Shown here: in pieces, positions 1-64,000 of the stretch
Numbering within the stretch: the stretch's first letter is position 1
Layout of the letters: each line of letters begins with the position of its first letter
NCBI GenBank assembly: GCA_965247095.1
Contig: OZ251997.1
Span: 4,000,001 to 4,064,000 of the forward strand
Direction of reading: 5' to 3'
Source of the DNA: Candidatus Multivorans sp.
GTDB lineage: Bacteria; Acidobacteriota; Thermoanaerobaculia; Multivoradales; Multivoraceae
Length of the DNA: 64,000 bases
Made by a program: the position numbers and the translations under genes
Notes under the pieces: model-generated
Database searches by the model: none
What the model was told of the DNA's origin: nothing
Seen by the model: only the letters and a program-made list of their open reading frames with translations

Positions 1-581
<581 letters not shown>

Positions 582-624
582 GCGGTTCAAGGTCGGTATT
601 CGAGGAAGGTTGGAATTCGAGAGA

Positions 625-942
625 ATGGTGAACGAGAAGATCCGTATCCGGCTCAAGGCCTTCGACTACCGCATACTCGATACGTCGACGCATGAGATCG
701 TCGACACCGCGCGGCGTAGCGGCGCGCGCGTGGTCGGGCCGATTCCGTTGCCGACGCACATTGCCCGCTACACGGTGAATCGCTCTCCGCATGTGGACAA
801 GAAGTCGCGGGAGCAGTTCGAGATCCGCACCCACAAGCGGTTGCTGGACATCTTCGAACCGACCAGCCAGACCGTCGACGCGCTGATGAAGCTCGAGCTT
901 CCGGCGGGCGTCGACGTCGAGATCAAGGCTTTTGGCAGTTGA
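625..942 (+). CDS. rpsJ: 30S ribosomal protein S10
   Basis: [30 protein letters not shown]; ATG at 625 preferred. Confidence 0.98.
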
Positions 943-982
943 ACCGGCAGTTGAGCAGGCGAAGCGACGGGGGATTAGGACG

Positions 983-1627
983 GTGAGCGAAAGCAAGGGT
1001 CGTGCTAGGGGGTTACTCGGGCGCAAGATCGGCATGACGCAGATCTACGCCGAGGACGGCGCCGCGGTGCCGGTCACCGTCCTGGAGGTTGGCCCGTGCC
1101 GGGTCGTGCAACGAAAGACAGCGGAGTCCGACGGCTACGAGGCGGTGCAGATCGGCCTGGTCGAGAAGCGGCCGCCGAGGCGGGTCACCGAGGCGCGCCG
1201 GGGCCACTTCAAGAAGGCCGGGGTCGACGCGATGCGTCACTTGGTCGAGGTGCGGGTGGACGCGACGAACGAGTCGCAGCCTGGCGATGAGATCGGGATC
1301 TCGATCTTCGAGGTCGGCTCTCGTGTCGATGTGATCGGCAACGGCAAGGGGAAGGGATTCCAGGGTGTCATGCGCCGCCACGGTTTCAAGGGCGGCCGGG
1401 CCACTCACGGCTCGATGTTCCATCGCGCTCCGGGTTCGGTCGGGCAGTCGGCGAGTCCCTCGCGTGTCTTCCCGGGAATGAGGTTCCCGGGCCGGATGGG
1501 CGGCAAACGGGTGACGACGAAGAAGCTGAAGGTGGTCAAGGTGGATGTTGAAAACCGCCTTCTGTATCTGCGTGGCGCAGTTCCCGGCGGCCGCAACGGT
1601 CTGGTCATGGTTCGGAGTTCGGTCTGA
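983..1627 (+). CDS. rplC: 50S ribosomal protein L3
   Basis: GRKIGMTQ, KGKGFQGVMRRH, HRAPGS; GTG 983 is the likely start. Confidence 0.97.
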   Translation: MSESKGRARGLLGRKIGMTQIYAEDGAAVPVTVLEVGPCRVVQRKTAESDGYEAVQIGLVEKRPPRRVTEARRGHFKKAGVDAMRHLVEVRVDATNESQPGDEIGISIFEVGSRVDVIGNGKGKGFQGVMRRHGFKGGRATHGSMFHRAPGSVGQSASPSRVFPGMRFPGRMGGKRVTTKKLKVVKVDVENRLLYLRGAVPGGRNGLVMVRSSV

Positions 1628-2277
1628 TGCCAAAGGTCGCGATCAGGAGCCTCGACAACGAGGCGGTCGGCAGCCTTGAGCTGCCGGAAGAGGTGTTCAC
1701 CTACCCGTACAACGAGCATTTGATCCACCTGGCGGTGGTTTCGGTCCGGGCCGCGCAGCGGGCGGGTACGCACCAGGTCAAGGGCAGGCACGAAGTGCGG
1801 GGCTCCGGCGTCAAGCCGCACCGGCAGAAGGGCACGGGTCGAGCCCGCGCCGGCAGCATTCGCTCTCCGCTGCGACGCGGTGGCGGCGTCGTGCACGGAC
1901 CGCGTTCGCGCAGCCACCGCAACAAGCTGTCGCGGAACGAGAAGCGCAACGCGCTCAAGTCGGCACTCTCGCGCAAGCTGGCCGAGGAGCGGATCATGGT
2001 GGTGGACTCGCTTGATCTCGACAGCCACAAGACGGGCGCCTTCGCCGCGCGTCTGCGGGGCCTGGGGATCGAAGAGAAGATTCTGATCGTCGACGACCAC
2101 GGCAACCGGAACCTGATCCTGGCGTCCCGCAACCACCCGCAGATCAAGACTGTCGACGCCTTGGCTGTGAACGTCTACGACGTCGTCGATCGTGGCTACC
2201 TGCTGTTCAGCGAGACCGCGATCGGCCGCTTGTCCGCCGTGCTGCAGAAGCGGCGGAAGAACGGGAGTGGGTCATGA
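1627..2277 (+). CDS. rplD: 50S ribosomal protein L4
   Basis: KPHRQKGTGRARAGS, GGGVVHGP; operon position. Confidence 0.98.
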   Translation: MPKVAIRSLDNEAVGSLELPEEVFTYPYNEHLIHLAVVSVRAAQRAGTHQVKGRHEVRGSGVKPHRQKGTGRARAGSIRSPLRRGGGVVHGPRSRSHRNKLSRNEKRNALKSALSRKLAEERIMVVDSLDLDSHKTGAFAARLRGLGIEEKILIVDDHGNRNLILASRNHPQIKTVDALAVNVYDVVDRGYLLFSETAIGRLSAVLQKRRKNGSGS

Positions 2278-2561
2278 GAGTGCAGGAAATCCTGCGTCGG
2301 CCGCTGATCACGGAGAAGTCGACCGGACTCCGTGACGATCGGAACATCGTCGCCTTCGTCGTCGATTCCCGGGCCAACAAGATCGAGGTCCGGCGCGCGG
2401 TGGAGACCCAGTTCCAGGGTGTCAAGGTGGCGGAGGTCCGGATCGTGAACATGCACGGCAAGGTCCGCCGCCAGGGCCGCTTCGTCGGCCGGCGCCCCGA
2501 TTGGAAGAAAGCATACGTACGGCTGGCCGAGGGCCAGATCGATCTCTTCGACAACGTGTAG
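2274..2561 (+). CDS. rplW: 50S ribosomal protein L23
   Basis: PLITEKS, ANKIEV, WKKAYVRL. Confidence 0.98.
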   Translation: MRVQEILRRPLITEKSTGLRDDRNIVAFVVDSRANKIEVRRAVETQFQGVKVAEVRIVNMHGKVRRQGRFVGRRPDWKKAYVRLAEGQIDLFDNV

Positions 2562-2576
2562 CGAGAGCCAAAAAGA

Positions 2577-3407
2577 ATGGCGATCAAGAAACTCAAACCG
2601 ACAAATCCGGCCAGCCGCTTCCAGGAGTACGCACGGCGGGAAGAGGTCACGACCGACAAGCCGCACAAGGCCCTCGTCGAGGGCAAGAAGCGGATCAGCG
2701 GCCGCAACAACAAGGGCAGGCAGACGATCTGGTTCCGGGGCGGCGGCCACAAGCGGCGCTACCGGCGGATCGACTTCCGGCGCGACAAGATCGGCGTGCC
2801 CGCAAAGGTGGCCACGATCGAGTACGACCCGAACCGGAGCGCGCTGATCTCCCTGCTGCACTACACCGACGGCGAGAAACGCTACATCCTCCATCCCCAG
2901 GGCTTGGAGGTAGGCGCGGTGGTCCAGTCAGGCGAAGGCTCCGAGATCGATGTCGGCAACTGCCTGCCGATCCGGTTCATCCCCCTGGGCACGATGATCC
3001 ACAACATCGAACTGAAGATCGGCGGCGGCGGGCAGATGGTGCGCAGCGCCGGCACGGGCGCCCAGTTGATGGCCAAGGAGGGCGTCTACGCTCAGGTCCG
3101 CCTCCCCTCGGGGGAGGTCCGCCGGGTTCACATCGACTGTTCCGCCACGATCGGCCAGGTCAGCAACTCGGAGCACTCGAACATCGCGCTTGGGAAGGCC
3201 GGTCGCAACCGTTGGCGGGGCCGCCGGCCGCACAACCGCGGTGTGTCGATGAATCCGGTCGACCATCCGATGGGCGGCGGCGAGGGTAAGGCCTCCGGCG
3301 GACGGCATCCGACCACGCCCTGGGGCAAGCCCACCAAGGGTTACAAGACACGGAGAAACAAGCGCACGAGCGGCATGATCGTACGGCGGCGGAGCCGCCG
3401 TAAGTAG
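2577..3407 (+). CDS. rplB: 50S ribosomal protein L2
   Basis: [27 protein letters not shown]. Confidence 0.99.
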
Positions 3408-3437
3408 GGCCGGCGAGAGCACGAAACTGAGGTCAGC

Positions 3438-3725
3438 ATGGGACGTTCACTCAAGAAGGGTTTCTTCATCGACAGCCACCTTTACGACAAGGTGACCGCG
3501 ATGAATACGAGCCACGACCGGAGGGTCATCAAGACCTGGTCGCGCCGGTCCACGATCATTCCGGACATGGTGGGTCACACCATCGCTGTTCACAACGGCA
3601 TGAAGTTCATTCCGGTCTTCGTTAGCGAGAACATGGTCGGTCACAAGCTCGGCGAGTTCGCTCAGACGCGGACTTTCCGCGGCCATGCCGGCGGCAAGAG
3701 GGAGCGCCGGGCTCGTCCCCGGTAG
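3438..3725 (+). CDS. rpsS: 30S ribosomal protein S19
   Basis: [21 protein letters not shown]. Confidence 0.99.
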
Positions 3726-3746
3726 TTAGAGAGAGAGAACAGAACG

Positions 3747-4115
3747 ATGGAAGCAATCGCCCGACTCAGGTACCTCCAGGCGTCGCCCCAGAAGGTGCGC
3801 CTGGTGGCGGACCTGATCCGCGGCCGGGATGTCGAGGAAGCCTCGGCGCTGCTGCAATTGAGCACCAAGGCGGCCGCACGGCCGGTCTCCAAGTTGCTGC
3901 GGTCAGCGGTCGCCAACGCCGAGAACCGCGCCGAGAACCAGCAGAGGGGGGTCGACGTGGGGCAGCTCTACGTCAAGGAGATCTTCGTGGACGGTGGTCC
4001 GACGCTGAAGCGTCTGCGCCCGCAGGCCATGGGCCGTGCGTTCCGCATCCTCAAGCGGCAGAGCCACGTAACGATCAAGCTTGATTCCCGCAGTCTGTCG
4101 GCAGAGCCAACGTAG
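3747..4115 (+). CDS. rplV: 50S ribosomal protein L22
   Basis: [27 protein letters not shown]. Confidence 0.98.
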
Positions 4116-4123
4116 GAGCGATC

Positions 4124-4774
4124 ATGGGTCAGAAGACACATCCTTACGGTTTTCGTTTGGTCTACAACCAGGGCTGGCATTCGCGCTGGTACGCCGAACG
4201 GGACTACGCCAGCACCCTGAAATCGGATATCGAGTTGCGGACCGGTCTGAAGAAGCGCTTGATGCACGCCGGTGTGAGCCAGATCGACATCGACCGCGCC
4301 GCGGACAAGCTGCGCGTCACGATCTACACCTCGCGCCCCGGCATCATCATCGGCCGCAAGGGCGCGGAAGTGGACAAGCTGCGCGACGACCTGAGCCGGC
4401 AGATGGGGCGGGAAGTCCACATCAACATCCAGGAGATCCAGCGTCCGGAGCTCGATGCCCAGCTTGTGGCCGAGGCGATCACGGGACAACTTCTCCGCCG
4501 GGTTGCCTTTCGCCGGGCTATGAAGAAGGCGATGGAATCGGCCTTCCGTTTTGGTGCAAAGGGTGTCAAGATCATGGTTTCGGGTCGGCTCGGCGGCAAC
4601 GAGATCGCTCGTACCGAGTGGTACCAGGAAGGGCGGTTGCCGCTGCACACCCTGAAGGCCGACATCGACTATGGCTTCGCCGAGGCCTACACGACCTACG
4701 GCGTGATCGGGGTCAAAGTCTGGGTTTACCGCGGCGATCTTTCGCGGGAGCGCGGCCGCCGCGCGGTGGCGTAG
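4124..4774 (+). CDS. rpsC: 30S ribosomal protein S3
   Basis: [36 protein letters not shown]. Confidence 0.99.
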
Positions 4775-4814
4775 GCGCGGCTGGACGCAAGGGGAGTCGA
4801 GGGAGTAACGAACG

Positions 4815-5234
4815 ATGTTGATGCCGAAGAAGGTCAAGTTCCGCAAGCATCACCGCGGCCGCCGCAGAGGTCTGGCCAAGGGCGGCAATGTGGTGGCGTT
4901 CGGCGAGTACGGCCTGCAGGCGCAGGAGGCCGGCTGGGTCACGGCTCGTCAGATCGAGGCCGCGCGAATCGCGATTACCCGCCACATCAAGCGAACCGGC
5001 AAGGTCTGGATCCGCGTCTTTCCGGACAAGCCGATCACCAAGAAGCCTCTCGAAACCAGGATGGGCAAGGGCAAGGGCAATCCCGAGGAGTGGGTTGCGG
5101 TCGTTCGTCCCGCCCGCATCCTCTACGAGCTCGAGGGCGTGTCGCCGGAGTTGGCGAAGTCGGCGATGAGGCTGGCTTCCCACAAGCTCGGTATCAAGAC
5201 CCGCTTCGTCGGGCGCCACGGCGCACAGGTTTGA
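4815..5234 (+). CDS. rplP: 50S ribosomal protein L16
   Basis: [18 protein letters not shown]. Confidence 0.99.
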
Positions 5235-5247
5235 GGCCCCGAAGACG

Positions 5248-5445
5248 ATGAAGGCAAGCGAACTCAGGGAGCTGACCGTCGACGAGTTGCGGCAGAAGGA
5301 GGAGGAACTGGCCGACCAGTTGTTCGCCCTGCGGCTGCAGAAGTCGATTGGCCAACTGGAGAAGCCGAGCAGGATCAGACAAGCCCGGGTCGAGTTGGCG
5401 CGGGTCCTTACCGTCAGGCGGGAGAGAGCGACAGGAACGACATGA
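5248..5445 (+). CDS. rpmC: 50S ribosomal protein L29
   Basis: MKASELRE...LFALR...ARVLT; position. Confidence 0.96.
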   Translation: MKASELRELTVDELRQKEEELADQLFALRLQKSIGQLEKPSRIRQARVELARVLTVRRERATGTT

Positions 5446-5717
5446 ACGTGGATCAGCAAGAAGCGCGGGGCCGCCGCCAGGCTCGGGTGGGCAAGGTGGT
5501 CAGCGCCAAGATGGACAAGACAGTCATCGTGGCGGTCGAGAAGACGGTCATGCACCGGCTCTACCACCGCCTGATGAAGAAGTCGTCGCGGTTCGTGGCT
5601 CACGACGAATCGAACGACTGCCGTGAGGGAGACGTCGTTTCCCTCGTCTCGACCCGACCGATGTCGCGCCGCAAGCGCTGGCGCGTGCAACGAATCGTCA
5701 AGCGCGCGGAAGGGTAG
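5442..5717 (+). CDS. rpsQ: 30S ribosomal protein S17
   Basis: [25 protein letters not shown]. Confidence 0.98.
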
Positions 5718-5725
5718 GTGCGACG

Positions 5726-6094
5726 ATGATCCAGATGGGAACGGTGCTCGAGGTCGCCGACAACTCGGGGGCCAAGCGAATCGCCTGCATCAAACTGCGG
5801 GGCGGTTCCTCCGGCCAGTACGGGGTGCTGGGTGACGTGATCACCGCCTCGGTCAAGGAGGCGGTGCCCGAAGGCACGGTCAAGAAGGGCCAGGTCGTGC
5901 GCGCGGTGATCGTGCGGACCCGCAAGGAGCGGCGCCGCCGCGACGGGAGCTACATCCGCTTCGACAACAACGCCGCGGTGCTGATCAACGAAGCGCGGGA
6001 GCCGATCGGGACCCGCGTCTTCGGTCCGGTCGCCCGCGAGCTGCGCGAGCGGCGCTTCATGCGCATCGTGTCCTTGGCGCCGGAGGTGATCTGA
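5726..6094 (+). CDS. rplN: 50S ribosomal protein L14
   Basis: [22 protein letters not shown]. Confidence 0.99.
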
Positions 6095-6095
6095 C

Positions 6096-6434
6096 ATGCC
6101 CAAATCTGACAGTCACAAGGTGAAGATCAAGAAGGGCGACGAGGTGCTCGTCATCGCGGGCCGGAACCGCGGCGTGCGCAGCAAGGTGTTGCGGGTGCTT
6201 CCCTCCGGGAATCGCGCCATCGTCGAACGCGTGAATCTGGTCAAGAAGCACGAGCGGCCGAACCCGCAGCGTCAGGTTCAGGGAGGCATCCTGGAGCGGG
6301 AGGCGCCCATCCACATCTCGAATCTCAAGGTGATCTGCCCGGACACCGACAAGCCGACGCGCGTCGGCAAGCGGCGTCTCGAGGACGGAAGGTCGGCGCG
6401 CTACGCCAAGGTCAGCGGCGCGGTGCTGAGTTGA
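6096..6434 (+). CDS. rplX: 50S ribosomal protein L24
   Basis: [14 protein letters not shown] motif, EAPIHISN. Confidence 0.98.
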
Positions 6435-6451
6435 GGCTGTGACCTGAAGGA

Positions 6452-7000
6452 ATGACCATGATTCCCCGACTGAAGACTCTCTACCAGGAGGAGGTCGTCG
6501 CCAGCCTGCAGCAGGAGTTCGGCATCTCCAACCCGATGGCGGTGCCACGGCTGGACAAGATCGTTCTCAACATGGGCATCGGCGAAGCGATCCAGAACAT
6601 CAAGATCCTGGAGAACGCCGTTCCCGAGCTGGCCCTGATCGCCGGTCAGCAGCCGGTCATCACCCGTGCCCGCAAGTCGATCGCTGCATTCAAGTTGCGT
6701 GAGGGCATGCCGATCGGTTGCAGGGTCACACTGCGCCGCAACCGGATGTGGCACTTTCTCGATCGCCTGGTCACCGTCGCGCTGCCGCGAGTCCGCGACT
6801 TCCGCGGCATCTCGAACCGGAGCTTCGATGGTCGGGGTAGTTACACCCTGGGTGTCCGGGACCACCTGATCTTCCCCGAAGTCGACTACTCGAAGAGCGA
6901 CGGTTCCAAGGGCATCAACGTCACCCTCGTCACCTCGGCGGAGTCCGACGCGCAGGCACTGCACCTGCTGCGCGGTCTCGGCATGCCGTTCGCGACCTGA
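6452..7000 (+). CDS. rplE: 50S ribosomal protein L5
   Basis: [31 protein letters not shown]. Confidence 0.99.
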
Positions 7001-7040
7001 GCTTCTCCGTGCGCGAACTCTCAACCAAGGACTGCCACCG

Positions 7041-7439
7041 ATGACCATGACCGACCCCATCGCGGATCTGCTGACCACGATTCGCAACGCCCTGATCGTC
7101 AAGCACGACCAGACCGAGACGCCGTCCTCGAGCCTGAAGATCGCGTTGTGCCGCGTGCTGCGGGACCAGGGCTACATCAGCCACTACGAGGTCTACGATT
7201 CGCCTCCGGGCAGGACGCTCCGGATCTTCCTGGCTTATGACGGCCAGGGGGTGCCGACGATCACCAAGGTGCGGAAGATCAGCAAGCCCGGGCGTAGGGT
7301 GTACCGTGGCGCCGACGATCTGAAGCCGGTTCTGAACGGATTGGGCGTTGCGATCCTGTCGACGTCGAAGGGTCTGCTCACGGATGCCCAGGCGCGGCAG
7401 CAGCGTGTGGGTGGTGAGGTCCTCTGTGAAGTGTACTGA
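7041..7439 (+). CDS. rpsH: 30S ribosomal protein S8
   Basis: MTDPIADLLT.IRNA, SKPGRRVY, STSKG. Confidence 0.99.
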   Translation: MTMTDPIADLLTTIRNALIVKHDQTETPSSSLKIALCRVLRDQGYISHYEVYDSPPGRTLRIFLAYDGQGVPTITKVRKISKPGRRVYRGADDLKPVLNGLGVAILSTSKGLLTDAQARQQRVGGEVLCEVY

Positions 7440-7459
7440 GACGCACGAGGTGTACTGAG

Positions 7460-8002
7460 ATGTCACGCATAGGAAAGGCGCCGATCCCGCTGCCGGAGAA
7501 GACGAAGGTGGCGACAAGCGGCGGTACAGTGACCATCGAGGGTCCGAAGGGAAAGCTGGAGCAGCCGCTCCAGCAGGGTATCGAGGTCCGGGTGGAGGAC
7601 GGCGTCGTCACGCTGCACCGTTCCGGCTCGAGCGGACCGGAACGGGCCCTGCACGGGCTGGCCCGGGCGCTGATCGCAAACGCTGTCGTGGGTGTCACCG
7701 AGGGCTTCCGGCGAGAGCTGGAGATCGTCGGCGTTGGCTACCGGGGAGAGGTCAAGGGGCGCGAAATTCACCTGGCGCTGGGGTACTCCCACCCCGTGGT
7801 CTACCCGATCCCGGATGGGATCGACGTTTCGATCGACGACCGGTCGAACCGGATCGCGGTCTCCGGCATCGACAAGCAGCAGGTCGGGCAGGTAGCGGCC
7901 GACCTCCGCAGCCTGCGCAAGCCGGATGCGTACAAGGGCAAGGGCATTCGTTACCGCGACGAGGTCATCCGGCTCAAGGTCGGCAAGGCGGCGGCGGTCT
8001 AG
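7460..8002 (+). CDS. rplF: 50S ribosomal protein L6
   Basis: [28 protein letters not shown]. Confidence 0.99.
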
Positions 8003-8042
8003 ACGGTTTGGAACGAGTTCGGAAAACAGGGACATCGAGGCA

Positions 8043-8429
8043 ATGAGCGACCTGCGCAGAAAGAGAACGTTGGATCGGAGCCGCCGGCGGCGCCGCGCGC
8101 GCTACCGCGTCCGGAAGAAGCTCCGGGGCTCACAGGAGAGACCGCGTCTGGCGGTCCACAAGAGCCGCCGTCACATCTACGCTCAACTGATCGATGATCG
8201 GGTGGGGCACACCCTGGCGTTTGCGAGCTCGCTCGAGCCGGAACTCTGCGGGGAGCTCGAAGGCTCGACCGGGAGTTGCAGCGCAGCGCAGGCGGTGGGC
8301 GAGGCGCTTGCGGCGCGCGCCAGGGAGCGGGGCGTGCAAACGGTGGTCTTCGACCGCGGCGGGTTCCTGTACCACGGCCGGATCCGGGCGCTTGCGGACA
8401 GTGCGCGCGCCGGAGGCTTAAAGTTCTGA
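8043..8429 (+). CDS. rplR: 50S ribosomal protein L18
   Basis: [28 protein letters not shown]; ATG 8043. Confidence 0.98.
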
Positions 8430-8456
8430 TGCAGCAGAGCAACGAAGGAGACAGCA

Positions 8457-9020
8457 GTGGCTAGGGACATCGATCTCGACAGCGAGTTCTTCGAGCAGGT
8501 TGTCGACATCAACCGGGTGACGAAGGTCGTCAAGGGCGGCAAGAACTTTTCCTTTACCGCCCTGGTTGTGATCGGCGACGGCGCCGGCCGCGTCGGCTAC
8601 GGCTCGGGCAAGGCGAAGGAGGTTCCGGCCGCGATTCGCAAGGGGATTCAGATCGCGAAGCGGAACCTGGTACGGGTGCCGCTCTCTGGAACCACGATCC
8701 CGCACGAGACGGTGGGTGTGTTCGGCGCCGGTCGGGTGATGTTGAAGCCGGCCTCTGAAGGAACCGGCGTCATCGCCGGCGGCCCGGTGCGCGCGGTGGT
8801 CGAGGGCGCCGGCATTCAGGACATACTGACCAAGTCGCTGGGGACGACGAACCCGCAGAACGTGGTCAAGGCGACCTTCGCCGGGCTCATGTCCCTGCGC
8901 AGCGAGAAGCAGATCAGGACATTGCGTGGCTTGGACTCGCTGGACGGCGCGTCGATCAACACAGATCAGGGAGGAAGAGGTAGTGGCTGGCAGGACGATA
9001 CGGATACAGCAGGTGCGTAG
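8457..9020 (+). CDS. rpsE: 30S ribosomal protein S5
   Basis: [24 protein letters not shown]; tail overlaps rpmD by 38 nt. Confidence 0.98.
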
Positions 9021-9180
9021 CCCGATCGGCAGGCCGAGACCGCAGCGCGAGGTTCTGCGCGGTCTTGGCTTGAGGCGAATTCGCCACATCGTCGAGCGGG
9101 AGGACTCCCAGGCGGTGCGCGGCATGGTGCGGAAGATTCCCCACCTGGTTCGGATTCTGGGGGGCACCGAGGAGGACTGA
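8983..9180 (+). CDS. rpmD: 50S ribosomal protein L30
   Basis: [23 protein letters not shown]; GTG after GAGG. Confidence 0.95.
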
Positions 9181-9181
9181 G

Positions 9182-9616
9182 ATGAAACTGCACGAACTCA
9201 AACCGGCGCCGGGAAGCCGCCGTGCGCGCAAACGGGTCGGCCGTGGACCGGGCTCCGGTACCGGCAAGACCGCCGGGCGAGGCCACAAGGGCCAGCGCTC
9301 GCGGGCGGGCTTTTCCCGTCGCGCCGGCTTCGAGGGCGGCCAGATGCCCCTCGTGCGGCGCGTCCCGAAGCGCGGGTTCACCAACATCTTCCGGACCGAG
9401 TACACGGTGATCAACGTCGGAGACCTGGACGGTCTCGGCGATGTGATCGACGGGGACCTCCTCGTTTCTCACGGCCGTGTGCGTCGGGGCATGAAACTGA
9501 AGGTTCTGGGCGCTGGCGATGCGCCGGCCGGGTTGACCGTCCGGGCGCACCGCTTCAGCGCGTCCGCGCGCGCCAAGATCGAGGCCGCCGGCGGCGCCTG
9601 CGAAGAGACCGCCTGA
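9182..9616 (+). CDS. rplO: 50S ribosomal protein L15
   Basis: [27 protein letters not shown]. Confidence 0.99.
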
Positions 9617-9628
9617 CGGAGCTGGCAC

Positions 9629-11014
9629 GTGGGCGTCGAGAGTTTCCGCAACATCTTTGCGATTCCGGATCTCCGGAAGCGGGTGTTGTTCGTGTTCGGC
9701 CTGCTGGCGGTCTACCGCATCGGCTGCATCATTCCGACGCCGGGGATCGACCCTCAGGCTCTGCTCGAGTTCATGGACCAGATGCAGGGCACCGTGCTGG
9801 GGTTCGTCAACACGTTCACCGGCGGCAGCCTTGGCCGGGTGGCCATCTTCGCTCTCGGCATCATGCCGTACATCTCGGCGTCCATCATTCTGCAACTGCT
9901 GACAGTGGTCTGGCCCTACCTCGAGAAGCTCTCGAAGGAAGGCGAGATGGGCCGGCGGAAGATCACCCAGTACACGCGGTACGGAACGGTGATCATCTCG
10001 ATCATTCAGGGCACGAGCATCGCCTTCTTCCTGGAGAACCTGAGCTCGTTGGGAGGCGCGCCGCTGGTCTTCAACCCGGGCCTCGGGTTCAAGTTCATGA
10101 CCGTGCTCTCGCTGACCACGGGCTGCGCGTTCGTGATGTGGCTGGGCGAGCAGATCAGCGAGCGCGGCATCGGCAACGGCATCTCCCTGGTCATCTTCGC
10201 CGGCATCGTCGTGGGTCTGCCGGGCGCCGTCCTGACGCTCTTCAGTCAAATGCAGAGCGGCGCCATGTCCTTGCTCAAGATCCTCTTCCTGTCGGCGTTC
10301 ATGCTGGTGGTCGTCGCCTTCATCGTCTACATGGAGCGAGCGCAGCGGCGCATTCCGGTGCAGTACGCCAAGCGGATCGTCGGCCGGCGGCAGTACGGCG
10401 GGCAGAGCACCTACCTGCCCCTGCGTGTGAACACCGGCGGCGTGATCCCGGTCATCTTCGCGAGTTCGGTGGTCACCGTGCCGGCGACGGTGGCGGGCAT
10501 GATCCAGTACGAACCGATCCAGCGCATCGCCACCGCGCTGCAGTGGGGTCAGCCGGTCTACTACCTGCTCTACGTGGCGGCGATCATCTTCTTCTCGTAC
10601 TTCTACGTCTCGATCATCTTCAACCCGAACGATCTCGCCGAGAACATGCGCAAGTACGGCGGGTTCATTCCGGGCATCCGTTCCGGCAAGCGCACTTCGG
10701 AGTACATCGACAGGGTCCTGACCCGGCTGACCCTGGTCGGCTCCTTGTATCTGGCAGGCGTTTCGGTGTTGCCGGAGTTCCTGATCGCCGGCTTCAAGGT
10801 CGGGGGGCTTCCCTTCGTTGGCGCGACCCTGGACCGGGTGGCGCCGCTCTGGTTGACCGAGGGCATGGGGATCAACTTCTACTTCGGCGGCACGTCGCTC
10901 CTGATCGTCGTCAGCGTGGCCATGGACACGCTGCAACAGATCGAGAGCCAGCTCGTGATGCGCAACTACGAGGGCTTCATGAAGCGGGGCCGGATCCGAG
11001 GCCGCCGTGGCTGA
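9629..11014 (+). CDS. secY: Preprotein translocase subunit SecY
   Basis: IFALGIMPYISASII, GIGNGISL, GGTSLLIVV; multiple TM segments. Confidence 0.99.
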   Translation: MGVESFRNIFAIPDLRKRVLFVFGLLAVYRIGCIIPTPGIDPQALLEFMDQMQGTVLGFVNTFTGGSLGRVAIFALGIMPYISASIILQLLTVVWPYLEKLSKEGEMGRRKITQYTRYGTVIISIIQGTSIAFFLENLSSLGGAPLVFNPGLGFKFMTVLSLTTGCAFVMWLGEQISERGIGNGISLVIFAGIVVGLPGAVLTLFSQMQSGAMSLLKILFLSAFMLVVVAFIVYMERAQRRIPVQYAKRIVGRRQYGGQSTYLPLRVNTGGVIPVIFASSVVTVPATVAGMIQYEPIQRIATALQWGQPVYYLLYVAAIIFFSYFYVSIIFNPNDLAENMRKYGGFIPGIRSGKRTSEYIDRVLTRLTLVGSLYLAGVSVLPEFLIAGFKVGGLPFVGATLDRVAPLWLTEGMGINFYFGGTSLLIVVSVAMDTLQQIESQLVMRNYEGFMKRGRIRGRRG

Positions 11015-11579
11015 TCCTTTTCGCATTGTGCTGCTCGGAGCTCCCGGTTGCGGCAAGGGCACCCAGGCCGAGTGTCTTTCGGCGAGTCTCGGTGTGCCGG
11101 CCATCTCGACCGGCGAGATGCTGCGGGCCGCGGTCGCCGCGGGCAGCGAGCTGGGACGGCGTGTCGAGGGTGTGATGGCCTCGGGCGCTCTGGTCGACGA
11201 CGATCTGATGGCCGAGGTGGTTCGCGACCGGCTGGCTCAGGCCGATACGGCCGCGGGTTTCCTGCTCGACGGCTATCCGCGCACCGCGCCCCAGGCCGAC
11301 ACACTGGACGAGATCCTGGGCGCCGGGGCACTGGATCACGTGGTGACGATCGACGTGCCGGACGAGGTTCTCGTTCGACGTTCCGTGCTGCGCGGCCGCG
11401 GCGACGACGACCGCGAAGAGGTCGTGCGCGAACGGCTGCAGGTCTACGCCGCGCAGACCGAGCCCCTGATCGCTCACTACGAGGGCCTGGGGCTGCTGCG
11501 CCGTGTCGGCGGCAACGTCCCCATCGAACAGGTCACGACCGCGATCGAGGCGGCGCTGGCGCAGGGGAGAGCCGCCTGA
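11007..11579 (+). CDS. adk: Adenylate kinase (short, LID-less type)
   Basis: GAPGCGKGTQ P-loop, STGEMLR, LDGYPRT. Confidence 0.97.
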   Translation: MADPFRIVLLGAPGCGKGTQAECLSASLGVPAISTGEMLRAAVAAGSELGRRVEGVMASGALVDDDLMAEVVRDRLAQADTAAGFLLDGYPRTAPQADTLDEILGAGALDHVVTIDVPDEVLVRRSVLRGRGDDDREEVVRERLQVYAAQTEPLIAHYEGLGLLRRVGGNVPIEQVTTAIEAALAQGRAA

Positions 11580-12334
11580 TGGCGATTCTCAAGACCGAAG
11601 AGGAACTCGACCTGATGGATCGCGCCAACAGGATCGTTTTGGAGGTGCTGGCGTCGCTGGAGCAGCGGCTGCGCCCCGGGATGACCACACGTGAACTCGA
11701 TGTCCATGCGGAGACGGCGATTCGTGAGCGTGGCGGCCGGCCGGCGTTTCTCGGTTACCGCGGGTTTCCGGCCAGCCTGTGCACCTCGGTGAACGATGTG
11801 ATCGTCCACGGTATCCCGGACGACGTGCCTCTCAAGGAGGGAGACATCGTCAGCATCGACTGCGGCGTGGAGTTTTCGGGGTACTATGGCGACGCTGCGC
11901 GCACCTACCGTGTAGGTGCGGTCTCGGAGCAGGCCGCGCGCTTGCTGGAAGTCACTCGCCGGGCCCTGGATGTGGCTCTGGAATGCGTGGCGCCCGGCAG
12001 GTGGCTGCACGACATCGGTCGAGCGGTCGAGCGGTACGTCAAGGGTCACGGGTACTCCGTGGTTCGCGATTTCGTCGGTCACGGTATCGGTTCCGCACTA
12101 CATGAGGAACCGGAAGTGCCGAACCACCGCCGCCGGGGTCGTGGCATGGAGTTGCGGTCGGGAATGGTCTTGGCGATTGAGCCCATGGTCAACGCCGGAA
12201 GCCGGGCCGTGAAGATGGATGGAGATGGTTGGACGGCGAGAACGAAGGATGGATCGTTGTCGGCTCATTTTGAGCACTCGGTCGCGGTGACAAAGGCCGG
12301 AGCGCGCGTACTGGGCCAGGAGGCGGCGGCGTAG
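11579..12334 (+). CDS. map: Methionine aminopeptidase type I
   Basis: HGIP, GDIVSID, GHGIG, AIEPM, SAHFEHS; ATG overlaps adk stop. Confidence 0.98.
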   Translation: MAILKTEEELDLMDRANRIVLEVLASLEQRLRPGMTTRELDVHAETAIRERGGRPAFLGYRGFPASLCTSVNDVIVHGIPDDVPLKEGDIVSIDCGVEFSGYYGDAARTYRVGAVSEQAARLLEVTRRALDVALECVAPGRWLHDIGRAVERYVKGHGYSVVRDFVGHGIGSALHEEPEVPNHRRRGRGMELRSGMVLAIEPMVNAGSRAVKMDGDGWTARTKDGSLSAHFEHSVAVTKAGARVLGQEAAA

Positions 12335-12480
12335 AACGATGCGGAGCGAAGTTCGGAGACGCAGCCTCCTGGTGAGGTGGGGGATGGGCCCGCAGGACCT
12401 GCAGATTCTGGCCGAGGCTGCGAGGGGTTTGGCGGCGCTGGCGGCTTGAACGCAAGAGGAAGCAAGGGGACGAAGGGAAC

Positions 12481-12708
12481 TTGGGCGTGAAGAAGGAAGA
12501 GGCGATCGAGGTCGAGGCAACTGTGGTGGAAACACTGCCGAACGCAGTCTTCAAGGTCGAGCTTGACAACAAGCACCGGGCCTTGGCCCACATCTCGGGA
12601 AAGATGCGCAAGCACTTCATCCGGATTCTCCCGGGGGATCGCGTTCTGGTAGAACTCTCGCCCTATGACCCCGGCCGTGGCCGGATCGTGTACAGGCTGC
12701 GGACCTGA
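12481..12708 (+). CDS. infA: Translation initiation factor IF-1
   Basis: [28 protein letters not shown]. Confidence 0.98.
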
Positions 12709-12737
12709 CGGTCGGTTCGGAATCGAAGGAGTCCATC

Positions 12738-12851
12738 ATGAAAGTGCGAGCGTCAGTGAAGAGAATGTGCGTGAAGTGCAAGGTGGTCCGGCGTCGCGGA
12801 GTGATCCGCGTCATCTGTGAGAACCCCAAGCACAAGCAGCGGCAGGGCTGA
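12738..12851 (+). CDS. rpmJ: 50S ribosomal protein L36 (Zn-ribbon, C+ form)
   Basis: Translated by hand: [37 protein letters not shown]; SD AAGGAG upstream; below the ORF-track cutoff. Confidence 0.98.
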
Positions 12852-12872
12852 GAAGGACTGGAGAGAGCTGGA

Positions 12873-13253
12873 ATGGCGAGAATCGCAGGGATCGATCTAC
12901 CGCAGAACAAGCAGGTCGGCATCGGCCTCACCTACATCTACGGCATCGGCCGCTCACGGGCGCTGGTGCTGCTGGATCAGGCGGGTGTCGCCGCCGAGGT
13001 CAAGGTCAGGGATCTGACCGAGGACGAAACCGGGCGCATCCGCCGGGTCGTTCAGGAGGCGGGGTCGGTCGAGGGAGACCTGCGCAAGGAAGTGACCCAG
13101 AGCATCAAGCGTCTGATGGAGATCGGCAGTTACCGCGGTGTCAGACATCGCAAGGGCCTGCCCGTTCGAGGCCAGCGCACGCACACCAACGCGCGTACCC
13201 GCAAGGGACCGCGGCGGGCCACTGTGGCCAGCAAGAAGAAGGTCGGGAAGTAG
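12873..13253 (+). CDS. rpsM: 30S ribosomal protein S13
   Basis: [30 protein letters not shown]. Confidence 0.99.
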
Positions 13254-13267
13254 AGAGAGGGCTTTAG

Positions 13268-13645
13268 ATGGCAAAGGCGAGGAAGAAGGAAAAGCGCGTG
13301 GTGCCCCACGCCGTGGCGCATGTCAATGCGACCTTCAACAACACGCTGGTCTGCATCAGCGATCCGGACGGCAACGTGCTGACCTGGTCGTCGTCGGGCC
13401 GAAACGGTTTCAAGGGGTCGCGAAAGGGGACGCCGTTCGCGGCGCAGGTGGCCGCGCAGGCGGTCGGCTATCAGGCCAAGGACCTCGGCGTGCGGTCGGT
13501 CGACGTGCTCGTCAAGGGTCCGGGAGGCGGTCGCGAATCGGCCGTCAGGGCTCTGCAGGCCACCGGCATCAACATCCGATCGATTCGCGACGTGACGCCG
13601 ATTCCGCACAACGGCTGCCGTGCCCGCAAGCGGCGTCGGGTCTGA
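13268..13645 (+). CDS. rpsK: 30S ribosomal protein S11
   Basis: [31 protein letters not shown]. Confidence 0.99.
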
Positions 13646-13722
13646 ACCCGGAATCGCAGCCGGTACCGCGCCGAGACATCAACGTTTCAACCTGGAACGC
13701 AATCGAGATTGTAGGAGTGAAC

Positions 13723-14709
13723 ATGCTCTGGAAGGGATTTCAACGCCCGAAGCGGATCGAAATCGATACCGAGACTCTGACCGACACGTATGGAAAGTTC
13801 TCGGCTCAGCCGTTCGAACGCGGCTTCGGTTCGACCGTGGCCAATGCACTGCGTCGTAGCCTCCTGTCGGCAATCGAGGGCGCCGCGATTACCGCGGTGC
13901 GGATCGACGGCGCGCTGCACGAGTTCTCTTCACTCGAAGGGGTGGTAGAGGACGTCACGGACATCATTCTGAACCTGAAACAGGTGCCGCTGCGGTCCTT
14001 CGACGGTACGACGCGCGTGATTACGATGGATGTGTCGGGCCCGCGCGAGGTGACCGCCGGTGACTTCAACGGCGACCCGAGCGTCGAGATTCGGGACCCG
14101 AACAGCAAGGTGGCGACGCTGAACGAACGGGGTCGGCTCCGCCTTGAGGCGCAGGTCAAGAACGGACGCGGGTACGTCGGCGCGGACCTCAACCTCGACG
14201 AGTCGATGGGGATCGGCTGGATACCGCTCGACTCCGTCCACAGTCCGGTGAAGCGCGTGAATTACCGCGTGGAAGCGGCGCGACTCGGCCGGACCACCGA
14301 CTACGAGCGACTGATCCTCGAGGTCTGGACGGACGGAACGGTGACGCCGGAAGAGGGAGTCGCCCGTGCCGGCGCCCTGTTGCGCGACCACCTTACGATC
14401 TTCATCGACGCCGAGGAGAGCCTTGTCGTCGAAGCGGCGGCCGAGGAGGAAGTCGATGGGGGCGACATCGGCACACTGCTCCAGAAGGAGATCGACGATC
14501 TGAACCTGAGTGTTCGTTCGGCGAACTGCCTGAGGAACGCGAACATCAACACGGTGGGCGACCTCGTCGTGCGGAGCGAGAAGGAGATGCTGGAGACGAA
14601 GAACTTCGGCCGCAAGTCGCTCAATGAGATTCAGGAGGTGCTCGACAGGATGGGGTTGTCCTTCGGCATGGAGGTTCCGGAGAACGCGGAGAGCGGCGTC
14701 CAGGCCTAG
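13723..14709 (+). CDS. rpoA: RNA polymerase subunit alpha
   Basis: [33 protein letters not shown]; ATG 13723 after AGGAG. Confidence 0.99.
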
Positions 14710-14752
14710 CGGCCGCTGGACCACTCTAGAGCTTTCCCGGGAAGGAGCGAAG

Positions 14753-15115
14753 ATGCGTCACGGAGTTGGCTACAAGAAACTCGGCCGGACCACGGCCCAC
14801 CGGCGGGCCATGTTCCGCAACATGCTCGCCTCCCTGGTCGTACACGGCCGGATCCGGACCACCCTGGCGAAGGCGAAGGCCCTTCGTCCGGTCGCCGAGA
14901 AGCTCGTCACCAGGAGCCGCGAGGACTCCGTCCACGCCCGGCGCCGGGTGCGCCGCTGGCTCCCCAATCGCGACCACGTCAAGAAGCTGTTCGACGAGAT
15001 CGCTCCCCGCTACGCTGACCGCCCCGGCGGCTACCTGCGCATCACCAAGCTCGGCCCCCGCCGCGGCGACGCCGCCGAACTGGCCGTCATCGAGTTCGTC
15101 GACACCGACGAGTAG
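14753..15115 (+). CDS. rplQ: 50S ribosomal protein L17
   Basis: [31 protein letters not shown]; SD AAGGAG. Confidence 0.99.
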   Translation: MRHGVGYKKLGRTTAHRRAMFRNMLASLVVHGRIRTTLAKAKALRPVAEKLVTRSREDSVHARRRVRRWLPNRDHVKKLFDEIAPRYADRPGGYLRITKLGPRRGDAAELAVIEFVDTDE

Positions 15116-15126
15116 CGGCCCTGGGA

Positions 15127-15196
15127 ACCCGGGTGGCGCGGTCCGCGCCACCCGCGACACACTCCGTGCGCCCGTCACCGGGCGCACGGATGACAC
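15127..15196 (+). repeat. 70-bp twin-hairpin element nested in a REP-like palindrome
   Basis: Same-length copies at 17965-18034 and inverted at 39834-39903; bounded by AC...AC. Confidence 0.85.
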
Positions 15197-15248
15197 GCGG
15201 GCGTCTCGCCCGCATCCGGAAACGGCGTGGCGCGGCGGCGTCGGTTGC

Positions 15249-15433
15249 ACCCGCCTGCAGCGGGCCGAAGGAGGGGGTCCCAGCGGCCGCTCGCGCTTTC
15301 GTGGTGAAAAGGGAAGGGTGCGCTCGCTTCGGTCGGCTGCGCTCCGGTTTGGCGTCAGACGATGAGTGGACGTCGGCCGTCGCTTGCCGACAGCCCGCTG
15401 GGACCCCCTCCTTCGGGCCACTGCAGGCTGGAC
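15249..15433 (+). repeat. ~185-bp structured repeat, copy 1
   Basis: Long terminal inverted repeats plus invariant core; 4 copies in window. Confidence 0.9.
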
Positions 15434-15569
15434 GTTGTCGGACGCCGAGGCGGGAGTCCGCGAGGTCGCCTTCATGCCGTTGGTACCGTAGAGTTGGCTT
15501 CGTCGCGACCCCGTTCGGGACCGCTGTTCGCCGGATCGCGCAGTGTGTTTCTCGCACTACACTGAGACC

Positions 15570-16439
15570 ATGGTAAAAGGAAGTTCACTCGTGAAGCCCC
15601 ACTTACTCCCCGCGCTAGCGCTGATAGTGGCGCTACCCGCCGATGCCTATGGCCAAGCGAAGCTCTCTCCCTCGTGGCTAGAGTGTTTCTCGCCCAGCGA
15701 GTGCGAGGTCCGCGTGTTTAGGGCTGGCTGGCACAATAGGAAGGGGCGTTTGCGACTACTCGCGGAACGGGCTGCTAGCACCTGTCAGGTGGCAGGGTAT
15801 TCGCACTATGTTGCAGGGGCGCCCATTAGCGACGTTCGGCACCTCATCCAGCGCGTGTACTTCACACACGACGATGCGCCGCCTGCTCGTCCCTGCTCGT
15901 TCTCCGCGAGTCCTGAACTTGAGGCTGAGGCCAAAGAGATGGCAAGGGTCAACGGTTACTCGTGGCCGGTGGGCCAGGTGCCACTCGAGACAGAACCGTC
16001 GTGGACCTTCGAGCCCGGGGAGAACGACTGGGGCGAGGCAGTGCCGTTCTTGGACGAGATCGCTTCGCCCTTCGTCTCTGCCTTGCGAAGTGACCAAGAT
16101 GACCTTGTCGGGAGTGTGTACCTGACGCGAGACTGCTCTGCCACCTTGACTGTAGGCCGACTCGGTGCTGAACCGGGCGATTGGTGGGCCTACACCGACG
16201 GTCAGTCCGGCTACGACGACCGAGTTTTGGAGGTCCGAGTAGATGGCGCTACGGTCAAGAATCAGGGCCAGCGAGTGACCATACCGACTGCTGGCCTAGT
16301 CGCGTCGAGTGAGCGAACTTTCGGCGTAGCTGTTCGATCTGCGGAGTACGAGGACAACGCAGCGTTCGAGTGGACCGTTGCCGACCGCGACCGGGCGACC
16401 ATAAAGAGACACTTCCCCCACTGCGTAGAGTCGCCTTGA
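15570..16439 (+). CDS. Hypothetical secreted protein
   Basis: ~290-codon ORF with signal-peptide-like N-terminus (KPHLLPALALIVALPADAYG) and atypical codon usage; start may be GTG 15591. Confidence 0.7.
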   Translation: MVKGSSLVKPHLLPALALIVALPADAYGQAKLSPSWLECFSPSECEVRVFRAGWHNRKGRLRLLAERAASTCQVAGYSHYVAGAPISDVRHLIQRVYFTHDDAPPARPCSFSASPELEAEAKEMARVNGYSWPVGQVPLETEPSWTFEPGENDWGEAVPFLDEIASPFVSALRSDQDDLVGSVYLTRDCSATLTVGRLGAEPGDWWAYTDGQSGYDDRVLEVRVDGATVKNQGQRVTIPTAGLVASSERTFGVAVRSAEYEDNAAFEWTVADRDRATIKRHFPHCVESP

Positions 16440-16771
16440 TCGTCAGCAGCTCCCACCAAGGGTCCCGGGCCTCACCCTCCGAGGGCGGGGCGCTATGGAA
16501 GAAGCGGCCTCAGGTCCTCTCCTACGGGCTCGTTTCGACGTAGAAGCGGCACACGACAGGTCGATTTTAGCGATGCCGGTCGGGCTCGGCTCCCGCAGAG
16601 GCGTCGCCGCCGAGCCTTTATCGAATCCGTCGGCGGCGACGAGTAGCTGGATGCGCGCCGATGGCGCCGCAGTCGCTGGAGTGTGGCGGCGTCGGTTACA
16701 CCCGCCTGCAGTGGACTTCTACTCAAGTCTCGTCCGAGGGTCAATGACCGAGGAGTGCATAGCCCGACGAC

Positions 16772-16954
16772 CTCCAGCCTGCTGTGGTCCGGGGAGAGGG
16801 TCCCAGGGGGCTGTCGGCAAGCGACGGCCCATGTCCCTCCATGAACCGACACCAAACCGGAGCGCAGCCGACCGAAGCGAACGCTCCCTTCCCTTTTCAC
16901 CCAGAAAGCGTGAGCGGCCCTTGGGACCCTCTCCCCGGACCGCAGCAGGCGGGT
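16772..16954 (-). repeat. ~185-bp structured repeat, copy 2 (inverted)
   Basis: Shares core CCGGAGCGCAGCCGACCGAAGCGA and terminal stem with copy 1. Confidence 0.9.
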
Positions 16955-16980
16955 ACCGCCGAGATGCTTCGGCCGGCTAG

Positions 16981-17304
16981 CTAGCTCGACGCCGCCGCTG
17001 GAGCGGCTCGAGCCGGATCTACTCTGATGGTGACCTTGGCATCGGCGTCCAGCGCGGCCAACATCTTCATCAGACGATCCAGCGTGAAGCGTCCGAGGTC
17101 GGCGTTGCGGATGCGAGAGAAGTCCGCCGCGGCGAACCCGCTCAGCTTCGCCGCTCTGCGTACGGTGAGCCCACCGTCGTCCAGCACGGCAATGATCCGC
17201 GTTGCGAGGACAGCCTTGGCCTGCTTGAGGTCGGCCTGAGGGTCGCCGAGGTCCCGGAAGATGTTCCCACTCCCGTGAATAAGCTCGATGTCTTCTTGAC
17301 TCAA
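16981..17304 (-). CDS. HTH (XRE) antitoxin, HigA-like
   Basis: GSGNIFRDLG, DFSRIRNADLGRFTLDRL; TTG start overlaps toxin stop (TTGA). Confidence 0.88.
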   Translation of the reverse strand: MSQEDIELIHGSGNIFRDLGDPQADLKQAKAVLATRIIAVLDDGGLTVRRAAKLSGFAAADFSRIRNADLGRFTLDRLMKMLAALDADAKVTIRVDPARAAPAAASS

Positions 17305-17651
17305 GGCAGTAGCTCCTTTCTCAGCCTTGTCAGACGCTTCCGGATCAGGTCGATCTCGCTCTTCGGGGTCCTGATGCCGGATTTCGACTTCTTCTGGTAC
17401 GCGTGGAGAACCCACAGGGACCCGGCCATCTGAGTCAGGTAGACGACCCGGTAGGCATCGGTCCGATAGCGAACGGCGATCTCCAACACACCGGAGCCGA
17501 GACCTGTGAGTGGCTTGGCGATGTCGGCCTTTCCTCCCTCCGCAGCGATTGTCAGGGCGGTGTTCATGCGGTCTCGAACGGTGCCCGGGAACTTCTCGTA
17601 GGCCTTTCGGGCTGCCCGAATCCACCCGATCGGCCGCGTGTCACCGTTCAC
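17301..17651 (-). CDS. RelE/ParE-family toxin, HigB-like
   Basis: KPLTGLGSGVLEI, AYRVVY, VLHAYQKKSK; toxin-first order. Confidence 0.9.
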   Translation of the reverse strand: MNGDTRPIGWIRAARKAYEKFPGTVRDRMNTALTIAAEGGKADIAKPLTGLGSGVLEIAVRYRTDAYRVVYLTQMAGSLWVLHAYQKKSKSGIRTPKSEIDLIRKRLTRLRKELLP

Positions 17652-17725
17652 CCCGGCATGTTGTCAGATATGACTACGCCTGTCAGCCCCCAACCCCCGG
17701 CTTAGCTGGTGAGCTTTGGCCATGA

Positions 17726-17953
17726 CCGGTTGCCGAGAAGATCATCACCCGGAGCCGCGAGGACTCCGTCCACGCCCGGCGACTGGTCCGTCGCTGGCTC
17801 CCCAATCGCGACCACGTCAAGAAGCTGTTCGACGAGATCGGGCCTCGCTTCGCCGACCGCCCCGGCGGCTACCTGCGCATCACCAAGCTCGGCCCCCGCC
17901 GCGGCGACGCCGCCGAACTGGCCGTCATCGAGTTCGTCGACACCGACGAATAG
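17726..17953 (+). pseudogene. rplQ: 5'-truncated second copy of rplQ (last 75 codons plus stop)
   Basis: 228 bp with 14 nt differences from 14888-15115; in-frame TGA directly upstream, no start codon. Confidence 0.95.
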
Positions 17954-17964
17954 CAGCCTTGGGG

Positions 17965-18034
17965 ACCCGGGTGGCGCGGTCCGCGCCACCCGCGACGCAC
18001 TCCGTGCGCCCGTCACCGGGCGCACGGATGACAC
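17965..18034 (+). repeat. 70-bp twin-hairpin element, copy 2
   Basis: Near-identical to 15127-15196. Confidence 0.85.
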
Positions 18035-18081
18035 CCGGGCGTCTCGCCCGCATCCGGAAGCGGCGCGACGGCGTCGGACCC

Positions 18082-18265
18082 ACCCGCCCGCAGCAGGCCG
18101 AAGGAGGGGGTCCCAGCGGCCGCTCGCGCTTTCTTGGTGAAAAGGGAAGGTTCGCTCGCTTCGGTCGGCTGCGCTCCGGTTTGGCGCCGGTTGATGAAGG
18201 GATATGGGCCGTCGCTTGCCGACAGCCCGCAGGGACCCCCTCCTTCGGCCCACTGCAGGCTGGAC
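18082..18265 (+). repeat. ~185-bp structured repeat, copy 3
   Basis: Aligns with copy 1. Confidence 0.9.
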
Positions 18266-18481
18266 GTTGTCGGGCACCGTGCCGACGGTAGGCGCACACC
18301 GGACGCTGCCTAGCGTTGGCGTCGAGAGCGCCCCACATCTTCATCAGCCGACTGCGGACGTAAGGCGAGAGTCCCTATTGGTCCACATTGTCGGCTTTCT
18401 GGCACGTGAGACGGGCATTTCCGTCAGCTAGTCGCTCAACTGGAGTTGCCCCGGTTTGGTGGACAGTTTGTGTTTAGGGAA

Positions 18482-19330
18482 TCAGGCGGCCTCTCGGTAC
18501 GCCTCTTCGAAGTTGACGGGTGAGCGTTGTCCGATCGCGGAATGGCGACGATGAGTATTGTACCAGCCCTCGATGTAGCGAAAGAGTTCCGCCTTCGCTT
18601 CGGCGTGATTTCGGAACGTTGTCTGGTCGAGCAGCTCGCACTCGAGGCTGGCGAAGAAGCTCTCGGCCATGGCGTTGTCGTAGCAATCTCCGACGGAACC
18701 CATCGAGAGTGCGATGCCGGCATCGCGGCAGCGGTTCCCGAACGTCAGGGAAGTGTACTGGCTGCCTTGATCGGAGTGGTGGATCACGCACTCGGGTCGC
18801 CGCTGGGCAATCGCCATCTCCAGAGCCCTGAGCACGAGGTCGGTTGCCAGAGAAGAGTTCATTGCCCAGCCGACGATTCGCCGACTGAATACGTCCAGGA
18901 CGATCGACAGGTACACGAACCCGGCAAGCGTCGGAACGTAAGTGATGTCCGCGACCCACAGTCGATCCGGGGTCTCAGCCACGAACTGCCGATCAACGAG
19001 GTCCGGCGCCGGGCGAACCGAAGCGGCGCGACGGGTCGTCGTCGGCCGTTTGCGGCGGCTGATGCCCGCCAGGCCGGACTCTCGCATCAGTCTGGCAACG
19101 CGCTTGCGGCTCACTGCGAACCCACAGTCGGCCAGTTCAGCCTGAATCCTCGGCGCCCCGTAGGTCCCTCGGCTCCGTTCGTGAATCGCCCGCACCCGCT
19201 CGGCGAGAGCGGTGTCCGACTTCTCCCTGGCCGACCGCGGGCGCTTCAGCCAGGCGTAGAACCCGCTCGTGGAGACGCCGAGCACGCGGGCCATCGTCGT
19301 GACGCGGAACTCGGCCTGGTGCGCTCTCAT
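18482..19330 (-). CDS. IS3 transposase OrfB (DDE integrase core)
   Basis: WVADITY, HHSDQGSQY, CYDNAMAESFF. Confidence 0.96.
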   Translation of the reverse strand: MRAHQAEFRVTTMARVLGVSTSGFYAWLKRPRSAREKSDTALAERVRAIHERSRGTYGAPRIQAELADCGFAVSRKRVARLMRESGLAGISRRKRPTTTRRAASVRPAPDLVDRQFVAETPDRLWVADITYVPTLAGFVYLSIVLDVFSRRIVGWAMNSSLATDLVLRALEMAIAQRRPECVIHHSDQGSQYTSLTFGNRCRDAGIALSMGSVGDCYDNAMAESFFASLECELLDQTTFRNHAEAKAELFRYIEGWYNTHRRHSAIGQRSPVNFEEAYREAA

Positions 19331-19635
19331 GAACCGGAAGACCCCTTCGGTTCCGTCTCCCGAGCGAACCAGGCCGTTGCTTTTGCCAGGATCTCCCGCT
19401 CTTCCCGCAGCCGGCGATTCTCCCGGCGCAGACGGCGCAACTCCTCACGCTCCGCCGTCGTGCTCCCGTCGCTGCGGCGACCCTCGTCCCGGTCCGCCTG
19501 GGCGACCCAGTTCCGGATCGACTGCGCTGACGACTCGAACTCGCGGGCTAGTTGGTCCGGGCTCCGCCCGGACCGGACCAGATCCACCATCTGCTGCCGG
19601 TACTCTGCTGGGTACCGGCTCCTTCTTCTCGACAT
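19327..19635 (-). CDS. IS3 transposase OrfA (HTH)
   Basis: YPAEYRQQMV, ELRRLRRENRRLREEREILAKA; ATGA overlap with orfB. Confidence 0.93.
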   Translation of the reverse strand: MSRRRSRYPAEYRQQMVDLVRSGRSPDQLAREFESSAQSIRNWVAQADRDEGRRSDGSTTAEREELRRLRRENRRLREEREILAKATAWFARETEPKGSSGS

Positions 19636-19982
19636 CGTGGATACCTCCTCTTCCAAGAATGAGGTGTCCACCAAAACGGGTCAAGCTCACCATCGAAGTG
19701 GATCAGGAGTTGGTTGGGCGCCAAAGGAAGTCTCGTATGAGAGCCGGATGGGACAGTACTCCTTGCTTCTCTCTCAGCCGGAACTCGATGCGGTCGCCGG
19801 GGCAACACGGGGATGAAGTTACGGGCGACCGCCGTGTGGCTGAGCTCCACGACCATGCCCGGATGGTAGCAACCTGCTTCGACCGAGATGGCTGCCTCGG
19901 TCCAGCAAGGGGCCGGGCCGCCCAACTCGGTCAGAGAGGATCGCCAGGATCGGCACTCCGGCCGGACGGTGGGTCTGACCCG

Positions 19983-20495
19983 CTACGCGCCGAAGCAGTC
20001 CAGGGCCAGCTCGGAGGTCTTCCGCTCGTGCCATCTGTGCGTGTAGTGCCGGCGAAGCGGCGTACTGCACCGATGGCCGACAGCGACCAGGATCTGCTCG
20101 AGCGAACTGAGTTGCTCGCGGAATCCCAGCATGATGCCGCATCGGAGGCTTGCGTTGTCGGGGCCGCAGAACAGCCAGTGGCTGTCGGTCCTGGTCACGG
20201 CGTGAGCCCAGAGAGATCTCTCCCCATCGTCTAGCTCGGGCAGGTCCGATCTGCTCATCTCCAGCGACGCGTAGTCGCGGTTGCTGACCGTATGGACCGC
20301 GTCGAGCGACTGGCGGAGTTGCTCGGGATCGATGTGCTGCTGGAAGTCCCGGTTCTGATGCCCGGTCTGCGTCTCGGACACGCAGACATCCGTGGTCTGC
20401 ACGCGGTATCCGCCCGCGAGAGCGGTCCATGCACTGGCGCGGTGACACTCGATGATGACGTTGGCGTCGACCAGTACGATGGAACGCTTGTGCAC
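19983..20495 (-). CDS. PIN-domain-like protein (putative nuclease/toxin)
   Basis: N-terminal VLVDANVII and LDDGERS motifs; lies downstream of the ImmA/IrrE gene. Confidence 0.72.
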   Translation of the reverse strand: MHKRSIVLVDANVIIECHRASAWTALAGGYRVQTTDVCVSETQTGHQNRDFQQHIDPEQLRQSLDAVHTVSNRDYASLEMSRSDLPELDDGERSLWAHAVTRTDSHWLFCGPDNASLRCGIMLGFREQLSSLEQILVAVGHRCSTPLRRHYTHRWHERKTSELALDCFGA

Positions 20496-20536
20496 GGTCT
20501 TCGATCAGGAACGAGCAGGTTGGAGACTCGGAGCGC

Positions 20537-21688
20537 TCAGATCTCGACCGGGCATGTGAGCCCATGGCTGGCAAGAAGTCGGTCCACGCCCTCGATCGTG
20601 CAGTCGAGCAACGTTGCAGCGCGGCGCATGGAGAGCAACCCCTGGTCGAGCGAGCGGGCGATCACAGCCAGGAACTTCTTCGAGAATGGCGGAGGAGGGC
20701 TGTTTCTCACGACCCAGGTCGTTGCCTCCCTGGATACGGTGGGCTGACCGTTGTTGCGGAGGCGGTCCGGAGGCAATGACCGGGCAGTTTGCCTGGAGAT
20801 CTGACGAAGATCGACGAGCCGCCAACGAAGGGCAGACGAGCTGACGCGGAGCGTCTCGGCGGTCGAGTTGAGTCTCTCGATCAGGGCATCCAGGGCCAGA
20901 TCGGACCAGGGGCCGTCCTGCATCAACGTGGCCTCGGGCATGAGGATCGCGGAGGCGAACTTGTCGGCGAGTTGCTCGGCACGGTCGCGGCTGGTGTCGC
21001 GGGCCGACTCGAGGTGTTGCGGGGGCATGGCGTCCCAGGTGAGGAGATGGAACAGTTCATGCGCGAGGTCGAAGTGACGGCGACCCTCCGCCTCATCTCG
21101 GTTGATCAGCGCCACGTCCAGGCGTGGCAGTCGGCAGGCCGCGCCGGAGATTCCGGGTGGAGCGTCGACCATCAGGACCAGGACACCCAGACGGTCGTCC
21201 ATCGTCTGTGAAAGGCGTTGGGCGGGAACGGGACCGAGATCGAACTCGGCGGCGAAGCGGTTTCCGGCCCACACGGCTTCCTCGTAGCTCGACTGCTTCG
21301 TCAGCCCGAGCGTTCGACGCAGCGGAGGCGGCGCCAGGTCGAGCCGTGTTGCCAGGTGCAGGTGGGCCGCGATCCAGCGGCCGGCACGGTCCTCGTAGTC
21401 GCGGAGTTCGGCGTCGTTGACGCTGGCCCGGCCTCCGGTGTGGGCCAGCCGCCATGAGAAGCGCCCATCGCCGGCGAGGAGAAACGGGTCCGTGAAGTAC
21501 CGAACCGGCGCGTCGAGTTTGTCGACGGCGAGTAGCAGTTCCTCCGCCGTTACTCGGCGATTGCCGGTTTCGATGGCCGATACCGTTTGGCGGTCCTTGA
21601 AGCCGAAGAGGCGGGCCAGTTCTTCCTGGCTGAGGTGGCGCCGCTTCCGCAGCGCCTTGATCCTCGCACCGATGAGGGCGGTCGTCAT
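20537..21688 (-). CDS. XRE-HTH fused to ImmA/IrrE (M78) metallopeptidase
   Basis: IKALRKRRHLSQEELA HTH; RHFDLAHELFH zincin; EQLADKFASAILMP. Confidence 0.92.
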   Translation of the reverse strand: MTTALIGARIKALRKRRHLSQEELARLFGFKDRQTVSAIETGNRRVTAEELLLAVDKLDAPVRYFTDPFLLAGDGRFSWRLAHTGGRASVNDAELRDYEDRAGRWIAAHLHLATRLDLAPPPLRRTLGLTKQSSYEEAVWAGNRFAAEFDLGPVPAQRLSQTMDDRLGVLVLMVDAPPGISGAACRLPRLDVALINRDEAEGRRHFDLAHELFHLLTWDAMPPQHLESARDTSRDRAEQLADKFASAILMPEATLMQDGPWSDLALDALIERLNSTAETLRVSSSALRWRLVDLRQISRQTARSLPPDRLRNNGQPTVSREATTWVVRNSPPPPFSKKFLAVIARSLDQGLLSMRRAATLLDCTIEGVDRLLASHGLTCPVEI

Positions 21689-21820
21689 GGCGCGGTCGCT
21701 CCGTGGGTGGAAAGGGTCTTGTGTGGGGCTCGACGCTGATTCGCTACGGTACACTCGAAACAGACGACACGCAAGGAGATCTTGCAGATAAAAGAGTGCG
21801 GAACGAGGGCCGCCCGCGGG

Positions 21821-21958
21821 CTAGCCCCCGCGTGGAATGGACGAGCCGGCGGCCGCCAGCCGCCCAGCACAGGACACCGGCTTCAGCGGCTGGTTCGACT
21901 GCGCTGGCGGCATCCCCAAGGCCCTGAGGATTCTCCGTGCCTCTTCAACGTTGGCCAA
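21821..21958 (-). pseudogene. Stub of a BsuBI/PstI-like restriction endonuclease
   Basis: TTG start overlapping the MTase end; ANVEEARRILRALGMPPAQSN resembles the family N-terminus, then unrelated sequence and a stop at codon 46. Confidence 0.6.
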
Positions 21959-23579
21959 CGGCGACCTTCCGTGGGATGCCGGCGGACAGAATGTCCGCGA
22001 TCAACCGGTCCAGATTCTCTATCGGGTCGGCGAGTTGCCGGACACGCTCTCCGAGCGCGACGATGGTGTCGTGAGCCGGCAGCGGCATTGCGCGCAGCTC
22101 GGTCGCGTTGACCTGCGTGTTGCCGTTGAGACACCTGAAGTAGGTGTCGAGCAGGCGGCTGTTGTAGAGCGCGGCCAAGCCCCATGCCTCTTCGTCAGAG
22201 AGCGAGCCGGTGCGTCGGTAGATGTAGTTCAGGTGGTTTTCGAGACCCACGCGCGGCACGGACATGGACCGGGCAAGGTACGGCGCCGCGGCCAATCGGC
22301 GGGCCTCCTCCTTCGCGCTGAATCGCCGCATGAGAACGTAGTTGCGGTTCGGAAGGAGCAGTGCCTCGGCGCCTTGGCGCTTGATGTACTCCGGCTTGTG
22401 CCGATGCAGCGGCCAGGTGACCTGCATCGGACGCACGTGATTCATCCAGAGCAACGGAACGTGTGTCTGCGGCACGCGACCTTCACGGTCGACCAGGGTT
22501 CGCGCGCGGAAGGGCACTACGGGTCCCGTGGAGATACCGAAGCCCAGACTGGCCAATGTGTTCGGCCATGCGTCGACCAGGTCAAGAACCTGAGCGTCCT
22601 CGTCGGAGACGGGTAGTCGCAGTACGCGGTCGCGGTCATCGAGATCAAGCGCCGCCTGAAGCGACGTCATACGGCGGTGCGACTCGTTCAGATCGGCAAC
22701 CCCGCGGCTGCTGGATATCACCAACGGAGCTTGGCGATCTTGCCGCGGGCCCTTGAGCCGAGTGCCGTGGAGAATGACATTCTCCTGCAGGACTTCGTCG
22801 CGTTTGAATGCCTCTCGACGCGATCCGAATGCGTGAACCAGGGTCGGACGAATGAGGTTGAAGAAGACCTGCCGGAACTGCCGGAAGTACAAGCCGGAGG
22901 CAAAGCTCCTCGGCGTGATGGAGATGAAGTCGCCACCCGGGCGGACCAGGACGGCGCTGACCGCCATGAACAGGGCGTAGATGTTCGGTTGCCCATGAAC
23001 CACGTTTGAAGCGAGAACCGCCCGCGGGTCGCTCTTGTTGATCTTGAGGTACGGCGGGTTGGAAATGGTGATGTCGAACTCGCGGTCACCTGACTCGTAC
23101 GGAACCAGACTGCCTTCACGCCGGAGTGCTTCCGCGTGCGCCATGACGAAGTCTCTCGACTCGATGCGCGCCGCAAGGCGGATTCCATGCACCTCCATGC
23201 ACCACTCCCGGAGGTAGCCGAGGCCCACCTTCAGAGGGCCGGCCAGTTCGGCGTCTAGCTCGTAGGCGACAAGGTCAATCCGGTTCGTCGATGGGTCGCG
23301 ACCGGCGAGCGCTTCAACGGCCGCGCAGCAGAGGATGCCCGCACCGGCGGCAGGGTCCAAGACCCGAAGGCGGTCACCGCAGACCTGGATCTGGGCCGCC
23401 ATGAAGTCAGCGGCTCCCACAGGCGTCAAGTAGAGGCCGTGCTGCTTTCGGTGCGTCTCGGACTTGGAGGCGACGTGGTATTGGCCGATGCGGTCCGCGT
23501 ACTCGGTAGGTCGCTCCCCCGGCGCTGGAGGGGGGATGAAGCTAAGGCCGGTCGGTGTGCGGCTGGGCTCCACGACCAT
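21945..23579 (-). CDS. Type II N6-adenine DNA methyltransferase, BsuBI/PstI (Eco57I-domain) family
   Basis: LDPAAGAG, NPPY, STGPVVPFR, RRFSAKEE, ENHLNY, NGNTQVNATEL. Confidence 0.9.
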   Translation of the reverse strand: MVVEPSRTPTGLSFIPPPAPGERPTEYADRIGQYHVASKSETHRKQHGLYLTPVGAADFMAAQIQVCGDRLRVLDPAAGAGILCCAAVEALAGRDPSTNRIDLVAYELDAELAGPLKVGLGYLREWCMEVHGIRLAARIESRDFVMAHAEALRREGSLVPYESGDREFDITISNPPYLKINKSDPRAVLASNVVHGQPNIYALFMAVSAVLVRPGGDFISITPRSFASGLYFRQFRQVFFNLIRPTLVHAFGSRREAFKRDEVLQENVILHGTRLKGPRQDRQAPLVISSSRGVADLNESHRRMTSLQAALDLDDRDRVLRLPVSDEDAQVLDLVDAWPNTLASLGFGISTGPVVPFRARTLVDREGRVPQTHVPLLWMNHVRPMQVTWPLHRHKPEYIKRQGAEALLLPNRNYVLMRRFSAKEEARRLAAAPYLARSMSVPRVGLENHLNYIYRRTGSLSDEEAWGLAALYNSRLLDTYFRCLNGNTQVNATELRAMPLPAHDTIVALGERVRQLADPIENLDRLIADILSAGIPRKVAVGQR

Positions 23580-23628
23580 CCGTCGATGGTAGCAAGGGTG
23601 CCAGTCGCCGGCTTCGCGCACCGTCGAC

Positions 23629-23814
23629 ATCCAGCCTGCTGTGGGGACAGGGAGAGGGTCCCAAGGGGCTGTCGGCAAGCGACAGCCCATGTCCCCCCAT
23701 CAGCCGACAACCAACCGGAGCGCAGCCGACCGAAGCGAACGCTCCCTCCCCTCTTCACCAGGAAAGCGTGAGCGGCCTTTTGGGACCCTCTCCCTCGGAC
23801 CGCAGCGGGCGGGT
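23629..23814 (-). repeat. ~185-bp structured repeat, copy 4 (inverted)
   Basis: Same core and terminal stem as copy 2. Confidence 0.9.
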
Positions 23815-23854
23815 GCGTCCGATAACGGTCCGGTCGCCGCGGCGCCTTCGGCGG

Positions 23855-25951
23855 CTAGTCCTCTCCCTCCGCCCGCTTCGCTTCGGCGATGATCTTTTCT
23901 TGGATCTGCCGGGGGACTTCCTCGTAGTGGGAGAAGCCCATCGTGAAGCTGGAGCGGCCCTGGGTCATTGAGCGCAGGGCGGGGGCGTAGGTCAGCATCT
24001 CGGCCATGGGCACGGTGGCCTTGACGATCTGGGCGTTGCCCTTGGCTTCCATGCCCTGGGGGCGGCCGCGGCGGGAGGACAGGTCGCTCATGATGTCGCC
24101 CATGAAGTCCTCGGTGGTGTTGATGTCGACCTGCATCACCGGTTCAAGCAGGGTCGGGGCGGCCTTCGCCATGGCGTCCTTGAAGGCCAGGGAGCCGGCG
24201 ACCTTGAAGGCTATCTCGGACGAGTCGACGTCGTGGTACTTGCCGTCCTGGAGCCGGACCCGGAAGTTGCCGACCGGGTAGCCGGCCAGGTAGCCGCGTG
24301 CGGCTGCCTCGAGCAGGCCCTTCTCGACCGCGGGGCGGTAGCTCTGGGGGATCGAGCCGCCGAAGATCTCGTCGACGAACTCGTAGTCCTCCGGGGTGGG
24401 GACGGGCTCCATCGTGATCGTGCAGTCGGCGAACTGGCCGCGGCCGCCGCTCTGCTTCTTGTGCCGACCGTGGCCGACCGCGGGCCTCCTGATCGCTTCG
24501 CGGTAGGGCACCTTGGGCGGGTGCAGGATGACCTCGACCTTGGACCGGGCCTTCAGCTTGGAGACCGCGATTTCGACGTGGAGCTGACCGGCGCCCGAGA
24601 GCAGGAACTCTCCCGTCTGCGGGTCGCGCCCGGCCCGCAGGCTCGGATCCTCCTCGACCAGCCGGAGCACAGCCTCGCCGATCTTCTCTTCATCGCCCTT
24701 CGTCTTCGGCTCGATGGCGAACGAGATCGCGGCGACCGGAGGGGTGGGAAATCCGAGCCGAAGCGGCCGTTCGCGGCTCGTGATCGAGTCGCCGGTGACG
24801 CTGCTCTTGAGCTTCGCCACGCCGCCGATGTCGCCCTCGAGGAGTTCGGGGATGTCCTGGCCGGTCTTGCCCTGCATGTGCATCAGGTGGCCGACGCGTT
24901 CCGCCTCCTCGTGCCGGGGGTTCCAGTAGCCGGTGTCGGAGGTCATGCGGCCCGCGGCCACGCGAAGCAGGGAGATGCGGCCGGTGAAGGGGTCGTTCAT
25001 GGTCTTGAAGACGATCGCGCTGACCGGCGCGCCGTCGCCGCGCTCGAGTTCTACGGGTTCTCCGCCGAGATCGGCAGCCGGCATCGGAGGCGCGCCCATC
25101 GGCGACGGCAACAGCTTGACCACCGCGTCGAGCAGAGCCGAGTTGCCGACGCCGTGGCTGGCGGACGACATGGTGACCGGGAACAGCGCCCGGTTCCTGA
25201 TTGCGTTCTTGAGCCCCTCGACCAACTGGTCCTGATCGAGGTCGCCCTGGTCGAAGTAGGCCTCCATCAGGTCGTCGTCGCTCTCGGCGACCGCTTCTGT
25301 GAGCTTTCCCCGCCACTCCTGGATCTGGTCCGCCAGCTCTGCCGGCGGCTCGGACCCCTGACTGCGGCCGTTTCCGTTGTGGTCGTAGAGATAGGCCTTG
25401 CCGCTCAGCAGGTCGACGACGCCGGTGAAGTCCTTGCCGGCGCCGATCGGGATCTGCACCGGCAGCGCCATGCGGTCGAAGTTCTGCTGAAGTTCGGCGA
25501 TGCAGCCCTCGAAGTCGATGTTGTCGCGGTCCATTTTGGTCAGGTGCAGCATCATCGGCTGCTCCAGCCCCGCCGCGACTTCCCAGGCCTTTTCGGCCAT
25601 GACCTGGGTCGGCGATGCGGCGTCCAGGCACAGCAGGGCGGCGTCGGCGGCCCGCATGCCCGAGCTGGTCTCGTGAACGAAGATCCCGGAGCCGGGACAG
25701 TCGATCAGGTTGACCTTGTGCTCGCCGGATCCGTCCGACCAGGGCGTGTAGCAGACGGCGAGGCCGATCGAGATGCCGCGGCGGATCTCCTCCTCGTCGA
25801 AGTCGGTGACGGTGTTGCCGTCTTCGACCCGGTTTTGCCGGTTGAAGACGCCGCCGGTGTAGAGCAGGCCGGCGAGCAGCGTCGTCTTGCCGGCGTCGTT
25901 GTGTCCGACGACGGCGAGGTTGCGTATCTTGTCCGAACTTTCGAGTTGCAT
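23855..25951 (-). CDS. Elongation factor G paralog (EF-G2-like)
   Basis: GHNDAGKTT, RGISI, DCPG, KKQSGGRGQF, HDVDSSE, LRSMTQGR. Confidence 0.93.
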   Translation of the reverse strand: MQLESSDKIRNLAVVGHNDAGKTTLLAGLLYTGGVFNRQNRVEDGNTVTDFDEEEIRRGISIGLAVCYTPWSDGSGEHKVNLIDCPGSGIFVHETSSGMRAADAALLCLDAASPTQVMAEKAWEVAAGLEQPMMLHLTKMDRDNIDFEGCIAELQQNFDRMALPVQIPIGAGKDFTGVVDLLSGKAYLYDHNGNGRSQGSEPPAELADQIQEWRGKLTEAVAESDDDLMEAYFDQGDLDQDQLVEGLKNAIRNRALFPVTMSSASHGVGNSALLDAVVKLLPSPMGAPPMPAADLGGEPVELERGDGAPVSAIVFKTMNDPFTGRISLLRVAAGRMTSDTGYWNPRHEEAERVGHLMHMQGKTGQDIPELLEGDIGGVAKLKSSVTGDSITSRERPLRLGFPTPPVAAISFAIEPKTKGDEEKIGEAVLRLVEEDPSLRAGRDPQTGEFLLSGAGQLHVEIAVSKLKARSKVEVILHPPKVPYREAIRRPAVGHGRHKKQSGGRGQFADCTITMEPVPTPEDYEFVDEIFGGSIPQSYRPAVEKGLLEAAARGYLAGYPVGNFRVRLQDGKYHDVDSSEIAFKVAGSLAFKDAMAKAAPTLLEPVMQVDINTTEDFMGDIMSDLSSRRGRPQGMEAKGNAQIVKATVPMAEMLTYAPALRSMTQGRSSFTMGFSHYEEVPRQIQEKIIAEAKRAEGED

Positions 25952-26106
25952 CGACGCTCCCGTCACTGGCTTCGCGGGCCTTGTGTGGGGAGCCCGCTCG
26001 AGTCGCGGTTGGCCGGAATCCGGCCACCCTGCGCGGCGCGAATCTCAGGCTTGGAAACAGCCGCAGAAGATACCACGCGGCCGGCCGGCGAGGGCTCCCG
26101 CGGCGC

Positions 26107-27492
26107 TCAGCCGGCCGGCTGCACCTCGATCGTTCCCAGGCCCTCGAGTTGCGGCGCGAGTTCGGATGCCGGCCCGACCGCGGTCACGGTGAGCCGGTCG
26201 GGGAAGAGATGACGGCGGCAGACGTCGTGCACATCTTCGCGGGTCGTGGCGCGGATCCTCTCGGGCCAGCGTTCGTACTCGTCGCGGTCCAGGTCGAAGG
26301 TGGCGAGCGCCTGCAGCCGGGAGGCAAGATTCTGGATCGTCTGCAGGGTGTACGGGAAGACACCGACCAGGTAGTTGCGCGCGTCGTCGAGTTCCCCCTC
26401 GCTCGGTGGCTCATCGCAGAGACGCTCGAGTTCGCCGACGATCTCCCGGCAGGCGGCGCCGGTCACTTCGTTGGCCACCGCCGTCGAGACCACGAACGGA
26501 CCCGGACCCCGGCGGGAGCTGAAGTTGCTGGAGACTCCGTAGGTGTAGCCGTGCCGCTCCCTCAGGCTGAGGTTCAGGCGGCTGATGAACTTGCCGCCGA
26601 GGATCGAGTTCGCTACCTGGATCGGGATGCGGTCGGGATGACGGCGCGGTATCCCGACATGGCCGACGCGCAACTGGGTCTGCGCCGCGCCGGGGCGGTC
26701 CACGATCACGACCCGGCGGGTCGGTGTCGTCGCGTTGTCCGGTTCGAGGCCGGCCGGTTCGTCGTCGAACTCCCTGCCGTGGAATCGGAGATCGCGTTCG
26801 ATCTTCTCCTCGATCGCCTGCCGTACCCGGCCGCGGCTCAGGTCGCCGACCGCGATCAGGTGGCAGGAACGGGCGGCGAGGGCCCCTTCATGGAATGCCG
26901 CGATGTCGCTCCGGGTGATCGCCTGGGCGGTATCGCGATCGCCGATCGCCGGGTTGCCGTAGGGGGTCGCGTCGTAGACCGCGCGCGCGAAGGCTGCCCG
27001 AGCCAGACTGGAAGGATCGCTGCGCCGCCGGTCGATCTCGGCCAAACGCCGCCGGCGGGTGCGTTCGATCTCCTCCGCCCTGAAGGCCGGTTGCAGCGCG
27101 GCTTCGGCGACAAGTTCCAGGCCAGCGGCGACATCCTCGGAGCGGATCGTGGTGCCGACCCCCGCCATCTCCCAGGAGCAGGAGGACGAGATGCCGGTGC
27201 CCAGGTCTTCGGCCGCGGCAGCGAACTCGAGCGCCGTGCGCTGCTTGGTGCCCTTGCTGCGCAGTCCCGCCGTGAACGAGGCGAGTCCCGCCAGTTGGGG
27301 TGGATCGAGCTCGCTGCCGCCAGGCATGAGCAGGGTGACGGTGACGAGACTGCGGTCCGGGACATCGAGAGTCCACAGACGGACGCCGGACATAAGACGC
27401 TCGTGCTCGAACTGGGGGAAGGGGCAGGGCCGGCTCGGCACCGGGGCTGGAGGCCGGCTGCGGTCGAGAGCCGGGCGCGTTGCCGTCTTCAC
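26107..27492 (-). CDS. M16 family peptidase, non-catalytic subunit
   Basis: ILGGKFISRLNLSLRERHGYTYG; no HXXEH motif. Confidence 0.9.
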   Translation of the reverse strand: MKTATRPALDRSRPPAPVPSRPCPFPQFEHERLMSGVRLWTLDVPDRSLVTVTLLMPGGSELDPPQLAGLASFTAGLRSKGTKQRTALEFAAAAEDLGTGISSSCSWEMAGVGTTIRSEDVAAGLELVAEAALQPAFRAEEIERTRRRRLAEIDRRRSDPSSLARAAFARAVYDATPYGNPAIGDRDTAQAITRSDIAAFHEGALAARSCHLIAVGDLSRGRVRQAIEEKIERDLRFHGREFDDEPAGLEPDNATTPTRRVVIVDRPGAAQTQLRVGHVGIPRRHPDRIPIQVANSILGGKFISRLNLSLRERHGYTYGVSSNFSSRRGPGPFVVSTAVANEVTGAACREIVGELERLCDEPPSEGELDDARNYLVGVFPYTLQTIQNLASRLQALATFDLDRDEYERWPERIRATTREDVHDVCRRHLFPDRLTVTAVGPASELAPQLEGLGTIEVQPAG

Positions 27493-28811
27493 GGTTTGGG
27501 CACCACGACGACGGCCGCGCGGCGTTCTGGGCCGAGGGCGCGCTCGGCCAGGCTGCGGATCTGCTCGGTACCTATACGGAGCAGCCGATCCGGTTCGGTC
27601 CAGGCCCGGCCAGGGTCGCCCAGGTAGGTCGCCGCGGCGGACAGACGGTCAGTGCATAGGGCCAGATCCTGCTCGCTGTCGCGGTAGTCGAGTAGCAGGA
27701 TCCGCCGCGCCCGCTCGAGTTCGGACTCGGTCGGACCCTTCGCGCGGATCGCCTCGATGTGTTCGAGGACTGCCTGCTCGATGGCCTCGGCGTTTGCCAG
27801 CGCGTCAGGCTCGCGGCTCTGGCAGGTGGCGACGATGGCGAACATCGCGCAGATCTCCGTCGGCAGGATCAGCGCGGACACGGACTGCGCGAGCTGGCGC
27901 TCGTAGACCAGATCGCGGTGGAGTCGGCTCATCATGCCGGAGGAGAGAATCGTCGCCAGCATCGCGCCGGCGTACCAGTCGTCGCTGCCGTACCCGTCCA
28001 GGCAGTAGGCGGAGTAGGAGCGGGGCAACTCGATCGTGTCCTCGAGCACTTCCCGCGCCGTGCCGCGGGGACCGATCTCGGCGACCGGGTCGACCTGCGG
28101 CGCCTGGGGCAGCGGTCCGGGCGGGATGTCTTCAAAGTAACGCCTGACCTGATCGAGGGCGCGGCCGCTGTCGATGTCGCCGGCCAGGGTCAGCACCGCG
28201 TTGTTTGGCCGGTACCAGGTGCGGAAGAAGTCCCGGACCCCGTCGAGGGTGGCCGCTTCGAGGTCGTCCATGTAGCCGATCACCGGCCAGGCGTAGGGGT
28301 GGTTGCGGCCGTCGCGCTTGCGGTACAGCAGTTCGCTGAGGCGTTCGATGGCCAAGCCATAGGGCTGGTTGTCGACACGCTGCAGCCGCTCGTTCACCAC
28401 CACGGAGAGCTGGTTCTCGAACTTCTCCTGCGTCAGGGCCTCGAGCAGGAAACCCAGGCGGTCGGACTCCAACCAGAGGCCGAGTTCGAGATGGTTGGAG
28501 GGCAGGGTCTCGTAGTAGTTCGTGCGGTCGTACCAGGTCGAGCCGTTGGCGACGCCGCCGACGCTCTGGACGTGCTCGAAGTGCCCGTTCTCGGACACGT
28601 GCGCGGAGCCCTGGAACAGCATGTGTTCGAACAGGTGGGCCAGTCCGGTGCGTCCGGTCTCCTCGTTCTTGGAGCCGACGTGGTACCAGATGTTCACGGC
28701 GGCCAGGGGCAGGCGCCGGTCTTCGTGGAGCACGACGCGCAGGCCGTTGGCGAGTTCGTGCTCCTCCAAGTGCTGTTGTGGCATGTGGGGTGAGGTCTGA
28801 AGCCGGTTCAT
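27489..28811 (-). CDS. M16 family zinc peptidase, catalytic subunit
   Basis: LANGL, YHVGS, GLAHLFEH inverzincin motif; start could be GTG 28826. Confidence 0.93.
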   Translation of the reverse strand: MNRLQTSPHMPQQHLEEHELANGLRVVLHEDRRLPLAAVNIWYHVGSKNEETGRTGLAHLFEHMLFQGSAHVSENGHFEHVQSVGGVANGSTWYDRTNYYETLPSNHLELGLWLESDRLGFLLEALTQEKFENQLSVVVNERLQRVDNQPYGLAIERLSELLYRKRDGRNHPYAWPVIGYMDDLEAATLDGVRDFFRTWYRPNNAVLTLAGDIDSGRALDQVRRYFEDIPPGPLPQAPQVDPVAEIGPRGTAREVLEDTIELPRSYSAYCLDGYGSDDWYAGAMLATILSSGMMSRLHRDLVYERQLAQSVSALILPTEICAMFAIVATCQSREPDALANAEAIEQAVLEHIEAIRAKGPTESELERARRILLLDYRDSEQDLALCTDRLSAAATYLGDPGRAWTEPDRLLRIGTEQIRSLAERALGPERRAAVVVVPKP

Positions 28812-28885
28812 CGGCGCGTGCTCCACGGCAGGTGGGAGGCGTGGTCGCGTAGTGTATGCGGCCCGGCGCGCAGTTGGCAGGCAGG

Positions 28886-28914
28886 TTGTTTTACGCTCGA
28901 TTTGCGTCTAGCAT
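28886..28914 (+). promoter_or_regulatory. Putative sigma70 promoter of lexA with a palindrome in the spacer
   Basis: TTGTTT-17 nt-TAGCAT, 9 nt before ATG; spacer holds ACGC-N7-GCGT. Confidence 0.4.
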
Positions 28915-28923
28915 CGCTGGTCC

Positions 28924-29547
28924 ATGGACGACTTCCTGACCGAGCGGCAGAAGCAGATTCTCGACTTCGTGTGCGAGTTCGTTTCCGTGCGGGGCGTGGC
29001 GCCCACCCACCTGGAGATCCGGCGCCGCTTCGGTTACCGCTCCTACGGGACCGTCCACAAGCACCTGAAGCTGCTGCGGCAGAAGGGCTACCTGCGGGGC
29101 GGCTGGAATCAGAAGCGCGGCCTGGAGCTGACCGAGAAGACGCTCCGTTCCCGTCGTCCGGTGTCGAATGCGGTGCCCTTCCACGGCCGGATCGCGGCCG
29201 GCCAGCCGATCGAGGCGGTGGCCGGCGTCGACGACCTGTCGGTGCCGGAGCACCTGCTGGGGCGCGGTGCCGCCGGCCGCCACTACGTTCTTCAGGTGGA
29301 AGGCGACTCGATGATCGACGACGGCATCTGCGACGGTGACCTGGTGGTCATAGCAAGGCGTGAAGATGCCCACTCGGGCGAGATGATCGTGGCCCTGGTC
29401 GGCGACGAGGCGACCCTCAAGCGGTACTACCCCGAGGGCGACACGGTTCGCCTGCAGCCGGCGAACCGGGAGATGGGTCCCATCTACGTGCCCGCCGACC
29501 AACTCAGTATCCAGGGCAAGGTGGTCGGCCTTATGCGTCGATACTGA
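28924..29547 (+). CDS. lexA: SOS repressor LexA
   Basis: LTERQKQIL wHTH, GRIAAGQP cleavage site, GDSM (Ser), ATLKR (Lys). Confidence 0.97.
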   Translation: MDDFLTERQKQILDFVCEFVSVRGVAPTHLEIRRRFGYRSYGTVHKHLKLLRQKGYLRGGWNQKRGLELTEKTLRSRRPVSNAVPFHGRIAAGQPIEAVAGVDDLSVPEHLLGRGAAGRHYVLQVEGDSMIDDGICDGDLVVIARREDAHSGEMIVALVGDEATLKRYYPEGDTVRLQPANREMGPIYVPADQLSIQGKVVGLMRRY

Positions 29548-29608
29548 GGGCGTGCAAGCCCTCAGCATCCAGGGCGTCGTGGTCGGCCTGATGCGTCGAT
29601 ACTGAGGG
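29503..29608 (+). repeat. Tandem duplication of the last 15 codons of lexA
   Basis: 29503-29547 vs 29561-29605, 40/45 identical. Confidence 0.92.
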
Positions 29609-29634
29609 GGCGTGGCGGCGCCGGCGCGCCCGCG

Positions 29635-31407
29635 TCAGTTGCCGCTGGCGGTGACGGTGCGGTTGGCGCCGCCTTGGGGCACGCCGTAGTACGAAAGGAC
29701 GCCGTCGACGATGGCCTCGGCGACCCGCTGCCGGTAGGCGCGGGTCTTCATCAGGCGCCGGTCCTGCTCGTTGCCCAGGTTGCAGACCTCGAGCAGGATC
29801 TTGGCCGGTACCCGGTTGAAGCGGATCTGTGCCGGCACGTAGGCCCTGCGCCGGACGATCCGGTCACGGACCGGCCCGTTGTGATGAATCGCCAGGTCGG
29901 AGTCTCTGAAGCTGGCCAGTAGGTGCTCGGCCAGGTCGCGGGACAGTCCCCTGCTGGTGGTCCGTTCGTTGCGCGTGAAGGACACTCGCGGTTCAGCTCT
30001 GACTTCCCGGCGGGACGTGTAGGGCGCTCCGGTCTTGCCGTAGTTGTTGGTGATGCCGACCAATCCCGGGATGTACACCATGGCCCCCCGCAGGGAGTGG
30101 TGCAGCGAGTCGGCGTGAATCGAGATGAAGATCACCTGGCCGGGCTCGACGCCGGCCTTCCGCCGTTGCTGGTAGACCCAGTTCGCAAGGTACCAGCGGA
30201 AGTTCGTGCCCACCGCCGCGTTGTCGATCCGGTAGGGCGGATTGGTGAGTACGGCGTGGCCACGGGACTGCGGCAGCACGTCGGCGTCGGCGATCCGGAA
30301 CGTCGAGCCCTCGCGCGTCGTCGGTACGACGGCGGCGGCGGTGCGGCTCTCCAGCACTCTCTTGGTCCGCAGCATGATGTCGTAGACGTAGTTGCTCTCC
30401 CAGAGCCCGCCGACCGGCGCGCCGATGTCACGGCCGCCGTGGCCGGCGTCGAGCACCACGGTCACGCCGTCGAGGTCGAGCGCCAGCACCTCGTTCTCGA
30501 TCTGCTCGCCGGCGGCGCGTTGCGCCTCCCACTCCACGCGGCGCGGATGGTCCGGGGGCAGGTAGCGCGCCGAAAGCAGGTCGACCGGGATCTTGACTTC
30601 GTATCCGACCGGCAGATCCCTGACATTGCCGATCTCGTTGCGCTGCTTGATCTCCCGCACCAGCTCGTTCACGTCCGGGGCGTGCAGACGGCCGGTGAAC
30701 CGCATGACGACACTCGAGTAGAGGGCCTCGCCCGCCTTCAGGCGGTAGGTCGCATACTCGCCCTTCCCGTCCGACCCGTAGCTGACGAAGGGTGTCGCCT
30801 CGCTACTGGAGCGGATGGCCGCCGTCCGGGGCGCGGCCGCGGGCAACATGCCGGCGAAGGGTGCGGCGAGGACGCGGCGCGGGACGAGGATCACCTGTCC
30901 CGGCCGGATGACGTTGCTTGTCAGACCGTTCGCTTGCCGCAGCACCCGGTGGTTCTCGCCGGCGCCGGTGAACCACTCCGCGATGCTCCACAGGCTTTCT
31001 GCATCCCGGCTGCGCGAGGAAGACGCGACCTGGTGCTTCCAACCCTCCGCGGTTGCCTGGTCCTTGGGCAACAGGGCGCGGATCGCTGCCTGCTGGCTTC
31101 GTTCGGGGAGCAGATCGAAGGGAACCTTGTACCGGACTCCCCGCTTGAGGCGCCGCACGCCGCCGTTGGCCCGGCTGAGCGCGGAGGAGTGCCTCGAGCT
31201 GCCGCAGAGCCGTTTCGCGAAGGCGAGCAGGCCTTCGTTCGCGCGCGGCTTCGCCTCGATGTGGATCTTGCCGTGCCGGGTCATCACGGCGACCGGTGTC
31301 GGCGATCCGATCTCGGGCACTGCGACGCGCTTCGTCGCCGCGGCCGCCACGGTGGGCAGGAGAATGGCGAAAGCCGCGGCGCAGACAATGGCGGTGCGGG
31401 TCCTCAT
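29635..31407 (-). CDS. N-acetylmuramoyl-L-alanine amidase (Amidase_3) with LysM-like domains
   Basis: Signal peptide, LysM-like SLWSIA...IRPGQVILVP, VLDAGHGG, ISIHAD, ILLEV. Confidence 0.88.
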   Translation of the reverse strand: MRTRTAIVCAAAFAILLPTVAAAATKRVAVPEIGSPTPVAVMTRHGKIHIEAKPRANEGLLAFAKRLCGSSRHSSALSRANGGVRRLKRGVRYKVPFDLLPERSQQAAIRALLPKDQATAEGWKHQVASSSRSRDAESLWSIAEWFTGAGENHRVLRQANGLTSNVIRPGQVILVPRRVLAAPFAGMLPAAAPRTAAIRSSSEATPFVSYGSDGKGEYATYRLKAGEALYSSVVMRFTGRLHAPDVNELVREIKQRNEIGNVRDLPVGYEVKIPVDLLSARYLPPDHPRRVEWEAQRAAGEQIENEVLALDLDGVTVVLDAGHGGRDIGAPVGGLWESNYVYDIMLRTKRVLESRTAAAVVPTTREGSTFRIADADVLPQSRGHAVLTNPPYRIDNAAVGTNFRWYLANWVYQQRRKAGVEPGQVIFISIHADSLHHSLRGAMVYIPGLVGITNNYGKTGAPYTSRREVRAEPRVSFTRNERTTSRGLSRDLAEHLLASFRDSDLAIHHNGPVRDRIVRRRAYVPAQIRFNRVPAKILLEVCNLGNEQDRRLMKTRAYRQRVAEAIVDGVLSYYGVPQGGANRTVTASGN

Positions 31408-32864
31408 GGAATCGCCTCCGGGCTGCACTCGAAACCGATCGTGAGTTCGACCGCCCTTGCCGCCCGCAGAGCCATGGCGTCGGCGAAGGGCGGGGCCAGG
31501 ATTTGGAGACCGAGGGGAAGCCCGCGGCTGTCCAGGCCGCAGGGCACCGAGACCCCGGGAATCCCGACCAGGCTGGGCGGCGTGGTGAAGACATCAGACA
31601 GGTACATGGCCAATGGATCGTCGACCCGCTCGCCGCGGGCGAAGGCGCCGGAGGGGCAGGTCGGAGTCACCAGGAGGTCGACGGCCTCGAAGGCGCTGGC
31701 GAACTGCTGCCCCATGGCCTCGGCGATGCGCGCGGCGCGGCCGTAGTAGGCGTCGTAGTAGCCGGAGGACAGCGCGAACGTGCCCAGGATGATCCGGCGC
31801 TTGACCTCGCTGCCGAAGCCCTCGCTCCGGCTGTCGGTGTACATCCTCTGGAGGGAACGGGCGCCTTCGGCTCGGTGTCCATAGCGGCTGCCGTCGAAGC
31901 GGGCCAGGTTCGCGCTGGCTTCGCTATTGGCGAGCACGTAGTACGTCGCGACCGCGGCGTCGATCAACGGAACGCTCACCTCGACCAGCTCGGCGCCGGC
32001 CGTCTCGAGCGCACTGATCGCCTGCTGGTAGCCCTCTGCTGCGTCCTCGTCGAGCGCCGAGGTCCTGACTTCGCGGATCGTGCCGACCTTCAGACCCTCG
32101 ATGCCTTCTTCGATCGATTCGAGGTAGTCCTCCACCGGGAGTTCGCTGCAGGTCGAATCGCGGGGGTCGGGGCCGGCGATGGCGCCGAGCGCCAGCGCGG
32201 CGTCACGTACCGTGCGGGTGAGCGGTCCGATCTGGTCGAGAGACGAAGCGAAGGCGACCAGGCCGTAGCGGGAAACGCGGCCGTAGGTTGGCTTGACGCC
32301 CACGACGCCGCAGAAGGCGGCCGGTTGCCGGATCGAGCCCCCGGTATCGGAGCCCAGGGCGAGCGGCACCTCGGTGGCCGCGACCGCGGCTGCCGAACCG
32401 CCGCTCGAACCGCCGGGCGCCATGTCCAGATTCCAGGGATTGCAGGTGACGGCCAGCCCTGAGTTCTCGCACGAAGAACCCATCGCGAACTCGTCCATGT
32501 TCACGCGGCCGATGGGCACTGCGTCGGCAGCCAGCAGGCGCTCGACAGCACCGGCGGTGTAGGGCGCGCGGTAGCCGGAGAGAATCCGGGAGCCGCAGTT
32601 CAGTTCGTGTCCGGCCAGCGAGAGGTTGTCCTTGAGCGCAGTCGGGAGGCCGGCCAGAGTGCCGAGTGATTCGCCGGAATCCCTGCGCCGGTCGATGTCG
32701 GTTGCGCGTTCGGCCGCCGGTTCCCGCCAGAGTTCGAGGAACGCTCCCACCGAAGCGTCGACCTCGTCGATGCGGGCGAATGCCTGCTCGACCGTCTCGA
32801 CCGCTGTTCGTTCGCCCGAACGGACGGCGGCTGCCAGCGCTTCGGCGGTCACGGTCGGCCTCAC
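31404..32864 (-). CDS. gatA: Asp/Glu-tRNA amidotransferase subunit A
   Basis: KDN, NMDEFAMGSS, GGSSGGS, GSDTGGSIRQP, EVKRRIILG. Confidence 0.97.
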   Translation of the reverse strand: MRPTVTAEALAAAVRSGERTAVETVEQAFARIDEVDASVGAFLELWREPAAERATDIDRRRDSGESLGTLAGLPTALKDNLSLAGHELNCGSRILSGYRAPYTAGAVERLLAADAVPIGRVNMDEFAMGSSCENSGLAVTCNPWNLDMAPGGSSGGSAAAVAATEVPLALGSDTGGSIRQPAAFCGVVGVKPTYGRVSRYGLVAFASSLDQIGPLTRTVRDAALALGAIAGPDPRDSTCSELPVEDYLESIEEGIEGLKVGTIREVRTSALDEDAAEGYQQAISALETAGAELVEVSVPLIDAAVATYYVLANSEASANLARFDGSRYGHRAEGARSLQRMYTDSRSEGFGSEVKRRIILGTFALSSGYYDAYYGRAARIAEAMGQQFASAFEAVDLLVTPTCPSGAFARGERVDDPLAMYLSDVFTTPPSLVGIPGVSVPCGLDSRGLPLGLQILAPPFADAMALRAARAVELTIGFECSPEAIP

Positions 32865-33166
32865 TCTGCGCCGCCGGGCGTCGCCTTGACCTGGGGCACC
32901 AGAAGGAAGCGGTCGAGGGATGCGGGTGCGTTGTCCAGAAAGTCGTCGAGGAGCGGTCGGCCTCCCGCCGGCACGTCGTTGGCGGCGGCATCCTGTTCCG
33001 GGTCGGTGTCGTCCGACGGTGCGGCGCCCGCGTCGAACGTACGAAGCTGGTCGATGTAATCGACGATCTCGGAGAGCTGGGACGCGAACTTCGCTTCCTC
33101 ACCGGCCGAGAGTTGTAGCCTCGCCAGTTCGGCGATCCGCCGAAGCTCCTCGACATCCAGAGACAC
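32861..33166 (-). CDS. gatC: Asp/Glu-tRNA amidotransferase subunit C
   Basis: RIAELARL, IVDYIDQL, NAP....FLLVPQV; upstream of gatA. Confidence 0.92.
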   Translation of the reverse strand: MSLDVEELRRIAELARLQLSAGEEAKFASQLSEIVDYIDQLRTFDAGAAPSDDTDPEQDAAANDVPAGGRPLLDDFLDNAPASLDRFLLVPQVKATPGGAE

Positions 33167-33302
33167 TTCGCTATAAGTCTAGCATTCCCCGCGATTGCGC
33201 GGCAGAAACCGGGTGCTGCTGCCCTTCTGGCCGGATGCGGCGCAAAACGCCGGCCCTCGGGAGTTTTACCGCGTTGCGGGGAGCCAAGGCACGGAGCGCA
33301 CG

Positions 33303-33448
33303 CTTGCATGGAACAAACCCCTCGTCCTGGCCGGCCCTTCGTGCCTAATGCGGGCGAGACGCCCGCGTTCCCCAGGGCGGACCGAAGTAGCGACCACGCT
33401 CTTACGGTGTTCCCTGCGCGACAGCGCAGCGATACCGCTGTGGGTACT
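33303..33448 (-). mobile_element. Putative ~145-bp non-autonomous IS110 derivative carrying a REP-like palindrome
   Basis: Begins CTTGCATGGAACAAAC like the IS end and ends with the same terminal 40 bp as the full IS. Confidence 0.6.
33348..33377. repeat. REP-like palindrome ATGCGGGCGAGACGCCCGCGTTCCCCAGGG
   Basis: Related copies near 15197-15215, 18035-18053 and 51986-52003. Confidence 0.75.
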
Positions 33449-33500
33449 TGCATGGAACAAACTGATGCTGGTTCCTTTTGGGTGAAGCGGATTCCGGGAT

Positions 33501-34820
33501 TCAGGCGGCTTGTTCAACGGCCACGAGCTTCAGGTTGAGGCGTCTGGCCTGTCGCTGGAGGTTCTTGAGTTGGCGTTCGCGCCGGACGGCCTCCATTTCG
33601 GCGAGGTCGCGTTCGACGTACTCTTCGCCGTGCGTGAGCATGGCGAAGATCATGCGGCCGAGCTGGTGGGCGGTTGCCTTGACCGCCCTCGCGGTGTCCA
33701 TGCGGTGCATTCGGCGTCGGTGGGATGCGCCGATGGCGGTCTTGCTGTTGCGGGCGGTGGTTGCGGCCATTCGCAGCGCCTGGCCGACCCGGTTGGTGTG
33801 TTGTCTGGGCTTGCCTTTGAGGCGTTTGTCGCCGCTGATGTTGGTCGGCGGAGCCAGACACAGCCACGAGCAGAAGTTGCCCTGCGAGGGAAACCGGGAC
33901 AGGTCCGGGCCGATCTCAGCGGCAAACGTCAGCGCCGTTTCGACGCCAATGGTCGGGATGGCGACCAGGTCCACTCCGAGCATGCGGTGCAGCCGCTGGC
34001 GCAGGGCGTGCTCGCGGACCTTCGAGTCCGGCGGCGAAGCCTCCCCTGCGCCGTCCTCAGCCAGCTTGTCGAGTTCGGCGTCGATGCGCTCCTCGCACAT
34101 CTCGATCTGGCCCTGCAGCATGTCGTGGCGCGCCAGCGCCTGCCTGAGGGCGAACAGATGCTCGTCGCGCCAATTGCCCTCGAGACTCGCTGCGATCGTC
34201 GCCGCGCTCGCCTTGCACCGGCCGTCACGGTGGCGGGCCAGCACCTCGCCGTCCCGCTCGCCGGCGACGATCGCGCGCACGATGAGCTGGCCGGTCTTGC
34301 CCATGATGTCGCTGAGCACGTTGTCCAACTGCACGTTCATCTGCAGGAGCGCCTTCTGAACGTGCTGCACCGAACGGCTGCGGTCGCGGATCAACTGCCC
34401 GCGCTGACGCGTATAGGAACGCAGCGGGCACAGCGCGTCCGGCGCACGAAACGCGCTCCGCAGCAACCCGTAGCTCATCAACTGCCGGATCCACTGACAG
34501 TCCAACACGTCGCTCTTGCGACCGCTCACCTGCTTCGTCGCCTTCGGATTCACCAGGTAGACCTCGAAACCCGCACGGTCGAGCACCTCGAACACCGGGA
34601 TCCAGTACACGCCCGTGGACTCCAACGCCACCTGCCGCACGCCGTGCGCCTCAAGCCACGACGCCATCGCCTCAAGATCGCGTGTGAACGACCCGAAGCT
34701 GCACACCGGGCGCTCGAAACGCGACGGGTCCACCGCCACGTAGTGCTTGCGCTTGCCCACGTCGATCCCCGCACAATCCGGGTGAACGACCTCCAGACTC
34801 TCCGCCTTCCTGCTCGCCAT
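33501..34820 (-). CDS. IS110-family transposase/recombinase
   Basis: AGIDVGK, ALESTGVYW, RKSDVLD (DEDD), C-terminal ISG serine; SD AGGAGG. Confidence 0.96.
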   Translation of the reverse strand: MASRKAESLEVVHPDCAGIDVGKRKHYVAVDPSRFERPVCSFGSFTRDLEAMASWLEAHGVRQVALESTGVYWIPVFEVLDRAGFEVYLVNPKATKQVSGRKSDVLDCQWIRQLMSYGLLRSAFRAPDALCPLRSYTRQRGQLIRDRSRSVQHVQKALLQMNVQLDNVLSDIMGKTGQLIVRAIVAGERDGEVLARHRDGRCKASAATIAASLEGNWRDEHLFALRQALARHDMLQGQIEMCEERIDAELDKLAEDGAGEASPPDSKVREHALRQRLHRMLGVDLVAIPTIGVETALTFAAEIGPDLSRFPSQGNFCSWLCLAPPTNISGDKRLKGKPRQHTNRVGQALRMAATTARNSKTAIGASHRRRMHRMDTARAVKATAHQLGRMIFAMLTHGEEYVERDLAEMEAVRRERQLKNLQRQARRLNLKLVAVEQAA

Positions 34821-34847
34821 CTCCAGCACCTCCTGTACGATTCAAAT

Positions 34848-35010
34848 GGTCGCGCTGGACAGAGACCGCGGCGGAAACGTCACTCTTGCATACGGGGTCG
34901 CGGCAAAAGCTGCGCCGCCAGCGTCAGAACGCCGATCACGGTCCGGGCCAAACTTGCATTGCGGGTGCGAACACACCAGTGCTTCGACGGCCTCGCTGCC
35001 CAGCGCGACC
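34848..35010 (-). ncRNA. Putative IS110 bridge (guide) RNA
   Basis: 15-bp closing stem (34996-35010 with 34848-34862), two internal hairpins each flanked by a ..CT guide and ATGCAAG; TTCTGC-17-TAGAGT promoter-like motif just upstream. Confidence 0.7.
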
Positions 35011-35151
35011 CAACTCTACGCATCCTGCAACGACCGCAGAATCCACCACCCGTTCCCTGCGCGACAGCGCAGCGATACCGCTGTGGGTACTTGCATGGAA
35101 CAATCCCTGTTCCCTGTGCGTCAGCGCGGCGCGGACGCCGCGACTCGACTC

Positions 35152-37227
35152 CTAGGCCTGCGTCAGGCTGGCGGCTTCGAGGTTCTCGATCGCCTGCAGG
35201 GTGAAAGTCTCGCCATCCATCTCGACCTCGGCGCCGGGCTCGGAGCCGAGCAGCTTGACGGCGAGGTCGGACTCGTACGAGATGATTCCGCGCTCGGGTG
35301 CGCTTTCCCAGGGGCCGAGGATGGCCAGAGTGCGCTGTTCGCCCCTTTCCGACTCGAAGACCGCCCGGTTGCCGATGCGGAGCTTGTCGCAGGCCGCGGC
35401 GGCGATGTCAATCGGCGTGGAGCGCTGCAGATCCTGCTGCAGTTGCGTGGCTATCGAAGTCAGATACTCGTGGCGTTGACGGGCCGCCTTGTACTCGAAG
35501 TTCTCGCGCAGGTCGCCGAGTGCGCGCGCTTCTTCGATCGCTCTGCGATTGGCTGGCAGCTCCTTCCCGGCCAGCTCCCGCAGTCTCTCGCGCTTTTCTG
35601 CGATTGAGGCCGGCAGGGCGTAGAGATCGCTGTGGTCGGTGTCCTGGTCGGCCACCAGATCGGGGAACTTCAGGTGCAGTGCCGCGAGCAGAGGCTCACG
35701 CCGGTAGTCCTCGAGCGCCGCGTGACGGATCGAGACGTCGGCTTGCCGGGCCTCTTCCAGGGTCAGTTCGGGCAGCAGCTTCGGGACCGTGCCGCCGGAG
35801 TCGAAGAGGGCCTTGAGGCGGAGTCGGAACGGGGCGAAGGCCTCGTGCCTCAGGGAGTGGATCAACAGGTTGAGGAGGCGGCTCTGCCGCCCGGCGCGGA
35901 GTGCCGGCTCGGCCGCGGCGCCCTCCGCGAGCCAGGTGAAGGCCGCTGGCGTGCGATGCGGCTGAACTTGGGCGCGCGCGGCGCAGCGGCGCAGCAGATC
36001 CTCGTCGATCAGGCCGGCGATCGTGCCGATCGCCTTCGTGTCGGTCTCCAGGAGGAAACGCTTCTCAAGCACTTCGCGCCAGTCGCTGCGACAGTCGGGC
36101 AGGAGGGTGTATGCCTGCTCGCGTGGACCGCGCTGCTCGATCGACGAGAAGAAGTCCAACGGATCCTCCAGGTTGGCCAGGAGTTCCTCCGCGGGCCATG
36201 AGGGCTCGGCGCCGAACCGCTCCAGTGCGCAGCGAATCTCGAACGCGAGCGCCGGCTGCTTACCGGTCAGGCGCTGGCCCAGGTCGTCCAGGAAGGCCGC
36301 CATCCGATCCCGCAGCTCCTGCGACTGATTCGCCGCTCGCCGCAGCAGGGGGACCTTGGCGCGGTTCGGCGCCCGCCTGAACTCCTGCCAGAGCGAACTC
36401 TCGGCGTCGGTCGCTTCGACCCAACGATAGGTCTGCCGGGATCCGCCGGACGACAGGACCTGCGCCTGCTTCCGCGCGCTGGTCCACCAACTCGACCAGC
36501 GTCGCTCGGGGATGATGCCGACCACGATGGCCCGCACCTCGGCCCCCGTCAGCGGGCGGTCGTAACTCTTGAGCGTCTGCTCAAGCAGCTTTGGCGGCTT
36601 CAACGTCGCCAGTTGCTCCGGTTCTTCGAGCTTCCGTCGCAGCACATGCTTCGGGGGCAGCAGGGTGAGCATCTTGCCGGCGGCCCGGAAGCCGACCGCG
36701 ACTCCCTTCGCCTTCTCGAGGTCGACCTTGAAGGTCTGCAGCGGCATGTTCACCTGGGCGATGCGGCCGACTCCTCGGGCCGTCATCTCGACGATGTCGC
36801 CGCGCTCGAATGCCATCAGGTTGCGGAGCCGGTCCACCTTGTCCCAGAGCTTGAGCGTCTCCTGCCGTCCCCGGTCCAGGTCCAGTTCGTGGAGCAACTC
36901 GTTCAGATCGGACTCGCGGTCCCGGTAGAGCTCGTGCAGAGTCTCGAGAACGGTCTCATAGACCTGGCCGCTGCGCAGATACCTGCCGCCGGCGCCGCGG
37001 ATCAGGTCCAGGCGGTCCGCCCACAGGCCGCGCTCCTGCAGTTGGTCGTCGAGCAGTTCGAGCAGTGTGCCTACACGCTCCGCTTCGCCGAGTCGAACCA
37101 GCCCACTGGTGATGGCGAGGAAGGCGTCGACCGCGATCGCTCCCTCGACCGCGGCCAGCCACTCTGCCTCGACTGCGTCGATGTCACCGCTGGCGAGGCT
37201 GTCTTGAATGCGTTGCGGGATCCTCAT
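35152..37227 (-). CDS. Long GreA/GreB-domain transcription factor
   Basis: C-terminal EARALGDLRENFEYKAA and ILGPWES...IISYES; ~540-aa N-terminal extension; ATG 37227. Confidence 0.88.
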   Translation of the reverse strand: MRIPQRIQDSLASGDIDAVEAEWLAAVEGAIAVDAFLAITSGLVRLGEAERVGTLLELLDDQLQERGLWADRLDLIRGAGGRYLRSGQVYETVLETLHELYRDRESDLNELLHELDLDRGRQETLKLWDKVDRLRNLMAFERGDIVEMTARGVGRIAQVNMPLQTFKVDLEKAKGVAVGFRAAGKMLTLLPPKHVLRRKLEEPEQLATLKPPKLLEQTLKSYDRPLTGAEVRAIVVGIIPERRWSSWWTSARKQAQVLSSGGSRQTYRWVEATDAESSLWQEFRRAPNRAKVPLLRRAANQSQELRDRMAAFLDDLGQRLTGKQPALAFEIRCALERFGAEPSWPAEELLANLEDPLDFFSSIEQRGPREQAYTLLPDCRSDWREVLEKRFLLETDTKAIGTIAGLIDEDLLRRCAARAQVQPHRTPAAFTWLAEGAAAEPALRAGRQSRLLNLLIHSLRHEAFAPFRLRLKALFDSGGTVPKLLPELTLEEARQADVSIRHAALEDYRREPLLAALHLKFPDLVADQDTDHSDLYALPASIAEKRERLRELAGKELPANRRAIEEARALGDLRENFEYKAARQRHEYLTSIATQLQQDLQRSTPIDIAAAACDKLRIGNRAVFESERGEQRTLAILGPWESAPERGIISYESDLAVKLLGSEPGAEVEMDGETFTLQAIENLEAASLTQA

Positions 37228-37388
37228 GCGGTCGCGGTCGCGGCGGTGCAAGCGGCGCGTGTGCGGATTGATGATGGTATCAAGCCGGGAAGGAGTTGGG
37301 GACGGCCTCGAAGCGGTGCGAGACTCGGAGTTGGCCGAGTCCCCACCGCACCAGGAGCTTGGGCCGCCGAACCCAGTCCGAGCGTAGT

Positions 37389-38952
37389 CCAATCCTGAAA
37401 TGAGCGTGAACGGGACCGTCATGGAGAGTCGAGTCGGGTCGGTCTCGGGGTAGTTCTGGAGCGGCAGACGGTTCTGCACCGTCTGCCGCCTGCGGTAGCG
37501 CCCGCTGCGAGGCCGCGGCGGGTTACTGGCGTTGTGTTCCGGCCTGGGCCGGTGGTGGTGGGCGGTGTATGGCATCGGGCTGCGCGGTCTGCGGTTCAGG
37601 CGCTCCGGCGCCGGTGGGGATCGGACTCCCGGTCGATGAGTTCAAAGAGTCTGGCACGAGCCAGCTTGAGGGCGCTCGCGGCGTCGAGGTCGCTCGTGGC
37701 GCCGGCCTGGTCTTGGAGGGCGGCGATGGTGACGCCGGGCCTGAGGTACCGCTCCGCGTCCGGCAGGGACTTGAGCTTCTCGAACGGCGTCATGGTGTCC
37801 TGGTAGCGGTAGCGTTTCCTGGTGCGGCCCTTCCTGTCGGTGACCTCGGTGGGAAACAGGCACGGGCGATGGAAGTTGAGGAAGGGGGTGAGCACATCGC
37901 GTGCGAAGACGTTGATCTCGCGGGCGAAGAGCTTGGGGATGTGCCGGTATCCGAACTGGCGCCGGATCACGTTGCCGTTCTTGCTCTCGACCAGGGCGTT
38001 GTCGTTGGTGTGCCGGCTGCGGGACTTGGTGAACTCGGGGACGTGCAGTTGGTTGAGCATCTCGGCGACCTTGCGGTTGATGTACTCGGAGCCGTTGTCG
38101 GCGTGGAAGCCCAGCACCTTGAAGGGGCAGGACTCGATGAGCTCCTTGAGCACCGGCACGAGACACCGTTGGGAGATGGCCCGTACCGTCGCCACGTGCT
38201 CCCACTGCAACACCTCGTCCACGAGGTTGATGTGGTACACGCCCTTCTCGCCGTCTTTGTCCCCCTGATGCACCGTGTCCACCCGCAGGTAGCCCGGCTT
38301 CCCCTCCGGCTGGGGCTTGCGTCGTTCCCCGATCCCGACCGCGGTCGACCGCGTCTTCTTGAACGTCGTCCGGCGCCGCTGGTAGGTGGTCGACTTGCGC
38401 AGGTTGTAGAACTGGCCGTTCGAGATCACAGCCAGACGCTCGAAGCGCTCGTCGCCGTACACCTCGAACTGGCGCCGCATCACCGCCCGCGTGCTGTGAC
38501 CGCACATCTGGCCCAGTGCCGCGTCGACCTCGGCGAGAAGGCCGATGTCGGCCTTCGTGTAACGCCGCCCGAATGCGTGAGGCGGCGCACCGCGGCGGTC
38601 CTCGATGCGGCCCGTCTCCCGGTGCTGCCGGATCAGCCGCGTCAACTGCGACTCGGACTTCCCGGTCATCTTCATCAGGTAGCGCCGAATCATGCCCTTG
38701 TCGCGCCTCACAAGCGCCCGGTAGCGGAACCTGACCAGCGTCTCACGGATGAACTCGTACGTCGATCCGCGGTCCACCACCACGAAGTCCACCGCCTCGT
38801 TGCCGGCCACGAAACTGCGGACCTCACAAAGAGTCTGAAGTCGGCCTGTCTGGAGCGTCACGATCATCCTCCGATGATCCCCGATACCGGCGCTTCACGC
38901 TCACTTCTCGCTGGATTCACGCACCCCGCTCACGCTCACTTCTCGCTGGACA
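37389..38952 (-). mobile_element. ISNCY/IS481-like element, approximate ends
   Basis: TCACGCTCACTTCTCGCTGGA twice at 38896-38950 ending in CA; imperfect inverse TCCAATCCTGAAATGAGCGTGA at 37388-37409. Confidence 0.65.
37596..38867 (-). CDS. Integrase-core (rve) DDE transposase
   Basis: PGYLRVDTVHQG, HADNGSEYIN, NDNALVESKN. Confidence 0.92.
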   Translation of the reverse strand: MIVTLQTGRLQTLCEVRSFVAGNEAVDFVVVDRGSTYEFIRETLVRFRYRALVRRDKGMIRRYLMKMTGKSESQLTRLIRQHRETGRIEDRRGAPPHAFGRRYTKADIGLLAEVDAALGQMCGHSTRAVMRRQFEVYGDERFERLAVISNGQFYNLRKSTTYQRRRTTFKKTRSTAVGIGERRKPQPEGKPGYLRVDTVHQGDKDGEKGVYHINLVDEVLQWEHVATVRAISQRCLVPVLKELIESCPFKVLGFHADNGSEYINRKVAEMLNQLHVPEFTKSRSRHTNDNALVESKNGNVIRRQFGYRHIPKLFAREINVFARDVLTPFLNFHRPCLFPTEVTDRKGRTRKRYRYQDTMTPFEKLKSLPDAERYLRPGVTIAALQDQAGATSDLDAASALKLARARLFELIDRESDPHRRRSA

Positions 38953-39032
38953 GCTCTGTCCGTAGCGTTCTGCGGCGCAAGCTCCTAGAATGGATGGCGT
39001 CGGCCGTGGTCCCGAACAATACCGATGGAGAT

Positions 39033-39779
39033 ATGAGCGAGGAGAATCAGGCTGTGGCGCCTGCGGGCGAGGGAGAGTCGTTCGGCTCCTGGCTTCGCAG
39101 CCAGCGTGAAGTTCGCCAGGTCGAGTTGCGGACGATCACTCAGTCGAGCAAGATCAACATCCGGTATCTGGAGGCGCTGGAGCAGGATCGGTTCGACCTG
39201 CTGCCTGCCAGCATCTTCGTCAAGGGCTTCCTCCGCGAGTACGCGCGGATCGTCGGCCTCGATCCCGACGAGGTGCTCAACTTCTACCTCGCCGCTTCGG
39301 CCCAGGAAGACCTTGAGGGCGGGATCGAGAACCTGGCGAAGGGGTCTCCAACGCGGTCGTTCGGACGGACCGTCGTGGTTGTGCTGGTCTTGGTGGCGAT
39401 CGCCTTGTTCCTCGTGTGGCGTTGCTACCCCGGTCTGGACCGCGAAGCAGCCGAGGACGTGGAGACGATGGCGCCGCCGGTTACCGAAGGGGCGCCTCCG
39501 CCACCACCGCCGGCGCCGCTGCCCGAGCAGGCCCTGCGGGTCACACTGGAGTTCCGGGCGACGAGCTGGGTTGACGTTTACAGCGACGGCGAGCGCACGG
39601 TCAGCGAGCTGCGGATTCAGGGCGAGTCCCTGACGGTTGCAGCGGACGAGGAGATCCGTCTCAAACTCCGGAACGCCGACGCAGCGACGATCGAAGTGAA
39701 CGGTGAGCCGTTCGAGCACGAAGCGGGCGACGACGAGGAGATCGTGATCGCGGCGCCGGAGACCGGCGACCCGGCTTGA
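39033..39779 (+). CDS. rodZ: RodZ-like protein (HTH_25, TM, DUF4115)
   Basis: FGSWLRSQRE, KINIRYLEALE, FVKGFLREYA, single TM, SWVDV. Confidence 0.85.
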   Translation: MSEENQAVAPAGEGESFGSWLRSQREVRQVELRTITQSSKINIRYLEALEQDRFDLLPASIFVKGFLREYARIVGLDPDEVLNFYLAASAQEDLEGGIENLAKGSPTRSFGRTVVVVLVLVAIALFLVWRCYPGLDREAAEDVETMAPPVTEGAPPPPPPAPLPEQALRVTLEFRATSWVDVYSDGERTVSELRIQGESLTVAADEEIRLKLRNADAATIEVNGEPFEHEAGDDEEIVIAAPETGDPA

Positions 39780-39833
39780 CGCGGCGTCGCTCTGAAAGCT
39801 GGACTTCCTGCCTGTGGGACCGTATCCTGCGGC

Positions 39834-39903
39834 GTGCCATCCGTGCGCCCGATGACGGACGCACGGACTGGTTCGCGAATGGCGCGGACCGCGCCATTCG
39901 GGT
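39834..39903 (-). repeat. 70-bp twin-hairpin element, copy 3 (inverted), in the tRNA-Pro leader
   Basis: Ungapped match to the reverse complement of 15127-15196 with a compensatory GG/CC to AA/TT change. Confidence 0.85.
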
Positions 39904-39913
39904 ACCGGTGCGG

Positions 39914-39990
39914 CGGGGCGTAGCTCAGCCTGGTAGAGCGCACGGTTCGGGACCGTGAGGCCGGAGGTTCGAATCCTCTCGCCCCGACCA
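39914..39990 (+). tRNA. tRNA-Pro(CGG)
   Basis: CGGGGCG acceptor stem, TAGCTCAGCCTGGTAGAGC D-arm, CACGG-TTCGGGA-CCGTG anticodon arm, GTTCGAATC, encoded CCA. Confidence 0.98.
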
Positions 39991-40053
39991 TTCCGCCGGT
40001 AACGGGTGCCTGCGCCGACAACGGGTGCCTGCTCGTCAAGTAGACTCCCGAAG

Positions 40054-41484
40054 ATGCACGGCTCGCTGAAGCTGTCACGCTTGGGAAGTCTCTTGCGGCT
40101 GGCGTTCGCCCTTGCGCTGGTCCTGGCGCCGCTGGTCCTGCTCGCCGACGAACCCCGATCGGAAGCGTCCCGGGCCGCGGAACCTGAGGACGGGGAAACG
40201 GGGTCGCCTGCGGACGGCGATCCTCCCGCCGAGGCCGACGACCCGGTTGGGGAGTCCGCGCCGGAAGTGATCGTGGCGACCGTGGACTCCGTGATCCAGG
40301 TCGTCGTCGCCGAGTTCATCGAAGAGGTGACCGCGGAGGCGGACCGGGTTGGGGCGGAGGCCCTGATCGTCGAGTTGTCCACGCCGGGCGGCGAGATGCA
40401 GGCGATGCGCAAGATCTTCACGGCCTTCCTGGAGGCCAGAACGCCGGTCGTCGTCTACGTGTCCCCGAGCGGCTCCCAGGCTGCGTCGGCCGGCTTCTTC
40501 ATCCTGCTGGGCGCCGACGTTGCCGCGATGACCCCTGGAACGAATACGGGCGCGGCTCACCCGGTTGCCGGCGGCGGCGAGGACATCCCGGGGGCGATGG
40601 GGGAGAAGGTGACTCAGGATGCGGCGGCGACCATCCGTTCGCTGGCGGCCCGTCGCGGCCGGGACGAGAAGCTGGCGGAGTCGGCGGTGCTCGAGAGCAA
40701 GTCGTTCACGGCGCAGGAGGCGCTCGACGGGGGTCTCGTCGATCTGGTCGCGCCCAGCCTGCAGTCGCTGCTCGTCGATCTCGACGGCCGCGTGGTCGAG
40801 AAGGGCGGGCGGGAGCTGACGCTGGCTACCCGCGAAGCGACGGTGCGCCGCGTGGAGATGTCGGCCTTCCAGCGTGTGCGGTCGGTCATCGCCCACCCCA
40901 ACATCGCGCTTCTGCTGATGTCGCTGGGGTCGATCGGCCTGATCTTCGAGATCACCCATCCTGGAGCGATCTTCCCGGGAGTCGTCGGCGCCGTCTGCCT
41001 GATTCTCGGCCTGTGGGCGATGTCCGTCCTGCCGGTCAACTACGCTGGTCTGGCCCTGTTTTTCGTGGCCGTCGTCCTCTGGGTGCTCGAGATCAAGATC
41101 CCCAGCTTCGGCATGCTGACGCTCGGCGGCGCGATCTGCTTCTGTCTCGGGGCGATGATGCTGTTCCGGGACGCCGACCCGGCGCTGCGGGCGAGCCTGA
41201 ACTTGATCATCGCGGTCGGCATCACGATCGGGCTGCTGGCCCTCGGTCTCGCCCGGCTTGCGCTCAAGGCGCAACGCAACCACGTGGCGACGGGAAGAGA
41301 GGGCCTGCTCGATGAGCTGGGTCTGGTGAGCGCCGGCATCGAGGTCGGCCTGCCCGGCAAGGTGCGGTTGCACGGCGAGATCTGGAACGCGGAATCCGAT
41401 GTCGCGGTCGAGGTCGGCGGTCGGGTCCGGGTCGTTCAAGTGGACGGCATGATTCTGCGCGTCGAACCGGTCGGCGACTCCTAA
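40054..41484 (+). CDS. nfeD: NfeD-family membrane-bound serine protease (ClpP class)
   Basis: [22 protein letters not shown] block, C-terminal OB fold (GEIWNA); start uncertain. Confidence 0.92.
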
Positions 41485-41515
41485 GCACTTCGAAGAAGAA
41501 AGGACCCTGATCAAT

Positions 41516-42280
41516 ATGGCGAGCCTTCCCTTTATCGGCTTCCTGGTCGTTGCAGGCCTGTTCCTGCTCACCCGGTGGATCAACATCATGGCCGAGTACG
41601 AGCGCGCCGTCGTGTTTCGGCTGGGTCGCATCCTGAAGAAGCCGAAAGGTCCCGGTCTGGTCCTGGTGCTCTGGCCGATCGACCGCATGGTCAAGGTGTC
41701 GCTGCGCACGGTCGTGCTGGACGTTCCGCCACAGGACATCATCACCCGGGACAACGTCTCCGTGAAGGTGAACGCCGTCGTCTACTTCCGCGTACTGGAA
41801 CCGATCAAGGCGATCATCGAAGTGGAGAACTTCCTCTTTGCAACCAGCCAGTTGGCTCAGACGACGCTGCGGTCGATCCTCGGCCAGACCGAGCTCGACC
41901 AACTGCTGAGCGAGCGGGACTCACTCAACGACCGGCTCCAGACGGTGATCGATCAACAGACCGATCCCTGGGGCATCAAGGTCTCCATGGTGGAGGTCAA
42001 GCACGTCGACCTGCCTCAGGAGATGCAGCGCGCGATGGCCAAGCAGGCCGAGGCGGAACGGGAGAAGCGAGCCAAGGTGATTCACGCCAGCGGTGAGCTC
42101 CAGGCGTCGGAGTCCCTGGCCCTGGCGGCGAACGCGATCAGCGTCAACCCCGTCACCCTGCAACTGCGCTACCTGCAGACCCTGGCGGACATCGCCACCG
42201 AGCGGAACTCGACCATTATCTTCCCGCTGCCGCTTGACCTCTTCAAGGCGTTCTCGGCGTTCAAACTGCCCGAAGAGTGA
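41516..42280 (+). CDS. SPFH/stomatin-like (slipin) protein
   Basis: [39 protein letters not shown]. Confidence 0.95.
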
Positions 42281-42846
42281 ACCGCGACGCCTACGAGCCC
42301 TATGAGGTTGCTGTCAGCAACAGCCAGATTGCCGCCTTCGTAGCTCTTCTGGCGCTGGCCTTGGTTGGAGCGTTCGCCGCCGGCGTGTGGTGGGGGCGGT
42401 CGAACGATCTCGATCTTGCCGAAACCGAAGCGGCCGTCAGGCTGCCGGACTTGCCGTCTTCGGAGACGGTCGTGGGCATGGCTACTCCTGCCGCCGGTGA
42501 GGTGGAAAGCGAAGCGGCGCTGGCCGAAGCGGTGCGGTTCTTCGGCGCCGCCGAAGAGGGAACGCCGCCGGGCGAGAGCGTTCGCCCGGCCTCCGCCGCG
42601 GCAACGACCACGGCCGGCCTGGTCGTCCAGGTCTTCTCGAGTGCCGACGCCCGGCAGGCGGCCTCGGTGGAGCAGAAGCTGCGCGCGGACGGACACCGCG
42701 CCTTCCTGTCACCCCAGGCGCTCGACGGCCAAGTGATGCAGCGGGTGCGGGTAGGCCCGTTCGAGGACCAGGACTCCGCCTCGGCCGCCGCCGAGCTGCT
42801 CTCCAAACAGTACGGGCTCGAGACCTGGATCACGCCGAACAACTGA
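42277..42846 (+). CDS. SPOR-domain membrane protein
   Basis: N-terminal TM; VVQVFS, RVRVGPF. Confidence 0.82.
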
Positions 42847-44405
42847 CCGCCGGCCAGCGTACGCCGTCGGCACCGTCGGCGACATGGCGCCTTGTCTCGT
42901 CGATCTGGTTCCAGTTCGCTCTGGCCATTTGCGGCGGCGTTTGGTGGGCGTTCTGTTTCGACGAGCGCCCTGGGTTCCTGATTCCTCTGGCGGCTGCCGC
43001 GCCGCTGTGTCTGATTGCCGGGGCGCCGCTCGGGCCCTGGCGCAGGCTGTGGCTCGGGTGGCTTCACGGCACGGTGGCGTGGCTGATCGCGGTGCCGTGG
43101 CTGTCGACGATGCTGACGGTCTATGGAGGCTTGCCCAGCGTGGTGTCGGCCTGCCTCTTGGCCGTCGTTGCCCTCTACCTGGGCGTCTACCATGGCTTGT
43201 TCTGCTGGCTGGCCGGGGCGGCGCTGGCGCGTCGCGACGTTCTTTCCCTGGTTGCGGCGCCGGCGATCTGGGTCAGTCTGGAACTGGTGCGGGGCGCCGG
43301 CCCTTCGGGATTCCCGTGGAATCTGCTCGCGTACACGTGGGTCGATGTTCCGGGCGCGCTCGACGTGACCCGGTGGATCGGCAGCCTTGGCCTTTCAGGT
43401 GTCGTCGTGGTCTCCGGACTGGGGGTGTTGAGGCTTGCGGACCGCGGGACCCGCCGTCAGGCGATGATCGTTGTGACGGGGGTTGCAGTGCTCTTGACGG
43501 TCGCGCGCTGGACGAATCTCGACCGGACGGCCCCGGCCGGACCGGTGCTTGATGTTCGCGTGGTCCAGCCGAACATCGGCATGATGACGGACGATCAGCT
43601 TCTTGGCGGTCTGGACTATTCGTCGATTCACGCCAACTACCGTCGGCTCTTCGAACTGAGTCACGAGGCCTGCACGCCAGGTGCGCTCGTCGTGTGGCCC
43701 GAGAGTGCCGGCTGGCCGTACGAGCTGGAACGCGACGTGGTACTCGCCCGCGACGTCGAGTCGCTGGTCGGTCGCGGCTGCTCGCTGCTGTTCAACAGCG
43801 CTCGCCGCTTCAACTCCGGCGAGGAGGCGGGGGCGTTCAACTCGGCCTACCTGGTGACGCCCGGCGCCGCGCGGGCCGACCGCCAGACCTACGACAAGAT
43901 GCACCTGGTTCCGTTCGGCGAGTACGTCCCGTTCGCGCGCTACCTGCCCGGTGTGCGCCAGTTGGCGCGGAACACGGGGAGCTTTTCGACCGGGGACGAG
44001 GTGAGGCTGCTCGACATCGGAGGCGCCCGTCTGGGAATCTCGATCTGCTTCGAGATCGTCTTTCCGAGGCAGGTGGCAGCCCGTGTCCGGCGCGGGGCTT
44101 CCGTGCTCGTCACCATGGCGAACGATTCCTGGTACGGCCCGACCTGGGCGCCCCATCAGCATCTGCGAGCTGCCCGCTTCCGGGCCGCCGAGAACGGGCG
44201 GCCGGTGATCCGGGCCGCGATCACCGGCATCTCGGCGCTGATCGATCGCCGCGGCGGGATCCTGGCGACCGCCGACATCGATCAGACGGCCGTGCTGCGA
44301 GTGCCGGTTACGCCGCTCGACGGGATGACGCCGTTCTCCCGCGCGCCCCTGCTGGTGCCGCTGCTTTGCCTCGCACTGGTCGGCTTTGCCATACTGCGCC
44401 GATGA
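42843..44405 (+). CDS. lnt: Apolipoprotein N-acyltransferase (probable CTG start)
   Basis: GFPWN, VQPNI, WPES, KMHLVPFGEY, ICFE, NDSW; hydrophobic frame open upstream of GTG 43074. Confidence 0.9.
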   Translation: MTAGQRTPSAPSATWRLVSSIWFQFALAICGGVWWAFCFDERPGFLIPLAAAAPLCLIAGAPLGPWRRLWLGWLHGTVAWLIAVPWLSTMLTVYGGLPSVVSACLLAVVALYLGVYHGLFCWLAGAALARRDVLSLVAAPAIWVSLELVRGAGPSGFPWNLLAYTWVDVPGALDVTRWIGSLGLSGVVVVSGLGVLRLADRGTRRQAMIVVTGVAVLLTVARWTNLDRTAPAGPVLDVRVVQPNIGMMTDDQLLGGLDYSSIHANYRRLFELSHEACTPGALVVWPESAGWPYELERDVVLARDVESLVGRGCSLLFNSARRFNSGEEAGAFNSAYLVTPGAARADRQTYDKMHLVPFGEYVPFARYLPGVRQLARNTGSFSTGDEVRLLDIGGARLGISICFEIVFPRQVAARVRRGASVLVTMANDSWYGPTWAPHQHLRAARFRAAENGRPVIRAAITGISALIDRRGGILATADIDQTAVLRVPVTPLDGMTPFSRAPLLVPLLCLALVGFAILRR

Positions 44406-45512
44406 TCGCTTCCGACGCGAACCGCTCGCTGACCGAGCTCAGGTCCTGCCTGGACGGTCTGCGGAGGTATCTTTGACCCGGCCGAGGTCCGGGAACAGCT
44501 CGCCGCGCTCGATCATGAGATGGAGCAGCCGGGATTCTGGGACGATCCCAGGCGGAGCGCGCCCATGCTGCGGCGCCGGCGGACGCTGGAACGGCGACAG
44601 ACGACCGTCGACCGGCTGAACGCGGACAGCGACGAAATCGGGGCCTGGCTCGAACTGCTTGCCGAGAGTGCGGAGGCGGTCGAGGGCGAGAAGGACCTGG
44701 GCGAGTTCATCGACCGCGTGAGGCGCGAGACGGAGGCGCTCGACCTGGAGTTGAAACTCTCGGGCGAGGACGACGACCGTAGCGCCCTGCTCGCCATCCA
44801 CGCCGGTGAGGGCGGCACCGACTCCCAGGACTGGGCCGAGATCCTGCTGCGCATGTACCTCCGTTGGGCGGAGCGGAGCGGCTTCGACGTCACGCTGCTC
44901 GAACGGCTCGACGGCGACGAGGCGGGGCTCAAGAGCGCGACCGTCGCGGTACGCGGGGACTACGCCTTCGGTCGCCTTCGCGGCGAGAACGGCGTACACC
45001 GGCTGGTCCGGATCTCGCCCTTCGACGCGGCGAAGAGGCGGCACACCTCCTTCGCCTCGGTCTACGCCTACCCCGAGGTCGACGACAGCATCGACATCGA
45101 GATCGAGGACAAGGATATTCGCATCGACACCTTCCGATCGTCCGGCGCCGGCGGCCAGCACGTGAACGTGACCGACTCGGCGGTGCGCATCACTCACCAT
45201 CCGTCCGGGGTCGTGGTCAGTTGCCAGAACGAGCGCAGCCAGATCAAGAACCGGGCGATGGCGATGAAGGTCCTCAAGGCGCGGCTCTACGACCGGGAGG
45301 TGCAGAAGCGTCGCGAAGAACAGGCCGAGCGCGAGGGGCAGAAGATGGGGATCGGCTTCGGCTCCCAGATCCGGAGCTACGTGATGCACCCGTATCGCAT
45401 GGTCAAGGACCATCGCACGAAGCTCGAGGTCTCGGCCGTGGAGCGCGTCCTCGACGGCGAGATCGACCCGTTCATCGATGCCTGGCTCGGGCAACAGCTC
45501 GAGACGGGGTAA
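44402..45512 (+). CDS. prfB: Peptide chain release factor 2 with programmed +1 frameshift
   Basis: 24-codon first ORF ends GGAGG TAT CTT TGA C (44464-44477); SPF and GGQ motifs in the +1 frame. Confidence 0.97.
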
Positions 45513-45523
45513 GGGGAGATGAG

Positions 45524-47155
45524 GTGTCGGTGACCGGACCGGCAGTCGACTACGTTTCGCCGCTGCCTCCGGTGCGGTCGGGCATCGCCGACTACAGCGT
45601 CGACCTGCTGGAGGAGCTTGCTCCTCTGTGCGACCTGCGCCTGGTGCGCCTGCCCGGGCAGGAGGTGGCGTCCGAGGTCCGGCGTCGCTATGAAGTCGTC
45701 GAACCCGCGGCGCTCGACCCGGTGCGGCGCCTTCCGTTCTACCAACTGGGCAATAACGTGTACCACGAGGGCGTGCGGCGGTTCGCTCTCGAAGCGCCTG
45801 GGGTCGTGACCGTGCACGACCTGCGGCTCCATCACCTCGTGGTCGAGGCCACGCTCGCCAGCGGCGATTTGGACGCCTACGTGGCCGCGCTGGGCGGGGA
45901 GCACGGCTGGGAGGGCTCTGCCGTGGCGATACCGACCCGCTGGGGCGCCCATGGCCGGGCGCGGCTGTTCGAGATGCCGGCACACGGCTCGCTGCTGCTT
46001 CGCCAGCGCGGCCTCTTGGTTCACAGCGACTGGGGCCGCCGTTTCCTCGAGGAGGAGCTGGGTGAGCGGGCGCGCGGCCACTCCCTGCCAGAGGTTCGGC
46101 GGGTGCCGATGCCGATGCCGGCGCCCGATCCGCCGAGCCGGGAGGATGCCGCGGCATGGCGGCGCCGGTTGGGCGTCGCGCCGTCCGCCGTTCTGCTCGG
46201 CTCCTTCGGCTTTCAGACGCCGATCAAGCGGACGGATGTGCTGCTGCGGGCGCTGGCGGAACCCGGCATGGAGGAGGTGCATGCGGTCGTTGCCGGGGAA
46301 GTGGCGCCCCAGCTCGATCTGGCGACGCTGATGCGGGACCTGGGAGTCCAGGACCGGGTCACAGTGACCGGCTTCCTCGACGAGGCCTCCTTCCCGATCG
46401 CCATTGCCGGTTGCGACCTGTGCCTCAATCTGCGCTATCCGAGCGCGGGCGAGACCTCCGCTTCGCTGCTCCGCATCCTGGCCCTGGGACGGCCCGCGGT
46501 GGTCTCGGACTACGGCCAGTTCACCGAACTGCCGGACGACGTGGTGGTCAAGGCGCCGCTCGGGGACGATCCCGGGGAGGAGGCGGAGGCGCTCGCCGGT
46601 CTTCTGCGCCGGTGCCTGGCTGCACCCGACCGGCTGCGGGAGATGGGTGTTGCGGCGCGTTCCTTCATCGAGCGCGAGCACCGGCCGTCGTCGTCGGCCG
46701 GGGCGGTCGCCGAGGCCCTTGTGGAGTGGTCCGGCACACCTGCGCAGGCGTCCACCGTGCCTCCGCCGCCGCGTCCTTCGCCACCCACGTCGTTGACCTG
46801 GGGCTGGTTGCCGGGACGGATCGAAGTCGAAGGCTGTGAACGACCCTGGGCGGAGGGTGAGCGGCGCGCGGTGGAGATCGTGGTCACGAACACCGGCTTC
46901 GCCACCTGGCTCTCGGGCCGTCACGCCGACGGCGGCGTCGTTCTCGAACCCCAGCTCTGGTGCGGCGGCCGCGACCTGTTCAGGGGCAGGCCGTGGATTC
47001 CCCTACCGCACGATCTCGTGCCCGGTGACGCGTGCCGGATCGGTCTGAGGCTCCGCAAGCCGATTGGACCGGCGCGGTTTCGTCTCGAGCCCCACGTGTT
47101 TGGCGGCGGCTCAATGACCCAGTGCGGGGCCCAGGCCTTCGACCGCGACCTGTGA
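45524..47155 (+). CDS. GT4-family glycosyltransferase with C-terminal beta-rich domain
   Basis: SPLPPVRSGIADYS, YQLGNN, VHDLRLHH, LRYPSAGETS; GTG after GGGGAG. Confidence 0.85.
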   Translation: MSVTGPAVDYVSPLPPVRSGIADYSVDLLEELAPLCDLRLVRLPGQEVASEVRRRYEVVEPAALDPVRRLPFYQLGNNVYHEGVRRFALEAPGVVTVHDLRLHHLVVEATLASGDLDAYVAALGGEHGWEGSAVAIPTRWGAHGRARLFEMPAHGSLLLRQRGLLVHSDWGRRFLEEELGERARGHSLPEVRRVPMPMPAPDPPSREDAAAWRRRLGVAPSAVLLGSFGFQTPIKRTDVLLRALAEPGMEEVHAVVAGEVAPQLDLATLMRDLGVQDRVTVTGFLDEASFPIAIAGCDLCLNLRYPSAGETSASLLRILALGRPAVVSDYGQFTELPDDVVVKAPLGDDPGEEAEALAGLLRRCLAAPDRLREMGVAARSFIEREHRPSSSAGAVAEALVEWSGTPAQASTVPPPPRPSPPTSLTWGWLPGRIEVEGCERPWAEGERRAVEIVVTNTGFATWLSGRHADGGVVLEPQLWCGGRDLFRGRPWIPLPHDLVPGDACRIGLRLRKPIGPARFRLEPHVFGGGSMTQCGAQAFDRDL

Positions 47156-48984
47156 GCCGCCGGGCAACGGTGCGGCGGTGGTCCTGGCTGGTTCTGGCCG
47201 GGCTGCTGACGGCGCTTCTCTTCTTCGCCGCGCTGACGGATGCGGGCACGGCGGGGGAGCGCGAGGTCACCTACCTGATGGCCGCGGCCAGCCTCGCCTG
47301 GGACGGCGATCTGTCCTACGACCGCGATGACTACGACCGCTACGTGCGGACCTGGGAGCGGGAACCCGAGGCCGTTGCGCTTACGACCACCGCCGGCAGC
47401 TCGAAGATCGGTTTCGGCAGGCCGCCGGTCTATGCCGTGGTCGCTGCGCCCTTCGTCCGCATCTCGCCGCGGCGGGGACCCGCGGTGCTGAACTGGCTGT
47501 TGCTGGCGTTTGCCGCGGCCGCCTCCGCTCTGCTGCTGGAGCGATCGGTCGGCCCCTGGGCGCCCGCCTGGATCGCGCTGTGCGTCGCCGGTACGACGGC
47601 GTTCACTCTGCTGCCGCTGCCCTCTCCGGAGCTGTTTCGCCTCGCGGTGTCGGCCCTGGCCTGGGCGCTGGTGGTGCAGGTCATGCCCTCGCCACGACGG
47701 ACGGCCGGACGCGCGGCCGGCTCGCGGCGCCCTATCGAGACGACCGGTCGGACGGTGCTGCGCTGGTCGCTGGTCGGATGCCTGCTGGCGCTGGCGGTGA
47801 TGGCTTCGGTTGACGGGTTCAGCCTGCTGCCGGCTCTTGGGGCGGCGGCGTGGCTCTCGCTGCTGCAGCCGCGCCGGCGGCTCGCGGCGGTTGCCCTGTC
47901 GGCGGCTTCGGTACTGACCTTCGCGGTGCTCTTCGGCGCGGCGGCGCTGGCCCGCGGCGGGGCGGGCCCGGTCGAGCACGAAGTGTTCGATCGCGCAACG
48001 GGCTTTCCGGCGGTCGACTTCGAGGCGGAAGAGTGGAGCCGGACCGGCGGACTGCGCCGCGAGGGCCTCCGCGCCGGCGGCGCGGCGCCCGATCGTCCCC
48101 AGTTCGACATGCGGGCCGCCGAAGGCCTTCGTCTTCCAACCCTGCTGTATGCGCTCGTCGGCCGCACGGTCGGCTTCCTGCCCTACTGCGCTCCGCTGGT
48201 GTGGGCCGCGTTCTGGGGGCTCGCCGCCGGCGGCTGGCGGCGGGTGCTCCTGGTCGCTGCGGTCGGGTCGTTCGCCGCCCGCGCCCTGTTGTTCCCGTTC
48301 GACCTGGGCGACGAGTCCACGACCCTCGGACCGGGCGGTATCGGCGCCTTGGCGCCCATGTTCTGGTTCCTGGTGGCGCGGCTCAGCCTGATGCGGATTC
48401 TCATGGTCGCCGTGTCCGCGGCTCTCGTTCTCTACCCGCTCTGGCTTGAGCCCGACGCGGCGCTGCGACCGGCGCCGCCGCCGGCCGGTCTCCTGAAACC
48501 GTTTCTGCCCCAGGAGACGACCCAGCGACTGCAGCCGGCCGGGTCGCCGGACCTCTTCGTGGGTGGTTTGTGGTTGCGCCCCATCGCCGGCAGGATCGCC
48601 CCCTTCGGGGAGGAAAGCCTGGTGGTGGGAACCGCTGAGCGCGGGTCAGGAGACCCGCGTGAGGACGGTTGGGCCGAGTTCCTGGTCGCCTGGGAGGACG
48701 GCGGCGCCGGCGGCTCGGGAGCGGAAGTGCTTCCCCGGGCCGCGAGGCTCGAGGTGGTCCTCGATGGGAGCACCCGCCTCGAAGTCGTGGGCGCGGAGGT
48801 TGAGGAACGGGTGACCCTGCCGCCCGGACGGACCGCGGTCGGTCTGCGGTTGGCGGCGCCCGTGGCCCGCCATCGCCTGTGGTGGTCGAGCGAACCGGTT
48901 GGCCTGCACCGGCTGCGGTTGACCCTGGGCAATGCCGACGACAGCTCGAACTCGGTTCATCGCCTGGAGCTTCGCCCGCGGTAG
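47152..48984 (+). CDS. Polytopic membrane protein, possibly GT-C-type glycosyltransferase
   Basis: Many TM segments, early YLMAAASLAWDGDL loop; GTGA overlap with upstream gene. Confidence 0.6.
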   Translation: MSRRATVRRWSWLVLAGLLTALLFFAALTDAGTAGEREVTYLMAAASLAWDGDLSYDRDDYDRYVRTWEREPEAVALTTTAGSSKIGFGRPPVYAVVAAPFVRISPRRGPAVLNWLLLAFAAAASALLLERSVGPWAPAWIALCVAGTTAFTLLPLPSPELFRLAVSALAWALVVQVMPSPRRTAGRAAGSRRPIETTGRTVLRWSLVGCLLALAVMASVDGFSLLPALGAAAWLSLLQPRRRLAAVALSAASVLTFAVLFGAAALARGGAGPVEHEVFDRATGFPAVDFEAEEWSRTGGLRREGLRAGGAAPDRPQFDMRAAEGLRLPTLLYALVGRTVGFLPYCAPLVWAAFWGLAAGGWRRVLLVAAVGSFAARALLFPFDLGDESTTLGPGGIGALAPMFWFLVARLSLMRILMVAVSAALVLYPLWLEPDAALRPAPPPAGLLKPFLPQETTQRLQPAGSPDLFVGGLWLRPIAGRIAPFGEESLVVGTAERGSGDPREDGWAEFLVAWEDGGAGGSGAEVLPRAARLEVVLDGSTRLEVVGAEVEERVTLPPGRTAVGLRLAAPVARHRLWWSSEPVGLHRLRLTLGNADDSSNSVHRLELRPR

Positions 48985-49008
48985 CCCAGCCGAGGAATCC
49001 CGGGGATA

Positions 49009-49596
49009 GTGTCGGTTCCCGTGAGCTGGATTCTCGAGATGCGGCGCATGCTGGAGCAGTCGAAACCGCTGCCGGCAGCGGGAGGAAGCGGCACTCGGGT
49101 CGCCTTGGTGGTGCCGCTGTACGTCGAAGCGGCCGAACTGTGGATCCTGCTGCGGGAGGAGCCGAACGAGACGCCGCCGCTGAGCTTCGCCGCTACGCCC
49201 TTCGAGGGCGACGACCCCTGGCCGACGGTGGCGCGGCTGGTCAGCGTCGGTCTCGGTGTCGAGCCGTCGCGCGTTCTGCGCTTGGGCGAGCTGGACGAGA
49301 TGGGCTCTACAGGTGGTTTCCGGCTTCGTGCATGCGTCGTCGCCGTGCCGTCTCCCGAGGATGACGGCAGCAATGTCGAGGCGCCGCCCGTACGGTTACC
49401 GCTGTCGGCCCTGAGGCATCCCCGGCTGATCGAGGAGCGGACCTTCGAGATCGAGGGACAGCAGGTGCCGCTCACCGTGTACCACGTCGGGCGCCACCGA
49501 CTCTGGGGTCCTCCGCTCGACGTGCTGCTCAGGCTGCTCGAACGGCTGGACCAGCCCGAGTCCGGCGCCGAAATGCCTGTCGGCGGCCTGAACTGA
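49009..49596 (+). CDS. Degenerate Nudix (CoA pyrophosphatase-like) protein
   Basis: VALVVPL..ELWILL, LGELDE, STGGF, LWG; Nudix box eroded. Confidence 0.55.
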   Translation: MSVPVSWILEMRRMLEQSKPLPAAGGSGTRVALVVPLYVEAAELWILLREEPNETPPLSFAATPFEGDDPWPTVARLVSVGLGVEPSRVLRLGELDEMGSTGGFRLRACVVAVPSPEDDGSNVEAPPVRLPLSALRHPRLIEERTFEIEGQQVPLTVYHVGRHRLWGPPLDVLLRLLERLDQPESGAEMPVGGLN

Positions 49597-49670
49597 TCGG
49601 CCGCGCGGCGCTACAATCGCGCCGCACCTGATCCACCGACATCTTCTCTGAGGAGTACCTGAGACCAGCC

Positions 49671-50732
49671 ATGGCCGATATCGCGCGCATCGAACAGCTT
49701 CTGGGCAGCGAGGCGGAGAGCCTCCTCGGACACGTCTGCACCGGGATTCCGAAGGAGCTTCTGACGGTGCCGGGGCCGGACACCGTGGACCGGGCCTTCG
49801 GCCCTTCGGACCGCAACAACCGCACCCTCGGCAGCCTGGAACGCCTGCTCGAGCACGGTCGCTTGGGCGGCACCGGCTACGTCTCGATCCTGCCTGTGGA
49901 CCAGGGGATCGAGCATTCGGGAGCAGCGTCGTTCGCGCCGAACCCCATCTACTTCGACCCGGAGAACATCATCCGGCTCGCGATCGAGGGCGGCTGCAAC
50001 GGTGTCGCCTCGACCCTGGGGGTGCTGGGCAGCATCGGCCGGCGCTACGCGCACAGGATCCCGTTCATCGTCAAGATCAACCACAACGAGAGCCTGACCC
50101 ATCCTCACACCTACCACCAGGTCCTGTTCTCCCAGGTCGAGCAGGCCTGGGATCTCGGCGCGACTGCCGTCGGCGCCACGGTGTACTTCGGCGCCGAGGT
50201 GTGCCGCGAGGAACTCGTGGAGATCGCCGAGTGCTTTCAGCAGGCCCACGAACTTGGCATGGCCTGCATCCTCTGGTGCTACCTCCGCAACGACGCCTTC
50301 AAGAAGGACGGTGTGGACTACCACGACTCGGCCGACCTGACCGGCCAGGCGAACCACATCGGGGTGACGATCGAAGCCGACGTGATCAAGCAGAAGCAGG
50401 CGACGAAGAACGGCGGCTACCCGGCGATCGGTTTCGGCAAGACCCACGATCTCGTCTACAGCGAGCTGGTCTCCGACCATCCCGTCGACCTCGTGCGCTG
50501 GCAGGTCGCGAACTGCTACATGGGCCGGATCGGCCTGATCAACTCGGGCGGTTCCTCCGGCGGCGCCGGCGACCTGGCCGCCGCGGTGCGCACCGCCGTG
50601 ATCAACCGCCGGGCCGGCGGTCAGGGCCTGATCTCGGGCCGCAAGGCGTTCCAACGGCCGATGGCGGAGGGCGTGGAACTCCTGAACCACATTCAGGACG
50701 TCTACCTCTGCGACGAGATTGGAATCGCTTAG
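49671..50732 (+). CDS. fbaB: Class I fructose-bisphosphate aldolase (DhnA type)
   Basis: [24 protein letters not shown] Schiff-base Lys, [10 protein letters not shown]. Confidence 0.96.
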
Positions 50733-51919
50733 GCGCCGATGAGCGCCGCGATATCGGCGTGCCGCGCCTCCGCGTCGCGCTCGCCGACCTCGATCATGGC
50801 GCGGATGTAGTCGGGCTGGAACATCAGCAGGCTGAGCAGGTCCGGGCTCTTCGTGTCGCGGGTGCCGAGGCCGCGGGTGAGGAACCGGAACGCCTTCGGC
50901 AGCCGGGGCTCGAACTGGGTCGCGAGCCGGCCCAGGTCCTCCGAGGGGCGCAGCAGCACGAGGTCGACCAGCCGGAGCGGGCCGCGCTCCGCCTTCGGCA
51001 GCTTCGCCAGCAGGCCGTTGATCAGTTCCAGCCGGTTCGCGTCCTGGTCGAGTTGGTCCAGGAACACGGCGTTGAGCAGCACGCCCGCGAACTGGGCCGG
51101 CGGCGGGTAGCTGCTGGCCTCCGCTCGGGGCGCCAGGGGCTGGTGCCGGGTGGAAACGGCGATCAGTCGGTCGCACCCGAGGTGCAGGGCGGGCGATAGC
51201 GGGGAGGTGAGGCGGACGCCGCCGTCGCCGTGCCAGGCGCCGGCTATCCGTACCGCCGGGAAGATCAGCGGCAGAGACGCGGAGGCGAGTACGTGGTCGA
51301 GGGTCAAAAGGGCGCGTTCCGACCGCCGTTTCGGCCTTTCCCAGGCCTCGACATCCCGGCCCTGAACCCAGGTGACGGTATGTCCCGTCGACCATTCGAC
51401 GGTCGTCACCGCGACCGCGTCGAGCCGTCCGCGCTCCAGGTTCCTTGCAATACCGGGAAGGATTCGGCTGTTTCCTGCTTCGACACCGAGCACGTTCGCG
51501 AGGTGTCCTCCCAGTGGTGAGGTGTCGACCAGACCGCGGACCCGGGGCCGGTAGCGCAGACCGCCCGAGGCCAGGTTCAGGAGCCAGCGGACCACCATGC
51601 CGCCCAGCGACCATCCGTCGTCGCGGAACACATGGTCGGGAGTCAGGTCGAGCCATATCCGGCTCAGATCTTCCGTCGCTTCGGCGGCGCTGCCCGGATG
51701 CGAGGCGAGGAACGAGGCGTTGATGGCGCCGGCGGAGACGCCGGTCAGGACATCGAAGTGGAACTCCGGCATCCGCGCCGCCAGATGGCGGACGAGTCCG
51801 ACCTGGTAGGCAGCCCGCGCGCCGCCTCCGGTCAGGACGAGCCCGATGCGGGGCTTTCGCCCGCGGTACCGCCCGCCGTTGTCCCCGGGTCGGCGTGCGG
51901 GCGATTCTCCGGTGGGCAT
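50729..51919 (-). CDS. Patatin-like phospholipase
   Basis: [16 protein letters not shown] motifs. Confidence 0.93.
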
Positions 51920-52184
51920 CGGCAGTGCTGGACTGTATCGGATGCCCCGGAGCCTGGGACGCGAGCACTCTGGCCCCCTGGTTCACGGGCGTCTCGCCCG
52001 CATCCGGCCATGCGCCGGCCGGAACATCGGCCCGCCCTGCTTTCATCCGACCAAGCCGGTGTTGACGAGACCTTGGCTGCGTTGGATCAGGGCTTCGAGC
52101 GCTACGCACGTTCCGAAGAGAAGAGGGAGTCAGGCCGCGACCACACGGGACCATCAGGGCGAGCATTCCCCCGATGAGTAGTGT

Positions 52185-52640
52185 CTAGTCGTTCTGCCCG
52201 AACACGCTCGGAGTGCCGACGTAAAGCAACTCCACTTCGGAGTCGGTCAGGTTGCTCGCGTTGTGGACGGTGCGCGCGTTGAAGTGCATCGAGTCGCCCT
52301 CCGTAAGAGTCATCTTTTCGTCTCCTAGTTCGCAGTAGAGCTCGCCCTTGATGACGTACAGAAAGTCCTCGCCCTCCCGCTGGTCGTCGGTGAAGACGTG
52401 GCCGGCAGGGATCTCCATGAAGGCCGAGGCCTTCACGTCGAGGGCTCGAGCCAGATTCAACAGGGAAACAAGGGACGGGCTCGCCTTGTTGCGCTCCACC
52501 AGGGAGATGAAGGCGGGAGAGAGCCCGGCCTTCTCGCCCAACTGTTGCAGGGTCAGCCCGAGCTGCACGCGACGAGCCCGGATCATCTGGCCGGCCTGCA
52601 GCAGTCGCTTTGAAGCTGTTTTCTCGCCCCTCTTGAACAT
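52185..52640 (-). CDS. XRE-HTH/cupin regulator (short, possibly internally deleted)
   Basis: IRARR..LTLQQL..SLVERNKASPS; GEDFLYVIKGEL, GDSMHF. Confidence 0.8.
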   Translation of the reverse strand: MFKRGEKTASKRLLQAGQMIRARRVQLGLTLQQLGEKAGLSPAFISLVERNKASPSLVSLLNLARALDVKASAFMEIPAGHVFTDDQREGEDFLYVIKGELYCELGDEKMTLTEGDSMHFNARTVHNASNLTDSEVELLYVGTPSVFGQND

Positions 52641-52744
52641 AGCCAAGCCTCTTGAATCAAGCCCCTAATGGTATACCGAGCATGGGAGTAGCGACGGGTA
52701 GTGGCTGGAGCAGGCGGCCACGTACAAGGCGTAGTGTTGTGGAC

Positions 52745-53500
52745 ATGGGCGAAACGGGGCCGAACGCTGCTCGAAAGGTGGAGACGCCGATCCGCGCGGC
52801 CTATCTGGGCCGGGTGGGTTACGAAGCCGGTGTCGAGTTGCAGCACCGGGTCCGGCAGTCCATCCTTGACGCCGACCCCGATGCCGCGGACACGTTGCTC
52901 CTGCTCGAGCATCCGCCGACCTACACGGTGGGCCGAAACAGCGACCGGGGCGACGTCCTGGCGGCGCCGGACTGGCTCGAGCAGCGCGGAATCGCCGTCG
53001 CCCAGTGCGACCGGGGCGGACGCGCCACGTACCACGGTCCGGGTCAGCTCGTGGGATACCCGGTGCTCGACCTGAGGCCGGACCGGCGGAACGTTCGCGC
53101 CTACGTCCGTGATCTGCAGGAGGTGCTGGTCAGGACGCTGGCGGTGTTCGGCGTCAGTGCCTTGGGCGGCGAGGAACGCGAGCGGATCGGCGTCTGGGTC
53201 GGGCATCGGAAGATCGCCTCGATCGGCATCCACCTCCGGCGCTGGGTCACCACCCACGGTTTCGCGCTCAACGTGTCGACCGAACTCGACGACTTCGCCG
53301 GCATCCTCTCCTGCGGCTTCGACGCCGGCGTGATGACCTCGATCGAGGACCTCACCGGCCGCCGCCACAGCCTGGCCGAAGTCGCCGCGTGCTGCGCGGA
53401 GACCTTCGCGGAGGTCTTCGAACGCCGGCTGCTCACGGTGGAGGCCGCTAGGATTCGAGAACACGCGCGGCCGGAGGAGGGTCGGCCGCCGGAGTCGTAA
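52745..53500 (+). CDS. lipB: Octanoyltransferase LipB
   Basis: LLEHPPTYTVG, RGGRATYHGPGQLVGYP, KIASIG, HGFALN. Confidence 0.96.
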   Translation: MGETGPNAARKVETPIRAAYLGRVGYEAGVELQHRVRQSILDADPDAADTLLLLEHPPTYTVGRNSDRGDVLAAPDWLEQRGIAVAQCDRGGRATYHGPGQLVGYPVLDLRPDRRNVRAYVRDLQEVLVRTLAVFGVSALGGEERERIGVWVGHRKIASIGIHLRRWVTTHGFALNVSTELDDFAGILSCGFDAGVMTSIEDLTGRRHSLAEVAACCAETFAEVFERRLLTVEAARIREHARPEEGRPPES

Positions 53501-53505
53501 CCCGC

Positions 53506-54438
53506 ATGGACGAACTCGTTCCCATCGGCGCCCCGCCGGCCGCGGCCGGCGCCGCCCGCTTGCCGCGGCCCGACTGGCTGCGGATCCGGCTGTCGACGCC
53601 GGAGCCGTATCACCGCGTGCGCCGGTTGGTCGAGGGTTTGAACCTGAACACGGTATGCGAAGAGGCGCGCTGCCCGAACATCTACGAGTGCTGGGGCCAG
53701 CACGGTACCGCCACGTTCATGATCCTCGGCGACACCTGTACCCGCCGCTGCGGCTTCTGCGCCGTCCATACGGGACGGCCCGCCCCCGGTGTCGACGCGG
53801 ACGAACCGGCGAGGGTGGGGAAGGCCGCGGCGACCATGGGGCTCCGGCACGTGGTCGTCACCTCCGTCGACCGCGACGACCTGCCGGACGGCGGCGCGGG
53901 CCACTTCGCGGACACCATCCGGGCGATCCGGGCGCAGGTGCCCGGTGCCGCGGTCGAGGTGCTGACGCCGGACTTTCGGGGCGTCGCCGACGCCCTCGAC
54001 ATCGTCCTCGAAGCCCGGCCGGAGGTCTTTTCCCACAACACGGAGACGGTGCCCCGGCTCTACCGTCAGGCGCGCCCCGGCAGCCGCTACGAGCGCAGCG
54101 TCGACCTGCTCAGCGAAGCGGCGGCCCGCCGCGACGGTGGAGGCTATGGCGGGAGGGTGAAGACGGGCCTGATGGTCGGCCTGGGCGAGACGACGGCGGA
54201 GCTCGAATCGACGATCACGGACATCCGCGCCGCGGGAACAGAGATCCTCACCATCGGTCAGTACCTGCGGCCGACCCGGGACCACCTGCCTGTCGATCGC
54301 TACGTTCACCCGGACGAGTTCGCGCGACTACGCGAGTTCGCCCTGGGGCTTGGCTTCAGCCACTGCGAAGCGGGCCCCCTGGTCCGCAGCAGCTACCACG
54401 CGCACGAGCACGTTCGCCGGCAGGATGAGAGCCTGTAG
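53506..54438 (+). CDS. lipA: Lipoyl synthase
   Basis: CEEARCPNIYEC, CTRRCGFC, RSSYHA. Confidence 0.98.
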   Translation: MDELVPIGAPPAAAGAARLPRPDWLRIRLSTPEPYHRVRRLVEGLNLNTVCEEARCPNIYECWGQHGTATFMILGDTCTRRCGFCAVHTGRPAPGVDADEPARVGKAAATMGLRHVVVTSVDRDDLPDGGAGHFADTIRAIRAQVPGAAVEVLTPDFRGVADALDIVLEARPEVFSHNTETVPRLYRQARPGSRYERSVDLLSEAAARRDGGGYGGRVKTGLMVGLGETTAELESTITDIRAAGTEILTIGQYLRPTRDHLPVDRYVHPDEFARLREFALGLGFSHCEAGPLVRSSYHAHEHVRRQDESL

Positions 54439-54473
54439 CGAGCATTCCCCGTGCCGCCCCCGGAAGTGAGACC

Positions 54474-55436
54474 ATGACGATCTTCTCGCGTTTCGTCGGC
54501 TGCTCCCTGCCACTGTTGCCGCCTCCCCTCGTGCGTTGGGTGGCGGCGCCCTACGTGGCCGGCGACGAGCCGGACGATGCGCTCGCCCGTACCGGCGGCC
54601 TGAACCGCAGGGGACTGGCTGGGACCCTGGCGCTCCTCGGCGAGGAGGTCGACAGCCGGGAACTCGCAGTCGAGGGCACCGGGCTTTACGTCGACCTCGT
54701 CGAGGCGATCAGCGACCAAGGTCTCGACTGCAACGTCTCCGTCAAGCTGACCCTCCTGGGGCTCAAGGTCGATCGCGAACTCTGCCGCGAGCACCTCGCT
54801 CGCCTGGTCGAGCGGGCAGCCACTCGCGGCAACTTCGTCCGTATCGACATGGAGGACCACACCTGCACCACGGACACCTTGGACCTGTACGGCGAGGCGC
54901 TTGCCGACTCGCGGTCCCGCGCCGACGCCGGTGGCCCGCGCGGCGCCGGCGCCGGCGGCGACGCGGTCGGAATCGTGCTCCAGGCCTACCTCCACCGCAC
55001 CCTCGCAGACATTGCGGCGTTGCCGGAGCGGGCGAACGTCCGCCTCTGCAAGGGGATCTACGTCGAGCCGGGGACGGTCGCTCTCACCGGCTACGAGCAG
55101 GTGCGCCAGAACTTCCTGGCGTCACTCGAGGCCCTGTTCGACCGCGGCGCCTACGTCGGCATTGCCACCCACGACGGCTATCTCCTGCGCGAAGCGGCGG
55201 CGATCGTCGAGCGGCGCGGCCTTGCGGCTGACCGGTACGAGTTCCAGATGCTCCTGGGGGTGACCGAAGATCGCCGGGATGAGCTCGCTGCCGCCGGCCA
55301 TCGGGTACGGATCTACGTGCCCTACGGCCGCCAGTGGTATGCCTACTCGACGCGCCGGCTGCGTGAGAACCCGCAGATCGCCGGCCATGTGGCGCGGGCG
55401 TTCTTCCTCCGGGTGCTAGGAGGCCGTCACTGGTAA
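54474..55436 (+). CDS. Monofunctional proline dehydrogenase
   Basis: SVKLT, RIDME, VRLCKG, IATHD, EFQMLLG, RRLRENP. Confidence 0.93.
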   Translation: MTIFSRFVGCSLPLLPPPLVRWVAAPYVAGDEPDDALARTGGLNRRGLAGTLALLGEEVDSRELAVEGTGLYVDLVEAISDQGLDCNVSVKLTLLGLKVDRELCREHLARLVERAATRGNFVRIDMEDHTCTTDTLDLYGEALADSRSRADAGGPRGAGAGGDAVGIVLQAYLHRTLADIAALPERANVRLCKGIYVEPGTVALTGYEQVRQNFLASLEALFDRGAYVGIATHDGYLLREAAAIVERRGLAADRYEFQMLLGVTEDRRDELAAAGHRVRIYVPYGRQWYAYSTRRLRENPQIAGHVARAFFLRVLGGRHW

Positions 55437-55496
55437 CTTCCCTCGGAAGGCAAGTCGGCATAACGTCGCGGCCCGACGAACCGAGGAGATCCGAAG

Positions 55497-56348
55497 GTGA
55501 CCACGAGCAGGAACGAGGAAGGCGGCGCAGGCGGTGGCGATGCCCGCGTTGCTGTGATCGGCGCGGGCAAGATGGGCCAGACCCTGATCGGCGGCTGGCT
55601 CGACGCCGGCGCCGTCGCCGCCGGGTCGATCGTGGCGACGGCGGCCCATGCGGATCGAGTCGCCCGGGTGGCGCGGAGTTTCGGAGTCGCCGGCACCGTC
55701 GACAACCGAGCCGCGGTCAAGGGCGCCGACATCGTGATGCTTGCAGTCAAGCCGCAAACTGCCGACCTCGTCCTTGCCGAGATCGGCGACGCCCTGCGCC
55801 CGGAACAGCTCGTCGTCTCGATTCTGGCCTCGGTGACCACGTCCTACATTGAGGCCCGCCTGCCGGTCCCCATCCCGGTCGTGCGGGCGATGCCGAACAC
55901 GCCGAGCCTCGTGGGGGCCGGCATGACGGCGATTTGCGCCGGCCGCCATGCGTCTGCCGACCACATGGCGGCGTCGGAACGTCTGTTCAAGCCCCTCGGG
56001 CGCACCGTCGTGGCGGACGAGAAGCACATGGACGCGATCACCGGACTGTCCGCCTCCGGACCGGCGTTCCTCTACATCGTGATCGAGGCCCTGGCGGACG
56101 GGGGCGTGAAGGTCGGCCTGCCGCGGAAGATGGCGATCGAACTGGCTGCCCAGACCTGTCTCGGCGCCGGCAAGATGGTGCTCGACACGGGCCGCCACCC
56201 GGCGCTGCTCAAGGACGAAGTGACGACGCCCGCGGGCTGCACGGTCGACGGCATCCTGCGGCTGGAAGAGGGTGGCCTCCGGGTGACCCTGATCAAGGCG
56301 ATCGTCGAGGCGGCGTCACGCGCCGCCGAACTGGTGTCCGACGAGTAG
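55497..56348 (+). CDS. proC: Pyrroline-5-carboxylate reductase
   Basis: IGAGKMG, AVKPQ, RAMPNTP, SASGPAF, VTTPAGCT. Confidence 0.96.
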   Translation: MTTSRNEEGGAGGGDARVAVIGAGKMGQTLIGGWLDAGAVAAGSIVATAAHADRVARVARSFGVAGTVDNRAAVKGADIVMLAVKPQTADLVLAEIGDALRPEQLVVSILASVTTSYIEARLPVPIPVVRAMPNTPSLVGAGMTAICAGRHASADHMAASERLFKPLGRTVVADEKHMDAITGLSASGPAFLYIVIEALADGGVKVGLPRKMAIELAAQTCLGAGKMVLDTGRHPALLKDEVTTPAGCTVDGILRLEEGGLRVTLIKAIVEAASRAAELVSDE

Positions 56349-56367
56349 CCGGCTACGCAGGCATCCG

Positions 56368-58083
56368 ATGCTGCGCTCTCTGTACGTGCAGAACCTGGCC
56401 GTGATCGAACGGGCAGAGCTTCAGTTCGGGCCGGGCCTGAACGTGGTCACGGGCGAGACGGGCGCGGGCAAGTCCCTGGTCGTCGATTCGCTGTCCCTGC
56501 TTGCCGGGGGTCGCGCCAGTTCGGAGACGATCCGTACGGGCGCGGACACGCTGGTCCTGAGCGGCGTCTTCGAGCCTTCGGGCAGCGACTGGCGGCGGCT
56601 GCTCGAAGAGGCCGGCGTGCCGGCGGAAGGGGACGAGCTCCTGGTGCGCCGCGAGGTTACCCGGGCGGGGCGCAACCGCGTGTTCGTGAACGATCACCCG
56701 GTGACGCTGCGGTTTCTTTCCGCGGTGACCCGCCGTCTGATCCGCATCTTCGGTCAGCGCGACGAACTCGGCATGCTGTCGCCCGAACTGCAGCGGGCCT
56801 GGCTCGATCGGTCGGGCGGCGACTCCGTTGCGGCACTCGTGGCGTCGTGCGCCAGCGCCTACGAGGCCTACCGCGAGACGGCCGATCGGCTCGAGCGCTT
56901 GAGCGGCGACGATCAGCTTCGCCTGGAGCGGATCGACCTGCTCAAGTTCCAAACCTCGGAAATCGACGCCGCGGGCCTCTTGTCCGGCGAGGACGAGGAG
57001 CTGCGGGCCGAACGGGAAGTGCTGCGCCATGCCGAGGCGATCGCGGGCGCTTTGCACCGGGCGCTCGCCCTGCTCAGCGACGACGATCAAGCGGTTGACA
57101 GCCGGCTCGCTCAGGCCGGAAACGCGCTGCAGGACATCGCGCGCTGGCAACCCGAGGCCGGGGCCTGGGCCGACACCCTGGTCGAGGCGGGCACGCTGGT
57201 GAACGATCTGACGGCCGACCTACGGACACGGGCGGTCGGTTCCGATTCGGATCCCAGGCGGCTCGACCGGATCGAGGAGCGCTTGAGCGTGATCGAGCGT
57301 CTGACCCGGAAGTACGGCGGCAGCAGTGCCGACGTGCTGGAGCACGGCCGCCGTCTGGCCGAGGAGCTGTTCGAGTTGGAGACGGCGGACGTTCGCCGCG
57401 ACGAGGTGGAGCAGCAGGCCGCGGCCTGCCTCGCTGAGTACGCCGCGCGCGCCGAGGCTCTGTCTCTCACGCGCCGCGAACTCGGGGCCGCGCTGGAGAG
57501 CGATGTCCTTGGCCACCTCCGGGATCTGGCGCTCGATCGCGCCGCGTTCGAGGTGGAGATCGGCCGTGCGCCGCGCCCGGACAGCTCCCTTGAACTGGAC
57601 GGCGAGCGCGTCGCCTTCGATCGCCTGGGCGTCGATCAGGTGACCTACCGCTTCAGCGCCAACCCGGGCGAGGCGCTTCGCCCGCTGTCCAGGGTCGCCT
57701 CGGGCGGCGAGCTGGCGCGCCTGTTCCTGGCGCTCCAGACCGCTGTTCGCGGCGCGGGACCTGCGGCGGAATCGACCCTGGTCTTCGACGAGGTGGACTC
57801 GGGGGTCGGCGGCGCCGAGGCGGCGATCGTCGGCCGCAAGCTGCAGCGCCTGGCCGGCGGCGGCCAGATCCTGACCGTGACCCACCTGCCCCAGGTGGCG
57901 AGCCGCGGCGACCTCCACCTCGAGGTCAAGAAGGAGGTGCGAGCCGGCCGGACGCTGGTCGACGTCCACCGCCTCGACGACGAACGCCGCGTCGAGGAAA
58001 TAGCCCGCATGCTCGCCGGCGAAGAGATCACCGAGACCGCCCGCTCGGCGGCCGAGGAACTGATCGCCGCCGCCGCCGAGTAG
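56368..58083 (+). CDS. recN: DNA repair protein RecN
   Basis: TGETGAGKS, ASGGELAR, FDEVDSGVGG, THLPQVA. Confidence 0.97.
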   Translation: MLRSLYVQNLAVIERAELQFGPGLNVVTGETGAGKSLVVDSLSLLAGGRASSETIRTGADTLVLSGVFEPSGSDWRRLLEEAGVPAEGDELLVRREVTRAGRNRVFVNDHPVTLRFLSAVTRRLIRIFGQRDELGMLSPELQRAWLDRSGGDSVAALVASCASAYEAYRETADRLERLSGDDQLRLERIDLLKFQTSEIDAAGLLSGEDEELRAEREVLRHAEAIAGALHRALALLSDDDQAVDSRLAQAGNALQDIARWQPEAGAWADTLVEAGTLVNDLTADLRTRAVGSDSDPRRLDRIEERLSVIERLTRKYGGSSADVLEHGRRLAEELFELETADVRRDEVEQQAAACLAEYAARAEALSLTRRELGAALESDVLGHLRDLALDRAAFEVEIGRAPRPDSSLELDGERVAFDRLGVDQVTYRFSANPGEALRPLSRVASGGELARLFLALQTAVRGAGPAAESTLVFDEVDSGVGGAEAAIVGRKLQRLAGGGQILTVTHLPQVASRGDLHLEVKKEVRAGRTLVDVHRLDDERRVEEIARMLAGEEITETARSAAEELIAAAAE

Positions 58084-58086
58084 GCA

Positions 58087-58695
58087 ATGCTCCGCATCTG
58101 GCCCTGGGACGGCGATCCCCGCGACTTGAGTCAGGCTCTGGCCGACGGCCGCGTGCTCGCGATCCCGACGGAGTCTTCCTACGGTCTTGCGGTCGATCCG
58201 CGTTCCGCGGCGGGTGTCGAGGCGATCTACCGTCTTAAGGAACGAGAGCGGGGCAAGCCTCTTCCAGTCGTAGCGGCGAGCCTGACGCAGGCGACCGACC
58301 TCGGCATCGAACCGAACGAGGCGGTGCGGATGGCGGAGGCCCACTGGCCGGCGGCGCTGACGGTGGTGGCGCCGCTTCGTTCCGGTGTGTCGGTACCCGC
58401 GGCGGCGGGCGGCCGGACGCTGGCAGTGCGGGTACCGGCGCATGAACGGCTCCGGGGACTGCTCCGCGCCCTGGGACACCCGTTGACCGCAACCAGTGCG
58501 AACCGGAGCGGGGAGCCGCCGATCTGCGAGCTGCCGGCGCTCGAACCGATCCTCGGCGACGCCGGCGCGATCCTCGGCGATGCCCGAGCCATCGTGGTCG
58601 GCGGCGACACGACGCCGGGAGGGCCGCCATCCACCGTGGTATCTTGGACTTCCGCCGGCTTGCGGGTGTTGCGCCGCGGGCGCTTCGATCTCTAG
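58087..58695 (+). CDS. tsaC: Threonylcarbamoyl-AMP synthase (TsaC/Sua5 family)
   Basis: PTESSYGL, LKER..KPL, TATSANRSG, PSTV. Confidence 0.92.
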   Translation: MLRIWPWDGDPRDLSQALADGRVLAIPTESSYGLAVDPRSAAGVEAIYRLKERERGKPLPVVAASLTQATDLGIEPNEAVRMAEAHWPAALTVVAPLRSGVSVPAAAGGRTLAVRVPAHERLRGLLRALGHPLTATSANRSGEPPICELPALEPILGDAGAILGDARAIVVGGDTTPGGPPSTVVSWTSAGLRVLRRGRFDL

Positions 58696-58741
58696 CACCG
58701 GTCGCCGGTTCAACTTGCCGACTGCGAAGCGAACCCTGACA

Positions 58742-60586
58742 GTGACCCGTTCCGTCGCCCTCGGTCTTCTGGTTGCCGCCCTGCTGCCGGTCGCTTTGGC
58801 CCGCGCGCAGGAACCGGTCGCGGCGTCGCGTACCGAGTCGGCTCCTCCGGTCGATCTGAACGGCAACGAGATCGGCGTCGACGAGGTCTCCCGCGGGCAA
58901 ACCGGCTACGGCCTGTCCGTGTTCGCCGGCAGCGAGCCTACGCGTTTCGGAGTCGAGGTCGTCGGCGTGATCCGCGAGATGGAACCGGGCACGAGCTACA
59001 TCGTCGCCCGCCTGAGCGGCAATGGCCTCGAGGAGTCGGGCATCGTGGCCGGGATGAGCGGCAGCCCCGTCTACATCGACGACCGCCTTGCCGGGGCAGT
59101 CGCCTATTCCTGGGCGTTTAGCAGCGAAGCGCTGGCGCTGATCACACCGATCGCCGCGATGCGGGAGTTGAGCGCGCTCGAAGGCGGGGAAGCCGCAGGC
59201 GAGTCGCAGGGACTGGCTGCTCCGGGTTCGCCACAGGCGTTCGACCAGGCCGTGCGGCAGATGCTCGAACCGCCCGACGACGTTGCCGCGGCGGTTCGGG
59301 AGACCGTCGCGGAGCAGCTCGGCACGCTGGTCGCGCCGGCGGACTGGGGTGGTCGCGGGGGCGCACAGGTTGTTACCCTGGGCTTCGGCGAACCGCTGCG
59401 ACGGATGCTCGCCGCCGCCCCGGCGGGGCGCGCCGACACGGCCGAGATGCCGGACCTCGGCGCCGGCAGTGCGGTCGCGGGTGTCTTGATCGACGGCGAC
59501 CTGAAGATTGCGGTCGGCGGTACGGTGACCCGGGTCGAGGACGGCGAGGTGCTGGCCATGGGGCACCCCTACCTCGGTGTGGGTCCGCTGCGCGTGCCGA
59601 TGGCGACGGTGGAGGTGATCGGGGTGGTGCCGCGGCTCAACAGTTCGATGCGGCTCAGCAACATCGGCTCGGTGGTCGGCGCCTTCGACCAGGACCGCTT
59701 CGCGGGACTGAGGGGGCGGGTCGGCGCCGAGGCGCGCACGATCCCCATGACGATCCAGGTCGAGGCCCCGAACGGCGATGTCCGCCGCTTCGACCTCCGG
59801 TTGGCGGATCTGCCCAGGATGCTGCCTTCACTGGTCGGCATTCCGACCATGCAGGCGCTCAATTCCGCTTCGTACGGCGGCGGCGAGAGCGGTCTGGACA
59901 TGACCGGCACCCTGCGCCTGCGCGGGCACGAGGACGTGCCGCTGCGCCAGAACTTCGACGGCTCGGGCCCCGGCACGAGCGCCGCCTTCTACCTGATCGC
60001 CCTGATCGGGGCCTTGGTCAACTCGGACTACGAAGGCGTCGAGATCGAGGGCATCGATCTCACCCTGAGCCAGACCCACAGAGTGCGGACGGTCGAGATC
60101 GAGCGCGCCCAGGCCTCTTCGAGGAGGGTTCACGCGGGCGACACGGTGGACGTCGTGTTCGATCTCCGGCGGCATCGCGGCGACCGGTACCAGGAGACCC
60201 TGCAGGTGACGATTCCCGAGGACCGCCGGCCGGGCCGCTACTACCTCTTCGTCGGCGACGGCGTGAGCATCGACGCGGCGCGGCTGCAACTCGAGCCCAG
60301 CAAGGCGTCGTCCCTGACGGACCAGCTCGACATGCTGCGTTCGTTCCAGCCGAAGAGCCGGCTCGCTGCGCTCGGCGTCGTGCCGGCCCGTGGGTTGATC
60401 GTCGAGGGACGGCCGATGCCGCAGCTTCCGGCCTCGGTGCGGTCGATCTGGCAGGCGTCTCCCCTGCAGGGAGAGCCCCGGGCCCTGAACCTGGCGATCG
60501 TGAACGAGCAGGGACGCGATCTCGGAATTCCGCTCGACGGCCTGTTCCGGCTCGACCTCGAGATCCTGCCCGGTACCGCGCCTTGA
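58742..60586 (+). CDS. SpoIVB (S55) peptidase-domain secreted protein
   Basis: Signal peptide, GIVAGMSGSPV, GTVT, AMGHP. Confidence 0.88.
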   Translation: MTRSVALGLLVAALLPVALARAQEPVAASRTESAPPVDLNGNEIGVDEVSRGQTGYGLSVFAGSEPTRFGVEVVGVIREMEPGTSYIVARLSGNGLEESGIVAGMSGSPVYIDDRLAGAVAYSWAFSSEALALITPIAAMRELSALEGGEAAGESQGLAAPGSPQAFDQAVRQMLEPPDDVAAAVRETVAEQLGTLVAPADWGGRGGAQVVTLGFGEPLRRMLAAAPAGRADTAEMPDLGAGSAVAGVLIDGDLKIAVGGTVTRVEDGEVLAMGHPYLGVGPLRVPMATVEVIGVVPRLNSSMRLSNIGSVVGAFDQDRFAGLRGRVGAEARTIPMTIQVEAPNGDVRRFDLRLADLPRMLPSLVGIPTMQALNSASYGGGESGLDMTGTLRLRGHEDVPLRQNFDGSGPGTSAAFYLIALIGALVNSDYEGVEIEGIDLTLSQTHRVRTVEIERAQASSRRVHAGDTVDVVFDLRRHRGDRYQETLQVTIPEDRRPGRYYLFVGDGVSIDAARLQLEPSKASSLTDQLDMLRSFQPKSRLAALGVVPARGLIVEGRPMPQLPASVRSIWQASPLQGEPRALNLAIVNEQGRDLGIPLDGLFRLDLEILPGTAP

Positions 60587-62892
60587 GGGCCCTTACCCTG
60601 GGGGACCGTGCCCGGGCCGCAGCGGGAGTCGCGGCGGGGCTCTGGTTGATGCTGGCCGGCGGCGGCGTCGCCCGCGCCTCGGAAGTCCAGATCTGGCGGG
60701 CCGACAGCCAGGCCGCGTTTCTGGCGGGCGAGCTCGTGGACGTAAGCGTCGATCGGCTGGGGGTTCTGCGTCTGGCCCAGCGGGCCGAGCAGTTCGCCAC
60801 CGTCGCGGAGCCCTTCCTGTTCTCCTTCGTCGGAGCGGAGGGGCGCTTTGCCGCGGGTACCGGCAACTCGGGCAAGGTCCTGGAGGTCGAGATCGACGGG
60901 GATGCCGGTACGGTCACCGAACTGTTCGCCACCGAGGAACCCGAAGTGTTCGCGGTCTGGGTTGACGCCGACGGCGCCGTCTATGCCGGCTCGTCGCCGG
61001 ACGGCAAGGTCTACCGGAAGCGGCCCGAGGGCGAGGTCGAAGAGCTGTTCGATCCGGATGCGCAGTACATCTGGGCGCTCCTGGGCACCGGAGACGGCGG
61101 CCTGCTGGTGGCGACCGGTCCGGAGGGGAAGCTGCACCGGGTGGACCTCGCGAGCGGTGAATCGAAGTTGCTCTACGACAGCACGGATGTCCATATCCGT
61201 TCGCTGGCGCTGCGCCCGGACGGTACGGTGCTGGCCGGCACCGCGGGCGAGGGTCTGCTGCTCGAGATCGACGCGGAGGGCGAAGCCCGCACGCTCTACG
61301 ACGCCGCCGGACCCGAGGTGCTGGCGATCACGCCGGGCGAGGACGGCGCCTTCTACGCCTCCGCGCTGGCCTCCGAGGCGAGCTTCGTCGACCTGAGCAG
61401 CACGCGAAGCTCCCCGAGTGGCAGTTCGTCGGCAAGCAGATCGACGGGAAGCGCCGCCGCGGCCGGGGGTGACTCTTCGAGTTCGAACGGCAAGCAGAGC
61501 GGGGTCACGGTCCAGACGGGGGCGATCTCCGCGGGGAGCCGTGCCGCCTCCTTCAAGGGTCCGCGCTCCGAGGTGCTGCGGATCGACGCGACAGGCGCCG
61601 TCGAGTCGATCTGGAAGTTCGAGATGGAGACGGTGTACGCCCTGAGCTACCAGCAGGATCGGCTCTGGGTCGCCACCGGTCAGGAGGGCAAACTGTTCAG
61701 CTTCCAGAACGATCAGATGGTGCTCGAGAAGGACCTCGACCAGAGCCAGATCGTCGGCCTGGGGCGGGGCTCGGCCGGCCCCGTCTTCGCCAGCGTCAAT
61801 GCGGCAGCCGTCTACGGCTTCGTCGGCGGCGACAACGGCGGCCTGGCGCAGCAGGGAACGGTGACGGGCAAGCCGCTCGACGCGTCTTCCGTCTCGAGCT
61901 TCGGTTCGATCCGCTGGCGCGGGCGCGCGGGAGACGGCGCCCTCGTCGCGCTCTCCGCCCGCAGCGGGATGAGCTCGGACCCGGACGAGACGTGGTCGGA
62001 CTGGACCGAGGCTTCCGTAGCGCGGGAGGCGCCGCTTTCCGACCTGCCGCCGGGCCGCTACCTCCAGTGGCGGGCGGAACTCCACGGCAGCGGCGACCGT
62101 ACGCCCGAGGTCGTGGCGGTCGAGGTCACCTACCGGCAGCACAACCGCAAGCCCGAGATCAAGAAGCTGGAAGTGCTCCCGGCGGGGACGATCCTGGTGC
62201 CGACGAACTTCAACCCATCGAACCAGGCCTACGAGCCGGCGCACCCGAACCGCGACCGCATCTTCACCACCCTCGGCGATCCGGCCCAGACCAAGCAGGG
62301 CGCAACGAAGAGCCTGTGGAAGCTGGGATACCGGACGTTGCGCTGGGAGGCCGAGGACCCCAACAAGGACCGTCTCCGCTACCGGCTCTCCTTCGCCCGC
62401 GAGGCGGAACTCGCGGCCGGCGACGAAGACGCGGACGACTCCGATGCGCTGTGGCTCGAGATGGCGGATGACCTGAAGGCCGCCTTCTTCAGCTTCGACG
62501 CGACCGTGCTGCCGGACGGCGTCTACCGGTTTCAGGTCAGCGCCACCGACAGGCTCGACAACACCCCCGGCGAGGCGCTCGAGGCCGAGGAGGTGTCGGC
62601 CGCCGTGGTCGTCGACCACAGCCCGGCGCGACTGGTCGAGGCTTCGCGCGACGGCGGCCGCGTGACCGCCGTCGTCGAGGACGCCTGGAGCCCGCTGCGC
62701 GAGGCGGTGGTCAGCGTCGACGCCGGCGAGTGGCGCGCCGTCGGGGTCGAGGACGGTCTGCTCGACAGCCAGCGTGAGACGCTGGCGATCGATGCCGCCG
62801 AGGGCGCCCGGCTGTTGCTGCTGCGACTGACCGACGCGGCCCACAATGTGACCACCATCGACCTCTCAAGCCAACTCGGAAGCGGACAATGA
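60583..62892 (+). CDS. Secreted beta-propeller protein
   Basis: Signal peptide; repeated DG.(V/L).(A/V)GT..G blades; Ser-rich linker. Confidence 0.8.
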   Translation: MRALTLGDRARAAAGVAAGLWLMLAGGGVARASEVQIWRADSQAAFLAGELVDVSVDRLGVLRLAQRAEQFATVAEPFLFSFVGAEGRFAAGTGNSGKVLEVEIDGDAGTVTELFATEEPEVFAVWVDADGAVYAGSSPDGKVYRKRPEGEVEELFDPDAQYIWALLGTGDGGLLVATGPEGKLHRVDLASGESKLLYDSTDVHIRSLALRPDGTVLAGTAGEGLLLEIDAEGEARTLYDAAGPEVLAITPGEDGAFYASALASEASFVDLSSTRSSPSGSSSASRSTGSAAAAGGDSSSSNGKQSGVTVQTGAISAGSRAASFKGPRSEVLRIDATGAVESIWKFEMETVYALSYQQDRLWVATGQEGKLFSFQNDQMVLEKDLDQSQIVGLGRGSAGPVFASVNAAAVYGFVGGDNGGLAQQGTVTGKPLDASSVSSFGSIRWRGRAGDGALVALSARSGMSSDPDETWSDWTEASVAREAPLSDLPPGRYLQWRAELHGSGDRTPEVVAVEVTYRQHNRKPEIKKLEVLPAGTILVPTNFNPSNQAYEPAHPNRDRIFTTLGDPAQTKQGATKSLWKLGYRTLRWEAEDPNKDRLRYRLSFAREAELAAGDEDADDSDALWLEMADDLKAAFFSFDATVLPDGVYRFQVSATDRLDNTPGEALEAEEVSAAVVVDHSPARLVEASRDGGRVTAVVEDAWSPLREAVVSVDAGEWRAVGVEDGLLDSQRETLAIDAAEGARLLLLRLTDAAHNVTTIDLSSQLGSGQ

Positions 62893-63428
62893 GCCCACAC
62901 TCGCCTCGGCCGCCTGCCTCGGATGGTTCCAACTGTGTTCCTGGTGGCCGACGTAGAATCGGCGTCTTCCCCGGCTCCTTCGACCCGGTCCACAACGGCC
63001 ATCTCGATCTGATCGAGCGCGCCCGCCGGCTGTTCGACGTGCTCTACATCGCGGTGCTCTACAACGAGCAGAAGCAGGCGCTGTTCTCCGTCGAGGAGCG
63101 GATCGACCTCCTGCGCGAGCTGCTCGGCGAATCGGACGACTGCCCGGTCGAGAGCTTCAGCGGCCTGCTGGTCGACTACGCGCGCGAGAAGGGCGCCTGT
63201 GCCGTCGTCCGCGGCCTGCGCTCCGGCGCCGACTTCGACTACGAACTGCCGATGACGTTGATGAACCGCCGCTTGGCGTCCGACATGGACACCATCTTCC
63301 TGCTGCCGGCGCCGGAGTGGATCTTCCTCTCCAGCCGGCTGACCAAGGAGGTCCGTAGCCTCGACGGCGACATCTCGGGCGTCGTGCCGCCCGTGGTCCT
63401 GGAGGCGCTGCGGCGGAAACTGGGCTGA
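62889..63428 (+). CDS. coaD: Phosphopantetheine adenylyltransferase
   Basis: PGSFDPVHNGH, VRGLR..DFDYE, LSS. Confidence 0.97.
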   Translation: MSPHSPRPPASDGSNCVPGGRRRIGVFPGSFDPVHNGHLDLIERARRLFDVLYIAVLYNEQKQALFSVEERIDLLRELLGESDDCPVESFSGLLVDYAREKGACAVVRGLRSGADFDYELPMTLMNRRLASDMDTIFLLPAPEWIFLSSRLTKEVRSLDGDISGVVPPVVLEALRRKLG

Positions 63429-63504
63429 GGGTGGCAGCGGCCAAGGAAGTGTCTGCGCTGCAGACACCTGGGCGGCCGGGACCGGAAGGCGGCGCACCGA
63501 CCTC

Positions 63505-64000
63505 CTACTTCGGATGGCTCTCTCCGGTCGACGTCAGGATCTTTCCTGACAAGGGGTCGTACACCGCGATCACGTACGTGTGCTCGCGCCGGCGGAGCTG
63601 CAGGTCGGTCTGGTAGTAGAAGACTTGGCCGGGCTGCGGTCTTTCGGGCCCGGCGATCGGGACCTTCTCGTCCGACACCTCCGCGCGGTTACCGCTCAGG
63701 TCCATCGCCGCGACCCGAACTTCCAGCACGTTCAGCCACTCGCCGGCCACGGGCAGGAGCTGGACCTCGTCGAGCGGAATCGCCACTTCAAGGGACACCG
63801 ACATCTTGCCGCGTCCGGCACGAACCGGCTCACCGAGGCGCACGTCGAGCGGTCTGGCGTTGGGCGGATCGCCGAACAGCAGGGCGGCTTCGACCGTCAT
63901 GGCGACCTCGCGGTCGCGCGACATGTCCACGTAGCCTTCGCGCGTCCGTACTTCGAGATCGGTTCGGCCGACCGTTCGCACGACGATCTCGTGGAAGGCG
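63505..64000 (-). CDS. C-terminal part of a protein running off the window, resembling Acidobacterial VWA-domain proteins
   Basis: FHEIVVR...LEVRTREGY followed by a beta-rich tail. Confidence 0.55.
   Translation of the reverse strand, partial: AFHEIVVRTVGRTDLEVRTREGYVDMSRDREVAMTVEAALLFGDPPNARPLDVRLGEPVRAGRGKMSVSLEVAIPLDEVQLLPVAGEWLNVLEVRVAAMDLSGNRAEVSDEKVPIAGPERPQPGQVFYYQTDLQLRRREHTYVIAVYDPLSGKILTSTGESHPK

Follow-up and report, generated by a model that had tools for sequence, protein, structure and literature searches.

A family of large palindromic intergenic repeats lying behind genes in Candidatus Multivorans

Repeat A, a dispersed element of ~205 bp that folds into a long hairpin, is an unusually large new family within the known class of palindromic intergenic repeats and not a new kind of system. 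Its members were noticed in a 64,000-nucleotide stretch of a Candidatus Multivorans genome (GCA_965247095.1; the whole stretch is referred to as the window). The reading that we favor, at a probability of roughly 55%, is that A is a genus-specific repeat family of the REP/BIME/ERIC/MITE kind residing in 3' untranslated regions. Under this reading, A would have spread as a non-autonomous DNA element mobilized in trans, and in the mRNA its long hairpin would form a 3'-end barrier or processing structure, by which the message would be stabilized, or transcription or decay stopped.

The four window copies and the additional end fragment reported in the original prediction are real: profile searches confirmed all of them, with boundaries slightly wider than those first drawn. 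Each copy indeed follows a gene end in the sense orientation, these being the ends of rplQ, an HTH_37 antitoxin gene, an rplQ 3' fragment and an EF-G paralog gene. The features of the region are as follows.

14624..15115, +, rplQ (ribosomal protein L17), upstream of copy 1 (Pfam PF01196, E = 7e-38)
14888..15452, +, direct repeat of 565 bp, first copy (composed of B and A behind the 3' end of rplQ)
15124..15198, +, repeat B, REP-like with two hairpins, separating A copy 1 from the rplQ stop (repeats I5, I6, D1)
15236..15443, +, repeat A copy 1 (nhmmer E = 8e-53; covariance model (CM) score 192 bits; RNA fold -125.6 kcal/mol, z -6.1)
16685..16714, +, 5'-end fragment of A (93% by blastn against copy 1, across 30 nt)
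16759..16965, -, repeat A copy 2 (nhmmer E = 6e-51; 16 bp past the HTH_37 antitoxin stop)
16981..17651, -, toxin-antitoxin pair (Pfam PF05973 and PF13744)
16981-17310, -, HTH_37 antitoxin, upstream of copy 2 (Pfam)
17301-17651, -, Gp49/HigB-like gene, member of the toxin-antitoxin pair (Pfam)
17726-18284, second copy of the 565-bp direct repeat, containing A copy 3
17962-18034 and 39832-39906, further copies of repeat B
18068..18277, +, repeat A copy 3 (nhmmer E = 4e-52; preceded by a copy of B and the duplicated 3' fragment of rplQ)
23616..23829, -, repeat A copy 4 (nhmmer E = 4e-49; 26 bp past the EF-G paralog stop)
23855..25966, -, EF-G paralog, upstream of copy 4 (Pfam EF-G domains)

Copy 1 starts 121 bp past the rplQ stop, and repeat B occupies the intervening DNA. 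The fragment at 16685-16714(+) corresponds to approximately the first 30 nt of A, comprising the GGCGTCGG flank and the outer 5' arm; similar remnants consisting of the 5' arm alone are also present elsewhere in the genome. The two copies of the 565-bp direct repeat are 87-94% identical (block D1, 94%; D4, 92%; D2, 87%) and flank 2.27 kb of accessory DNA. Since copies 1 and 3 both lie inside this repeat, they are not independent. The proposal that A punctuates an accessory region holds for the window, where the copies bracket one: between species, the stretch from rplQ to the EF-G paralog ranges from 45 bp, stop to stop, in one species that has no A there (G014) to ~8.7 kb in this genome. A copies bound the variable DNA at this rplQ/EF-G spot.

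This genome contains 18 full copies of A (nhmmer E-values from 1e-25 to 1e-53) and one copy split by an IS110 element, and no near-identical recent copies were seen among them. The family, with CM E-values down to 4.5e-39, was detected in 23 of the 24 Candidatus Multivorans genomes searched (sponge-associated Acidobacteria), where it is dispersed in tens of copies per genome; outside the genus, 16 genomes from other families were searched, and 2 of them gave weak matches. The CM matched 97 sequences at 80 loci of acidobacterial MAGs, while two non-acidobacterial pattern matches gave no CM match to A. A search of the whole window against Rfam at the gathering threshold returned a tRNA alone, and permissive matching (E up to 10) over 15100-18400 returned only two chance-level hits (VA, 21 bits against a cut-off of 62 bits; nrdJ, 19 against 40). 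As originally predicted, A is an unrecognized element, being unannotated, structured and dispersed. The family was not found described in the literature searched, on which the repeat and TIR lists in the additional files of PMC3733652, some of them acidobacterial, might bear.

The terminal stem of A (~40 bp) encloses P2, a hairpin with a G/A-rich loop, and an arm of ~70 nt holding the conserved core, the structured interior being branched and 120 nt long. As in MITEs, the ends are terminal inverted repeats, with arms of 35-44 nt that are 82-92% complementary. A folds far better than shuffled sequence both as sense-strand RNA (copy 1, z -6.1) and as DNA of the other strand (z -7.3), none of 200 shuffles folding as well in either case. 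The paired stem changes noted between copies proved genuine, since changes on both sides of a pair were found in 19 of 47 pairs among 14 copies from this genome and in 29 of 47 among 97 copies from other genomes. In the larger alignment (97 copies), 576 cells were changed on both sides, versus 175 in shuffled and 24-89 in slid controls, and 95.1% of the cells were paired, versus 82.0% in shuffles. All 14 pairs of helix 3 covary, and in the rplQ-linked orthologues one stem position can be followed in place from A-T through A.A to T-A. These data show that stem pairing is maintained through compensatory changes, some of which took place at one locus. In the alifold model, changes in interior helices 7 and 8 are confined to one side of the pairs, and these predicted helices remain unproven. 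A helix between the core and a late segment is suggested by one pair of three types (GC 55, AT 32, CG 5), but the subfamilies of A fold their hairpins in differing registers. There are about three such subfamilies, with differing interiors, and the core of the window type is present in 34 of the 97 copies; the invariant 24-nt core and the GGCTGTCG-GCAAG-CGAC hairpin thus describe the four window copies correctly and do not extend to the whole family. A candidate small ORF with its start in the P2 loop was dropped, because indels between copies shift its frame.

The original prediction had also read the imperfect pairs as G-T wobbles on the template strand. This strand assignment fails, since the imperfect cells of the 39 covarying pairs (97 copies) comprise 55 G-T, 47 A-C and 91 other mismatches and thus show no such preference. 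The lack of a sense-strand G-U preference (55 versus 47), with wobble pairs making up ~1% of the main stem, would be unexpected from selection on RNA only. The outer stem carries a conserved C/T mismatch.

The position of A relative to genes is biased. It typically begins a few to ~50 bases past the co-oriented stop codon of an ordinary gene, a gap too short for a terminator, so that the mRNA of this gene would extend into A at its 3' end. Of 88 copies from other genomes, 49 have a co-oriented stop on their 5' side, 13 have a start there, 22 have a gene at a distance of over 300 bp, and 4 have no gene, whereas the 3' side lacks this bias (20 stops, 22 starts). In a set of 125 copies, those between co-directional genes are sense in 23 cases versus antisense in 5; the remaining contexts are convergent (15), divergent (4), a neighbor more than 400 bp away (55), and an edge or no neighbor (23). 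For 15 of the 19 copies in this genome, the gene upstream is solid and co-oriented; one copy follows a gene fragment and three are uncertain. Genes upstream of A encode a PQQ dehydrogenase, a FadB-like enzyme, an acyl-CoA dehydrogenase, peptidases and, in rplQ, a ribosomal protein. Orientation is fixed relative to the upstream gene, as had been claimed, and follows local transcription. Plus and minus copies alternate along the chromosome, with no replication-strand pattern discernible by eye, which, together with the dependence on local transcription, argues against a purely single-stranded-DNA mechanism.

Synteny is conserved around 59 of 83 copies, and at orthologous sites A shows the presence/absence polymorphism known from MITEs. 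A(+) follows rplQ in ~19 of 30 species; the site of copy 4 is empty of A in a relative (G052), the methylase start adjoining the EF-G stop in L040 with no A between them; and several sites occupied in G024 or G016 lack A in this genome. An A(+)...A(-) pair common to many species represents one orthologous locus, of which only the 5'-arm remnant is left in this genome. Pairs of this type, ~1.1-1.3 kb apart, were considered as a composite transposon, a candidate rejected on the unrelated interiors of two pairs from this genome. Where only one flank of a copy was found in this genome, it was mostly the 5' one, 13 versus 2. Comparison of filled and empty sites gave no exact insertion ends, the spacers being too diverged or filled by C, B and mini-A remnants, and no clean target duplication, although old duplications could be erased in such between-species alignments. 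Flank similarity within copies (2.96 of 10) was barely above that between copies (2.56) and gave no trustworthy signal of a target-site duplication. GC content downstream of A is lower in some bins, without a consistent pattern.

In-place identity among 14 orthologous copies was 0.90 and 0.89 for the two stem arms and 0.89 for the core, compared with 0.845 for rplQ third codon positions and 0.64-0.67 for the loops and the 3' flank. The stems and core of A are thus more conserved in place than the third codon positions of rplQ. A 3'-end role of the hairpin would entail purifying selection of this kind, although gene conversion among copies could be an alternative source of the stem conservation. 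A chimeric copy (L041) shows that A types do recombine with one another.

Metatranscriptome contigs from relatives join EF-G to the 5' arm of copy 4 and extend beyond rplQ across B, leaving most of 15.3-16.7 kb and 20-23.7 kb uncovered; as they carry neither strand nor ends and may include DNA carry-over, they are weak evidence of transcription. The A stem is not followed by the U-tract of an intrinsic terminator, its 3' flank having the consensus A-S-G-K-CGTCGG, and no A copy coincides with any of the six terminator-like sites of 14500-24500. A scan of the same interval confined to sigma-70-like promoters found none. Some species have small hairpins with T-rich tails in the DNA separating rplQ from A, and there read-through into A may be limited.

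We infer that A is mobile solely from its distribution. Neither a transposase associated with A nor a recombinase near the copies was found, and neither a parent transposon with A ends nor further split pairs were found in this genome or the fetched loci. As originally noted, no integrase is visible: a Pfam scan of 13 ORFs in 14.6-27.6 kb contained no tyrosine recombinase, and the only mobile-element gene in the region is an IS3. The single PF01797 (Y1, RAYT-type) gene of this genome has B and C hairpins on either side, arranged in inverted blocks of 131 bp; A does not lie beside it, nor beside the Y1 genes at four other loci, and the A-rich G024 has no PF01797 match. The RAYT was rejected as the mobilizer of A, since the presence of PF01797 does not track A. 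Repeat B enters A at one fixed point in 14 of 14 composites, and in the split copy of this genome the core is interrupted by an IS110 element that is unrelated to A and has CT at each junction; A is a preferred landing site for REP-like B and for an IS110 element. The ends of A carry conserved motifs on the same strand, GGCGKCGG at -13 to -6 and CGTCGG at +5 to +10, that contain CGTC and form direct tags, one per side.

Several of these properties could be accounted for if the fold acted as DNA, as a substrate for a transposition or recombination enzyme (HUH/Y1-like or other) recognizing single strands or hairpins; only intact pairing would then propagate, and the position behind genes would be a by-product of target choice or tolerance. 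Strictly Watson-Crick pairing (G-T about as frequent as A-C), same-strand CGTC-containing end motifs resembling cleavage or target tags, the fixed entry point of RAYT-linked B (14/14), the CT junctions of the IS110 in the core and the strong DNA fold (z -7.3) are all consistent with such a substrate. We nevertheless regard it as somewhat unlikely, given that orientation tracks the local gene while plus and minus copies alternate, that Y1 genes are not flanked by A here or at the four other loci, that G024 is rich in A without PF01797, and that this genome holds no recent near-identical copies. Moreover, a single locus has kept its stems and core in place in 14 species, and element-level selection does not explain such conservation in immobile copies.

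Conservation of the core and hairpins, covariation in P1 and P2, constraint in place and sense orientation are also what would be expected of an independent ncRNA gene of ~200 nt, 3'-UTR-derived or self-promoted, with a three-way junction and a specific trans role, which from the lack of an Rfam match would be undescribed. However, a trans-acting RNA would not usually be present in tens of diverged copies per genome that fall into three subfamilies, truncation and interruption of copies are frequent and tolerated, wobble is not enriched, and the sigma-70-like promoter scan of 14500-24500 was negative, making this decidedly unlikely. Highly improbable is the first proposal, an attC-like folded recombination site marking mobile gene cassettes with an unseen recombinase. 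attC sites measure 57-141 bp, and A, at ~205 bp, exceeds this size; its copies are single, dispersed in both orientations and form no arrays, stand behind ordinary chromosomal genes of metabolism, peptidases and rplQ, lie in conserved synteny in 59 of 83 cases, and have no tyrosine recombinase among the 13 ORFs nearby (Pfam, 14.6-27.6 kb). These observations outweigh the single gene before each copy in fixed orientation, the accessory genes punctuated by window copies (toxin-antitoxin pair, methylase), the 13-versus-2 excess of 5' flanks and the conserved outer-stem mismatch. A does resemble attC in being a folded imperfect palindrome 3' of a gene, with fixed orientation, conserved outer boxes and a variable mid-stem, but it differs in lacking an integrase and cassette arrays, in following core genes, in its size and in giving no strand signal from wobbles or mismatches.

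A palindromic intergenic repeat family in 3' untranslated regions, the reading favored here, fits better with REP, BIME and REPIN elements. Like these, A is an extragenic palindrome soon after ORFs, mostly of unidirectional or convergent genes (cf. PMC3733652), retains its hairpin via paired changes, is nested mosaically with other repeats, and is lineage-specific and long-lived. Furthermore, a motif containing CGTC adjoins its palindrome, and REPs tagged with CGTC form a described superfamily (Di Nocera et al. 2013, PMC3733652). However, A, with ~205 bp, a 40-bp stem and a 120-nt interior, is not the short palindrome of REP/REPIN elements (a 20-40-nt hairpin unit or an inverted doublet of ~100 nt, tagged GTAG/CGTC); its tags are direct, one on each side, the RAYT gene is flanked by B and C and not by A, and the sense-orientation bias is strong. 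REP/REPIN-type elements are reportedly the subject of a 2011 paper by Bertels and Rainey. ERIC/IRU, Correia (nemis) and similar hairpin-forming MITEs are imperfect palindromes, 100-200 bp long, that lie in intergenic DNA and are co-transcribed with neighboring genes into long RNA hairpins; their effects on neighboring mRNAs depend on orientation, and old copies are conserved at orthologous positions. A shares with them the long imperfect palindrome, the predicted RNA hairpin and the old orthologous copies, but no sequence relation was shown, TA or other target duplications were not found, a related full-length IS was not found, and the interior of A is a conserved branched structure and not a simple spacer.

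A more far-reaching proposal, which we consider unlikely, is that A, beyond being a selfish repeat, is a 3'-end module retained by the host. A host factor would recognize its stem and pentamer-like core, in RNA or in DNA form, and A would organize genome plasticity as a docking site (for B and IS110) and as portable homology. If so, A would be a preferred dock for RAYT-linked B and a dock for an IS110-family element, and its homology would let accessory DNA enter between conserved genes, as exemplified by the 565-bp rplQ'-B-A duplication around the toxin-antitoxin cassette and by the convergent A pair bounding the rplQ/EF-G interval.

With A, little-studied sponge symbionts gain a repeat family that is well defined, supported by covariation and searchable with a working covariance model. 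Masking it in automatically annotated symbiont genomes will prevent spurious ORF calls and explain assembly breaks. The fixed insertion point of B and the CT junction of IS110 within A are natural targets for studying both enzyme families. The size, sense bias and in-place conservation of A make it a good test case for whether REP-like elements are kept for the host, through control of mRNA 3' ends, or for themselves.

Repeat A, a dispersed structured repeat of ~205 bp, is present in the window in four copies with a 30-nt fragment of its 5' end, as confirmed by reading the sequence at 15100-18400 and 23500-23950 and by a repeat scan of the whole window. The original prediction placed each copy behind a gene in sense orientation, and this holds for all four: the genes are rplQ, an HTH_37 antitoxin, an rplQ fragment and the EF-G paralog. 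Copies 1 and 3 are not independent, because both lie within a 565-bp direct repeat that comprises the last 228 nt of rplQ, B (a two-hairpin REP-like unit) and A. The direct repeats enclose 2.27 kb with a hypothetical secreted-looking ORF, the A fragment, copy 2 and a HigB/HigA-like pair. A circle that carried this homology and integrated by a single crossover would produce such an arrangement.

Repeats and associated features (window positions unless marked as genome positions)
14888-15452 and 17726-18284: 565-bp direct repeat, two copies, 87-94% identity (repeat scan)
15236-15443, + strand: A copy 1 (profile boundaries)
16685-16714, + strand: A 5'-end fragment, 30 nt
16759-16965, - strand: A copy 2 (profile boundaries)
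18068-18277, + strand: A copy 3 (profile boundaries)
23616-23829, - strand: A copy 4 (profile boundaries)
15124-15198, 17962-18034 and 39832-39906: B, 68-75-nt two-hairpin REP-like unit
Genome 3597839-3598105, 3041975-3042259 and 1954449-1954715: B
Genome 964600-964860, 1639500-1639770 and 289560-289780: B, further sites
20537-21754 and 21945-23690: HTH + M78 (ImmA/IrrE-like) gene and Eco57I-like N6 methylase, in the variable interval
Genome 1495216-1496560, outside the window (locus L015): IS110-family element, transposase starting MANQRLHAVAGIDVGKHW

The window covers bases 4,000,001-4,064,000 of a single contig (4.62 Mb, 67.7% G+C). A profile built from the copies identified 18 full-length A copies in the genome, in addition to several truncated or remnant copies and one whose core is interrupted by an IS110-family element of 1.36 kb. 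A covariance model (R1) detected A in 23 of 24 same-genus genomes searched, with tens of matches per genome, and matched weakly in 2 of 16 genomes that belong to other families within the order. With each species represented by one genome, a pattern scan matched at least 120 loci; among the matches listed, all but two were from acidobacterial MAGs, with record titles of Candidatus Multivorans or Thermoanaerobaculia. The two outlying matches, in a Nocardia and an Actinomycetota MAG, showed no covariance-model match. A matches no Rfam family.

Folding of A copy 1 as RNA yielded -125.6 kcal/mol (z -6.1), and its complement as DNA yielded -68.1 kcal/mol (z -7.3); 0 of 200 shuffles folded as well in either case. 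The compensatory stem changes first noticed within the window were borne out among 14 copies of the same genome, where 19 of 47 predicted pairs change on both sides with pairing kept. Among 97 copies from other genomes, in an alignment that was fitted to the covariance model and is hence biased toward structure, 95.1% of cells paired versus 82.0% in column shuffles, 29 of the 47 pairs changed on both sides, and cells with both-side changes numbered 576 versus 175 in shuffles and 24-89 with slid partners. Covariation extends to all 14 pairs in the middle section of the long stem, and a first, model-free alignment (A1, MAFFT) gives the same result. Two parts of A are supported. One is the terminal stem, ~40 bp long, in which a C/T mismatch close to the outer end is conserved; the other is a short GCGC/GCGC hairpin whose loop is G/A-rich. 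The remaining interior falls into about three subfamilies (main split 63 versus 34), which form local hairpins in differing registers; the 'invariant core' and GCAAG-loop hairpin of the original prediction thus describe one subfamily and not A as a whole. Imperfect pairs had also been read as G-T wobbles on the template strand. Wobbles are rare (3341 Watson-Crick, 55 G-T, 47 A-C and 91 other cells over 39 covarying pairs in the 97 copies), so this reading is unsupported and the mismatches name no strand.

Constraint was also evident at a single locus. In 14 orthologous rplQ-linked copies, mean pairwise identity in place was 0.90 and 0.89 for the stem arms, 0.89 for the core, 0.86 for the late hairpin and 0.64-0.67 for the 3' flank and both loops, against 0.845 for the third codon positions of rplQ and 0.949 for its first and second ones. 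One stem pair passes from A-T through A.A to T-A among these copies, implying that pairing is maintained at a fixed locus. One rplQ-linked copy is chimeric, with arms from two types; recombination between A copies occurs and could add to the conservation seen.

Of the 19 A copies in this genome, 15 stand behind a solid gene of the same orientation and one behind a gene fragment; the other three are uncertain. The gene end lies 2-121 bp before A or overlaps it by a few bases in the 15 solid cases. The upstream genes are ordinary ones (PQQ dehydrogenase, FadB-like enzyme, acyl-CoA dehydrogenase, symporter, and M23 and M28 peptidases). Among 88 full copies in other genomes (the 97 matches minus nine cut or partial ones), 49 have a co-oriented stop codon on the 5' side, at a distance of usually 3-55 bp. 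On that side 13 others face a start, 22 a gene beyond 300 bp and 4 none at all; on the 3' side, stops number 20 and starts 22. Crude GC3-based gene calls for 125 copies, in which orthologues are included and events are therefore not independent, placed A between co-directional genes in sense (23) or antisense (5), between convergent (15) or divergent (4) genes, with a neighbour at a distance above 400 bp (55), or at an edge or without neighbours (23). Along the chromosome of this genome, A copies alternate between the plus and minus strands, indicating that orientation follows the local gene; no replication-strand pattern was evident by eye. Relatives of the region were found as contigs in four metatranscriptome runs (88-95% likeness). 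In each of two runs, one contig reaches the 5' arm of copy 4 from the 3' end of EF-G, and one contig in a third run leads from rplQ through B. These contigs, which give no strand, ends or level and may reflect DNA carry-over, weakly hint at co-transcription. Between 14500 and 24500, no U-tract terminator coincides with any A copy.

Downstream of rplQ in 30 species, A(+) is present in about 19, and one species carries A(-) beside EF-G as its only copy. In another, rplQ and the EF-G paralog stand stop to stop at a distance of 45 bp and A is absent; others carry partial copies, fused copies or a 'mini-A' whose outer ends are directly joined. Between the two genes the distance runs from 45 bp to ~8.7 kb, the longest figure being that of this genome, whose interval contains a hypothetical gene, a HigB/HigA-like pair, an IS3, an ImmA/IrrE-like gene and an Eco57I-like methylase. 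The relative G052 is without copy 4, and its methylase start abuts the EF-G stop. The methylase is also present in G024, G052 and G055 (~92% identity) with differing neighbours. Two full rplQ copies lie 2.8 kb from each other in G051, and in G055 there is a second, partial one. A 64-nt repeat (19809-19872 and 23532-23595, 80% identity; ..CCACGACCAT..GATGGTAGCAA) adjoins the upstream side of the methylase start and of a hypothetical gene at 19819-20574, and a similar string follows rplQ in locus L061; it may be a common leader or promoter region of accessory genes.

In all 14 composites inspected (8 by pattern, 6 by eye), B occupies one same point of A, which has the inner end of the long stem on one side and the small hairpin on the other. 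A copies with B span all three subfamilies. This fixed point suggests that the RAYT-linked REP prefers a particular site or structure for its insertion. Orthologous copies of A occur both with and without B. The single Y1 (RAYT-type) transposase gene of the genome (226-aa frame; genome 2898256-2898492, outside the window) is bounded by 131-bp inverted blocks, 92% alike, with B hairpins and those of a third family, C (CTGGGAACGCGGGCATCC..GCCCGC), in a REPtron-like arrangement that includes no A; none was found near four other Y1 genes. PF01797 occurs in 25 of 41 genus genomes and is missing from the A-rich G024. Since B and C flank the Y1 gene, A is absent there and G024 has no PF01797, B and C are RAYT-linked REPs and A is something else, targeted by B. 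The IS110-family element in the split A is single-copy with CT at both junctions, and G016 has an intact A at this locus. Another IS110-like gene lies directly after rplQ, within a C-type repeat, at locus L063. Elsewhere in the window, identical (100%) 52-nt direct repeats at 33409-33460 and 35052-35103, 1643 bp apart (GTTCCCTGCGCGACAGCGCAGCGATACC...), may mark the ends of an inserted element or its attachment sites, and adjacent 48-nt repeats (29503-29550 and 29561-29608, 58 bp apart, 90% alike) each have inverted ends CTCAGTATC...GATACTGAG.

Several sites occupied in G024 or G016 are without A here, some 'empty' sites carry other palindromic repeats or A remnants, and a same-strand motif is conserved at both ends of A (GGCGKCGG upstream, CGTCGG downstream). 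No clean target duplication was readable from between-species comparisons or found by a flank-similarity test, and neither this genome nor the fetched loci yielded a full-length parent element. Mini-A forms at genome 496769-496838, at ~2332380 and at L065, with GGCGTCGG/CGTCGG flanks, may be deletion products across the hairpin.

One source (PMC3733652) describes REP/BIME-type units as lying no more than ~20 bp from the ORF upstream of them, where the neighbouring genes are unidirectional or convergent, and as presumed to act as RNA; by the same account, CGTC-tagged REPs have no known transposase. A resembles REP/BIME-type repeats in where it lies and how it is oriented, in the conservation of its hairpin, in being nested with REPs and in its restriction to a lineage, but differs from them in size, its branched conserved interior, direct flank motifs and strong sense bias. 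The tests that define a REP/REPIN or a classical MITE failed for A, as did those for the attC-like site originally proposed. Given these shared traits and failed tests, A is taken to be a palindromic intergenic repeat, new and unusually large for that class. The main rival explanation, a DNA-level propagation structure, is held to be less likely than the favoured one, by which A most likely sits in 3' untranslated regions and would serve there as a protective or terminating hairpin (probability roughly 0.55).

Follow-up and report, generated by a model that had tools for sequence, protein, structure and literature searches.

An ISPpu9-like IS110 element whose putative bridge RNA carries one guide in both loops, and its head-to-tail arrays

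What becomes of an insertion site when the RNA that selects it carries the same guide in its target loop and in its donor loop? As bridge recombination is currently described, the target is cut in two by insertion and ends up in a pair of hybrid junctions, so that no new site arises and the geometry disfavours excision. The question is raised by a minus-strand IS110-family element in the window, by which we mean the whole 64,000-nucleotide stretch of Candidatus Multivorans DNA that was analysed, where small non-coding units adjoin the element head to tail. Our answer, drawn from sequence comparison, is that the locus probably contains an ISPpu9-like IS110 element with a two-loop bridge RNA aimed at the right end of its own family, and that the element probably builds arrays in this way.

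The element and the units beside it

The element spans 1643 bp (window 33447-35089), its ends being set by the junctions that it has in common with two mini-elements, A and C. Its recombinase ORF (33501-34829, minus strand, stop codon included) matches the N-terminal DEDD/RuvC-like domain PF01548 over residues 20-164 (E 4.2e-25), the C-terminal Transposase_20 domain PF02371 (E 2.6e-12) and the NCBIfam equivalog NF033542 (259.2 bits, with a cut-off of 140). The true start is likely the ATG at 34820, 8 nt past an AGGAGG sequence (34829-34834); the alignment of relatives begins at residue 4. The terminal 38 nt of the left end (35052-35089, minus strand) begin with TACCCAC, form two small hairpins and are also found in A and C, and the right-end terminus, TTGTTCCATGCAAG (33447-33460, minus strand), is likewise common to the mini-elements. 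Between the stop codon and this terminus lie 40 nt (33461-33500, minus strand) for which the second copy of the IS in the genome (1057357-1058987, identity 98.9%) has a segment of equal length and unrelated sequence. A perfect direct repeat of 52 nt (33409-33460 and 35052-35103) is present, and the motif CTTGCATGGAACAA stands at three junctions. The dinucleotide AG closes the left flank and the right end alike, in the window and in the relatives, and is the crossover dinucleotide; the core reads CT on the strand opposite the recombinase gene and AG on the sense strand. Site-specific insertion, no terminal inverted repeats and a single core dinucleotide at both junctions are thus found here, as in the IS110 family.

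On the left-end side of the IS lies mini-element B, 59 bp (35090-35148, minus strand), in which a left-end-like hairpin segment is joined to a family right end that ends in ATGCAAG. What the earlier note had taken for a decayed unit at 35092-35130 is this intact element, which has 23 copies in the genome (each at least 90% of the unit, identity 91-100%), most of them directly following CTAGGAG or TAGGAG. Here the heptamer CTAGGAG, the landing site of B, occupies 35149-35155 (minus strand) and includes the TAG stop (35152-35154) of an 807-aa minus-strand ORF; of 60 related insertions, 37 also have it as their left flank, and in those 37 the loop-1 heptamer has the same sequence. B is an intact member of a sister lineage and would be the landing pad for the IS.

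Mini-element A (144 bp, 33303-33446, minus strand) has no ORF; it begins with the same 38 nt as the IS and finishes with the IS's right-end terminus. Its 5 copies, two of them in tandem, lie at 4 loci and are 100% identical over 141-144 nt; mini-element C, of 97 bp, has 2 genome copies, also 100% identical. Like MITEs, the mini-elements have both IS ends, no ORF and near-identical copies at unrelated loci, and their flanks vary from locus to locus. Might B, A and C instead be host repeats of the REP/BIME type, unrelated to the IS and merely targeted by it? B closely follows stop codons and forms hairpins rich in GC, a further abundant repeat with many genomic hits (matches 33331-33381) is present in A and C, and ISPpu9 and ISPpu10 are well known to target REPs. 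Host repeats nevertheless make an extremely improbable explanation, as the IS left end over 38 nt, and its right end over 14 nt, recur exactly in A and C, and B has the family's left-end architecture together with its right end, at the CTAGGAG site of sister ISs.

The head-to-tail array that the earlier note described for this locus, with a mini-element that measures 144 bp, has counterparts at 6 other loci of the genome. The arrays read B-IS-A (the window), B-C'-IS, B-A-A, B-A (two loci) and B-C (two loci). Every IS, A and C unit lies directly behind an ATGCAAG right end, either that of a B element or that of another unit in the same array, and at most two units follow B. The order of the units gives no support to the polarized growth that the earlier note suggested: one array has the IS in the proximal position, the other in the distal one. 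At ten B elements that have an exact ATGCAAG, no further unit follows. The flanks that terminate arrays read C.T in 6 of 7 cases, those of unoccupied B sites in 2 of 10 (Fisher p 0.015), a hint only, from a small sample that is confounded by B's own original target and in which the distal flank of the second IS copy (CCTGCGC) is left unclassified. Four public runs of one sample carry the stretch as fragmented contigs, none of which spans the IS; among these contigs, which cannot show absence, there was neither an empty site nor a circle junction, and a circle junction is indistinguishable from the IS-A junction within 52 nt.

A two-loop RNA upstream of the recombinase gene

Does the 5' untranslated region of the recombinase gene encode a bridge RNA? 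The consensus of 29 relatives places a core of 164 nt there, on the same strand as the gene (34848-35011, minus strand), bounded by the two strands of the closing helix P1 and ending 13 nt upstream of the AGGAGG ribosome-binding site. The consensus has 7 helices and two internal loops, with 94.6% of cells paired and compensatory change in 24 of 38 pairs; 0 of 500 shuffles reach the observed pairing, and slid controls give at most 45.6% of cells. The closing stem that the earlier note saw in this region is found again in three ways: as an inverted repeat (I3, arms 34848-34865 and 34993-35010, 18 nt, 89% complementary), in the minimum-free-energy fold, and as consensus helix 1, where compensatory change affects 7 of 7 pairs. 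Together the domain matches and the consensus structure bear out the description of the locus as an IS110 element with a two-loop bridge RNA.

A search of 33200-35300 against Rfam matched no family at E values up to 1, and the covariance model of the RNA, run on its own genome with 150 of 4277 first-look candidates scored, gave no match besides the two IS copies. RNA-library contigs from two libraries cover 34780-35020 and 34823-35103 in close relatives, DNA carry-over being possible. A simple scan for a sigma-70-like promoter gave 0 sites for the bridge RNA. In the alignment of relatives a conserved TAnAAG/TAGAGT-like box lies just 5' of helix P1, and we record it as a lead only.

Guides, flanks and ends

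What do the two loops recognize? On the 3' strand of loop 1, the heptamer AUGCAAG (heptamer 1; 34953-34959, minus strand) has the sequence of the flank that precedes the left end, and is the putative target guide. AUGCAAG stands again on the corresponding strand of loop 2 (heptamer 2; 34885-34891, minus strand), as the putative donor guide; there it has the sequence with which the right end finishes, over 7 nt. That one 3' guide occupies both loops was the central observation of the earlier note; it stands, and so do the motif positions given with it (on the plus strand, CTTGCAT at 34953-34959 and 34885-34891, AGTGC at 34978-34982 and AGCGT at 34920-34924).

The assignment of the heptamers comes from the relatives. 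Among 60 related insertions, which have 14 different heptamers in loop 1, heptamer 1 equals the 7-nt flank before the left end exactly in 56 and with one mismatch in 4, so that guide and flank change together, as the earlier reading implies. In the 52 of these relatives for which a right end was found, heptamer 2 equals its last 7 nt exactly in 48 and with one mismatch in 4. The match of heptamer and flank is beyond chance, since, of 578 trials with the foreign heptamers of other lineages, 1 gave a hit within the equivalent 100 nt, against the exact 56 of 60 for a lineage's own heptamer. Mutual information is maximal at the columns of heptamer, flank and right end, with same-base fractions of 0.96-1.0. 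The closest full relative (protein identity 86%; 14 copies in genome G024 and 1 in G027) reads CUAGGAG in loop 1, and in 15 of 15 copies its left end is preceded by CTAGGAG; it retains AUGCAAG in loop 2 and at the right end. By such covariation loop 1 is the putative target loop, and loop 2 the putative donor loop.

The 5' strands of the loops are a different matter. In loop 1, the 7-mer GUCGAAG (34982-34988, minus strand), followed by CA and CU (34978-34981), is the proposed guide for the flank past the right end. Over 48 RNA-flank pairs, 222 of 336 positions pair between this 7-mer and the distal flank; shuffled pairs give 194 +/- 6.6, and 0 of 2000 shuffles reach the observed value. GUCGAAG predicts a CTTCGAC-like flank. 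Among the distal flanks observed, the number of paired positions ranges over 0-6 of 7, and for the internal junction it is 4 of 7; the distal flank of the window's array, CGTGCGC past its last ATGCAAG (33296-33302, minus strand), pairs at 4 of 7 as well.

The earlier note had read 5-nt left guides on these strands, GCACU and ACGCU. Both are rejected, being nearly invariant while flanks vary, and the other target guide would instead be the GUCGAAG 7-mer just upstream of GCACU. ACGCU (34920-34924, minus strand) belongs to loop 2, on its 5' strand; throughout the clade it hardly varies, across lineages with differing flanks, and among the related insertions it covaries neither with the flank nor with the left end. 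In the consensus structure, the segments that follow the two heptamers pair with each other, which places ACGCU in loop 2 and rejects a reading of loop 1 as running from heptamer 1 to ACGCU (the IS621 order, with the left guide 5'). The sites predicted from the 5-nt guides do lie where they were said to lie, ACGCTTGCAT at 33300-33309 and GTACTTGCAT at 33444-33453 and 35087-35096. Since ACGCU is nearly invariant while flanks differ, however, the 10 of 10 match at 33300-33309 is explained only in its CTTGCAT part, and as a full match it is largely fortuitous.

For the left-end side, neither covariation nor pairing among the related insertions identified a donor guide. A contiguous 7-mer in the 5' strand of loop 2, considered as a left-end guide, matches poorly, at 3 of 7 positions in the window IS and in the G024 relative, and a CAGCG match deeper in the left end shows no covariation. 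Compared by eye, the handshake dinucleotides after the heptamers (UU and AG) show no clear fit to the published rule.

How the arrays may arise, and what they would mean

With AUGCAAG as both heptamers, the element would target the right end of its own family. The recombinase-RNA complex would insert a circular form directly behind any family right end reading ...ATGCAAG, and in this genome such sites would be the 59-bp B mini-elements and any copy already inserted. As the incoming element carries the same 14-nt terminus, the right-end junction would again be a full target, and the left-end junction would be identical to the circle (donor) junction. That insertion recreates the target had been proposed by the earlier note, and it follows from the coinciding guides, by which a full target and a full donor site would both be regenerated. 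Further units, whether the IS or 144-bp and 97-bp mini-elements mobilised in trans, could then stack head to tail. Excision would be an ordinary, fully matched reaction of donor with target, not a reaction between hybrid junctions.

Is the identity of the two heptamers needed at all? Arrays might also arise by half-match recombination, using the donor arm only, or by unequal crossing-over or slippage between the repeats of 14-52 nt, with heptamer identity a by-product or irrelevant. The survey of Hu et al. 2026 (10.64898/2026.08.14.744561) lists tandem non-coding units in 468 cases, along with 437 IS modules in tandem, with unit boundaries enriched in left-donor-only matches, and such half-match units mean that guide identity is not required for arrays. 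The CTAGGAG-guided relatives L024, L047 and L054 also adjoin family elements, and 59-bp B-B tandems are present, yet a resident element with B's left end was not found in the genome. We nonetheless think such an origin unlikely here. Identical A and C units lie at unrelated loci, always behind ATGCAAG (that of B, or of A in B-A-A), and have both IS ends, which argues for site-specific insertion and not local duplication. Identical heptamers, moreover, recur along with arrays in two other relatives, L053 and L058.

It is conceivable, but highly unlikely, that the window element is a dead-end variant, in which heptamer 1 was overwritten, by mutation or by conversion from loop 2, and useful targeting was lost, the local arrangement being older. 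The IS copies number just two, and the heptamers of L053 and L054 differ at only 4 of 7 positions, so that a change of heptamer is mutationally easy. One would hardly expect of a dead end, however, that both copies should have intact 442-aa ORFs of 99% identity, or that each should follow ATGCAAG at a locus of its own, next to another kind of unit. The mini-elements whose left end is the one specific to this IS have 100% identity across 4 and 2 loci, which indicates recent mobilisation.

If, as we prefer, the element is aimed at its own family's right end, which known system comes closest? By its ends and its tandem partner, the nearest known case appears to be ISPpu9 with MITEPpu9. ISPpu9, of Pseudomonas putida KT2440, recombines at AG at both ends and has a tandem MITE alongside (PMC12288879). 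Both are IS110-family elements with AG at both ends in the sense of the recombinase; conserved boxes mark the two ends, a small palindrome lies close to the left one, and a long structured 5' UTR contains the bridge RNA (PMC12288879). MITEPpu9 (ssr9), like the mini-elements, is a non-autonomous partner with the same ends, lying head to tail downstream with the junction AG shared, and it too occurs alone or duplicated (PMC12288879). ISPpu9 targets a REP sequence, whereas the window element's target guide is its own family's right end; the portions of the ISPpu9 account that bear on this contain no guide mapping and no hint that the target guide equals the element's own right end (PMC12288879).

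The likeness to IS621 lies in a recombinase with DEDD and Tnp domains, in an RNA that lies in the left end, its target loop preceding its donor loop, and in loops whose 5' strand ends in CU and whose 3' strand ends in AG, core included (PMC11208160, PMC11208158, PMC13626964). IS621 has four distinct guides, whereas the two 3'-strand guides of the window element are identical; its insertion leaves hybrid junctions, and its excision proceeds via an X-shaped, less efficient complex (same sources). The CT core is on the RNA-sense strand in IS621 and ISPpu10, and on the opposite strand in the window element, as in ISPpu9. Unlike that of IS621, the window element's RNA has a global closing helix that encloses both loops. 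The expanded IS110 loci of Hu et al. 2026 (10.64898/2026.08.14.744561) also have tandem non-coding units and IS modules beside recombinase genes, with unit boundaries that retain left-donor sequence; those units are ascribed to half-matches, whereas in the window element a full target and donor would be regenerated. We found no description of identical target and donor guides in the texts consulted; the supplementary tables of Durrant 2024, of the ISPpu9 report and of Hu et al. 2026 may contain cases.

What evolutionary steps could lead to a self-directed guide? Target guides of the right-end type in the clade read ATGCAAG, ATGAAAG, ATGCGAG and ATGGAAG and need at least 3 changes on the recombinase tree; by this count, at least three lineages have gained them independently. 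A Pseudomonas relative (L069, 57% identity) targets a REP-like hairpin. We suggest, tentatively, that this clade of IS110 elements is a network in which bridge RNAs have repeatedly been re-aimed at their own or a sister's right end, yielding a natural, self-extending docking array of which mini-elements take advantage. Such re-aiming may be driven by family members inserting into the DNA that encodes the target guide, and two loci, L091 and L042, look like intermediates.

An element with a guide common to both loops would be an exception to the accounts with which we began, its target and donor site both being regenerated. With 14 variants of the guide and their matching flanks, this single well-aligned clade offers a compact natural data set on the guide rules of ISPpu9-type elements, and the case bears on stacking cargo step by step, and on integrating it reversibly, by means of engineered bridge RNAs. 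Coinciding guides predict that insertion and excision should be of equal ease and, if true, are a simple explanation for the head-to-tail arrays of IS and mini-elements. Integration would then be fully reversible, with both junctions complete substrates and the landing sites self-renewing.

The insertion sequence and its bridge RNA

The element assigned to the IS110 family in the earlier note is a minus-strand insertion sequence (IS) of 1643 bp at window 33447-35089, with ends common to both genomic copies. The assignment stands: its recombinase ORF (33501-34829, minus strand) matches the profiles of the IS110 recombinase domains PF01548 (E 4.2e-25) and PF02371 (E 2.6e-12), and NCBIfam NF033542 with 259 bits against a cut-off of 140. 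The real start is likely the ATG at 34820, 8 nt past AGGAGG. The second copy (98.9% identity) lies at 1057357-1058987 of the genome, which is one 4.6-Mb contig. In the direction of the recombinase gene, TACCCAC opens both copies, right behind sequence ending TTGTTCCATGCAAG, and an identical 14-mer closes the right end of both. The stop codon is followed in both by 40 nt of mutually unrelated sequence reaching to the right-end terminus (window 33461-33500; genome 1057341-1057380, locus L006); the copy 1 version resembles the IS of G024, a genome of the same genus, and the copy 2 version resembles a relative of 94% protein identity (L002/L021). Such resemblances, in copies that are otherwise 98.9% identical, suggest that lineages have exchanged modules.

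Relatives were collected from the same genus and from public genomes, the public set comprising 76 loci of 43-94% protein identity, whose hosts are mostly uncultured Pseudomonadales and allied MAGs. The stretch from left end to start codon aligns well among relatives. For a 164-nt RNA core (window 34848-35011), 29 distinct sequences were aligned, and the consensus (RNAalifold and pair count) has 7 helices, with 94.6% of cells paired and compensatory changes in 24 of 38 pairs; none of 500 shuffles scored as high, and slid controls reached at most 45.6%. The bridge RNA is a closing helix around two internal loops, in each of which an inner hairpin stands between a 5' and a 3' strand. These loops are the two parallel modules described in the earlier note, all of whose coordinates and motifs are correct. 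No Rfam family matches the RNA. Two RNA-library contig sets, which may be DNA, cover the bridge-RNA region of close relatives. In the closest relative, L002/L021 (G024 2127747-2132072), the left end is missing entirely, as is the bridge RNA; it is homologous only from about 40 nt ahead of the start codon onward.

What each loop specifies

The closest full relative (86% protein identity; 14 copies in G024 and 1 in G027, another genome of the genus) has CUAGGAG in loop 1 where the window IS has AUGCAAG, and CTAGGAG directly precedes its left end in 15 of 15 copies. It retains AUGCAAG in loop 2 and ATGCAAG at its right end. An ORF start was available for 74 loci, both 3'-strand heptamers were located in 67, and in 60 the junction lies 200-300 nt from the start codon. 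In these 60 the loop-1 heptamer matches the 7 nt in front of the left end, without mismatch in 56 and with one mismatch in 4. A right end was found in 52 of them, and the loop-2 heptamer matches its final 7 nt, without mismatch in 48 and with one mismatch in 4; in the other 8 none was found within 200 nt. The loop-1 heptamers are of 14 different kinds and the loop-2 heptamers of 9, and a foreign heptamer was present in the corresponding segment in 1 of 578 trials. Mutual information is maximal at exactly the heptamer and end columns, with same-base fractions of 0.96-1.0. The guides thus change together with the flank or end that they match, which makes loop 1 the loop for the target and loop 2 that for the donor. 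Each heptamer closes with AG, the crossover dinucleotide that they share.

The proposed second target guide is the 7 nt before CA-CU on the 5' strand of loop 1 (GUCGAAG in the window IS). Over 48 combinations of RNA and flank, it pairs with the 7 nt that directly follow the right end at 222 of 336 positions; shuffled pairings gave 194 +/- 6.6, and none of 2000 reached 222. Predicted and observed distal flanks agree at only 0-6 of 7 positions. GCACU, earlier proposed as a guide, is the last base of GUCGAAG plus spacer and core pair. ACGCU of loop 2, also earlier proposed as a guide, hardly varies among relatives whose flanks differ, and therefore the perfect 10-mer noticed at 33300-33309 is explained by a guide only in its CTTGCAT half. 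A guide for the donor's left-end side was sought in the RNA/end comparison of relatives, and none was found.

The RNA is the same as the canonical one when the core is oriented as CT, with 5' strands ending in CU and 3' strands in AG; the CT strand would here be opposite to the recombinase gene. Judged by the published description of its ends and MITE, the nearest known system is ISPpu9. It is reported to have AG at either end when read in the sense of the gene, conserved end boxes, and, downstream in head-to-tail order, the non-autonomous MITE ssr9 (PMC12288879).

Mini-elements and arrays in the genome

A genome-wide search for the right-end 14-mer gave 40 matches at no more than 2 mismatches, most of which close a 59-bp unit, B, at its 3' side; B is the probable landing pad. 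BLAST against the same genome found 23 copies of B with at least 90% of the unit covered (91-100% identity), and what had been taken for a decayed unit beside the IS is one of these, intact. The usual place of B is a gene end, right behind CTAGGAG or TAGGAG; the CTAGGAG that precedes the window's B contains the TAG stop of an 807-aa ORF. B-B tandems of 59-bp period lie at genome 196511-196628 and 2035507-2035624. A covariance-model scan of this genome, in which 150 of 4277 first-look candidates were scored, found neither an element with B's left end nor a second bridge-RNA type.

Units A (144 bp) and C (97 bp) both have the termini of the IS itself, 38 nt at the left and 14 nt at the right. 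A, at window 33303-33446, is the mini-element of ~145 bp already recognized in the earlier note, and has 5 copies at 4 loci, 100% identical over 141-144 nt; C occurs twice with 100% identity, and a diverged copy (C') adjoins IS copy 2. A GC-rich hairpin repeat inside A (33331-33381), present in opposite orientation inside C and in dozens of genomic copies, belongs to an unrelated, REP-like family, which the mini-elements either captured or received by insertion. In another sample, a contig of RNA-library run X21 joins window 33468 to 35047, right-end and left-end termini with 3 other letters between; it is a minimal mini-element of ends only.

Every IS, A and C unit is directly preceded by a right end ending in ATGCAAG, belonging to B or to a unit of the same array. 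The head-to-tail arrays are B-IS-A (the window), B-C'-IS, B-A-A, B-A (two loci) and B-C (two loci). They are short, and 10 B elements with exact ATGCAAG are empty. Of the two IS copies, one adjoins B and the other lies at the far end of its array, which gives no support to the polarity once proposed.

Identical guides and predicted site regeneration

In the window IS, the target and donor half-sites on the same side are identical for at least 14 nt. It follows directly from these sequences that, after insertion, the right-end junction would be the original target and the left-end junction the circle junction, both regenerated because the target and donor heptamers are identical. A second insertion could then occur at the same place. 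An integrated copy would also have a full donor site at one junction and a full target site at the other, in direct orientation, the configuration given by Durrant et al. for programmed excision. The junctions of IS621, in contrast, are hybrids after insertion, and its excision complex is described in PMC13626964 as X-shaped and less efficient.

How might the arrays have been built? We infer that they arose by guided re-insertion. They could also have been built without guide identity, by a loose far-side requirement or by half-match events; CTAGGAG-guided relatives likewise adjoin family elements, and guide identity is therefore perhaps unneeded for arrays.

Right-end-type targets recur in other lineages. 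In L053 (Candidatus Foliamicus) both loops read AUGCAAG, and the IS follows a mini-element located at CTAGGAG; its near-identical sister L054 has CUAGGAG, and 11 of 262 non-coding positions differ, 4 of them in the loop-1 heptamer. In L058 both loops read AUGAAAG, and its IS has a mini-element on either side in one array. Further lineages target a right end of another type, namely ATGAAAG (L056, L066, L070), ATGCGAG (L059) or ATGGAAG (L087). At L066 an IS ending in ATGAAAG is directly followed by a second IS with AUGAAAG in loop 1; the recombinase matches there (1201-2490 and ~2808 onward) are different ISs in direct tandem, with identities to the query of 66% and 77%. Right-end-type target guides require at least three changes on a 27-row recombinase tree, from which loci with an ORF under 400 aa or without anchors (L058, L066, L070 and L087 included) were excluded.

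Two further loci deserve mention. At L091 (990-1080), a mini-element of ~85 nt ending in TTCCATGCAAG lies within the DNA for an IS's loop-1 heptamer (CTAGG...), and ATGCAAG now precedes the loop's 3' helix; this is possibly an intermediate in re-aiming a guide. At L042 (2520-2900), a second copy adjoins the ATGCAAG of a complete IS directly. It comprises its recombinase gene and only the 3' portion of the bridge RNA, starting exactly behind its own loop-1 heptamer, which looks like the trace of an insertion into guide-encoding DNA. The label of the window's genus is Candidatus Multivorans, of the Acidobacteriota, whereas nearly all other hosts (L021-L096) are gammaproteobacterial MAGs, a split that suggests transfer between phyla, or mislabelled bins.

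The observation of the earlier note, the same 3' guide in both loops, is confirmed; the interpretation given there holds in essence but errs in several details. Comparison of guides and ends gives good support to the particular feature of this element, a target guide that equals the donor guide, in an ISPpu9-type IS110 with mini-elements.
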